DNA of 42,054 nucleotides, taken from the NCBI GenBank assembly GCA_046483985.1, contig JAWOCD010000109.1:1-42054 (forward strand), in the 5' to 3' direction. Both the position numbers and the translations under genes were made by a program. Shown here piece after piece: positions 1-42,054 of this stretch; position 1 is the first letter of the stretch, and each line of letters opens with the position of its first letter. The notes beneath the pieces are model-generated. The model was not told the DNA's origin. It was given only the letters and a program-made list of their open reading frames with translations, and searched no databases. The stretch comes from Promethearchaeia archaeon. GTDB taxonomy: Archaea > Asgardarchaeota > Lokiarchaeia > Sigyniarchaeales > SOKP01.

Positions 1-301
1 TGCCTCCGATGACAGCTTGATTGGCACGGATTCGGGAGTCACAAGCGGAGAGCGCGCCTCAATTACTTGGTCGGATCTTTCTAACAATACACAATACGAG
101 TGGTACGCCGTGGCGGACGACGGAACAGAGATCGCTCAATCTGAAACTTGGAGCTTCACAACTGGTGAGGTTGATGAAGAAAACGGCGTCAATGAAGAAG
201 ATGGATTTGAGATTCCGGGCTATAATCCCTTGGTGCTGCTTGGTGTAATATGTGTTATTTCGGCAATGTTATTACCGAAACTGAAGAAAAATAACAAATA
301 A
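1..301 (+). CDS. C-terminal part of a secreted/surface protein with Loki-CTERM-like sorting tail (5' end outside the window)
   Basis: Frame is open from the window edge (ASDDSLIG...). It has a beta-rich FN3-like segment (YEWYAVADDG...WSFTT), an acidic linker, then IPGY + hydrophobic helix + KLKKNNK. Confidence 0.75.
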   Translation, partial: ASDDSLIGTDSGVTSGERASITWSDLSNNTQYEWYAVADDGTEIAQSETWSFTTGEVDEENGVNEEDGFEIPGYNPLVLLGVICVISAMLLPKLKKNNK

Positions 302-513
302 AGGGTTATAAAAGACCTTCTAAACAATAATTTACTTTTTTTTATTCATCTCTCCCTCGCAAGAAACATTTCTCATTAAGCCCAAACGGTTAAATTTTCT
401 TGTATCAAATTAAAATAAAAAGTTGTTGAAAGTTGAAAGTTAAGAATCTAGTCTTTTAAATACCAAAATGATTATTATTAGTATGGTAAAAAAAGATATG
501 AGGCGAGGATAAC

Positions 514-957
514 ATGAAACGTCCAAAACACAGAATCATTCCAAAAGCACAATTAAGAAATGAATTAAAACCGCTTTTCGAGCGGCACGAAGAGGTGAAA
601 ATTGCCTACTTGTATGGTTCCTACGCATTGGAGAGGCAGAATGAATTCAGTGATATTGATATTGGAATAGTGATTGAGCCGAAGATTGAGCCGAACCCGC
701 TTTATTTTGCGAAAATTGCTTCGGAAATTGAGCAAATTTTTGATTATACCGTTGAGGCCGACGTGAGAGTACTCAACAACGTACCCCCGCGCTTTCTCTT
801 CAAGGTAATAAATCAAGGAATTCTCATATATTGCTCCGATGAGACATTTAAAAATGAGGTTGAATTAAATGCAATACGGAGGTACGTTGATATCAAACCC
901 CTTCTTGCCTTTTTTGATAACGCATATCTTGATGAGGTTTTCCAAGATGAAAATTGA
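514..957 (+). CDS. mntA: MNT-family nucleotidyltransferase (MntA-type antitoxin)
   Basis: YGSYA-x-SDIDI (GSx10DxD) motif, 147 aa, overlaps the start of a HEPN-like ORF. Confidence 0.85.
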   Translation: MKRPKHRIIPKAQLRNELKPLFERHEEVKIAYLYGSYALERQNEFSDIDIGIVIEPKIEPNPLYFAKIASEIEQIFDYTVEADVRVLNNVPPRFLFKVINQGILIYCSDETFKNEVELNAIRRYVDIKPLLAFFDNAYLDEVFQDEN

Positions 958-1078
958 TAAAGATGTTGTTCTAAAAAGAATTGAAAAATTGGAGGATTTA
1001 TTAGGAAAGGTAAGAGAATTTAAATCACTTTCCAAGAAAGAGTTTTTATCCGATTTTAAAAACTATTTTAGTTTTTAA
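947..1078 (+). pseudogene. hepT: Truncated HepT/DUF86 HEPN toxin (43 aa N-terminal remnant)
   Basis: ATG at 947 overlaps the mntA end. MKIDKDVVLKRIEKLEDLL...LSKKEFLSD resembles a DUF86 N-terminus. It stops long before the Rx4HxY motif, at the junction with a sat fragment. Confidence 0.7.
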
Positions 1079-1080
1079 AC

Positions 1081-1190
1081 CGTAAGCGCTGCCTTCTGCA
1101 CGTATTCGTGCCCCAAATGGAGCGGGTTCCAGGTCTGGAAGGCGGCAACTGGAAGGCGGCAACTCTGTCCCAGTTCTTGGTTTTAAATAA
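1081..1190 (-). pseudogene. Degenerate fragment of a sulfate adenylyltransferase paralog (active-site segment)
   Basis: After removing a 14-bp tandem duplication (1137-1164) it matches 2749-2844 at 82/96 nt and encodes LFKTKNWDRVAAFQTWNPLHLGHEYVQKAALT. Confidence 0.85.
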
Positions 1191-1196
1191 ACTTTA

Positions 1197-1538
1197 TTAT
1201 TTACTCGATTCTGCATTAATATATTTTCTATATTCTTTATTACGAACCTTTTGTATTTCTCTTTTATGATCTTGCTCATTAATATTGGCAGAAATCTTCC
1301 GGTCGTGAAGAATGTCAAGAAAAGTCCAATAGTCCGTGTTTGCAATTAATACTGCTTCTCCCAGCGTAACGTGCCCTTTCTGATATTCTTGAATTGCTAA
1401 ATCGATCTCTTTTTCGGCAACGGCATCGTGAAGTAAAAGCCGAAGGAGGGTCTCCAAATCTAATTGCATTTTTTTCTTTAACTCATCAATACGTTGTTTT
1501 AACCCACCGGGGATCTCTACTGATACTTTTTTATTCAA
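1197..1538 (-). CDS. UPF0175-like protein (RHH + HTH), putative antitoxin
   Basis: N-terminal VSVEIP...RIDEL RHH-like pattern and C-terminal AIQEYQKGHVTLGEA...YWTFLDIL UPF0175 pattern; TTG start. Confidence 0.7.
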   Translation of the reverse strand: MNKKVSVEIPGGLKQRIDELKKKMQLDLETLLRLLLHDAVAEKEIDLAIQEYQKGHVTLGEAVLIANTDYWTFLDILHDRKISANINEQDHKREIQKVRNKEYRKYINAESSK

Positions 1539-1630
1539 CTTTCTCTACCTCATTTCTAAATTTTTCATATAATCGTACTGAAATTATTGGTCCGAACAAA
1601 AGAATGTAAGGTTTGAATAGATTCCGGAAC

Positions 1631-2188
1631 TTACTGCTCCGCACCGTTCGGAAGATAGCCCATGTCATCCAAGGCATCGAGGATTAAGTTCTTGCTCTCC
1701 TCAACGGTCTGCTTGTCCGTTCTTACCTCGATCTCGTAATTGTCTGGTTCTTCGAAGGGATCGTCAATCCCGGTAAAGTTCTCAATCTCGCCGGCCCGCG
1801 CCTTTGCGTACATGCCCTTCACATCCCGCTCTTCGCACACTTCCAGGGGGCAGTTTACGTACACTAAAATGAAGTTGTCGATCTCATCTCTGATCTCAGC
1901 CCGGATTTCATTGTAAGGCGACACGAATGAGGCGAGCACAGCTACCCCATTTCTGGATAAGAGTTTCGAGACAAAGGTCACCCGTTCGATGTTCATCTTT
2001 CGATCTTCGGCGGTAAATCCCAAATCCCGGGTTAGACTCTTGCGCACGATATCCCCATCCAACCGTTCTACTTTCATACCTCGTTCCTCTAAATCCTCTG
2101 CCAGCGCATCGGCAAGTACCGTTTTGCCGGAGCAACACAGCCCGGTAAACCATAATGTAAATCCTTTATGTTCCATACTTGTTCTCAC
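1631..2188 (-). CDS. cysC: Adenylyl-sulfate (APS) kinase
   Basis: WFTGLCCSGKT P-loop, LDGDIVR, RDVKGMY, FTGIDDPFEEP. Confidence 0.95.
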   Translation of the reverse strand: MRTSMEHKGFTLWFTGLCCSGKTVLADALAEDLEERGMKVERLDGDIVRKSLTRDLGFTAEDRKMNIERVTFVSKLLSRNGVAVLASFVSPYNEIRAEIRDEIDNFILVYVNCPLEVCEERDVKGMYAKARAGEIENFTGIDDPFEEPDNYEIEVRTDKQTVEESKNLILDALDDMGYLPNGAEQ

Positions 2189-2226
2189 GATTTTTTCTTT
2201 TTTTCTTTTTTGTATCTACTTTATAA

Positions 2227-3375
2227 TTATTCTACAAAGGGTTGTTGATATTTTAATATGACATCCACGACTTCTGGGCGCATGATATCAGGGGTCGGCT
2301 TTTTAGATTCTCTGATGAGCTTCCGAATTTTTGAGCCGCTGAAAAAGACGTGCTCCTCAGGGGGGTGGGGACAGATCTTATCGTTCACCACCGAATTGCA
2401 CACCGTACAGCGCGAGAAAGACCGAAAGGTAATCGGTTCAATTCCCAAGTCCGGAAACTTATCGAAGATTTTATGGGCATCATAAGGTCCATAAAAATCG
2501 CCCACTCCTGCATGATCTCGTCCAATAATAATTCTGTCACAGCCGAAGTTTTTCCTGGCAATCGCATGAAAGATAGCTTCTTTCGGTCCCGCATATCGCA
2601 TCTCCGTTTCGAAGGTACTCAACACCACCCGATTTTCGGGGTAGTAATTATCGATAAGTGTATTATAGGCGTCTATAATCACCTGATCCCTAAAATCGCC
2701 TTTCTTTTTCTTTCCCATAACGGGATTAATGAACAACCCATCCGAAATCGTAAGCGCAGCTTTTTGCACGTATTCATGTCCTAAATGGGGCGGATTCCGG
2801 GTCTGAAAAGCGGCAACTCTATCCCAGTTTTTGGTTTTAAACAACACTCTGGTTTCTAAAGGCTTGAGATCTAAATCGGGAAAAACAGAGGGTTCATGCT
2901 CCACCAGAAAGATTTCTCCTCCGATAAGCTTGTCTTTCATGTTAAACACCTTATTCACTCCCGGATGGCTCGTATCGGTCGTCCCGTATACTTTTTGGGC
3001 GTAGGATTTTTTATCGTACTCGTAGATCTCGCTCACTATCAGCATTGCAAGGGGTTTATCCGCAGCATTTACCAATAAAATTCGATCATCGGGCTTGATG
3101 TCCTTTACCTCCTCTTCGGTAACGTCCAATACAATGGGAAAGGGCCAGATCTCGTTATTTTCCAAGCACATATGCTCGAGCACGTTCAATGTATCGTTTT
3201 CGTGCATAAACCCTTCCAAAGGGCTAAACACCCCGTAGGCAATATTTTTTATGACCTTCCAAATCTGAGGGGTAACCGTAATTTTCTCAAATTCGTCAAA
3301 TTGCTCTAAAACTCGCTTCCTTTCAACTTCGGGAAGTTCTTTATTAACTAAAGAACCTCCGTGTGGCTCTATCAT
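2227..3375 (-). CDS. sat: Sulfate adenylyltransferase (ATP sulfurylase)
   Basis: PHGGSL, FSPLEGFM, FQTRNPPHLGHE, MRYAGPKEA, GRDHAGVGDFY. Confidence 0.97.
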   Translation of the reverse strand: MIEPHGGSLVNKELPEVERKRVLEQFDEFEKITVTPQIWKVIKNIAYGVFSPLEGFMHENDTLNVLEHMCLENNEIWPFPIVLDVTEEEVKDIKPDDRILLVNAADKPLAMLIVSEIYEYDKKSYAQKVYGTTDTSHPGVNKVFNMKDKLIGGEIFLVEHEPSVFPDLDLKPLETRVLFKTKNWDRVAAFQTRNPPHLGHEYVQKAALTISDGLFINPVMGKKKKGDFRDQVIIDAYNTLIDNYYPENRVVLSTFETEMRYAGPKEAIFHAIARKNFGCDRIIIGRDHAGVGDFYGPYDAHKIFDKFPDLGIEPITFRSFSRCTVCNSVVNDKICPHPPEEHVFFSGSKIRKLIRESKKPTPDIMRPEVVDVILKYQQPFVE

Positions 3376-3403
3376 TCTCTTAATCCAATCTCCTTCTCAA
3401 TAA

Positions 3404-3649
3404 TTAGTCAATATACCCTAAATCTCGTAGTCTCTGTTTTACTTTCTCTTCCTCTTCCTCGGAAAATGCCTGCTTTTTCCGCTCATCTTCCTCAATTGAC
3501 GAGAGAACTTGCCTCAGCACATAAATAACGTAGCTTGATACAGAACTGAAGCCCGTTCCCTTCATTCTGTCTTTGATCTTGTTTGCCAGTGGTTTCGGTA
3601 TCGACACGGTCGTATATTGTACTTTTTCTTTATCTTCTTCTTTTGACAT
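3404..3649 (-). CDS. CopG/ribbon-helix-helix regulator
   Basis: YTTVSIPKPLANKI...FSSVSSYV RHH pattern; first gene of the sat-cysC unit. Confidence 0.8.
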   Translation of the reverse strand: MSKEEDKEKVQYTTVSIPKPLANKIKDRMKGTGFSSVSSYVIYVLRQVLSSIEEDERKKQAFSEEEEEKVKQRLRDLGYID

Positions 3650-3888
3650 ATCTTGTTATAGACCTTAATTACTTTATCTTTAATTAAATATAATTAGAAT
3701 TTACATTAAAAGATTATCATTTAAAAAAGCCCTAGATGATATGAAAAAAAAATCAATCTTCGCTGTTCTTCTAGGCAATTTCTTGATTGAGTCCGGATTT
3801 TTTCTGACGATGAAATTTAAAAAGGTTAAAGTTAATGTGTTAATAGGATTAGAAGATTTTTTATCAAAAATAGGGATTAGATTGGACC

Positions 3889-4386
3889 ATGAAAGAGATA
3901 AGTTATGATGAGATCATCGCGCAGATGAATTCTGAGTTGGAAACGGAATGCGCTTTGGCCAATAAATACGGGATTGTTCTGGGCTCCACGATAGACGCCT
4001 TTCCTAAAGAAAAGGTGATCCCGCAAAAGATTTTAGAACTCATCTCGGACAGAATGGAGATTGCCGAAGGATTGGGATTAAAGAAAATAAATTCCTTTGC
4101 ACTCGAAGCCGAAAAGTATATCTATCTCTTTACATTCAGTAAAAGATTGATATTAATTTCCAGATTAGATCTAGATGTGAATCTCTCAACATTTATGCCC
4201 AGCATCAGCAAGTTTCTGAAGAAACTCAGCCGCACTACAGCCGATGAAAGCGGATTAATTAAGCATTTTTCGGAGTTTAATTTTGAAAGGGAAATCAATA
4301 AAATAGAAGAGTCCATCAACGAAGAAGGGTTAGCTGAGGATAAATATAAGATTATTAAGAAATTAGTGAAATTTATTGCGCAATAA
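3889..4386 (+). CDS. Roadblock/LC7-like protein with C-terminal helical extension
   Basis: Helix, then ALANKYGIVLGS beta hairpin, helix, three strands and a helix, as in roadblock folds. Lies directly upstream of a GTPase. Confidence 0.55.
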   Translation: MKEISYDEIIAQMNSELETECALANKYGIVLGSTIDAFPKEKVIPQKILELISDRMEIAEGLGLKKINSFALEAEKYIYLFTFSKRLILISRLDLDVNLSTFMPSISKFLKKLSRTTADESGLIKHFSEFNFEREINKIEESINEEGLAEDKYKIIKKLVKFIAQ

Positions 4387-4542
4387 GAAATCCGATATGC
4401 TTAAGGGAAAATAATAAATAAAGAGTTTTATATTATTTTTATAAATAGAATTAGACGAATGAATATTATATTTATCTAATACTTCATTATGAATAATAAT
4501 CAATTTGAATAATTCATTTAACTTAAATCAATTATATAATAG

Positions 4543-6618
4543 GTGAAAACTATACTTCGTCAAGTATATATTTACAGAAATGAGGAGTTATTGTATTACA
4601 GGCAATTCGGAAAGGCATTAAAAGAAGAAACCTTTAATAATCTTGTTGAAGAACTTAAGGAAGATGCATTTGGACGAAACCCCAAGGAAATCGAGTATCA
4701 CGACTATTACAAATACAGAATCTCCTATACCGCTGACCAGGAACTCAATCTCATTTTTCTCTTCGTCACGGGGCTGACAGACGATTTTGATAACATTAAA
4801 AAAGAGTTGCTCAAGTGCAAGAAGGAATTTTTGAATCTCTTCGAGGATATCCTGGAGCATCATTCCGATGCGAAAACTTTTGAAGTGTTTGATCCGACAA
4901 TCGACTCCATTCATAAAAACCTCAGACCAAAGATAACCTTAATCGGATTCTCCGGAGTGGGCAAAACAACCATCACGAAATTAATTAAAGCAGAAGAGAT
5001 TCCAATGCAGCATATTCCGACCATAACCGGGGATATCGCCACCATTAAAATTGGAAAACTGCATTTCCATCTCTGGGATAATGCCGGACAAGAGCAATTC
5101 AGTTATTTATGGAGCAAGTTCTTGAAGGGGAGTGATGCAGTCTTATTAATCACGGATTCAAGTTTAGAAAATGTAGAAAAGAGCAAATTCTTCTTGGAGC
5201 TTATTGATGAAAATGCTCCGAATGCGCAAGTTGCTGTAATTGGAAATAAGCAAGATCTGCCCGATGCAATGGAGGCCGAAAACATTGAAAGGATCTTAGG
5301 GATTAAAACATACTCTATGATTGCAACTGATCCTGATAATCGAGATAAAATGATCCAGATTATTGCAGATGTTTTGGAAATGAATGCAGAAGTCTCTCCT
5401 TTATTACAACCGCTTTTGAAAAGAGATGAACTGACCGAAGAAGCAAAAGCTGCACTGGAAAGGGAGGAATTTGAAAAAGCGGCTTTATTATTCGATAAGA
5501 TTTCAGATCTGTGCATAGATTTAGGAGATGACGGATTGGGAAGAGAGTTTTATAAAAAATCTCAAAAAATTAAGAAAATTTTAAAAATTGAAGAAGGAGA
5601 AGCGGCTCCAGAGGAAGCTACAGAAGCGGAAGCTTCCCAACCATCAGAAGCCCAACAACCGCCGATCGAAACTCCACAGCAAACTCCGCAAAAAAAACCG
5701 GAAGTTCAAAAACCGCCAACCGAAACTCCACAGGAAACTCCGCAAAAAAAACCGGAGGTTCAAAAACCGCCAACCGAAACTCCACAGCAAACTCCGCAAA
5801 AAACACCGGAAGTTCAAAAACCGCCAACCGAAACTCCACAGCAAACTCCGCAAAAAACACCGGAGGTTCAAAAACCTCAAGGTGAAGCCCCACAAGGTCC
5901 AAAATCACAGCAACAAAGTGTACCAACCTCTATGGAGTTTGGAGAAAAATCAAAGACGACTCAAGAGCCCACCGCTTCAAAAGCTGCAAATGAAATAAAA
6001 AAACCACAGATAAAGAATTCAGAAAAACCGAAAAAGAAGAAAATCGGAGGGGTTAAACTGGATCCAAAAGATTTCATGGTAAAAAGTAAACCGAAAAAAA
6101 TTACTTCCATTCCGAGAGATGCGAAATCAAAGCTGAAATCCTCTCCCTTTGAACATGTAAAAAAACCCAAGAAAAAGGCCAAAAAGAAGGCCAAGTCTCC
6201 CACAGAGTTAATCAAATCGGCGTCAAAAAAGAAAACGCAAAAGGCGAGCAAGCCAAAGGTTTCAGCGGAAGAACAAGCAAAACCCCCCAAGCAAGCAAAA
6301 CAAAAACCCACCACCACACAGGAAAAACCAGCGACCTCCCCTGCTCAGTCAGTAGAGCCCGAAACTAAGACTAAGACCCCTCCATCCCCAGTAGAAACGG
6401 AGGAAATGGATCCTCAACAGAAGAAAAAGTTAAAAAAGACCTTAGTCCAGCTCAAACTCAAAAAGACTGACATAGAGAATATGTCTCTTGATTTCGAAAT
6501 GAAAGAATTATCCGGGGAAATTACAAGTGAGGAATTAAAAGAAAAACAAGCCAAGTTACAAGCGATGGAACAAAAAGTGAAAAACCGAATCAAGGACATC
6601 CAAGAGATGCTCAAATAG
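4543..6618 (+). CDS. Multidomain small GTPase: longin-like N-terminus + Arf/Rag-like GTPase + helical module + Pro/Lys-rich tail + coiled coil
   Basis: G1 GFSGVGKT, G3 WDNAGQ, G4 NKQD. The N-terminal ~125 aa has a longin-like pattern (QVYIY...LLYYRQF...LIFLFVT). GTG start. Confidence 0.8.
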   Translation: MKTILRQVYIYRNEELLYYRQFGKALKEETFNNLVEELKEDAFGRNPKEIEYHDYYKYRISYTADQELNLIFLFVTGLTDDFDNIKKELLKCKKEFLNLFEDILEHHSDAKTFEVFDPTIDSIHKNLRPKITLIGFSGVGKTTITKLIKAEEIPMQHIPTITGDIATIKIGKLHFHLWDNAGQEQFSYLWSKFLKGSDAVLLITDSSLENVEKSKFFLELIDENAPNAQVAVIGNKQDLPDAMEAENIERILGIKTYSMIATDPDNRDKMIQIIADVLEMNAEVSPLLQPLLKRDELTEEAKAALEREEFEKAALLFDKISDLCIDLGDDGLGREFYKKSQKIKKILKIEEGEAAPEEATEAEASQPSEAQQPPIETPQQTPQKKPEVQKPPTETPQETPQKKPEVQKPPTETPQQTPQKTPEVQKPPTETPQQTPQKTPEVQKPQGEAPQGPKSQQQSVPTSMEFGEKSKTTQEPTASKAANEIKKPQIKNSEKPKKKKIGGVKLDPKDFMVKSKPKKITSIPRDAKSKLKSSPFEHVKKPKKKAKKKAKSPTELIKSASKKKTQKASKPKVSAEEQAKPPKQAKQKPTTTQEKPATSPAQSVEPETKTKTPPSPVETEEMDPQQKKKLKKTLVQLKLKKTDIENMSLDFEMKELSGEITSEELKEKQAKLQAMEQKVKNRIKDIQEMLK
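5659..5874 (+). repeat. Four 54-bp in-frame tandem repeats (PPTETPQQTPQKTPEVQK)
   Basis: Units start at 5659, 5713, 5767 and 5821 and are near-identical at DNA level. Confidence 0.95.
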
Positions 6619-6725
6619 GAGCTCAATCCTTCGTCATAACACCTCTTTTTTTTATATAACAAATTTTTTTAGTGATTTCTTGTTTGAAATATTAATTATT
6701 TAATTTCAGAGAACGTTATTTTAAT

Positions 6726-8231
6726 ATGAAACTCACCAAAAAGGAATTTTTATCGGTTTTTCTATTTCTAGCTCTGATCGCGATCATTATTATGGACGGT
6801 GCACTGGTACTTCCCAATCAAGTGCTGATCGCTGCAGATTTAGAAGTCCAGTTCGATGCCATTGGATTAATGGTGGGTACGTATACCATTGTTGCAGGCG
6901 GTTCCACCTTGTTTTTCGGATATCTCACCGATCTCTATGAACGAAAGAAGTTATTAATTTTAGCGGGTATTGCATGGTCGATCGCCGCTTTATTTCATTT
7001 TTTGGTCATCACTTACTGGCAACTGTTTACCCTTCGGATACTGGCAGCATTAGCAACAGGAGTGACGACGCCCGTTGCCTTCTCTTATTTAGCGGATATC
7101 ATATCCTCCGATTCCCGATCGAAAGCGTTTGCGTTTTGGGGGTTAATTACCATGTTAGGCGGGATTGCTGCGGGAGGGATTGCCCTAGCCTTCAATCAAA
7201 TTCCCTATAATGAAATTGATCCCGATGTGAAAGGAGTAGCCGCCAATTTAGCATACATTATGAATGAGTATCCGAACCTCTTGAATACCTGGAGACTCCC
7301 CTTTTTCTATTTGGCATTTGTTGCATTAGGTTTCGTTGTTCTGAATTTTTTATTCACAAAAGAACCAAAACGAGCAGCGTCTGAAGAAGTATTCGAAGAT
7401 ATTTCTGAGGAAAATCTTCAATATTCCTACAAAATACAGCTAGAGGATTTAAAATATATTTTCACCAGGAGATCAAACTTTTTTCTAATTATGAATCTGT
7501 TCGATGTCGTTGCCACTGGCATCTTAACTGCTTTCCTTTTCCCCTATATCAACATCGAGATGGGGATTGATTTTAGGGATCCCGAAGGATTACTAAGAGT
7601 GGTCACCTTATTGGCGATTGCCGGTCCAATGGCTTTCATCGTTGGACAGTTCGGGCTTGCGCATTGGGCGGACAAGAAAGTGCAGAGAGGTGAGATCACC
7701 GGCAGAGTAAAAGTGGCTACCATCTGCGGGATTCTTAACCTCCCTTTTTTATTGGCTGCCTTCTTAATGTCTCCGAATATTAGAACGCAAACCTACTTTT
7801 TAGGAACGTTAGAGGTGGACTATTTAGCCTCATGGGTACTCTGGATTATTTTCGCCTCCTTATTGGGGGTGGGTTTAGCATTCTCCTTTGGTATTGCCCC
7901 GAATTGGTATTCTTCCCTTATCGATATCAATTTCCCAGAGCACAGAGGAACGATGATTGCCATGGCATCGTTTTTAGATGCAATTGGTCGGGGATTGGGG
8001 GCCATTTTCGGAGGGATGTTAATCAATATCACCGATAGTATTTCTGCCACTATATTCTGGGCGACCCTCATTTTCGGTCTACTTTCAACTAGTTTCTGGA
8101 TCCCTCTCTTTTATACCAGTGAAGAGGATTTCCAAGAAGTACAAGACACAATGGAAAAACGCGCAGAACGAATTAAGAAGAAGATAGAAAAACAAAAAGA
8201 GACCGAAAAAAAAAGTCTCGAGAAAAAATAA
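6726..8231 (+). CDS. MFS transporter
   Basis: About 12 hydrophobic helices; motif A FGYLTDLYERKK. Confidence 0.9.
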   Translation: MKLTKKEFLSVFLFLALIAIIIMDGALVLPNQVLIAADLEVQFDAIGLMVGTYTIVAGGSTLFFGYLTDLYERKKLLILAGIAWSIAALFHFLVITYWQLFTLRILAALATGVTTPVAFSYLADIISSDSRSKAFAFWGLITMLGGIAAGGIALAFNQIPYNEIDPDVKGVAANLAYIMNEYPNLLNTWRLPFFYLAFVALGFVVLNFLFTKEPKRAASEEVFEDISEENLQYSYKIQLEDLKYIFTRRSNFFLIMNLFDVVATGILTAFLFPYINIEMGIDFRDPEGLLRVVTLLAIAGPMAFIVGQFGLAHWADKKVQRGEITGRVKVATICGILNLPFLLAAFLMSPNIRTQTYFLGTLEVDYLASWVLWIIFASLLGVGLAFSFGIAPNWYSSLIDINFPEHRGTMIAMASFLDAIGRGLGAIFGGMLINITDSISATIFWATLIFGLLSTSFWIPLFYTSEEDFQEVQDTMEKRAERIKKKIEKQKETEKKSLEKK

Positions 8232-8233
8232 CA

Positions 8234-9109
8234 TTAAAGAAAAAATTGTAAATATGCGTCGGGAACATGAGCATCCCCAATCTTTATCCCTTTTTTTCCG
8301 CCGTGATAATCTGATCCGCCCGATTTCACCAAGTCATATTTCTCTGCCAATTTGCTGTAAAACTGGGGAAAAAACTCCATTGCCCATTTTGCTTTCTCCA
8401 GATCCTCGTAATAGGGGCGATTTTTATCATAGGTATATTCTATTTCAATTCCCTCAATCCCGGCATCCATGCACATCTTCACGAACGTCTCACGGTCTGC
8501 AACCTCATACACACCGGGATGAGCAAGAATTGGGGTTCCTTTACTTGCTTTAATTACCTCAACTGCCTCTTCCAAGTTAAGTTCAAACTCTCTATCCACA
8601 TAAGCTTTGCCTCCCAGACTGATCATTTTAAAGAGTTGATTCGTGGTTTTTTCCTTTACCTTCGTGGGGTTATTTTTTTTCATAATTTTCACGATATGAG
8701 GGCGTCCCACGCTATTACCGCTGGCCTCTTGGTTAACCTCCTTAAAACTTATGTCATATCCAAACTCTTTTTCCAAGCGACTACATATCGCTTTTTTTTG
8801 ATTAATTCTCCCTTCTAATTGCTTTCTCAGCGTTTCTTGAAGTATTGAAGAACGATGGTCTATATTAAGGCCAACAATATGCACATCCTTAATGTCACGC
8901 TCCGGTTCATGTTTAATCGAGATTTCTACCCCCGGAATGACGATAATCTCTTTTTGTTCACCATAGGAGAGAAACTCTGCTAGACCATCAATATTGTCAT
9001 GATCTGTCAAAGCAATTGCTTTAAGTCCCTTAGCAGAAGCAATATCTATCAGTTTTGTGGGGGAGTCGAGCCCGTCCGAGCACGTGGAATGCAAATGTAA
9101 ATCTATCAT
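8234..9109 (-). CDS. PHP-domain phosphoesterase (TrpH/YciV-like)
   Basis: DLHLHSTCSDG, LTDHD, GVEIS, GRPH, LAHP, GGSDYHG. Confidence 0.92.
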   Translation of the reverse strand: MIDLHLHSTCSDGLDSPTKLIDIASAKGLKAIALTDHDNIDGLAEFLSYGEQKEIIVIPGVEISIKHEPERDIKDVHIVGLNIDHRSSILQETLRKQLEGRINQKKAICSRLEKEFGYDISFKEVNQEASGNSVGRPHIVKIMKKNNPTKVKEKTTNQLFKMISLGGKAYVDREFELNLEEAVEVIKASKGTPILAHPGVYEVADRETFVKMCMDAGIEGIEIEYTYDKNRPYYEDLEKAKWAMEFFPQFYSKLAEKYDLVKSGGSDYHGGKKGIKIGDAHVPDAYLQFFL

Positions 9110-9201
9110 TAAGTTCTAAAATGTTTTCTCTTCTAAATTCTTAACGAATCTACTTGGAAACTTTTTTTAAGAAAGAGAAGAGGAGAAAAAAAGAAAAAAA
9201 A

Positions 9202-9960
9202 TTATTTCTTCAGTGAAAGGATACTTTTAACCCATTTTGGTAAGATAAAGCCCAGATAAAAGAAGAATATTGTTAACATTAGGAAAGTCCTTACAATTAA
9301 TAAAAGCCATATCTCCATATCGATTATAGCGTCCATCGTAGCGGAGAAGCCAAATAGAATAAACGCAATGAATAAAAATCTTCCTTTCCATTGTAATTCC
9401 GGATTTTTTTCGATCTTCATGGATTTTATTGAGAAATGTAACCCCGTACTGCAAGCGGTGATTATGGAAACCCCCAAAAAGACCAATACAAGCCCTTTAT
9501 AATCAATGTCCGTGGGATTAGTGCTAGAAATGATCCCGAGTAAACCTTTAACGGGCGCATCGGGAGCAAGCAAGGTTAAATAGAATAAATATAGCTCAAA
9601 GATGAGAGAAAAAAGAATATAAATGGTGATAAGTGTATTTCCTTTCTCGGGATAGATATTAAATTTATAGACATAGAGCCACGCAATAATCGCGATCGGA
9701 ATTCCTGCGGTACCCAAAATAACATAAAATTGATATGTAATAAGTTCATCCGTGATTAACCAGTAGATATACCCCCCACCGCTGGGAAACCAAGGGCTTA
9801 GTGTAAAAATAACGCAGAGAAAGAAAAGAAAGATAACCTTCTCCCTCGTCTTGATTGATTTATAGAGAACAACAGAACCTAGTAAAAATCCAATTAACAA
9901 GGCAATAAAAGCCGTTAATCCGGAAACTTGTGCAAGTTGATCATATTCTGCATATATCAT
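9202..9960 (-). CDS. Stand-alone seven-transmembrane protein, function unknown
   Basis: Seven hydrophobic segments in 252 aa with no soluble domain. Confidence 0.7.
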   Translation of the reverse strand: MIYAEYDQLAQVSGLTAFIALLIGFLLGSVVLYKSIKTREKVIFLFFLCVIFTLSPWFPSGGGYIYWLITDELITYQFYVILGTAGIPIAIIAWLYVYKFNIYPEKGNTLITIYILFSLIFELYLFYLTLLAPDAPVKGLLGIISSTNPTDIDYKGLVLVFLGVSIITACSTGLHFSIKSMKIEKNPELQWKGRFLFIAFILFGFSATMDAIIDMEIWLLLIVRTFLMLTIFFFYLGFILPKWVKSILSLKK

Positions 9961-10145
9961 AATAATAAGCCTTCTTTCTTCTAATTTTTACATAAAATAG
10001 ACTATTAATATTAATATTCGATCTTATTGTTAAAAAATTTTAGCTTTTTCGAAAGTGCCATCCAGAAACAAAAAATATTTGTATGACCGATCCTTTTATC
10101 TTTAAGAGAATAGAAGAAGACTCTCTCAAATAGGTAGGAAAGTGA

Positions 10146-11609
10146 GTGAAAATGACGGTAGTAGTAATGAAATTTGGAGGAAGTTGTCTAGTTGATAATA
10201 ATGCGTTCAAACAAATAGATAAGATTACGAATATATATTCAGATGCAAAGAAGGTGTATGTGGCTTCAGCATTTAAAGGAATCACCGATCTTTTAATTGC
10301 AACCGCAAACAGTATTGATGAACCCCATAAAATTAATGAGAATATGGCACTTATAGAAAAGCGACATATGAATGTGATTCAAAATATCTTTCAACGAGGA
10401 TCTGACTATTATGAGGCTGCAATGGAATGGGTCGATGAGAAACTAAGCGAATTGGAGGAAGCATTTTCCGATATCGAGGAATTCGGGTTGGAACCTTATT
10501 ATAAGGATTATGTGTCCAGTTTTGGCGAGATTCTATCGACCTATATTTTAAATCAATATCTGTTGAGCCGAGGTCATAATAGTATATTTATCTCTGCGAA
10601 TAATTTAATTATTACCGATGACAATTTTAATAACGCATATCCGTTGTATGAGTTGACCAATAACCGTGTGGAAAAGAGGATCCTTCCCTTGTTAGAAAAT
10701 CCAAAGAAGGATACGATTTCCTGCGTCACAGGATACATAGGCCGGAATAAAATCGGCTACATCACCACCTTAGGAAGGGGAGGTTCAGATTATACAGCTA
10801 CTATTCTTGCTCGAGCACTTTATGAAAGGGGAAGCGATAAAGATATTAAGGTTATCCTCTGGAAAGACGTAGACGGGCTCCTTGCTATAGACCCTCAATA
10901 CGTGCCAGAGGCGGCACTTATAAAACGAATTGATTATGCCGAAGCAAAGGAAATCGCAAATTTTGGGGCTCAAGTCTTGCATCCCAAATGTTTGGAAGCC
11001 ATCGAAAAGAAACGGATCGCCTTGGAAATCCGTAACTTCGATCAGCCTGAGGAAGAAGAAAACTATACCGTCATTTCGGATAGTACAGATATTAGTCAAA
11101 TTAAGGGAGTATCCGCATTAGAGGATGCCTCCATCATAACCATCACATCGGGGAGTATGGTGGGCGTTCCCGGTATACTGGCAAGGATCTTTAAAGTGAT
11201 GGGAGAGAAAAACATTAGCGTGTCCCTGGTTTCCCAGAGCTCCTCGGAAGTGAGTACTTCTTTCATTGTAAGTCGCGAAGATTTAGATTTGGCAATGAAA
11301 TCATTACGGGAGACATTTCGAGATTTCTTGGAACTCGAATTTTTTGAAATAAATTCGAAAAACGTGGGGGTGCTCAATATTACAGGGCTCAAGGTCTTGG
11401 ACAACAGTACCCGATCGAGAATCTTTGAAGCCTTAGATAAAAACGGGATTGAAGTGAAAGCCCTTTCTCAGAGTTATGATGAACTGAATTTATCGCTGGT
11501 CATTGAGGACCAGAAATTAAAACGCGCCATTAAAACGATCCATGATGACTTGTGCCACGACATCGATAATTTCCAATGTGCAGATACACTAAGAAAGAGA
11601 AAAGGATAA
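10146..11609 (+). CDS. lysC: Aspartate kinase with two ACT domains
   Basis: VMKFGGS, TTLGRGGSDYTA, KDVDG, FGAQVLHPK, GVPGILARIF. Confidence 0.95.
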   Translation: MKMTVVVMKFGGSCLVDNNAFKQIDKITNIYSDAKKVYVASAFKGITDLLIATANSIDEPHKINENMALIEKRHMNVIQNIFQRGSDYYEAAMEWVDEKLSELEEAFSDIEEFGLEPYYKDYVSSFGEILSTYILNQYLLSRGHNSIFISANNLIITDDNFNNAYPLYELTNNRVEKRILPLLENPKKDTISCVTGYIGRNKIGYITTLGRGGSDYTATILARALYERGSDKDIKVILWKDVDGLLAIDPQYVPEAALIKRIDYAEAKEIANFGAQVLHPKCLEAIEKKRIALEIRNFDQPEEEENYTVISDSTDISQIKGVSALEDASIITITSGSMVGVPGILARIFKVMGEKNISVSLVSQSSSEVSTSFIVSREDLDLAMKSLRETFRDFLELEFFEINSKNVGVLNITGLKVLDNSTRSRIFEALDKNGIEVKALSQSYDELNLSLVIEDQKLKRAIKTIHDDLCHDIDNFQCADTLRKRKG

Positions 11610-11628
11610 TAAATAGGTCGAGACTTTT

Positions 11629-12156
11629 CTATTCATCCATATCATTAACAATTCTATTGGTCAACTCCACGAAGGCTTCTTCCACCTTCTCTCCCGTTTT
11701 TGCCGAGGTCTCAATGTAAGTACTCCCTTCTTTTTCCGCATACTCCTTTGCCTCTGAACGATCGACCACTTCTCCCATTGCCTCTACTAAATCTAATTTG
11801 TTCCCGATAAGTACGAACGGAATATCGGGTTTGGTAAACTCTCTCACCTCAGATAACCAATGTTTCACTTCTTCAAAGGTTCCGAGTCTGGTGAGATCAA
11901 ACACCAGCAGTGCACCGGCAGCGCCACGATAAAACGTGGTTCGTATTGATTGAAATCGTTTCTGGCCGCCTACATCCCAAATTGATAATGTTGCAGTTTC
12001 TCCTGAATCCACTTCCACTTTTTTTGTTTTAAAATCAACGCCCACGGTTAACTCATAATTTGCTTGAAACTCATCGTTGATAAAGCGATGCACAAGGGAT
12101 GTTTTTCCCACCGCTCCTGCTCCGATTAAAATCATCTTTAATTTATATGAACTCAT
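11629..12156 (-). CDS. Rab-like small GTPase
   Basis: GAGAVGKT, TVGVDF, WDVGGQ, FYRGA, LVFDLT, GNKLD, ETSAK; no C-terminal Cys tail. Confidence 0.93.
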   Translation of the reverse strand: MSSYKLKMILIGAGAVGKTSLVHRFINDEFQANYELTVGVDFKTKKVEVDSGETATLSIWDVGGQKRFQSIRTTFYRGAAGALLVFDLTRLGTFEEVKHWLSEVREFTKPDIPFVLIGNKLDLVEAMGEVVDRSEAKEYAEKEGSTYIETSAKTGEKVEEAFVELTNRIVNDMDE

Positions 12157-12237
12157 AATACAAACACTTATGTAATAGAAATATTCTTGAATCGATATAA
12201 TATTGAATCAAAATAAGAGAGTTAAGTAAAAATATGT

Positions 12238-12765
12238 TTAGCTTTGGCGAGAATGAATAATCTGCTGGGTTAATTCGGTAAATGCCTGTTCAACATTCAC
12301 ACCTGTTTTTGCCGAGGTCTCGATATAGATGCTTCCTTCCTCTTCGGCAAATGCTCGGGCTTCTTCCCTGTCTATTACCATTCCTACATCCTCCACTAAG
12401 TCTAATTTATTACCGATTAGTACAAATGGAAGATCCGGTTTGGCAAACTGTTTTATTTCACTGAGCCATTTACGGGTTTCCGTGAATGTTTGTTCTCGAG
12501 TAAGGTCGAAGACAAGTAATGCCCCCGCAGCTCCTTTATAGAAGGTGGATCTTATAAATTCGAAGCGTTGTTGTCCGCCTATATCCCAAATCGATAAGGT
12601 AGCGATTTTTCCAGGCTCGAATTCGACGTCTTTAGTTAGAATATCTACCCCGACCGTCAATTTATAATTTGCTTGAAATTTATCTTTGATAAACCGCTGT
12701 ACGAGCGAGGTTTTTCCCACAGCCGCTGCACCAGCCAAGATGGTCTTCAGTTTGAAGCTACTCAT
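12238..12765 (-). CDS. Rab-like small GTPase (tandem paralog)
   Basis: GAAAVGKT, TVGVDI, WDIGGQ, FYKGA, LVFDLT, GNKLD, ETSAK; same length (175 aa) as its neighbour. Confidence 0.93.
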   Translation of the reverse strand: MSSFKLKTILAGAAAVGKTSLVQRFIKDKFQANYKLTVGVDILTKDVEFEPGKIATLSIWDIGGQQRFEFIRSTFYKGAAGALLVFDLTREQTFTETRKWLSEIKQFAKPDLPFVLIGNKLDLVEDVGMVIDREEARAFAEEEGSIYIETSAKTGVNVEQAFTELTQQIIHSRQS

Positions 12766-13106
12766 TCAGTTTTTTACTCCTTAGTGTGATTATTTCACGA
12801 TAATTTTTAATATTTTATTATTATATAAACTATTATTATTAAAAATGATATTTAAGAATTTATTTTCGCTTTCTTTCAAGATGAATTTCTAAATAATTAA
12901 TCTCTCAAATAGTTTTATAAATTTTAAAATGATGCAATGAATATATTTTTAATGCGTTGGAAACAGATAAAACCCTCACAGTAAACACTAGAAATATTCA
13001 TTTATGAACAAGGCTGGAGAGTAAATATTAAGTAGATACAAATTTAAAATTATAAATGAGAAGTAGTTGTTATTATTATTATATTTAGAAAAAAGAGAAT
13101 ATAAAA

Positions 13107-16100
13107 ATGCAAAGAAAACCAACATCCGAGGAGCTAGCCCAACAAGCGTTAGACCTTTTAGAAAAGGCGGAAAGATACGAGCAAGAAAAGAATTGGAGTA
13201 AATCCATCCAATTTTATTCCGAAGCTGCTGAGAAATTAAAAGCCAGCGGATTTTTAATGCATCGGATCGAAGATATCTACAATAGGATTACGCGGTTGAA
13301 TAAATTTATCGAACAAAAGCAAAAGTATGCGCAGCAAAGCCAGCAACAACAAGTCCAAAAACTCCAAGATCAAGCCTTCGCCTTGTTAGATCAGGCCAAA
13401 GAACTCGAGTCGGGGGGAAGATTTAAAGATGCGATCGAGCAATATATGGACGCCATCAAATTATTAGCACAATCTGGATGGACGGAAGCACAGTTAGAGA
13501 ACCTCAAATCAAAAGTTAAGGAGTTGGCAAAGAAGGCCGAGCAACAACAGCAAGTAGAGCAGCAAATGGAGTTACAATCTTCTCAACAGCAAGCGGGAAC
13601 TGCTGGTCCTCAGCAAGTACAGCCAGCGCAGTCAGGGCAAGAGGGACAAGTAAGCGGAAAAGCAAAGGCACTAAGAGAATACGAAAAGAAGAAGAAAAAA
13701 GAGGAAGAGATACAAAATCAAGCGTTTTCACATATCGATAACGCGAAAATGTTTGAAAAGGAGAAAAAATATCAAGAAGCAATCTTAAATTATGAGAAGG
13801 CAATAGAATTATTAGACTCATTAGGATGGACGCAGCAAACGAAAAATTTACGAGGCGTCGTAGAGCAACTGCAAAGAGAGAAACAAGAATATGAAGCGAG
13901 TGAACAAAGAGAGGCACAAGGAGGTCAGCAGACTACAGCTGTTTCCGGGGAAGAACAAGCCACGGATGAACCAAGTATGGATATGCAAAAGGCGCCTAAA
14001 TTGGAAGAACAAAAATTATATGAATACGAGGAGAAAAAGCGCAAAGAAGAGGAAATCCAAAATAAAGCATTTCAATTAATAGACGAAGGGAAGCGGCTCG
14101 AACGAGAGAAAAAGTATAGCGATGCAATTGAATCCTTCCAGAAAGCAATTGATATGCTCAAATCTATAGAGTGGGACAGTTATATCCAACCGGTCCGTGA
14201 ATTCATTAACAAAATAAAACAAAAACAGCAATCGGAATCAAAGGCAGTAGAACTTAAAGAGAAGAGAGAGCAAGAATTAGAGCAACTTCAGCAATCCATT
14301 CAAAAGAAGCAAAAAGACCAATTTGTGGAGTCTGCACAGAAATTAGAATTAAAACGAAGAGAATTTGAGAAGCAAAAAGCAAAACAAGCCCAAAAGGAAA
14401 AGGAATTCTTTGCATTATTAGATAAGGCAGACAAGTTATTAAATGAAAGAAATTTTGCCGGGGCAATTAATAAATACCAAACGGCACTACAGAAGCTAAA
14501 TTCTTTAGGGGAAGGGTGGCAATCCTACATTCCAACCATTAAAAATACGATTTCCGTGATCAAAAAGAAACAACAACAAAAGATCCAGCGAGAACAAAAA
14601 TTAAAGGAGGAACAAGAACTAAGGAAGCACGAGGAGAAGGAGTTCCAAAAACAAGTTTCAGATAAGATGAAAAAGGAGCAACAGAAATTAAAGCAAAAAG
14701 AAATTGTTCTAAAACGAAGAGAGGACGAAATAAAATACCGAGAAAAAAAGAAGGAAGCAGCTTTCAAATATCTGGATGCGGCACAGAATTATCTGCAGCA
14801 AAAAGAATTCGACAAAGCCATCTATGCCTATCAAAATGCTGGGAATGTGTTTGCTGAAATTCAATGGACCGAGGAACTATCACAGATAGAAGATGCAATA
14901 AAAGAAGTAGAAAACAAGAAAGAAGAATATCAAAAACGGAAAGAGAAACAATTAGAACAGAAGATAAAACGTCAACAAGAACAAAAAGAATTCCAGCAGA
15001 GCATTACTCAGATGCTACAGGAAGAAAGAGAAAAGATCAAACAACGCCAAATACAAATAAAAGAAAGAGAAAAACAGCAAGCTTACTTCGATCAGAGAAA
15101 AGAAGAAGCGTTTACCAAGATTGAAAAGGCACAGAATTTTGTAAGTAAAACAAAGTTCGAAGAAGCCCTAGAATTATATCGAGAGGTAGTCAATATTTTT
15201 GCCGAAATCCATTGGGATGAGGAGATCCCACTAATTCAGAATGCAATTTCAGATATAAAAGAAAAGCAGCATGAATTGAAAGTAAGGAAAGAGCAAGAGC
15301 AGCAAAAGCGCATCCTCGAACAACAGAAAGAAAAAGAGTTTCAGCTGGAAATAATGGAGATGACAAAGCAGCATCAAGAGGAGTTAGAAAAACAAAAATT
15401 AAGGCTCAGAGAACGAAAAAAAGAACAACAATACAGAGAAAATAGGAAAAAGCGAGCATTTAAATTAATTGATAAGGCAAAAGAGTTCCTTTCCCGGGGA
15501 GAATTTGATAAATCTCTTAAATTATACCGCGAAGTTTCGAATATCTTTGCACAAATCCAATGGACTGAGGAGATCCCCATAATTAAGAGGGCTATAGAAA
15601 AGGTTAAGAAGAAAAAGAGAAAACAAGAGATTTTGGAGGAGCAAAAACGGCAAGAGGAAATTCAACAAGAAACCGCGCAGTTAGCCTTTATTAATCAAAT
15701 AAAGCAACAACGAAAAGTCGAAAAAGAAAAAGAACTTGAAAAGCAGCAACAGCTCAAAGCACAACAACAATTATCGGAGGAAATGGCTCAAAAACAAGAA
15801 AATGCCATGAATCTGGTAGATGAAGGAGATGTACTCTTAAAACAAAATAAATTCGAGGAGGCTCTTAATAACTATCAGAAAGCAAAAAAACAGTTCAAGG
15901 AGATAGGATGGTCAGAGGCATATCTAAAGACATTAGAAGATTCAATTGAAACGATTAAATTAAGAAAAAGAGAGTATGAAAAACAAAAGGAAAAAGAAAG
16001 GTTACGTCAGAAGAAACAAGAGGAGAAAAACAGAAAATTCCAACAAGAAATCGCCAGGAAATTGGAAGACGAAAAGAAACGAATGAAAGTTAAAGAAATT

Positions 16101-18104
16101 AAGGTTAAAAAACAAGAGGAAATAAAACAACTCGTCCAAAGCAAGAAGAAAAAGGCATTTGGACTGTTGGACGAGGCCGAAGATCTTGTAAAAGAACAAA
16201 AATATGATCCCGCGCTCGAAAAGTACCATGAAGCAGAATTGCTTTTAAATGAAATCCAATATCCCACCAATGCAATTAAAGAGATGCGTGTTAAAGTTAA
16301 AAAGAAAAAGAAAAAACACGAGCGGAAACAACAAAAGCAGAGAGAAGCGGAACTCAAAGCGCAACAGGAAAATTTGCTATTCCAACAGAGAGTTACTGAA
16401 AATATTAACTTAAAGAAGGAAAAATTGAGGAAAAAAGAAATCAGACTCAAGAAACAAAAAGAATTACAACAATATTTTGAGAAGCGGAAAAATGACGCCT
16501 TTAATCTACTGGAGGAGGCGGAGATATTTCTCAAAAAGGGAAATTATGATAAATCCTTAGAATTTTACCATAGCGCCCAAATTATATTAAACGAAATTCA
16601 TTTCCCCACTAAATCAATTAAGGAAATGATTAATAAAGTTAGAAAAAAGAAGAAGCAAGCGGAATTGAGGAAAGAGAAAGAATTAGAGAGACAATTAGCG
16701 CAAGAACAAGCTGAAAAAGAATTTCAACAAAGAAAAGCGGAAGAAATTAAGAAAGAGCAGAAGCGTCTTAAAATAAAAGAGATTAAGATTAAAAAGCGTA
16801 AAGAAATGCAACAACTGATCCAAAGGAATAAAAAAGAAGCTTTTGAATTACTGGACCAAGGCGAGGATTATGTCAATTCGGGACAATACGATAAAGCTTT
16901 AGAAACATATAGAAAAGCCGAACTGCTTCTGAATGAAATCCAATTTCCCACAGATGCGATTAAGGAAACGATCGTAAAAGTCTCCAATCTAAAGGAGCAA
17001 AAGGAGATGGAACAAGAACGAAGATTGCAAACCAAGTTGGAACAAATTAAAGAACAAGAAGAAATAGAAAAAATAATAGAAGAGAGAAAACAACAAGAGG
17101 AGGAAAAAAGGAAAGCGCAAAGGGAGGCGCTCCAAAAGCGGGAAAAACTCATACAAAAACAGCAAAACATCAGGGAAACGTCTTATTCCTTACTTGAAGA
17201 GGCGGGTAAATTTCTTAAACAATATACACCCGATTATGACAAGGCGATTTCTCTCTATGTGCAAGCCCGCAATTTATTAGCGGAAAACATCGGTTGGGAG
17301 CCAGAGATTAAAAACTTGAATAGATTGATCCGTGGGCTTCAACAAGAAAAAGAGGAATTCTTGAAACAGAAACGGAGAGAAAAAGAGGCAAAAATTCAGC
17401 AGCAACAAGAATATGAACAGTTCCAAGAGGAGATTCGAAGGAGACAACGAGAGTTCGAAGAGAAAAGAGAGAAACAGAGAGAGAAAATGCAGGAATTGCA
17501 AGAGCAGCGAAAACTGGCAGAGCAAATTAAAAAACAGGGATTTAACTTGCTGGATGAGGCAAAAAAACTTACAAGATTCCACAAATTTGAGGATGCCTAC
17601 GAAAAGTTCAATACCGCCAAACAAAAGTTTCGAGAGATCGGGTGGTCAAAGCAGATAAAATACATCGAGAAAGAGATTAAAAATGCCGAAAATCTGGAGC
17701 AAGAAGTTCAGAGAGAAAAATTAGAAAGAGAACAAATCGAAAAAGAATTAGAACAACAAAGAAAGCTGGAAGAAAAAAAGCGAGAAGAAGAATATCAAAG
17801 GATGAAGGACACCGTTGGGGAAGTGGGAGATTTAGCAGGCGATGTTGCGAATTTAATTGAGGAAGAACAGCAACGATTGCAATTGACGGAAAAGCAAAAG
17901 CAAGAACAGTTAATACGCGAATCAAAGGAATTTAAAAGGAATATCGCCAAGATGATGGAGATTAAGCAAGAGCTTCGAGCGGAATTGGAAAAGGCAAAAG
18001 AAAAGGAAAAGCAAAAACAAGAAGAGAAGAAAAAGAAGAAACACGAAGAACAAATAGATGAGATCTCTAAACTGCTTGACGATGTCTCAAAAGATGGGGA
18101 TTAA
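13107..18104 (+). CDS. Giant helical repeat protein: 14 MIT/TPR-like modules separated by E/K/Q/R-rich helices
   Basis: Recurrent AFxLLDxAxxxxxxxxY/FxxAxxxYxxAxxxxxxIxW motif; the central spacings I measured are 114-116 aa. Confidence 0.85.
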   Translation: MQRKPTSEELAQQALDLLEKAERYEQEKNWSKSIQFYSEAAEKLKASGFLMHRIEDIYNRITRLNKFIEQKQKYAQQSQQQQVQKLQDQAFALLDQAKELESGGRFKDAIEQYMDAIKLLAQSGWTEAQLENLKSKVKELAKKAEQQQQVEQQMELQSSQQQAGTAGPQQVQPAQSGQEGQVSGKAKALREYEKKKKKEEEIQNQAFSHIDNAKMFEKEKKYQEAILNYEKAIELLDSLGWTQQTKNLRGVVEQLQREKQEYEASEQREAQGGQQTTAVSGEEQATDEPSMDMQKAPKLEEQKLYEYEEKKRKEEEIQNKAFQLIDEGKRLEREKKYSDAIESFQKAIDMLKSIEWDSYIQPVREFINKIKQKQQSESKAVELKEKREQELEQLQQSIQKKQKDQFVESAQKLELKRREFEKQKAKQAQKEKEFFALLDKADKLLNERNFAGAINKYQTALQKLNSLGEGWQSYIPTIKNTISVIKKKQQQKIQREQKLKEEQELRKHEEKEFQKQVSDKMKKEQQKLKQKEIVLKRREDEIKYREKKKEAAFKYLDAAQNYLQQKEFDKAIYAYQNAGNVFAEIQWTEELSQIEDAIKEVENKKEEYQKRKEKQLEQKIKRQQEQKEFQQSITQMLQEEREKIKQRQIQIKEREKQQAYFDQRKEEAFTKIEKAQNFVSKTKFEEALELYREVVNIFAEIHWDEEIPLIQNAISDIKEKQHELKVRKEQEQQKRILEQQKEKEFQLEIMEMTKQHQEELEKQKLRLRERKKEQQYRENRKKRAFKLIDKAKEFLSRGEFDKSLKLYREVSNIFAQIQWTEEIPIIKRAIEKVKKKKRKQEILEEQKRQEEIQQETAQLAFINQIKQQRKVEKEKELEKQQQLKAQQQLSEEMAQKQENAMNLVDEGDVLLKQNKFEEALNNYQKAKKQFKEIGWSEAYLKTLEDSIETIKLRKREYEKQKEKERLRQKKQEEKNRKFQQEIARKLEDEKKRMKVKEIKVKKQEEIKQLVQSKKKKAFGLLDEAEDLVKEQKYDPALEKYHEAELLLNEIQYPTNAIKEMRVKVKKKKKKHERKQQKQREAELKAQQENLLFQQRVTENINLKKEKLRKKEIRLKKQKELQQYFEKRKNDAFNLLEEAEIFLKKGNYDKSLEFYHSAQIILNEIHFPTKSIKEMINKVRKKKKQAELRKEKELERQLAQEQAEKEFQQRKAEEIKKEQKRLKIKEIKIKKRKEMQQLIQRNKKEAFELLDQGEDYVNSGQYDKALETYRKAELLLNEIQFPTDAIKETIVKVSNLKEQKEMEQERRLQTKLEQIKEQEEIEKIIEERKQQEEEKRKAQREALQKREKLIQKQQNIRETSYSLLEEAGKFLKQYTPDYDKAISLYVQARNLLAENIGWEPEIKNLNRLIRGLQQEKEEFLKQKRREKEAKIQQQQEYEQFQEEIRRRQREFEEKREKQREKMQELQEQRKLAEQIKKQGFNLLDEAKKLTRFHKFEDAYEKFNTAKQKFREIGWSKQIKYIEKEIKNAENLEQEVQREKLEREQIEKELEQQRKLEEKKREEEYQRMKDTVGEVGDLAGDVANLIEEEQQRLQLTEKQKQEQLIRESKEFKRNIAKMMEIKQELRAELEKAKEKEKQKQEEKKKKKHEEQIDEISKLLDDVSKDGD

Positions 18105-18126
18105 AAGATGGGGTACCCCAACTTAT

Positions 18127-19677
18127 TTACTTTTTGTTAAGATATGAAGGATTAACTCTTTTCCTTATAATATATATCAAGCTTATTAGATTTAACCCAA
18201 AAAGGATAACAATTAAGACTGCCCGTTCATCAAATACGAGCGATATCTTAAATGTCCCTTCTGTGCCTGAATTAAGGAGGGCTTTGACGACTAAATAGTA
18301 ACTTTGGTCTTTTTCAGTAAAAAATCCCATTCTCTGTTGCGATGAGGATTGAGTTAATAAACTTAAAGTATCGGTTACGAGCTGGGGATTTCCGTAGGAA
18401 TCTGATTCTCTTGCGAAAAGAAACATCTCAGCTTTTAATGAATCCAAGCTATCCAGTTGGAGGAAGTATTGATCCGGGGGAACGGTTAAAGGAAGGCACA
18501 ATACACCTATTTCATGGTTTAAATGAAATTCTAAGTCGAAATTTTGAGTAATCCTGGTGGGCGTTTCAAGCGCCCTTAAAGCGGCATACCCATTCACACG
18601 CCCCCACCCTTGTGCGTTATCTTTAAGAGTTTGCTGTTCCTCCGTTCTAATAGAAGTCATAGAGATAATGCTCTTGAGATCCTTAGAAGTCAACTCGTCG
18701 TTTTTTTCAAGCATTAACGCCGCAAGACCAGCCACCATGGGGGTAGAGGCAGAAGTTCCGGATCTTGAGATGTACTCCTCTAAAGACCCTTCCTTGCTCG
18801 CCCCTAAAATGGACACTGCAGGTGCACATACATCGGGTTTAATTACACCTTCATTGGTAGGGCCTCTTCCGCTTTTTGGATAGATGTTTCCTTCCTCATC
18901 CAGCCCCCCCACTGCTAGTGCGGATTTTGCAGACGCGGGAGAGGTAATCGTTCCCGACCCCTCCGCTCCATAATTCCCTGCGGAGGCAACAACAAGAATG
19001 TCTTGAAAGAATAGATCATCCACCATCTCATGCAATCTTTCAACTTCATCTTGGTTACCGGAATTAATTTCTGCACCGAAACTCATGCTTACTATTCTAA
19101 TATTGTATTTCTCCTTGTTTTCTATAAGCCAGTTAACGGCTCTTTCAACAATATCGGGATCAGAGACAATTTCATCATCCTCATTATATTTAAACACTTG
19201 CATGATGATAAAATTCACATCCGGTGCAACCCCTTGATAATCAGTACCATTCCCCCCTAAAATAGACGCGGTCCAGGTTCCATGCCAGTAAATATCCTCT
19301 GGGTCATCGGTCACTCCGTCCTCTTTTTCATCCCAAAATTCCTGAATTCGCTCACTCCAATTAATTCTCCCTGCATCCGTAAAGGCATTGTGTTCGGCCC
19401 GAATTCCAGTATCCAAAACAGCAACAGTTACATTATTTCCCGTATAGTTAATTGGATATTGGGAATTATTTGCGGAGATGAGATCTTGAGCATTGTATTG
19501 ATCGAGAAGATTGTTCTCCCCCGTATTCCCTGAAAATATGTTCGGCGTCAGAGAATTTCCATTTTTTCGATGATTTTCGCAAAGAAGAGATAAGAACGAT
19601 GTACTAATGAGAACTATAAGAAAGAACAAAGTGAGTATTTTCTTTTTCCGTTGCTTTACTAAACTAAAAGAGCGCAT
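18127..19677 (-). CDS. Membrane-anchored S8 subtilisin-like serine protease
   Basis: VAVLDTG, HGTWTAS, SAGN, KPDVCAP, SGTSASTP; N-terminal signal/TM and C-terminal TM. Confidence 0.92.
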   Translation of the reverse strand: MRSFSLVKQRKKKILTLFFLIVLISTSFLSLLCENHRKNGNSLTPNIFSGNTGENNLLDQYNAQDLISANNSQYPINYTGNNVTVAVLDTGIRAEHNAFTDAGRINWSERIQEFWDEKEDGVTDDPEDIYWHGTWTASILGGNGTDYQGVAPDVNFIIMQVFKYNEDDEIVSDPDIVERAVNWLIENKEKYNIRIVSMSFGAEINSGNQDEVERLHEMVDDLFFQDILVVASAGNYGAEGSGTITSPASAKSALAVGGLDEEGNIYPKSGRGPTNEGVIKPDVCAPAVSILGASKEGSLEEYISRSGTSASTPMVAGLAALMLEKNDELTSKDLKSIISMTSIRTEEQQTLKDNAQGWGRVNGYAALRALETPTRITQNFDLEFHLNHEIGVLCLPLTVPPDQYFLQLDSLDSLKAEMFLFARESDSYGNPQLVTDTLSLLTQSSSQQRMGFFTEKDQSYYLVVKALLNSGTEGTFKISLVFDERAVLIVILFGLNLISLIYIIRKRVNPSYLNKK

Positions 19678-19833
19678 TTTTCTCTTTTTAGGGGGTATTT
19701 TTCATTTTTTTATTTTTTTTATTACATTTCCAAATTAATTAGGTAGTTAATGAAAATCTATCTAAAAGATTTTATTTTTTCACATCATAAGATTAATAGT
19801 ATAGAAACAAAAAAATTAACATAATTAGATGTC

Positions 19834-21423
19834 TTGAAAATGAGTGAAAAAAACGACGAGATTTTTAAATCGCGGATGTTTGCACGACAGCAACTTATCG
19901 ATGGGTGGGATCAAACGGTCCTCAATCAAGGATGTATTATGATAGTCGGTGTGGGCGCGTTAGGATGTGAGATTGCAAAGGATTTCGCACTCATGGGGAT
20001 CGGAAAACTGATCTTAGTGGATCTGGACTTAATCGAAACCTCCAATCTATCACGGCAAATGCTGTTTAGACCAGGGGATGAGGGGCGACCAAAGGCAGAA
20101 GTCGCCGCAGAACGTCTGAAAGAGATGAATCCCTATCTTGAAATTGATTCGTATTTTAAGAAACTTCAAAAACTTCCCATGGATGTTTACGAGGAAGCTG
20201 ATGTAGTCATCATGGCCTTAGATAATTATAATGCTCGATTGGACCTCAATAATATTTGTTTAAGATTAGAGAAGCCTTGCGTGGAAGGAGGGACAGTCGG
20301 GTTTGAAGGACATGTGCAAGTGATCATCCCCGAAGGAAGCGAAATTCCCTATAGAAAACGCGAGAACGAAATAGATAAAATAGTGGATGAAAAATTGTGG
20401 TATTTGGATGAAGAAGAATATCCAGAATATTTCGAAGCCCAAGAAGAAATTACCCAATTGGAAAGGAAAATTGAAAAGTTAAAAGAAGAAAAGATACAAC
20501 CTGTAAAGGATGAAATACGGCAGCAAGTGGAACAAGAGTTTGATGAAAAATACGCGGATGAAGTGCTAAACCAGACCCCGTGTTACCGATGTTTAGTTCC
20601 CATGCCCCCTCCGGACGATAAACTGGTTGCCGCTTGTACGTTAAAAGGGCTGCCCCGAAACCGAAATCATTGCGTGATCAAAGCGGAAGTCGATTTTGAA
20701 AAAGAATATGGGCATAAGCCGGATTTAACCGACGATAAAGAGGTCCTTCAATTAATGGATTTAGCTCAACATCAATTGGAACAACTAAGGGAACGCGTGT
20801 TCAAGGAAAACGTGTCCGAAGAGCAGCTCAAACAAATGAGCGAGGAGGAGATCCAAGAATGGAGGGAAAATATTAAAGAAACATTTGGTCCAGATTACAA
20901 GTTCGAGGAAATGGAGAATATCTTGGGGAACAAGATCGCAGCTATTCAGACAGTGAGTTCCATAATCTCCAGCATTGAATCGCAAGAGGCGCTAAAATTA
21001 CTCTTTCGCGTGAACGGTAAGAATATCGGAGAACCGATGAATCCTCCATATCTCAATTATAATGGCACCTACGGGCAATTTGATCCTTTAAATATTAACA
21101 AACGAGAAGAATGTTTAGCATGCGGAGACGTCGAGGGAGAAGAAAATGTGCAGATTGTCGTGCCGTTTGATGCAGACATAGAATATATCTTTGAAGCAAT
21201 GGAAATTTCTGGGCATAAACTGGATCCCGAATCGTGGATGATTACTAACCCAATGTCGAAGGAAATGTATTGGAATCCATTAGTTGAAAGTTTTAGAAAC
21301 CCCGAAAAAAAATTGAAATCCCTAGAAATAGAGAGTAATGATGTCATTAATCTTACTCCCTTGGGAGACGCAAAAGAAAATTCTGACATAAAAAAATATA
21401 ACGTCGTAGTCACCTATATGTAG
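19834..21423 (+). CDS. Ubiquitin/Ubl-activating enzyme E1 (ThiF/UBA family, eukaryote-like)
   Basis: GVGALGCE, SNLSRQMLF, ALDN, EGGTVGFEG, CYRC, catalytic-type CTLKGLPRNRNHC, CLAC and a C-terminal extension. Confidence 0.9.
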   Translation: MKMSEKNDEIFKSRMFARQQLIDGWDQTVLNQGCIMIVGVGALGCEIAKDFALMGIGKLILVDLDLIETSNLSRQMLFRPGDEGRPKAEVAAERLKEMNPYLEIDSYFKKLQKLPMDVYEEADVVIMALDNYNARLDLNNICLRLEKPCVEGGTVGFEGHVQVIIPEGSEIPYRKRENEIDKIVDEKLWYLDEEEYPEYFEAQEEITQLERKIEKLKEEKIQPVKDEIRQQVEQEFDEKYADEVLNQTPCYRCLVPMPPPDDKLVAACTLKGLPRNRNHCVIKAEVDFEKEYGHKPDLTDDKEVLQLMDLAQHQLEQLRERVFKENVSEEQLKQMSEEEIQEWRENIKETFGPDYKFEEMENILGNKIAAIQTVSSIISSIESQEALKLLFRVNGKNIGEPMNPPYLNYNGTYGQFDPLNINKREECLACGDVEGEENVQIVVPFDADIEYIFEAMEISGHKLDPESWMITNPMSKEMYWNPLVESFRNPEKKLKSLEIESNDVINLTPLGDAKENSDIKKYNVVVTYM

Positions 21424-21469
21424 CCCAATTCTTTTTTCCTCTTTCTTTTATTTTATAGTAATGCACCTT

Positions 21470-22084
21470 TCATTTTGAAACACTACTTTGATTCACAAAC
21501 TCTTTAAGTTCTCCCACGAGTATACCATCTACCTGTGCATTCTTCGCTGCAATAAGATCCTTTTGCATATCTCCGATGTAGAGCACGTCTTTTTTTTCCA
21601 CTCCGAAATGATTAATAATTTTTACTAATCCCGCCGGGTCGGGTTTCCACCGCCGTACATCCTCTCTTCCCACGAGGTAGTCAAATTTTTCAGAAATTCT
21701 TGCCAGTTCTAAGGATTTTTTAATGGTTGCTCGTGTATTGAGGGAAAACACAGCAAAAGTTGCATCCCTTCTTACCCCAAATGTCTCTTTGTGTTTGATA
21801 AAATAAACCGTTTCCTCGACAATTTCACTCTCTTCGATGTTTTGCGATTCATATTTTCGAATGATATTAAAAAATTTTAATAGTTCGGATTCATCATCTT
21901 CAGAGACGATGTGATTTAGACAAGTAGAAATGCTGGTAAATCGGCGCGCATTATTATACCGTTCGGAATAGCGATCACTCAATAATTTCTTTAAGGACTG
22001 CCAATCAACGGCTAATTTTATAATTGTTCCGTCTAGGTCAAAAATAATCAGTTTCTTTTGCTTCAGTAGAGACCGATTAAGCAT
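21470..22084 (-). CDS. HAD-superfamily phosphatase
   Basis: FDLDGT, KPDPAG, IGDMQKD. Confidence 0.9.
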   Translation of the reverse strand: MLNRSLLKQKKLIIFDLDGTIIKLAVDWQSLKKLLSDRYSERYNNARRFTSISTCLNHIVSEDDESELLKFFNIIRKYESQNIEESEIVEETVYFIKHKETFGVRRDATFAVFSLNTRATIKKSLELARISEKFDYLVGREDVRRWKPDPAGLVKIINHFGVEKKDVLYIGDMQKDLIAAKNAQVDGILVGELKEFVNQSSVSK

Positions 22085-22147
22085 GATTAGGACAAATTAA
22101 TGATTATATTATAAACTTTCTGAGGAAGACTGAAATATGATAGATAC

Positions 22148-22222
22148 TTGAAGTCTCCCCGCCCTAAAGGACGGGGATTCCTACGAGTCCACTAAGCGTT
22201 AGCTGGTGGGCATATCTTAGGG
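22148..22222 (-). mobile_element. 75-bp IS200/IS605 right-end fragment
   Basis: Identical to 41607-41681; ends in a hairpin + TTCAA on the minus strand. Confidence 0.9.
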
Positions 22223-22224
22223 TA

Positions 22225-22647
22225 TTATAGCTTGATAACATTTATCCCTTTTATTCTTTGAAAATGTCGAACATTTCGGGTTAAAATTTTTGAAAAATCG
22301 TTTACCAAAATAATACTTGCAATTAGACAATCAAAAGGATCCAGGAAGTTACCGCTTGCTTCTAATTTTCGGAAGATATTGGCTGCTTTTATTGCTGCTT
22401 TTTCATTTAATGGGAAATTATATAAACTTTGAACCAGCTTCTGGATATTCCTCCGCTCTTTCAATAAATCATCTTCTTTTATTTGGGTTTTCCCATATTG
22501 TAATTTATAGTATCCCATATATAATTCAAAAATAGATGGGGAGGTAATTGCAAATTTTTCGTTAGAGGAAAATGTCTCGATAAATGAACTCAAGGAGATC
22601 TTTTCATGTAAAATGTCTATACAAATATCGGTATCAAAGAAGATCAT
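22225..22647 (-). CDS. vapC: VapC PIN-domain toxin
   Basis: FFDTDICID, SIFEL, DPFDCLIA, LTRNVRHF. Confidence 0.92.
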   Translation of the reverse strand: MIFFDTDICIDILHEKISLSSFIETFSSNEKFAITSPSIFELYMGYYKLQYGKTQIKEDDLLKERRNIQKLVQSLYNFPLNEKAAIKAANIFRKLEASGNFLDPFDCLIASIILVNDFSKILTRNVRHFQRIKGINVIKL

Positions 22648-22889
22648 CTGTTTTTTACTCCTATTCTTTCTTTAATCATGTTTCTCATTTCTTTATTGCT
22701 TTCTCTAAATTTATCTGTCAATTCTTCTGGAAGATTTTTTGAAAGTCCAAAGCATTCTTTAATATCCGAAAAATTACTCTGACTGTCTAATAATCTTGCT
22801 ATCACATCTGAAAAGCTCTCATTTTCTCTTTTTTGTCCTTTTAATCGGTCATATATTTTTTTTCTGATTGATATCTGTTTTGAGACCAT
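22644..22889 (-). CDS. vapB: VapB antitoxin (archaeal DUF217-like)
   Basis: KQISIRKKIYDRLK...ESFSDVIARLL; ATGA overlap with vapC. Confidence 0.88.
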   Translation of the reverse strand: MVSKQISIRKKIYDRLKGQKRENESFSDVIARLLDSQSNFSDIKECFGLSKNLPEELTDKFRESNKEMRNMIKERIGVKNR

Positions 22890-23084
22890 ATTACCTCACT
22901 TTTTAGAGGGTATTGGTATTTAGATTTAATTCAATAATATTGCTCATATATTCAATAGTTAATAGAGAATATAAATGTTAACTTAGCGAAAAAGAAGCAG
23001 AGTTAGAAAAAGAAAGAAAACCATGAAAAGAAAAAGATAGGAACCAAAACGCCAAAAATCTTGATTAAAAAAATTAAATGTTAC

Positions 23085-23522
23085 TTAAATTGGAAAGCCC
23101 TCTTCTAAATCCTTTATTTGTTTAACCACTTCTTTGGGTAAATCTGCTTTCTGTTCCCTATTATAATCATAGGAAACCACTTCTGCCGTGCCAAGGGCAG
23201 CGACTTGCTCATGCTTTTGACTCACAATACAATACTCCATGGTAAATCGATCGTCCTTAAGCTTTCCAATACGAGTCCCGATATGGATGGTATCGGGGTA
23301 AGTCAACGGGGAAATGTATTTACATTGGGTAGATGCTAAAATCGGCCCAATCCCCCTCTCTTCCATGGTTTCTAAAAATCCGACTTTCTCAAAATAGGTA
23401 ATCCGGACACTTTCATAGAAGCGGAAGAATATGATATTGTTAACATGCTGGAACGCGTCCATTTGGCCCCATAGAAGTGATAGATCGATAACAACCGAAT
23501 AATCTTTTAATTTTTCGCTCAT
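23085..23522 (-). CDS. Acyl-CoA thioesterase (4HBT/YbgC hotdog fold)
   Basis: WGQMDAFQHVNN...YESVRITYF, PLTYPD. Confidence 0.9.
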   Translation of the reverse strand: MSEKLKDYSVVIDLSLLWGQMDAFQHVNNIIFFRFYESVRITYFEKVGFLETMEERGIGPILASTQCKYISPLTYPDTIHIGTRIGKLKDDRFTMEYCIVSQKHEQVAALGTAEVVSYDYNREQKADLPKEVVKQIKDLEEGFPI

Positions 23523-23525
23523 TGC

Positions 23526-23583
23526 TAATATTTACTTTTATAATTTTAGTTTTAATATTTACTTTTATAATTTTAGTTTTAAT
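23526..23583. repeat. 27-bp tandem duplication
   Basis: taatatttacttttataattttagttt twice, upstream of the thioesterase. Confidence 0.9.
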
Positions 23584-23639
23584 GATTCAATAATATTGCT
23601 CAGATAAACTTTTAGACTGAGAATTATTCAATTGCTGTG

Positions 23640-23706
23640 TTGTCTAAGGTGTATATAGCACATTAGGGAGCACGAATCCACCGCCCTTTAGGGCGTGGTA
23701 ATTCAA
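23640..23706 (+). mobile_element. Diverged IS200/IS605 right-end remnant
   Basis: gaatccaccgccctttagggcgtggtaattcaa has the same hairpin + TTCAA layout as the tnpB element end. The 5' limit is approximate. Confidence 0.75.
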
Positions 23707-23816
23707 GTATTAATTTCTTCACGATCTTATCTTTTAGCAGAAGCATTATTTTTTTCCTAAGGTATTTTCCTATTCTGCTTATCACATTTCAGAGTGGCGT
23801 AAAAAAAGTGAAATGA

Positions 23817-23972
23817 TGGTCCCGCCTCCCCGGCTTGAACGGGGGGCATCTCGGTTTCGGCTGACGTATTATCATAGGCTTAACCTTTAATACGCGAGAA
23901 CTCTACAGCCGAGTGCTTTCGGTTATAATACGGCTATTCCACCGCATTAATCTACCACTGAGCTAAGGCGGG
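23817..23972 (-). tRNA. tRNA-Tyr(GTA) with two introns (23918-23951 and ~23856-23902)
   Basis: Spliced 75-mer CCCGCCTTAGCTCAGTGGTAG|AGCACTCGGCTGTAG|ACCGAGATGCCCCCCGTTCAAGCCGGGGAGGCGGGACCA folds as a cloverleaf with C1-G72, A73 and encoded CCA. Confidence 0.92.
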
Positions 23973-24198
23973 TGCGTTATTTCTTACAAATCAAAATCTA
24001 TAAAAATGAAATTATAGAAATAATATAATCTTTGTGGTTATTTAAAGTCCATGAGGTCATTATCGAAAAGGATAAGTTCATAAAGAAAAACTCTATGTAT
24101 TAATTAAAGTTAATAAATTAAGAATACACAATTTTTTTATTGAATTGAGATTTTTTAACAACTATATTATTTATAAAACATTAACGGTTTAAGGAAAA

Positions 24199-24708
24199 AT
24201 GAGAATTGAAACTGATTATGCCGAAGCAGTAGAGGCCTATAAAGACGACCCTCATGTCCACATTGAACCATGGGGCAAAAGCATAAAGCATTTGCGACTT
24301 ACAATAACTGGAAAGGAAGATACGCCATACGAAGGCGGAGAATTTGTATTTGAGATAAAATTCCCAGACAACTACCCGTTTCAGCCCCCCTATGCCTACG
24401 CTGTCACTCTAATGTGGCACCCGAACATCGACTCGTCCATTCCGCCGGGGAAATTAAATATTTGTTTGGACCTAATTAACCCTGATCTCGTAGGAAAAGT
24501 CGATGCCTCTACGGGAGCCTCGGGTTGGACTCCGGCAAAGACATTAACGAACATTATCGAAGCATTAAAAGGTATGATGCATGTAGAACCACCATTCTTT
24601 AATCCGGGCGACCCGCTCAATCACGAAGCGGGAGAGCAGTATTTTAGAGCTAAGAAGAAATTCGAGTCCAAAGCGGAAAAATGGACCGAAAAATATGCCA
24701 TGGATTAA
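24199..24708 (+). CDS. Ubiquitin-conjugating enzyme E2
   Basis: DTPYEGGEF, FPDNYPFQPP, WHPNID, ICLDL, WTPA, DPLNHEAG. Confidence 0.95.
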   Translation: MRIETDYAEAVEAYKDDPHVHIEPWGKSIKHLRLTITGKEDTPYEGGEFVFEIKFPDNYPFQPPYAYAVTLMWHPNIDSSIPPGKLNICLDLINPDLVGKVDASTGASGWTPAKTLTNIIEALKGMMHVEPPFFNPGDPLNHEAGEQYFRAKKKFESKAEKWTEKYAMD

Positions 24709-24919
24709 CCTCGTAAATGAAAAACAACTTCTTTTTATTTTCTTCTTTTTATTTTATGAATTTTGTATGCAAATATTTTTATAGTTGGTTTCAGAATCGT
24801 TATCCCATTCTGCAGATGAAATCCTCCCCATAAAATTAATACATATTTGTGGAAAACAAGAGGAAAATTATTATTGTACGCATAACTTATATTAATAGTT
24901 ATCTTTAGGTTGGCTGAAA

Positions 24920-25831
24920 ATGAAGAAAAAAAAGACAGCTGTCGTTGGAGCTGGGTGGTTCGGACGAGCACACATCCGGAATTTTGATAATCTTTCAAAG
25001 TTAGTTGCCGTGTGTGATAAAGACCAGAAAAAATTAGAGCATATTTCTTCACAATACGAATATGTAAATACTTACACCAAGGTCGACGATTTAATCAAAA
25101 ACGAGGAGATAGACGCGGTTAGCATCGTCACGCCACCCAAACATATCCCGGAGATTGCGCTAAAATTTGTAAAAGCGGGAGTAGATACTTTAATGGAAAA
25201 ACCCATGGCTCTTGAATTAGATAAATTACTCCAATTTAGAGAGTTTGATGTGCGGATCATGCCTGGGTTTATCGAGTTGTTTAACCCCGTGTTTGAGAAA
25301 CTTTTAGAACACCTTGATGAGGTGGGAGAAATTATTTCTCTTGCTTCCAAACGCATCGGATTATATCCGAGACGGGATTGGCATATGGGAGTTGTCTTAG
25401 ATCTCGCAATTCATGATATTTATCTTCAAGAGAGGGTAATGGATAAAATAGCAGAAGAGGTGCACGGCTATAAGAAATGCTATAAGGAAGATATCCATGC
25501 AGACGCGGCATTTATCATCCTGGATTTTGGAAATGCAATTGGGAATATCGAATCAAACTGGTTAACTCCCTCAAAATTCAGACGAATGTACGTGAACGGG
25601 GAAAACGGAGGGATCATGATCGATTTTATTTCCCAAGAGATTAAGATCAGGAAGGGTCTGCACCTTCAAGAAGAATGGCCAATAACAAAAGAGGTGGGAT
25701 TCAAGCCTCTGAGAATGGACGAGCCTTTAAAAAGAGAGATAAATAATTTCCTCTATGAGGAGGAGGCTTTAGTAACTTTAGAAGATGGAATAAAAGCCCT
25801 CGAAATTGCACTAAAAATAGTAAATTCATAA
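24920..25831 (+). CDS. Gfo/Idh/MocA oxidoreductase
   Basis: VVGAGWFGRAH, MEKPMA, DLAIHD. Confidence 0.9.
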   Translation: MKKKKTAVVGAGWFGRAHIRNFDNLSKLVAVCDKDQKKLEHISSQYEYVNTYTKVDDLIKNEEIDAVSIVTPPKHIPEIALKFVKAGVDTLMEKPMALELDKLLQFREFDVRIMPGFIELFNPVFEKLLEHLDEVGEIISLASKRIGLYPRRDWHMGVVLDLAIHDIYLQERVMDKIAEEVHGYKKCYKEDIHADAAFIILDFGNAIGNIESNWLTPSKFRRMYVNGENGGIMIDFISQEIKIRKGLHLQEEWPITKEVGFKPLRMDEPLKREINNFLYEEEALVTLEDGIKALEIALKIVNS

Positions 25832-25875
25832 TTATACCAATTAGAATCAAATTATATTAGGTGGTGTATTTTCCT

Positions 25876-26307
25876 ATGAGTGAAGAAAATGAGGATGATG
25901 ACGAACATAAGTTAAAAAAGATCCGAATGGAAAAAATGAAGGCATTAATGGAAAAGAAGAAACGGCAAGAGGCAAGAAAAAGTAAAGATACTTCAATGTA
26001 TGATAAAGTCGAGTACGTCTTGAAAACAGTACTTTCACCGAAAGCGTATTCACATTTAAATGAGTTAAAAGAAGAAGAACCAAAAGTCTATCAGCAAGTC
26101 TTGAATCATTTAATTACGCCAGATGTGCTCTCTCAAATCGATTATTTAGTCAGCATCATTCAGAGGCGTGGCGGTTCAATACCTCGAAGGATTCCATTAG
26201 ATGCAATCATCCACTTAGAGCGAAAAGTAAAGGGAATTAAGGGAAAAGTTCGGGTCAAACGACGGGACGGAGATCTCATGGATTTAGGGTCATACTTGAA
26301 GAAATAA
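25876..26307 (+). CDS. PDCD5/TFAR19-like dsDNA-binding protein
   Basis: DDEHKLKKIRMEKMKAL...LKTVLSPKAYSHLNELK...VRVKRR pattern. ATG at 25876 is preferred over GTG at 25861. Confidence 0.7.
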   Translation: MSEENEDDDEHKLKKIRMEKMKALMEKKKRQEARKSKDTSMYDKVEYVLKTVLSPKAYSHLNELKEEEPKVYQQVLNHLITPDVLSQIDYLVSIIQRRGGSIPRRIPLDAIIHLERKVKGIKGKVRVKRRDGDLMDLGSYLKK

Positions 26308-26408
26308 TTTAACGATAAGATTATTATATTAGGGATTCTAATTCTTATTTTTTACTTTATATTAAGAACGAAAAACGCACAATTGCAATAATTAGTTAGC
26401 TGATTAAT

Positions 26409-27443
26409 ATGAACAAAAAAACGCAAAACAAACGTGACTTTATCTCAACCCAAAATTGGTCATTAGACCAATTGGAATCATTACTCAAGTTAACAAACTC
26501 CGTAAAAGAGAAACCCGAAAAGTATGCAAATAGCCTTAAACAAAAATCCGTATGCATGTTCTTCTATAATCCTTCCACGAGAACGAGAAACTCTACTGAA
26601 GTTGCGGCATATCAATTGGGAATGCATCCAACTTTTAATTCCATTAAGGATTCATGGATCGGTTATGAATCGGAATCCATCAAAGATACAGCAGTTGTAT
26701 TGGCTCGGTATTATGACGCAATTGGAATCAGAGTTTTTCCAAATTCCGTCAAATGGATATATAAAGAAGCAAATCGGTCATTACGGAAGTTTGCAAAATG
26801 GGCCAATGTTCCAATTATTAATTTCGAAGACGATCAATACCATCCCCTTCAAGCCTTAACCGATATCTATACGATGAGGGAAAAACTGGGGGATCTTCAC
26901 AACAAAAAAATAGTCATCTCATGGGCATACCATCCCAAACCGTTGCCTTTAAGCGTTCCGAATTCAATTTTATTGAACTCAACTCGTTTTGGAATGGATG
27001 TGACACTTGCCCATCCAGAGCATTATGAATTGGATGAGGATATAACCTCCCTCGCGGAGAAAAATGCCAAAGAATCGGGTGGAACCTTCGAAGTTTCGAA
27101 CACGATTGAAGAGGGCTATGAAGATGCCGATGTGGTATACGTCAAAAGTTGGGGATCCATCAAAGAATACGGAAATCCCCGGGAAGAAAAACAACTACGG
27201 CTGCCCCATAGAGAATCGTGGCGGATTCAGCCGAAACATTTTGATTACACCTCTCAGAACTCATATTTTATGCATTGTCTTCCCATACGACGGAATATCG
27301 TTGCAGACGATGAAGTTATAGATGGGGAGCATTCAATCGTATACGATCAAGCAGAAAATCGCTTATATACCATAAAATCCTTGTTGTATTATTTATTGAA
27401 GTCTCCCCGCCCTAAAGGACGGGGATTCCTACGAGTCCACTAA
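26409..27443 (+). CDS. argF: N-acyl-ornithine carbamoyltransferase (ArgF'-type); last 15 codons come from an IS end
   Basis: FYNPSTRT, HPLQ, WAYHPKPLP, YVKSW, HCLPIRRN, QAENR. Confidence 0.85.
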   Translation: MNKKTQNKRDFISTQNWSLDQLESLLKLTNSVKEKPEKYANSLKQKSVCMFFYNPSTRTRNSTEVAAYQLGMHPTFNSIKDSWIGYESESIKDTAVVLARYYDAIGIRVFPNSVKWIYKEANRSLRKFAKWANVPIINFEDDQYHPLQALTDIYTMREKLGDLHNKKIVISWAYHPKPLPLSVPNSILLNSTRFGMDVTLAHPEHYELDEDITSLAEKNAKESGGTFEVSNTIEEGYEDADVVYVKSWGSIKEYGNPREEKQLRLPHRESWRIQPKHFDYTSQNSYFMHCLPIRRNIVADDEVIDGEHSIVYDQAENRLYTIKSLLYYLLKSPRPKGRGFLRVH

Positions 27444-27489
27444 GCGTTAGCTGGTGGGCATATCTTAGGGCTGTGTGTCGTAGAAAATC
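27396..27489 (-). mobile_element. 94-bp IS200/IS605 right-end fragment inside the argF' 3' end
   Basis: Identical to 41607-41700. Confidence 0.9.
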
Positions 27490-27700
27490 AAATTTGAGTA
27501 GTGTTTTGGAAGGATGGCTGTGAGAAAATACAATAGTATTATCTTTAATCTTGAAACCGCTTTGATTATAGCATAAAAAGATCGTTAAAGGAGGATTAAA
27601 GAAGAAAATAAAAAATTATAAGGAAAAGAAAGGAATATTATTTAAGGAAGAATACTGATATTTTATTATATCTTATATTATTAGAAATGGGTTAGTTAAG

Positions 27701-28018
27701 ATGGGAAGTAAAAAAATTAAAGATCAAGAAAAAATCGATGCACTTGAAAAAAAATTTGACGATATCAAGGGAATACGGGAGAAAATCTTGGGAGAATCAG
27801 GAGAGGTTGCTACCACCTTAAAGAACTATTATAAGCGGAGAAAGGCGGTATCTCCAGAAAAAATGGAGCAAAACATAAAGTCTATCTCAAACTTTTTGGA
27901 AAATTTTACTAGAATGATGGAAAACATAAATTCAAAAGTAAATGCCGTTGCAGAACAAATTAAGGAAGTAAACGAAAAGCAAGAACAAGTAAAATCTATT
28001 ACAGATTCATTAGGATAA
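27701..28018 (+). CDS. Small coiled-coil protein, function unknown
   Basis: 105 aa, heptad-like amphipathic helices, ATG start after an AT-rich leader. Confidence 0.7.
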   Translation: MGSKKIKDQEKIDALEKKFDDIKGIREKILGESGEVATTLKNYYKRRKAVSPEKMEQNIKSISNFLENFTRMMENINSKVNAVAEQIKEVNEKQEQVKSITDSLG

Positions 28019-28092
28019 GTCAACATTTACCTGTTATGCTTTTTTTAGAGCCCACAAGGGAGTATTATCTTATTTCACGATTATTTTAAGAA

Positions 28093-28656
28093 CTATTGTT
28101 CTCTTCCAGAGATAATGGCGATGACTTCAATATCTCCATTTTTATGCTCCTCTGAGTCAATATTGAAAAATTGGAAAGAGAACGGTCTGCCGAAAATTTC
28201 TTCAACCATCGGACTAAAGGATTGGATCGTGAAGATTAACAATCTTTTTAAAATGGATTCGGTCTTTATATCGATATCTAAATCATTCTTGATATTTTCA
28301 AGAGCATTTATTTCTTTTTGATTAAACCGGTAATGATAGATCAATTTAAAATCCACAGGGGTTGGTGCTTCCGCATTTTCATATGAAATCCCGCGCTTTC
28401 GAAAGGGAAATAAGGTATTTAGATAAAAATCAAATATTTCTTCGTGATAGTCTTTTAGCAAATGAGAAATTCGGGACTGAGCACGATATTTTTCATACCT
28501 ATCTTCCATCATACTCAAGAGCCGGGGATAGTTTCGATATTTTCGTTCAGCCTCCTCGGTTAAACTGTCTAACAACTGGTTTTTTATCGGTTTAAAATCA
28601 CTCTTCTTCCCAACTCGTCTGATAAACTTTTTAAACCGTATACTCATCTTTCTCAA
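28093..28656 (-). CDS. Hypothetical protein
   Basis: 187-aa ORF filling the interval; no motif recognised. Confidence 0.65.
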   Translation of the reverse strand: MRKMSIRFKKFIRRVGKKSDFKPIKNQLLDSLTEEAERKYRNYPRLLSMMEDRYEKYRAQSRISHLLKDYHEEIFDFYLNTLFPFRKRGISYENAEAPTPVDFKLIYHYRFNQKEINALENIKNDLDIDIKTESILKRLLIFTIQSFSPMVEEIFGRPFSFQFFNIDSEEHKNGDIEVIAIISGREQ

Positions 28657-28897
28657 ATAAAAAGTAATGTTATTAAATAAAGATTTTGGTAATGGTATTT
28701 ATTTTCTGATATGATATAGGAATATTATGTGAATTCCTCCTATTTAATTTATGCTTATTTTTTCGGATACTTCGGAAATACTTCGGATTAAAATTTTATA
28801 TAAAATATCATTTAAATAAAATTAAAGATTAATATTGAAGAATATTCAAAATTATATTAAAAGAACAAATAAAGAATTTAGTAAGAAGTGAAGTCAT

Positions 28898-30310
28898 TTG
28901 AAAAAAAACACACTTGTGGTAGCAGTTGTACTCCTTATAAGCACGCAAGTATTATTTATGGTTCCCTCACTTGTTGTCGGTGAGATTGACGAGGGAGAGC
29001 TACGAGAAGACCTTACCGAAAAAAACGTTGGCCTACAAGAGAAGTTATTTAAACCCGAAATTGAGGGAGGGTTAGATGGTAAGGCCGATAACAACGGTCA
29101 AAGTTATCCCGATACCGAACTCCATGCTCAGGAAAACATAATTGCAAGCTCCGCATTTTATACAAGATATACTCGGTCGGGAAATGCTAAGGCAGAAGAC
29201 TGGGGAGAAGATCTCTTTACAGCACTCGGTACAATAGCATCTGGAGGTAAAGTGGAGCGAAACGAAGAGGAGGGAGTTTATTATACCGCGGATCAAGGTA
29301 TGGTTTTAGAATTTCTGAGCATTGCATACCGACATTCTCAAAACCAAGAAATTACCAATTTAATGGAGACTACATATTCCTCATTAGGCGATTTTGAAGC
29401 GAATGAAACGGTGGGATACAGCGGATTCCCTAACGCTTATTGGAGAGCCATAGATTCTAACGGAAATAAGGAAAACCCTGAGGACGAAGCCTTTAAATTT
29501 TGTTATACGAATTCCTCTCTTTGGGCAATCATCGGAATGTTAAACTTTGGACAAGAAGTAGAAGACACAATCATAGACAACGATCATGACTATTCCGGAA
29601 CCAGCGTAACGCAAGCAAAGCAGATTATCCAATTCTGTGAAGATTACGCTTTTTTAAATGGGACCGGGTTCCTCGAATACCCTTACGCCAATATGACAGA
29701 CAGTAAAAAATATTTCCACTTCAATACACAAGTATTGGGTGCTCTTGCCTATACGAGACTCTATCAAGCCACTGAAGAACAATTGTACCTCGATAAAGCC
29801 AATATGCTTGTGGAATATATAATACCTGCCTATTTCTTAGATACGGGTGAAATTGGAGGATGTGTCTCAAGAATTTCTGTGGCCACGGGAAAAAAATCAA
29901 ATATAAAGTACGGCTATGATAACGCCTTATATGCCTACGCTTTACTTAACCTTTATGACGCCACCAATGAGCAAACATATCTGCAACGGGCAGAAGAAAT
30001 AACGAGATTCATGAACGACAATCTCTATAAAGTAAGTAAAGATGATTCCATCGTGGGGTATACAGAAAGATTAGTGGAGGGTAACGTAACCGAAGAAACA
30101 CTCCGCTATTGGAGAACAAATTCCCTGATGCTTTATGTAAATGAAGAGGTAATGTGGGAAATCCGTCCTTGGTATTTAAAATATATGTGGTTCCTAATCA
30201 TCGGCGCTATTGTGATTCTCGCAATCATAGGGATTATCATTTTGATAAGGAGACGGAATCGTATATTTAAGAAGGGAGCCGAATTTGCCGAAGGCGTTTT
30301 AGAAACTTAA
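28898..30310 (+). CDS. Membrane-anchored (alpha/alpha)6-barrel protein (glycoside hydrolase/AGE-like)
   Basis: Signal peptide, repeated LYQATEEQLYLDKA / LYDATNEQTYLQRAEE hairpins, C-terminal TM + RRR. Confidence 0.7.
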   Translation: MKKNTLVVAVVLLISTQVLFMVPSLVVGEIDEGELREDLTEKNVGLQEKLFKPEIEGGLDGKADNNGQSYPDTELHAQENIIASSAFYTRYTRSGNAKAEDWGEDLFTALGTIASGGKVERNEEEGVYYTADQGMVLEFLSIAYRHSQNQEITNLMETTYSSLGDFEANETVGYSGFPNAYWRAIDSNGNKENPEDEAFKFCYTNSSLWAIIGMLNFGQEVEDTIIDNDHDYSGTSVTQAKQIIQFCEDYAFLNGTGFLEYPYANMTDSKKYFHFNTQVLGALAYTRLYQATEEQLYLDKANMLVEYIIPAYFLDTGEIGGCVSRISVATGKKSNIKYGYDNALYAYALLNLYDATNEQTYLQRAEEITRFMNDNLYKVSKDDSIVGYTERLVEGNVTEETLRYWRTNSLMLYVNEEVMWEIRPWYLKYMWFLIIGAIVILAIIGIIILIRRRNRIFKKGAEFAEGVLET

Positions 30311-30378
30311 TAACGGAAAAATCAGTTTTTTTATTTCTTTCTCTTTTTATTTTCTAATTTAGAACCAAATCAGTTAGG

Positions 30379-31572
30379 TTAGGAAAGGTTTGGGATATAT
30401 TTTTGTTCACAATGCTCTATCATCGAATCCACATAGTCATCCATTTTTTTTGCAATTTCGGGATGGGAGAGCAATTGTACTTCTATTTTATCCCCGAGAT
30501 CCCATAGATAATATGGAGTTTCTTCATAGGGGACTTTTTCCTTTATTTCCTCAATCCATTTCTTCGGTAATTCATTCTTTAAATCAACTTCTAACATTTG
30601 AGCCAAAAATAAAGTCCAAGCCCTGGGGACCACCGTCATTAAATATCCTCCCCCGCCAAATGCTACCCATTTATTATTACAATACTTGTTGGCATACGAA
30701 TCTATTTCTTTTGCAAGCTCTTTATAGGCTTTTATAGAAAGTCCTAATTGCGTTAAGGGATCATTATAATGCGTGTCCACTCCTAACTGAGTAAATAACA
30801 AATCGGGTTTATATTTGTCTAATATTTGGGGAACGCACGCTTTGAACAATTTTAAATACATCTTACTGCTCGTTCCAGGAAGGATTGGAAAGTTCAGCGA
30901 ATAACCTTCCCCGAGATTCTTTCCCAATTCATCCGTATTCCCGGTCCCGGGAAACAAAAACTTTCCGCTTTCATGGAAGGAAATCGTAAGTACGTTGGGA
31001 TCATCATAGAACAACGATTGCACGCCATCGCCATGATGGCAATCGATATCTAAATACGCGATTTTAATATTTTTATCTAATTTTTTCAGATATTCGATCG
31101 CAACTGCAATATCATTAAAAATGCAAAATCCAGAAGCCTTATTTCTCTTTGCGTGATGGAGGCCTCCCGCGGGATTAAATGCCACATTGAAGGCATTATC
31201 CTTCCACACTGTTTCCGCTGCCGTTAAACTGGCTCCACAAATTAAGGCGGAAGCTCCGTACATCCCCTTAAAAATTGGATTATCTCCAGGGCCTAATCCA
31301 TAAAGGTACGGTTTTAGGTCGCTCCCGTTGTCTGGATCTTCACTTAATTGTTTTACAACATCTATATACTGAGAGGCATGGACCATTTCGATCTCTTTAC
31401 GTGTTGCTTCTCTCGGCGTAATCAATTCCAACCGATCATGATTCATAAGACTGAGTTTTTCGAGGAGACTATAGGTTAGCATTAACCGTAATGGCCTAAG
31501 GGGATGTCGGGGGCCAAAATTATACTTATTATACTCTTTGGTAAAGATTAATCCTACTTTCTCGCTTTTCAA
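30379..31572 (-). CDS. acuC: Class I histone-deacetylase-family protein (AcuC-like)
   Basis: HPLRPLR, GGLHHA, SGFC, DIDCHHGDG, FPGTG, GGGGY. Confidence 0.92.
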   Translation of the reverse strand: MKSEKVGLIFTKEYNKYNFGPRHPLRPLRLMLTYSLLEKLSLMNHDRLELITPREATRKEIEMVHASQYIDVVKQLSEDPDNGSDLKPYLYGLGPGDNPIFKGMYGASALICGASLTAAETVWKDNAFNVAFNPAGGLHHAKRNKASGFCIFNDIAVAIEYLKKLDKNIKIAYLDIDCHHGDGVQSLFYDDPNVLTISFHESGKFLFPGTGNTDELGKNLGEGYSLNFPILPGTSSKMYLKLFKACVPQILDKYKPDLLFTQLGVDTHYNDPLTQLGLSIKAYKELAKEIDSYANKYCNNKWVAFGGGGYLMTVVPRAWTLFLAQMLEVDLKNELPKKWIEEIKEKVPYEETPYYLWDLGDKIEVQLLSHPEIAKKMDDYVDSMIEHCEQKYIPNLS

Positions 31573-32287
31573 AATTTTTTTACCACATTTAAAAGACTCT
31601 GTATTTATTATAAAAGATCCAATATTTTTAAGATTAGTCTTTCTATATTTATCTATAATAGGGTTTTAGGTATGGTTTTTATTTTTTTAGGCACGTTCCG
31701 CCTTTGGTTGGATATAAGAATATTTTAGGATTAATTTTTTTAGATTTTCTGAATCTCCAATAATAAATATTTCTCCTTTTTCATAGGAGAAAAGGGAAAG
31801 GTTTTTAAATCATGATTATAATAATAAAATTAGTACTAAAAAGGAAAAAAAGAAAGTACAATAGAGAGGCCTGTTGGCCTAGAGCCCAAATATATTCTTA
31901 TACCCCCAAAATTGGGAGTGAAACCCAAAAAAACCCTGTTATTAGATAAATATTATAAAAGTTTCTTATTCTGCAAAAATATGGGCTCATACTTTCCATT
32001 TCCTTCACTATTTCTTTTAATATCGCAATTTCATATCGAAGAGAGTTTTAGCAAAATGGCATTTTCCTTAGTAAGCACCAAAATAGTTGTTATTATATTA
32101 AATGAAAAGTTATATAAAATTTGTGGAAAGTAGATTTTGAAATCCTACTCCAAAAAAAAAGATATAAAATCAAATTTCGCGATGTATTTTTTAACAAAGA
32201 TGAGGAAACATAACATAGTATTTATACCCATCTGGTGCATAAAAACTGAATAAGCGAATTATAGAAAAAGTAGAAACTCATAAAAAA

Positions 32288-33355
32288 TTGGAACACTGCG
32301 ATGCTCTCTTAGTTACCAAGCCGGAAAATATTTTGTATCTTTTAGGTTTTTCCATAGAAAGCAACGCTGCGATTTTATTTAGCCAAGAAGATAAAGAAGA
32401 GGGAAAAATTCTTCTAATTCTTAATCCGATGGAAATGGAACAGGCAAAAGAAAAGATCGAACAAAATGAAGAGATTAAAAACCTTATTACCATACAAGAA
32501 GTTCGGTCCGTGAACGCGAAAACTCTTCGGAAAATAATTAACAAACAGAAGTACTCCTCTCTTGCATTTGAAGAAGATTATGTGTCAGTTCAAAAATATC
32601 GAACATGGAAGGACAAATTTAACGTAGACGAGTTTTGCCCAGGTTCAGAAATCTTATCAGATGCAAGGTTGCAAAAAACGCCTATAGAAATTGACCGAAT
32701 GAAACGGGCAGCCGAAATCGGTGATATTGGATTTCAAACCATCTATGAGACTATTAAAGAGGGAATGACAGAAAAGGAGCTAGCCGCGGAGGCAGAATAT
32801 GCAATGAGAAAAGCGGGGAGTGACGGGACCTCCTTTGATATTATCGTTGCGTCTGGGGCTCACTCGGCATACCCACATGCAAAAACGTCGAAAAAAAAGG
32901 TGAAAAAGGACGAAATTATCCTAGTAGATCTCGGAGCAAAATATAAGGGCTATTGTTCAGACATGAGCCGGACTTTTTTCTTCGGAAATCCTCCCGAGGA
33001 ATGCAAAGAATTAATTAACTTGGTCAACGCGGGACAAAAATATGTCCTTAAAAAAGCGAAGGCAGATATGGAGGGAAAAAAATTGGACAAAATAACACGA
33101 ACTTATTTTAAAGAACAAAAAAAAGAATGGGCAAACCGATTCCTTCATAGTTTAGGGCATGGAGTAGGGATTGACATACATGAAAAACCCTATTTATCCC
33201 CTATTTCTGATGATATTCTTAAAACAAATATGGTTTGCACTTTAGAGCCCGGATTATACATTAAAGGCGTGGGAGGTGCGCGAACGGAGGATCAAATCAT
33301 TATTAAGGAAAATAAGGCTGTTCCCATAACAAGGTCAAAAAAGATTTTTTATTGA
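32288..33355 (+). CDS. Xaa-Pro aminopeptidase (M24); start may be further upstream
   Basis: DLGAKYKGYCSDMSRT, HSLGHGVGIDIHEKP, TLEPGLY, GARTED. Confidence 0.93.
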   Translation: MEHCDALLVTKPENILYLLGFSIESNAAILFSQEDKEEGKILLILNPMEMEQAKEKIEQNEEIKNLITIQEVRSVNAKTLRKIINKQKYSSLAFEEDYVSVQKYRTWKDKFNVDEFCPGSEILSDARLQKTPIEIDRMKRAAEIGDIGFQTIYETIKEGMTEKELAAEAEYAMRKAGSDGTSFDIIVASGAHSAYPHAKTSKKKVKKDEIILVDLGAKYKGYCSDMSRTFFFGNPPEECKELINLVNAGQKYVLKKAKADMEGKKLDKITRTYFKEQKKEWANRFLHSLGHGVGIDIHEKPYLSPISDDILKTNMVCTLEPGLYIKGVGGARTEDQIIIKENKAVPITRSKKIFY

Positions 33356-33377
33356 AGTCTCCCCGCCCTAAAGGACG
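33352..33377 (-). mobile_element. 26-bp IS200/IS605 right-end fragment supplying the peptidase stop codon
   Basis: ttgaagtctccccgccctaaaggacg, identical to 41607-41632. Confidence 0.85.
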
Positions 33378-33554
33378 TATAAAAATGTTTGTAAAATTAT
33401 TTGTAAAATTATTTATGAAAAAAGCAAAAGAATTTAATAAGGTCAAAATCTAACTAATAATTATACAATGCTTCGGATTAATATCTTAGCATTAAAATAG
33501 TTCGTAATTATAAAAAGAAGCAGAACCTTAATTTAAGGTTGGAGAACCAACCTA

Positions 33555-33622
33555 TATTGTCTAATATACTAATCACGCATTAGAAAATATGAATCTTACG
33601 CCTTTAGGCGTGAGGAGTTCAA
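33555..33622 (+). mobile_element. Diverged IS200/IS605 right-end remnant
   Basis: gaatcttacgcctttaggcgtgaggagttcaa hairpin + TTCAA, preceded by a tctaat...attaga stem. The 5' limit is approximate. Confidence 0.72.
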
Positions 33623-33672
33623 ATCTTGAAGATACCTATAAGAATAGAAGGATTGCGGAAGTGAATCTTAAA

Positions 33673-34119
33673 ATGGTAAAAAAAGTTGAGTTAAGAACGG
33701 GAATGGAAATCGAGTTTGATAAAGAAGCTCCTAAGACTTTATTTGAAATTATTATCAGCGACATTTTCATCCCAAAATATAAAGAGACAGACGATTTCAA
33801 CCTTGCCATCAATGTGGTTCTCAACGAGATGAATCGGCTCATCAAAGAGTATAATCTTGATCCCGAATTAAAAATAGGATTATTAGATGAGATTGAATAT
33901 CATTTAGATAAGGATCTGGAAGAACTAAGCGGAGTGGCTAAAATAGAAATCTTATTTCTTAATATGGAGGACTATATCCAAGATATTAAAAAACTAATAA
34001 CTTCAGGTAAGGGTAAGGTAGAATTAAGGCAAGATATGGCCAATCTTATTGCACCGCTCACTTTATTTGAATTGGGCGAGCTTTTTATTTTCTTGGGAAA
34101 GGAGGCTTTTTTAAAATAG
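33673..34119 (+). CDS. Hypothetical helical protein (probable start MVKKVELR)
   Basis: The longer ORF from 33589 begins inside the IS remnant, so ATG 33673 (or GTG 33661) is more plausible. Confidence 0.65.
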   Translation: MVKKVELRTGMEIEFDKEAPKTLFEIIISDIFIPKYKETDDFNLAINVVLNEMNRLIKEYNLDPELKIGLLDEIEYHLDKDLEELSGVAKIEILFLNMEDYIQDIKKLITSGKGKVELRQDMANLIAPLTLFELGELFIFLGKEAFLK

Positions 34120-34185
34120 GAGAACAATGAAAAACTTCTTTTTATTTTTCTTTTTCTCATTAGAGAGTAAAATTAAAATATTTCT

Positions 34186-35337
34186 GTGAAGACTAATATG
34201 CGTAGAAACTACATCTCATTTTTCTTTACATACTTTGTAGTAAATGTGGTGACTGTGTTCATCAATGTGTATCTTCCCGTATATTATTTTCAAATACTGA
34301 ACATCAACAGAGAGAATTTAGCGTTTGTTCAAATTTTCTCTTATTCCGCATTTTTGGTAAAACCAATTATCTCAATCTATTTCGACACCAATGAATCTCA
34401 GAAAAGAATATTGGCAATAGCAAGTGCCTACGGGATAATTATAAGCTTTGGACTAATGATTTTTATTCTCCCCTTACTAATTCTATTTGGAATACTCCTT
34501 GCAATGAATTTCGCATTTCTCTCTTTATTAGATGTATCCGTTGACAAATTTTTAGTGAAATCTCCCAAAAAAGATAATATTGTGGATAAGAACATCATAT
34601 TCACCCAAGTCGGTGCTGTTTGCGGCACCATTTTTACCAACATCGCGTTCTTATTATTCGTCTCGGATATTTATAAACTTATATACTGGAATAATTTCAC
34701 CATTTTTTTACTGATAGGCATTATTCCAATAGGGGGAATTATCTGGTTGTTAAGAGAAAAGGAAAAAGATAGTCCAGTGGAGTCCGAGCCGACTAAGTGG
34801 GGGGATATAGATAAAAAAAGCATTGTTCTAATGTCCCTTTTTATTTTTTTAGTATATGGAGATAAACTCTATGAATATCCATTAGAACCGTGGATATTGG
34901 AAAAATTCGGCGAGCACTTGTTTGCTGTGTTTGTGCAATTGCTAATTCTTATGGTATTTATCAATTTGATTGGGTTAATCTTAGCGGGTGTGATCTCTAA
35001 AAAATTTAACAGAAAAAAAATTCTCATTATCTCCTCCTTATCATACGGTTTAATTTCCCTCATCGTTCCTTTTGTAAGTGTTCTTTGGTTCTTTCTCTTA
35101 TTTGGCATCCTTCAAATTATTGCCTCTTTTATCATTATAAATATGATGAGAATCATGATTAATCTGGCAAATAAAAAGGTCACATACTTTCAAGTGATGG
35201 CAGCCTTTGTGTTTCTCGCCCAAGTCATTTTCGTCCCTTTAGGAACCTATTTAAGCGCTTTTATTGTAACTGAATCTATAATCATTCTTTCGGGAATTTT
35301 AATCATTGGCTCGGTAATTCCCCTTCTATTCCTATAG
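34186..35337 (+). CDS. MFS transporter
   Basis: About 12 TM segments; YLPVYYF, GDKLYEYPLEPWI. Confidence 0.85.
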   Translation: MKTNMRRNYISFFFTYFVVNVVTVFINVYLPVYYFQILNINRENLAFVQIFSYSAFLVKPIISIYFDTNESQKRILAIASAYGIIISFGLMIFILPLLILFGILLAMNFAFLSLLDVSVDKFLVKSPKKDNIVDKNIIFTQVGAVCGTIFTNIAFLLFVSDIYKLIYWNNFTIFLLIGIIPIGGIIWLLREKEKDSPVESEPTKWGDIDKKSIVLMSLFIFLVYGDKLYEYPLEPWILEKFGEHLFAVFVQLLILMVFINLIGLILAGVISKKFNRKKILIISSLSYGLISLIVPFVSVLWFFLLFGILQIIASFIIINMMRIMINLANKKVTYFQVMAAFVFLAQVIFVPLGTYLSAFIVTESIIILSGILIIGSVIPLLFL

Positions 35338-35353
35338 AAGTTCTCCGGTTATC

Positions 35354-36547
35354 TTAGCTGATTCTAACCATTGATAATGGAAGGAGGGAAATTACTAAGA
35401 TTGTGCCAGAAAGAATAAAAATAATTTCTGTCGCCAAAAAACTGGAAAGGAATGTTCCCAAAGGTACAAAGATAATAATTGAAAGAGAAAAAAATAAGAT
35501 AATGATCTGAATATAAAAGACGTTCTTGTCCTTTGCAAATTCTAAAATTAACGATGAAAGATTTACTGAGATAATGCCTGCTAAGATTTGTACAATTGCA
35601 AATAAAACTAATAGGGCAAAAAAGCTGACAAATCCAAATAATATTTCAAAGACACCACATAAGGCGGTACAGAAGGCAATTATATTTTTTCTGTTTATAT
35701 TTTTTAAAATATATGTTCCAATAAAAAAGCCGACCATATTCACAAAGATCCCGATAATCATCAACAATGAAAATAGATAAAATTGATTTTCTCCGAATTT
35801 ATCAACGATCCACGGTTCTAACGGAAATTCAAATAATTTATCTCCATATAACAAGAAAATAAAGAGACATATAGAAATATATGAGAGTTTAAATTTAGGT
35901 GGTGTGGAGCCACTTTGAGAAGAATGGTTTTCTTTTGAAAAAGCTCGACTTGACCTCTCATTCTCGGAGGAAAAGAGAGCAAAAATAACTAAAGGAATAA
36001 GAAAAAGAAAGCTGAAGCTTAAAAAGAGAGTCCAAGCACCAACAGAATAAATATTTTGAAAATAGAAAAGAAAAACAACATTCGGAAACATAGATCCTAA
36101 AGCGGCTCCAATTTTTGTGAAAAATGTATTTTTCGTTTTTTCTTCTCTTGAGAACGAGACGTCCACGAGTAAGCCCTTAGTCGCAACTTCTAACATTGAG
36201 GACGCAATAAAATTAACGCAGAGAAAAATCCCAAAGATGTAAAGCTCGCTCAAATTAAAGGTAATGCCCATAAAACTTAGGAAAAGGATTAATGCAGAGA
36301 CAATTAGGTAAGGTTTTCGTTTATAGTTTCGAATTGAGTACTTGTCACTTATAAACCCGAATATAGGTTTGAGAAGCAAACCAGCATAGGAAAATAGTTG
36401 AATAAATGACAATTTTACCCTGTCTACGTTAAGGACGTTAAAAAAAAAGACCGGTAAATAGGTATTAAGATAGACTAAAACGGCTGTTGTTGAAAAATAG
36501 ACTATCATAAAAGAGAGCTTATTAAAATTTGTTGTCATCTTTTCCAA
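35354..36547 (-). CDS. MFS transporter (paralog of its neighbour)
   Basis: KPIFGFISDK...RKPY, YLPVFFF, GDKLFEFPLEPWI. Confidence 0.87.
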   Translation of the reverse strand: MEKMTTNFNKLSFMIVYFSTTAVLVYLNTYLPVFFFNVLNVDRVKLSFIQLFSYAGLLLKPIFGFISDKYSIRNYKRKPYLIVSALILFLSFMGITFNLSELYIFGIFLCVNFIASSMLEVATKGLLVDVSFSREEKTKNTFFTKIGAALGSMFPNVVFLFYFQNIYSVGAWTLFLSFSFLFLIPLVIFALFSSENERSSRAFSKENHSSQSGSTPPKFKLSYISICLFIFLLYGDKLFEFPLEPWIVDKFGENQFYLFSLLMIIGIFVNMVGFFIGTYILKNINRKNIIAFCTALCGVFEILFGFVSFFALLVLFAIVQILAGIISVNLSSLILEFAKDKNVFYIQIIILFFSLSIIIFVPLGTFLSSFLATEIIFILSGTILVISLLPLSMVRIS

Positions 36548-36603
36548 TTTTTCATTGGTACTTTTAATGTTTGGTATTTTTTTAGAAGAAGATATAAAAA
36601 CAT

Positions 36604-36654
36604 AAATAAAATTGAAATAGAAATAAAATTGAAATAGAAATAAAATTGAAATAG
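36604..36654. repeat. Three 17-bp tandem repeats
   Basis: aaataaaattgaaatag x3 in a divergent intergenic region. Confidence 0.92.
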
Positions 36655-36679
36655 AATTATTCCTTTTTCTCTAAAGAAG

Positions 36680-37876
36680 ATGAATCTAAGGAAAGTAAAA
36701 AAGAATAAGATCGTATTTTTGAGTATTGGAATACCTTGTTTTATCTTTGTTTTCTATATCCTCATCACTTATTACATCTTATTTAGCGCATATTATTTAA
36801 TTTTGTTATTAGTTCTCCTGTTTGGACATTTTAGAACAAAACGCAAATACATCCGATTGACGAAAATCAGTGTGCTCATGGTTATCGTCTTCTTTGTTAC
36901 TTTTTATAATGTAAGCCGCATTCCAAGTCAAATTCAGCACCATTCCCTTGGAGGAAGAAAAAATCTCATTGAACCCCATAATCCACATATTGAAAACCTC
37001 CAGCACAATTTCTCTGAGTGGCATTTACAAAAATATAATCAATCCTTTTCATCGGTTGAGGAATCCACAAGAGAAGAATTAAACCAAAAGTTACAGCGAG
37101 TACATCATTATATCTATGACTATCGAATGGAATATACCCCGGATTCTGAAGCCCCTTATCATACCAGTGATTACATTGCAACAATAGATGAAATTTTTCA
37201 GAGTGATACGGACGGGGACGGCAAATTGCAGGATGACTGCGACGGAATCACATTGGTTACCGTTTCTTTGTTAATCCATTTAGGATACGATGCATTTATT
37301 GCCGAATGTATCGGACATTGGAACACCATAGTATTTCCAGAAGGGGTTAATCCAGAAACAGAAGCTGGTTTCGAGAAAGGGATTCATTTATATAATAGCT
37401 GGGGACGCCCTACTTTTTATATGTTCAATCAATCAAGAATTATCATCCCTCCTGGTCGACCAGTATATAAAAGCGTAGCGGAAGTTTTTTTTGACGAGAG
37501 AACCTACACCTATGATTATCTTGATTTTTTTCGGGGACAGTATCTCGATTTGCCTTTATATTTGCTGATAGTGGTCGCCTATATCTTAATTTTGGTTGCC
37601 GCCGCCATCACCTTTTATGTGGTGAAATTTGGAATTGAGAAAAAGGAAAGGATAAGAAAATTAAAGTGCAGATGGTTTTTCTCGAAAAATTCAGGAAAAT
37701 CCATATTCTACGGAAGCCTCATCGGGTCTTATTTCGCATTTATCATCTTCTGGTTTACTGTGTCTGGGTTCGGATTCCTAGGAACGTCATTACTTGCTCT
37801 TGCATTTATTATATTAATGCGGTATTTCGAATTTTCCATAAAGAAAAAGTCCATTACCAAAAAAAAGAAAACATAA
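36680..37876 (+). CDS. Polytopic membrane protein with a transglutaminase-like Cys-His domain
   Basis: TM helices at both ends; central DTDGDGKLQDDCDGITLVTVSLLIHLGY...IGHWNTIV. Confidence 0.6.
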   Translation: MNLRKVKKNKIVFLSIGIPCFIFVFYILITYYILFSAYYLILLLVLLFGHFRTKRKYIRLTKISVLMVIVFFVTFYNVSRIPSQIQHHSLGGRKNLIEPHNPHIENLQHNFSEWHLQKYNQSFSSVEESTREELNQKLQRVHHYIYDYRMEYTPDSEAPYHTSDYIATIDEIFQSDTDGDGKLQDDCDGITLVTVSLLIHLGYDAFIAECIGHWNTIVFPEGVNPETEAGFEKGIHLYNSWGRPTFYMFNQSRIIIPPGRPVYKSVAEVFFDERTYTYDYLDFFRGQYLDLPLYLLIVVAYILILVAAAITFYVVKFGIEKKERIRKLKCRWFFSKNSGKSIFYGSLIGSYFAFIIFWFTVSGFGFLGTSLLALAFIILMRYFEFSIKKKSITKKKKT

Positions 37877-37884
37877 GGATTTGT

Positions 37885-38952
37885 TTATAATTTCTCGATA
37901 GGCTCTTTTTTCCCCGTCTCCGAGGATTTATAAAGCGCCTTAATTAAGCAGAGGACCTTTGCGCTCTCATCAATGGTATTTAAATACGGAATATCTTCTA
38001 AAATCCACTTTCCGAAGGCTTTTACTGAGCGCCCAAAATGCATAAATCCTCTCAAAAGTTTATCCACCTTATATTTTTTCACGCCTTTCCACTTCAACTT
38101 CGATGGCCAAGGACCTTTATAATGACACCGCCCCTTTTCTCCGAAAACTTCTAACTCCACTTGATCTCCAAAAATCCTTCTCATTTTCGGTTTTACGATA
38201 GACGAGTTATTTATTTGCGCATAACTTCCGTTTTCAAACTCTACGATCCCGAAGCCTACATCTTCCACCTCAATATCGTCAAATTTTACATTATCAACTT
38301 TTCCCATTACAGTCGAGGGCTCTCCCATTGCCCAAATCATAATATCTATTAGATGAGAACCATGAATAATGAGAGTGCCTCCTCCTGCGGCATCCATGCT
38401 TTTCCGCCATGTTCCTTTTTCAAAATATCCCTCGTCGCGACTGAAAAAGACTCGACAATTAGCATAATAAACTTGCCCTAAACGATTATTTTGTATGCCG
38501 TATGCCAACCTATAGCAATTATGGTCATAGCGATAATTGTAATTAAATCCCAGTTTGAGATTAGAATATTTGGTATCCAATCGTTTGATCTCTCTGGCCT
38601 CCTCTACGGTGGTGCACACGGGTTTTTCGCATAACACATGCTTGCCCGCCTCAAAGGCTTGTTTTATCATTTTTTTATGAAGATTATGCGGGGTGGCAAT
38701 GTAGACGGCATCGATATCTTCCTTATCAAACATCATATTGATGTCTTTATAGGCATGATCATTGCCCCCTACTGATTGTGCACGTTCAATATTTAGATCC
38801 GTTGCCGCCACAATCTTGGTATTTTTAATCACCTTCGAAAGTAAGTTGTATTCCTTAGTAATCCAGCCACATCCAATTACTCCTACTTTAATGTGATCGT
38901 GGTCACTATCCACTTTAGTTCCCCTCACTATTTCCTTCAAATACCCATTCAA
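37885..38952 (-). CDS. Gfo/Idh/MocA oxidoreductase
   Basis: GVIGCGWI, ATPHNLH, CEKP, GGGTLIIHGSH. Confidence 0.92.
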   Translation of the reverse strand: MNGYLKEIVRGTKVDSDHDHIKVGVIGCGWITKEYNLLSKVIKNTKIVAATDLNIERAQSVGGNDHAYKDINMMFDKEDIDAVYIATPHNLHKKMIKQAFEAGKHVLCEKPVCTTVEEAREIKRLDTKYSNLKLGFNYNYRYDHNCYRLAYGIQNNRLGQVYYANCRVFFSRDEGYFEKGTWRKSMDAAGGGTLIIHGSHLIDIMIWAMGEPSTVMGKVDNVKFDDIEVEDVGFGIVEFENGSYAQINNSSIVKPKMRRIFGDQVELEVFGEKGRCHYKGPWPSKLKWKGVKKYKVDKLLRGFMHFGRSVKAFGKWILEDIPYLNTIDESAKVLCLIKALYKSSETGKKEPIEKL

Positions 38953-39586
38953 CGGCGTTCCGGATTATCTTTTGGAAAATCCTTTCCTTTAGTGATTTCG
39001 CTTTATGGCCTAATGCGCAGAAAAAGACTCTCCCCCTATTATAGGTTTTAGTCCACATAATAGGTTCTAATTCGGGATCTTCCGGATCGTGGTAATCCGC
39101 CTTCGCGAGTACATGAATATCTCCTCCCATAGAAAAATCGTGACGGTAGGGTTCATCATAAAATTGAAAGTCCTCCAGATCTCTCGTAATCGGGTGATCC
39201 TTATCTACAATATGCACATCAAAGGTTGTTTTGCTCTTATGATCAACAAATCGTCCCCCCAACATTTCATAGTATTTCGGATGTTCTTTAAAGGATGCTG
39301 ATGCTCCATGAAGTCCGACAAATCCGTTTTGAGAGACAAAATCGAGTACATTCTTTTCTTGGGTTTCGGTAAATTCCCCCCATTGACTAAAAAAGATGGT
39401 CGTGTCGTATTTATCAATAAAATCCCTTGTGCTAAACACTTCCACATCCTTGTACATATCAACAATATATTCATCCAAGATTTTCTTAAAATATCGATGG
39501 GTACGCTTCTTGAAGAAATAACGGCCCCCTTGGTATAATAAGATTTTTTTTTGTGCGGTCATAGTAATTACGAAAAAATAAGGCAA
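38915..39586 (-). CDS. ThuA-like (class I glutamine amidotransferase fold) protein
   Basis: GFVGLHGA, GGRFVDH, HPIT, DEPY, GRVFFCALGH. The start may be ATG at 39562. Confidence 0.85.
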   Translation of the reverse strand: MPYFFVITMTAQKKILLYQGGRYFFKKRTHRYFKKILDEYIVDMYKDVEVFSTRDFIDKYDTTIFFSQWGEFTETQEKNVLDFVSQNGFVGLHGASASFKEHPKYYEMLGGRFVDHKSKTTFDVHIVDKDHPITRDLEDFQFYDEPYRHDFSMGGDIHVLAKADYHDPEDPELEPIMWTKTYNRGRVFFCALGHKAKSLKERIFQKIIRNAVEWVFEGNSEGN

Positions 39587-39620
39587 ATTCCTTTAATTAC
39601 TTTTAGAATATAATTAAATA

Positions 39621-40994
39621 ATGAGCAATCATAGAAATAAACCCGACTTTCATCCCTTTACCTATCGGACAATAGAAGATTTGGAAGAAGAAATAGACAA
39701 ATACAATTTAGATATTCCATTAGAAAGATGTGTGGACGTTTTAAAAACCACATATAAACTTAATAAGATAACTTTTCCCAATCGTTTGGCAATTCAACCG
39801 ATGGAAGGGTTTGATGCAACTGAGAAAGGGACTCCGACAGATTTAACAAGAAGAAGATATCTCCGGTATGCAAATGGGGGTGTTGGGTTAATCTGGTTTG
39901 AAGCCACTGCTATTACCGATCAATGCAAATCAAATCCACACCAATTAATGTTACATCAGCAGAATATATCCGATTTTCAAGAATTAGTCCAAGAAGTTAG
40001 AACCACATGTAATAATAAATTAGTATCCTTAGGTTTCGAACCCAACTGCAAACTCATCCTTCAATTAAATCATTCTGGCAGATATACAAAAAGAGAGGGA
40101 AAAAAATTTCCGATAAGGGCCTGCCATAATAAAGAGCTCGATAAAGCAATTCATGCCTCAAAAGATCAAGGGAAAATTATCACAGATGCAGAACTGGAAG
40201 AAATAGAAGAGATATGGGTTGAAAAGGCGCGATTAGCCAAACAATCTGGCTTTGACGGGGTAGACATTAAGGCTTGTCACGGATACTTAATCGGAGAACT
40301 ATTAGGAGCACGGAAACGAAAAGATTCCAAGTATGGAGGAGCTGATCTAAAAAATCGTTCGAGAGTACTAATAAATATAATAAGGAAATTATCAGCCATG
40401 GAAAAAAAGGGTTCTAAGTTTTTAATTACGAGCCGGTTAGGCATTTATGATGGTATTCCCTATCCCTATGGTTTTGGTGTGAAAGCATCGAGAGGAGAAA
40501 CCTATCCAGCGCCTTATGATCTTTCGGAATCAATAGAATTAATAAACACACTCCATGAGCATGGTGTCCAATTAATTAATATATCCACTGGAAATCCCCA
40601 TTATAAACCGTTCATTACTCGACCGTATGACACACCTGTGAAAGGAGGGGGACTCCCCACGGAACATCCTTTATATACGCTTAATCGTAATTATAGGCTG
40701 GCTTCGAAGGTGAAAAGAGAAGCCCCCTCAGAGATGTGTATTTTGGGTTCTTCTTACTCCTACTTTCGGCAATTTGCCGGATATGTGGTATCGGGGCTCA
40801 TTAAGAGTGAGAAAGTGGATATGTGCGGATTCGGAAGAATGGCGTTTGCAAATCCCTCATTCCCAGAGCAATTATTTACTGTGGGGAAAATCGATAAAAA
40901 GAAGACATGTATCACGTGTTCAAAGTGCTCTCAATTCATGATAGAAGGGAAAAAGACCGGGTGCGCGATCAGAGACCCGTTATATAAAAACTGA
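39621..40994 (+). CDS. NADH:flavin oxidoreductase (old yellow enzyme family)
   Basis: NRLAIQPMEG, QLNHSGR, GFDGVDIKACHGYL, C-terminal CITCSKC...C. Confidence 0.93.
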   Translation: MSNHRNKPDFHPFTYRTIEDLEEEIDKYNLDIPLERCVDVLKTTYKLNKITFPNRLAIQPMEGFDATEKGTPTDLTRRRYLRYANGGVGLIWFEATAITDQCKSNPHQLMLHQQNISDFQELVQEVRTTCNNKLVSLGFEPNCKLILQLNHSGRYTKREGKKFPIRACHNKELDKAIHASKDQGKIITDAELEEIEEIWVEKARLAKQSGFDGVDIKACHGYLIGELLGARKRKDSKYGGADLKNRSRVLINIIRKLSAMEKKGSKFLITSRLGIYDGIPYPYGFGVKASRGETYPAPYDLSESIELINTLHEHGVQLINISTGNPHYKPFITRPYDTPVKGGGLPTEHPLYTLNRNYRLASKVKREAPSEMCILGSSYSYFRQFAGYVVSGLIKSEKVDMCGFGRMAFANPSFPEQLFTVGKIDKKKTCITCSKCSQFMIEGKKTGCAIRDPLYKN

Positions 40995-40999
40995 AAAGA

Positions 41000-41059
41000 T
41001 TGAAGTCTCCCCGCCCTAAAGGACGGGGATTCCTACGAGTCCACTAAGCGTTAGCTGGT
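41000..41059 (-). mobile_element. 60-bp IS200/IS605 right-end fragment
   Basis: Identical to 41607-41666; lies between convergent genes. Confidence 0.9.
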
Positions 41060-41073
41060 CATTGTCTAATTTT

Positions 41074-41526
41074 TTAATTTTTCTCATTGTCATTTTTCGG
41101 GCGTATTAAGGCAATATGAATGGTCACGGCCATTGCAATGATAAGTAACAGATATTTTACCCATTGAATTTCAATTAAAAAGAAGATCGTAAGCAACATG
41201 GTTACCCATAGTAACGTGATAGTAAATATTTTTATTTTAAGGGGCATCCCCGTCCCTTCCCTGTAATTTCTAATATACGCTCCGAGAACTTTGTTATTTA
41301 TCAGCCATTTATAGAACTTTTCAGAACTCCGCGCAAAACAACCAGCTGAAAGTAAAAGAAATGGGGTGGTAGGGAGAATTGGGACGATTATTCCTATAGA
41401 TCCTAAGATTAAAGAAATGAATCCTGTTATTAAGTATAGTTTTTTGACGAGAGGACTCAAATCTTTTTGAGAATTTTTTTCTGTAACTATTTTCTCATCC
41501 GATTTCTCTTTTAATTCTCTTTTCAT
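41074..41526 (-). CDS. YbaN/DUF454 membrane protein
   Basis: GIIVPILPTTPFLLLSAGCFARSS. Confidence 0.92.
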   Translation of the reverse strand: MKRELKEKSDEKIVTEKNSQKDLSPLVKKLYLITGFISLILGSIGIIVPILPTTPFLLLSAGCFARSSEKFYKWLINNKVLGAYIRNYREGTGMPLKIKIFTITLLWVTMLLTIFFLIEIQWVKYLLLIIAMAVTIHIALIRPKNDNEKN

Positions 41527-41606
41527 TAATTTTTATATTAACTCTTATTTTTTAAAAATTCTTCCATTATAATGAATAATTAGAGTAAGGAGAAATCGCA
41601 TTTTTA

Positions 41607-42054
41607 TTGAAGTCTCCCCGCCCTAAAGGACGGGGATTCCTACGAGTCCACTAAGCGTTAGCTGGTGGGCATATCTTAGGGCTGTGTGTCGTAGAAAATC
41701 CGTTCCATTGCTTTAGGAAGGATTCCTCCTTCAAAGAGGGTTGATGCGATAGGTCAGCAGATGTGAGAAACTTTACCATAATATTAACAGCGGAATTTAA
41801 GTCTCTATCCATCTTATGACCACATTCACAACTAATATCACGCTCGGACAAATCAAGTTTCGCCCTTCTTCCACATTTTGCACAAGTCCGTGTGGTATAA
41901 GACTCGTCAATTCTTATTACTCTTTTACCTATTTTTTCTGCCTTATAGGTTAAGAATTGGACAAATCTCCCCAATGAACCCGTGTTTTGTAGTGAGTGGT
42001 TAAGTGTTTTGTTGGCTTTGTTTTGTCTGGGTGATTTTGTAGTTTTTTTCTTCC
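41607..42054 (-). mobile_element. IS200/IS605-family element, right part (tnpB 3' end + right end/omegaRNA region)
   Basis: tnpB is followed by a subterminal hairpin and TTCAA at 41611-41607; the element runs off the window. Confidence 0.92.
41651..42054 (-). CDS. tnpB: TnpB RNA-guided endonuclease, C-terminal part
   Basis: Frame is open from the window edge. LTYKAE, YTTRTCAKCG...CECG zinc ribbon, DRDLNSAVNI RuvC-III. Confidence 0.95.
   Translation of the reverse strand, partial: KKKTTKSPRQNKANKTLNHSLQNTGSLGRFVQFLTYKAEKIGKRVIRIDESYTTRTCAKCGRRAKLDLSERDISCECGHKMDRDLNSAVNIMVKFLTSADLSHQPSLKEESFLKQWNGFSTTHSPKICPPANA

Follow-up and report, generated by a model that had tools for sequence, protein, structure and literature searches.

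The window analysed here, a 42,054-nucleotide stretch of a contig from an archaeon of the Lokiarchaeia, contains a gene for a giant poly-MIT rod protein with 14 modules, one of an undescribed family that is confined to a single order of Lokiarchaeia. We regard this rod protein as a candidate length-defined, multivalent docking scaffold or tether which may act with the adjoining Rab-like GTPase and whose bundles would bind a MIM-type helix (probability about 0.4). To our knowledge, Asgard archaea have many Rab-like, Arf-like and ESCRT genes, but hardly any known effector or scaffold shows what these proteins target. The family described here repeats MIT, an interaction domain of eukaryotic type, 14-21 times along a predicted rigid rod under strict selection on the spacing, and this rod family gains a first candidate partner, the Rab-like GTPase. 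No description of a multi-MIT giant rod protein was found in the literature searched on MIT-domain, giant or coiled-coil proteins of Asgard archaea or Lokiarchaeota. The features of the locus, with their positions in the window, are:

11629-12156, minus strand: Rab-like small GTPase copy 1, 175 aa (Pfam Ras, E 7.7e-54)
12238-12765, minus strand: Rab-like small GTPase copy 2, 175 aa, tandem duplicate (Pfam Ras, E 4.2e-50)
12766-13106, no strand: AT-rich divergent intergenic region of 341 bp between Rab copy 2 and the rod gene (read from the sequence)
13107-13568, plus strand: tandem MIT head, residues 1-154, with modules 1 and 2 lying 76 aa apart (AF2, Foldseek, VIA, Pfam)
13569-14048, plus strand: module 3 between two Q/G/S/T-rich linkers, residues 155-314 (spacings; linker sequences)
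14049-17738, plus strand: predicted rigid array of modules 4-14, residues 315-1544 (spacings, 359-column alignment, AF2)
17739-18104, plus strand: most of the C-terminal tail, residues 1545-1665, and the stop codon (alignment of relatives)

The rod gene is an ORF that is open throughout (13107-18104, plus strand) and encodes 1665 aa, as the sequence-only reading of this DNA had stated. The residues E, K, Q and R together make up 53% of the protein, and it has no Cys, RING or U-box. The earlier claim that TM segments and enzyme motifs are lacking was also borne out: the best 19-residue Kyte-Doolittle window reaches 0.36, and the Pfam scan of the protein returned no enzyme family. As the protein is large, predicted to be soluble and free of Cys, it offers a tractable system in which the length should show by EM. 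No RNA dataset is listed as containing sequence of the stretch, and a single freshwater-sediment DNA study contains part of it.

A profile built from seven clear modules found 14 modules in the rod protein, the number proposed at the outset. They lie at residues 10, 86, 202, 317, 430, 548, 664, 780, 896, 1013, 1127, 1241, 1355 and 1474, which gives module-to-module spacings of 76, 116, 115, 113, 118, 116, 116, 116, 117, 114, 114, 114 and 119 aa. In the genome-wide profile search, individual modules of the rod scored E 3e-19 to 8e-25. The hairpin ending I-x-W/F/Y, which had been ascribed to the copies in general, is present in 10 of the 14 modules, whereas the others carry the endings SGF, SGW, LGW or EGW. 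Modules of one rod are 10-25% identical to one another, the rod gene has no unit-length DNA repeat, and the modules are, judged from the sequence, old duplicates. They are positionally orthologous, each one being individually conserved between species.

Pfam, Foldseek and VIA all support the MIT-like three-helix modules that had been proposed. On the whole rod, the Pfam MIT family (PF04212) scored 74.8 bits against a cut-off of 30 (E 5.8e-21) in 8 stretches. In a single-module Pfam scan covering modules 1-10, module 2 alone exceeded the MIT cut-off (32.3 bits); MIT was the best family for modules 1 and 3-8 (E 7e-6 to 4e-3), TPR was the best family for module 9, and no family was matched by module 10. 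The top Foldseek match of the tandem head was calpain-7 tandem MIT:IST1 (8uc6) with a probability of 1.0 and 24% identity over 147 columns. In VIA, this N-terminal head matched the calpain-7 tandem MIT (8uc6) with Z 10.9, the Vps4 MIT (2v6x) with Z 10.4 (rmsd 2.3 Å, 72/82 residues), the MITD1 MIT with Z 10.0 (rmsd 1.9) and the CdvC MIT (2w2u) with Z 9.8 (rmsd 1.5). Z values of about 10 are common among helical bundles, and the MIT match therefore rests on coverage, rmsd and Pfam together: the solved MIT domains cover entire modules with an rmsd of 1.5-2.3 Å. In the models the rod modules are separate antiparallel bundles of three helices and about 70 residues, as is typical of the MIT fold (AF2 pLDDT 96 and 87; VIA). 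Compared by profile, the modules matched the Vps4 MIT of the same organism weakly (probability 56% over 24 columns).

Other repeat classes were considered as well. Consensus-TPR designs lead the sequence search, through a 22-residue core, and Pfam TPR_2 reaches 61 bits. The protein is not a TPR repeat protein, as it has one hairpin per 113-119 residues, a third-helix cap and about 50 helical residues in between. The spectrin repeat (PF00435) was rejected, with no Pfam match at E up to 1 and with continuous-helix connectivity as the only common trait. The three-module model found no global counterpart in Foldseek (best E 0.05), its matches there being local and MIT-sized only. The helical module of an Arf-like protein (3889-6618), examined as a possible homologue of the rod modules, was rejected as a demonstrated one (hhalign probability 1.9%, no Pfam match).

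The rod protein was compared with 120 relatives, whose identity over the aligned block is 32-80%, and their alignment of 359 columns contains zero gaps. Nearly all of the 120 share the array spacings 113, 118/119, 116, 116, 116, 117, 114, 114, 114 and 119, exceptions to these later spacings being rare and found in single proteins. The spacings 2-3 and 3-4 vary from 97 to 119 aa (up to 22 residues), and the two linkers around module 3 account for nearly all length variation among the relatives. This residue-exact spacing fits the rigid scaffold or ruler suggested earlier. The relatives have 14, 16, 18, 20 or 21 modules, so that length changes by whole modules, and the number differs between genera; related ORFs range from about 1,075 to 2,927 aa. 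The tail is linker-like, is 132-137 aa long in 118 relatives (137 alignment columns) and closes with an amphipathic helix whose hydrophobic residues are spaced much as in MIM1 (0/3/4/7 pattern). Its terminal motif D-x-I-x-x-M/L-I/L is conserved among relatives and is followed by KKKK in most of them, but not in the rod of this genome. The family occurs in one Lokiarchaeial family, plus a divergent homologue in a sister family (P0275; BLASTP E 3e-20), which shares the terminal helix; as Pfam found nothing in P0275 at E up to 1e-3, this homology rests on the BLASTP match. Four distant, longer HMMER relatives (P0174, P0169, P0218, P0191) gave only TPR-type Pfam matches or nothing.

Modules that match MIT in family and fold, and a head that resembles the IST1-binding tandem MIT of calpain-7, would also suit an accessory of ESCRT-III and Vps4 in which the Rab is not involved, the bundles docking the MIM tails of ESCRT-III multivalently and the Vps4 MIT reading the C-terminal helix of the rod. 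We consider this unlikely. ESCRT-III tails with conserved MIM1-like motifs do exist in the rod-bearing family, and the MIM1-like pattern of the rod tail is conserved into the sister family, but the rod gene was never seen adjoining ESCRT genes, the canonical Vps4/ESCRT-III cluster lying on a separate contig (C8), and the match to the organism's own Vps4 MIT is weak. Moreover, ESCRT-III is present across Asgard archaea, whereas the rod is limited to one order (PMC10936438 for ESCRT-III). The exact spacing is a further difficulty, as it is unexplained by tails on flexible linkers; flexible MIM tails alone would not demand residue-exact spacing.

AF2 modelled the tandem head with a pLDDT of 96 (helices 7-26, 30-47, 51-102, 106-122 and 127-153) and the array region of modules 4-14, as a three-module model, with a pLDDT of 87. 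In the latter, 93-residue helices link successive bundles: helix 3 of each bundle is predicted to run unbroken into helix 1 of the next as one single helix, a prediction that supports the view of beads on a continuous helical rod. The predicted architecture consists of a tandem-MIT head, two flexible linkers around module 3, a stiff segmented rod and a tail of conserved length. By arithmetic on the predicted helices, the period is about 11 nm (about 76 net helical residues per unit x 0.15 nm), and the total length of the rod is then roughly 0.15 micrometre.

The linkers had been read as ER/K single alpha helices, and this part of the earlier interpretation was not supported. Opposite-charge i/i+4 pairs occur at only 7-15% of positions, Q accounts for about 20-25% of the linker residues, and 12-13 residues per 59 are hydrophobic. 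The helical linkers of the array, about 50 residues long, carry a conserved hydrophobic patch (KEFQxxI...L...L) in their middle, about half a period from the bundle and on an otherwise charged helix. In the first aligned linker the patch residues (F, I, L, L, I/L) reach 92-99% conservation, whereas the two linkers that follow vary more; the motif recurs in the tail and in 9 of the 13 linkers. When conserved hydrophobicity along the linkers was analysed as a spectrum, no dominant peak near 103 degrees, the heptad signal, was seen; a short linker stripe with 4-4-7-7 hydrophobic spacing is present.

A conserved patch that recurs in this way is compatible with a self-assembling skeletal lattice following the logic of spectrin or lamin, in which the patch would pack on bundles or linkers of adjacent rods that lie either side by side or staggered, and in which every unit length must be kept because of this packing. 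Exact spacing combined with unequal units (113-119 aa) suits such a chain-to-chain register better than an outside periodic filament, and the helix connectivity is spectrin-like. Nevertheless, a lattice seems improbable, as the linkers lack clean heptad periodicity and as duplicated blocks of 2, 4 or 6 units would all have to stay lattice-compatible.

The quantised module number and the fixed spacing could also be those of a ruler or stabiliser, nebulin- or tropomyosin-like, that binds along lokiactin or another cytoskeletal polymer, each bundle covering a set number of subunits. The subunit rise of F-actin is 2.75 nm, and the arithmetic period of about 11 nm equals four such rises. We consider this very unlikely: the lengths of successive units vary by as many as 6 residues and the array is therefore not strictly periodic, no actin-related gene is linked to the rod gene, and a genus-dependent module number is unneeded for a filament of fixed length. 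MIT domains, moreover, are not known to bind actin.

The locus itself points to a Rab-like GTPase as a candidate partner of the rod. The tandem Rab-like genes and the 341-bp divergent spacer (12766-13106) are present as described. The two Rab copies are 70% identical, and the pair is a local duplication. Among solved structures they are closest to Rab14, a Thorarchaeota Rab, Rab11 and Rab1, and copy 1 has intact G1-G5 motifs. The Rab-like proteins have no C-terminal (prenylation) Cys, and because this lipid-anchor residue is lacking a membrane-tether role is not obvious.

Conservation of the linkage held for a single Rab orthologue, in two families, but not for the two-gene arrangement and the common 341-bp spacer, which are limited to the source genus. 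Most own-family genomes give a single match to the Rab-like gene, the gene contexts that were read directly contain one such gene close to the rod gene, and most relatives have a single Rab gene with a RACo gene between it and the rod gene. The Rab orthologues near the rod gene are 60-69% identical in the two families. Of the 31 informative own-family genomes, those with the rod and Rab genes on one contig, about 30 have the orthologue no more than 6 kb from the rod 5' end, usually in divergent orientation; a gap of 23 kb occurs in one genome. Three sister-family genomes likewise have Rab-rod gaps of 0.39, 2.8 and 2.6 kb, and the 0.39-kb divergent spacer (genome G210) is comparable to the 341-bp one. 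In most genomes unrelated genes (RACo, an HTH protein, an acetyltransferase, a HEAT protein) lie between Rab and rod. The Rab-like gene is the only rod neighbour kept in both families, being the sole one that the sister-family rod homologue has in common with the window; the genomes compared are kin, and this cross-family signal comes from two families and three sister-family genomes. A concrete candidate Rab-effector pair in archaea is thereby obtained. The same genome encodes a second poly-MIT paralogue, and a Ras-family gene was observed 2 kb upstream of it; with about 70 candidate small GTPase genes in 4 Mb, the chance probability of this neighbour is about 0.09.

An E3-like adaptor scaffold of the neighbouring ubiquitin-like conjugation system (E1 19834-21423, E2 24199-24708) is highly improbable, since, although a co-oriented E1 gene adjoins the rod gene or lies one gene off in 6/6 own-family contexts, the sister-family homologue is followed by a D-aminoacyl-tRNA deacylase gene and lacks E1, E2 and S8 genes in its vicinity, and the rod has no RING, U-box or any Cys.

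In the docking scaffold that we favour, each bundle, and possibly the mid-linker patch too, would hold a short partner helix at fixed intervals, and the rod would act together with the Rab-like GTPase encoded alongside, in the manner of long eukaryotic Rab-effector tethers. The likeliest class of bundle ligand would be a MIM-type amphipathic helix, with ESCRT-III tails as the prime candidate because the three ESCRT-III proteins of the genome end in MIM1-like motifs. In the rod-bearing family these tails end in a conserved L-E-K-E-L-N-R-L-K motif. Asgard MIM1-like tails bind the Vps4 MIT by ITC (PMC7240154). The separate contig of the Vps4/ESCRT-III cluster, a spacing more exact than flexible MIM tails would call for, and the single-module Pfam results, with TPR for module 9 and no family for module 10, tell against the favoured reading too. 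It is doubtful that the rod goes further and is a true Rab effector, a GTPase-controlled tether of quantised length with MIT-type knobs docking ESCRT-III-type tails. If it were, an archaeon would have a physical coupling between signalling by Rab and remodelling by ESCRT, and long eukaryotic tethers would have a prokaryotic counterpart with a different fold.

The rod protein has traits in common with several known systems and differs from each of them. Like EEA1 and golgins such as GCC185, it is predicted to be elongated and helical, in the range of 0.1-0.2 micrometre, and its gene is linked to a Rab-like gene in two families. However, EEA1 and the golgins are dimeric coiled coils with membrane-anchoring ends, to which the rod has no homology and with which it shares neither a clear heptad signal nor an anchor domain, and the Rab-like proteins beside it differ from their Rab partners in having no prenylation Cys. 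With nebulin and tropomyosin rulers it shares whole-module length changes and exactly conserved unit lengths, but not homology, a linked filament gene or units of equal length. Each module agrees with the TPR consensus in its helices 1-2, whereas in TPR proteins 34-residue hairpins are stacked into a superhelix and in the rod the hairpins are lone, capped by a third helix and set apart by a long helix. In spectrin-repeat rods (spectrin, alpha-actinin, dystrophin) the last helix of a unit likewise runs on unbroken to become the first of the following one and the unit length is fixed; the rod has no sequence relation to these (Pfam none, E up to 1), and in contrast to the fully bundled units of spectrin (about 106 residues) its bundles are short and leave about 50 residues of connecting helix exposed. 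The closest resemblance in the module itself is to the MIT domains (PF04212) of Vps4/CdvC, MITD1, katanin p60, NRBF2 and USP8, bundles of about 65-70 residues with a TPR-like A/B hairpin and a third helix, and to the tandem MITs of calpain-7 (8uc6), ULK3 and Atg1, the N-terminal pair of the rod being 24% identical to that of calpain-7. MIT proteins have one or two copies of the domain and the rod has no catalytic or other domain besides, its later modules falling below the Pfam cut-off; its 14 copies, and the 14-21 of its relatives, are joined by continuous predicted 93-residue helices with residue-exact spacing.

The host belongs to the Asgard archaea (Loki-type), and its genome assembly has 4.06 Mb, 128 contigs and a completeness of 97%. 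The genes of the window considered here, in which "own family" means the GTDB family of this genome, are:

4543-6618, + strand: Arf-like protein of 691 aa, syntenic across the own family
11629-12156 and 12238-12765, - strand: two Ras-family genes (Pfam) of 175 aa each, Rab-like, upstream of the rod gene and opposite to it
13107-18104, + strand: open reading frame encoding the 1665 residues of the rod
18127-19677, - strand: S8 subtilase, after the rod gene
19834-21423, + strand: ThiF-type E1, after the rod gene
24199-24708, + strand: UQ_con E2, after the rod gene

With seven clear modules as seed, a profile detected 14 modules in the rod, spaced 76 aa between modules 1 and 2 and 113-119 aa for the remainder, and a profile search of the whole genome recovered all 14 (E 3e-19 to 8e-25). 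The residues E, K, Q and R account for 53% of the protein and Cys is absent; there is no hydrophobic segment (best Kyte-Doolittle window 0.36) and no enzyme family match in Pfam, in line with the sequence-only reading. The tandem Rab-like genes and the divergent spacer of 341 bp that it placed beside the rod gene were likewise confirmed in the sequence. No unit-length DNA repeat was found in the rod gene and pairwise identity among the modules is only 10-25%, indicating that the array is old and not recently amplified.

In Pfam the top family for the rod was MIT (PF04212; E 5.8e-21, eight stretches), with TPR families next. When modules were scanned singly, MIT was the best family for each of modules 1-8 (module 2 scoring above the curated cut-off), module 9 matched TPR and module 10 matched no Pfam family. 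The 14-module profile matched consensus-TPR designs through a 22-residue core, and matched Vps4A/SKD1 MIT, Sulfolobus CdvC MIT, calpain-7 and gamma-SNAP across a longer part of the module. An AlphaFold2 model of residues 1-154 (pLDDT 96; input with 119 relatives) gave as top Foldseek match the calpain-7 tandem MIT bound to IST1 (8uc6; probability 1.0, identity 24%, target covered whole). In a Foldseek-independent structure search 8uc6 again ranked first (Z 10.9) and Vps4 reached Z 10.4 (rmsd 2.3 A across 72 of 82 residues), values in a range common among helical bundles; below Vps4 were the MIT domains of MITD1, SKD1, CdvC (rmsd 1.5 A), katanin p60, NRBF2, USP8, ULK3 and Atg1. Because such Z values are common, the assignment rests on Pfam, full-domain coverage and low rmsd. 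By these measures the modules are predicted to be MIT-type bundles, and a stacked TPR superhelix was rejected.

The two Rab-like copies are 70% identical to each other, lack a C-terminal Cys, and have Rab14, a Thorarchaeota Rab, Rab11 and Rab1 as closest solved structures. Gene order in the own family is large Arf-like GTPase, PHP, aspartate kinase, Rab-like gene (-) and usually RACo (-), followed by the rod (+), sometimes the S8 protease, E1 (ThiF), HAD and E2. When the coordinates of rod matches were set against those of Rab orthologues (60-69% identical), an orthologue was located <6 kb from the 5' end of the rod in about 30 of the 31 genomes with both on one contig. Most gaps measure 2.3-3 kb and most pairs are divergent; one genome has a 23 kb gap, and in two both genes are co-oriented. 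By itself, this proximity could be inherited gene order. In three own-family genomes (G291:C62:11483-12028, G301:C53:12634-13179 and G138:C134:3518-4060) the Rab-orthologue match holds one or two in-frame stops, which may represent pseudogenes, sequencing errors or tandem copies.

The sister family, another Lokiarchaeial family, has a clear Rab orthologue (61-67% identity; next-best paralogues 40-50%). In G210 ("Ca. Harpocratesius repetitus") a divergent spacer of 0.39 kb separates it from the following gene:

L066:14155-17652, G210: sister-family rod homologue P0275, 1165 aa

The alignment of P0275 to the rod covers 548 residues (E 3e-20) and keeps the modules in register, and P0275 has the same terminal helix. 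Its N-terminal module is separated from the regular ones by a long disordered region, in which YKPTF-x-x-T-D-Q-x-D-Y recurs about five times, and an S/T-rich stretch lies ahead of the conserved terminal helix. In two more sister-family genomes the Rab-rod distance is 2.8 and 2.6 kb, with different unrelated genes in between. Intervening genes such as these and RACo argue against co-transcription of Rab and rod from a shared promoter. Near the sister-family rod, aspartate kinase, PHP, RACo, E1, HAD and S8 are all absent and a D-aminoacyl-tRNA deacylase follows the rod gene. Of the rod's neighbours, only the Rab-like gene is thus kept in both families, in a sample of related genomes of which three sister-family genomes are informative; the missing C-terminal Cys of the Rab-like proteins is a further caveat. 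Thus, of the Rab linkage put forward in the sequence-only reading, one Rab near the rod holds across two families; divergent pairing with no gene in between and the extra Rab copy are local to the genus of the window, as RACo usually intervenes in the own family.

Weaker hints toward a Rab link come from two further genes:

L065:1060-2028, - strand, G237 (a third Lokiarchaeial family): Rab-like domain fusion, open frame of 323 aa
Contig C18:70534-74547 of the host genome (L074:10534-14547; L020:1061-5050): second poly-MIT-like paralogue, 1329 aa

In the fusion a Rab-like GTPase domain is combined with an S/T/Q linker, a three-helix TPR/MIT-like module (only a weak TPR in Pfam) and a CxxC...CxxC zinc ribbon (a weak lunapark zinc ribbon, E 2e-4). 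The paralogue is less regular than the rod, with at least nine modules at spacings of 82-359 aa. Upstream of it, at a distance of 2 kb and beyond a proteasome alpha-subunit gene, is a gene for a Ras-family GTPase; the chance probability of such a GTPase neighbour is ~0.09, given that the 4 Mb contain roughly 70 candidates for small GTPases. The 691-aa protein of the window has an Arf-like GTPase core (Pfam). By eye, it further carries a short helical module of TPR-like type and ~270 aa rich in P, Q, K and T, in which PEVQKPPTETPQ-type repeats occur in tandem; the terminal coiled coil has a final helix, I-x-x-Q-I-x-x-hydrophobic-E-K-L-L, kept in three orthologues. A likeness of its helical module to the rod modules found no support (hhalign probability 1.9%).

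We tentatively infer, with a probability of about 0.4, that the rod is a multivalent docking scaffold or tether, whose bundles would dock MIM-type helices and which would work together with the neighbouring Rab-like GTPase. Candidate ligands are encoded in the ESCRT core cluster of the same genome:

Contig C8:18677-22340 (L023:678-4340): Vps4 gene divergent to two ESCRT-III genes

Vps4 (411 aa) has MIT (E 1.5e-13), AAA and Vps4_C domains; the two ESCRT-III paralogues are 54% identical, with a 139-aa ORF between them, and a third ESCRT-III gene is on contig C1. All three ESCRT-III proteins end in a MIM1-like motif, kept in 30 family members, and Asgard Vps4 MIT binds such tails, as determined by ITC (PMC7240154), which makes ESCRT-III tails a reasonable putative ligand class for the rod bundles, by homology only. 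The same tails would fit a rod that is an accessory of ESCRT only; Vps4 and all three ESCRT-III genes are unlinked to the rod gene, and we consider this role unlikely.

A search for relatives in 5.8 billion proteins gave 232 matches. The best 120 of these were compared, and all are full-length relatives from Asgard MAGs, annotated as "hypothetical" or "TPR repeat protein". Length classes of ~1650, 1890, 2120, 2340 and 2460 aa correspond to 14, 16, 18, 20 and 21 modules; further related ORFs have ~1075 and 2927 aa. From module 4 on, spacing is 113, 118/119, 116, 116, 116, 117, 114, 114, 114 and 119 in nearly every relative, and longer rods have whole blocks inserted (e.g., 116-116-117-114). The alignment of 120 sequences (32-80% identical to the query) over 359 residues contains no gaps. 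Indels do occur where tolerated, as the two Q/G/S-rich linkers flanking module 3 range over 97-119 aa in the same relatives. Comparison with a 46%-identical relative gave 31-60% identity for module i versus module i, leaving out one unit whose anchors are one residue offset, and 10-25% off the diagonal, indicating that each module is individually conserved. A predicted poly-MIT rod with residue-exact spacing and a quantised module number is thus well supported in silico.

The linkers had been read as ER/K single alpha helices (SAH), an interpretation that was rejected since opposite-charge i/i+4 pairs occur at only 7-15% of linker positions. A clean heptad coiled coil also appears unlikely, as no peak dominates around 103 degrees. 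The first aligned linker contains a patch of F, Q, I, L, then L, I/L that is conserved at 92-99%; about half a period away from the bundle, it is more variable in the next two aligned linkers and recurs in 9 of the 13 linkers and in the tail. Self-assembly into a lattice via this patch is doubtful, to about the same degree as the ESCRT-only role. The tail is 132-137 aa long in relatives and ends in an amphipathic helix with a MIM1-type 0/3/4/7 hydrophobic pattern, followed by KKKK in most relatives and by acidic residues in the rod of the window. A filament ruler would suit the exact spacing; the module number varies among relatives, and this function appears improbable. A ubiquitin-system scaffold is the least probable: the E1 is co-oriented with the rod gene in six of six own-family contexts seen, but absent near the sister-family homologue.

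The rod family has a narrow distribution: a three-unit profile (E up to 1e-20) matched 64 of 68 own-family genomes, 1 of 7 sister-family genomes and none of ~225 other Asgard genomes searched, and HMMER matches among 1.84 billion representatives numbered only 269 at E up to 1e-3, with 66 of them at E up to 1e-30. The literature searched yielded no account of the family. New here are the linkage to Rab across families, the homologue in the sister family and the conserved patch in the middle of the linkers, along with the rejection of SAH linkers.

An AlphaFold2 model of residues 544-902 (three modules, 120 sequences, pLDDT 87) has helices at 2-21, 25-41, 45-137, 141-157, 161-253, 257-273 and 280-358, so that helix 3 of a bundle is predicted to run 93 residues into helix 1 of the next; with a pTM of only 0.39, the shape over longer distances is uncertain. 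Per unit, the chain would go ~20 residues up, 17 down and 73 up, a net advance of ~76 residues, which by arithmetic from predicted secondary structure, rather than measured distance, amounts to ~11 nm at 0.15 nm per residue and to a full protein length of roughly 0.15 micrometre. Although no relation to the rod is visible in Pfam, spectrin repeats have the same continuous-helix connectivity as the modelled rod.
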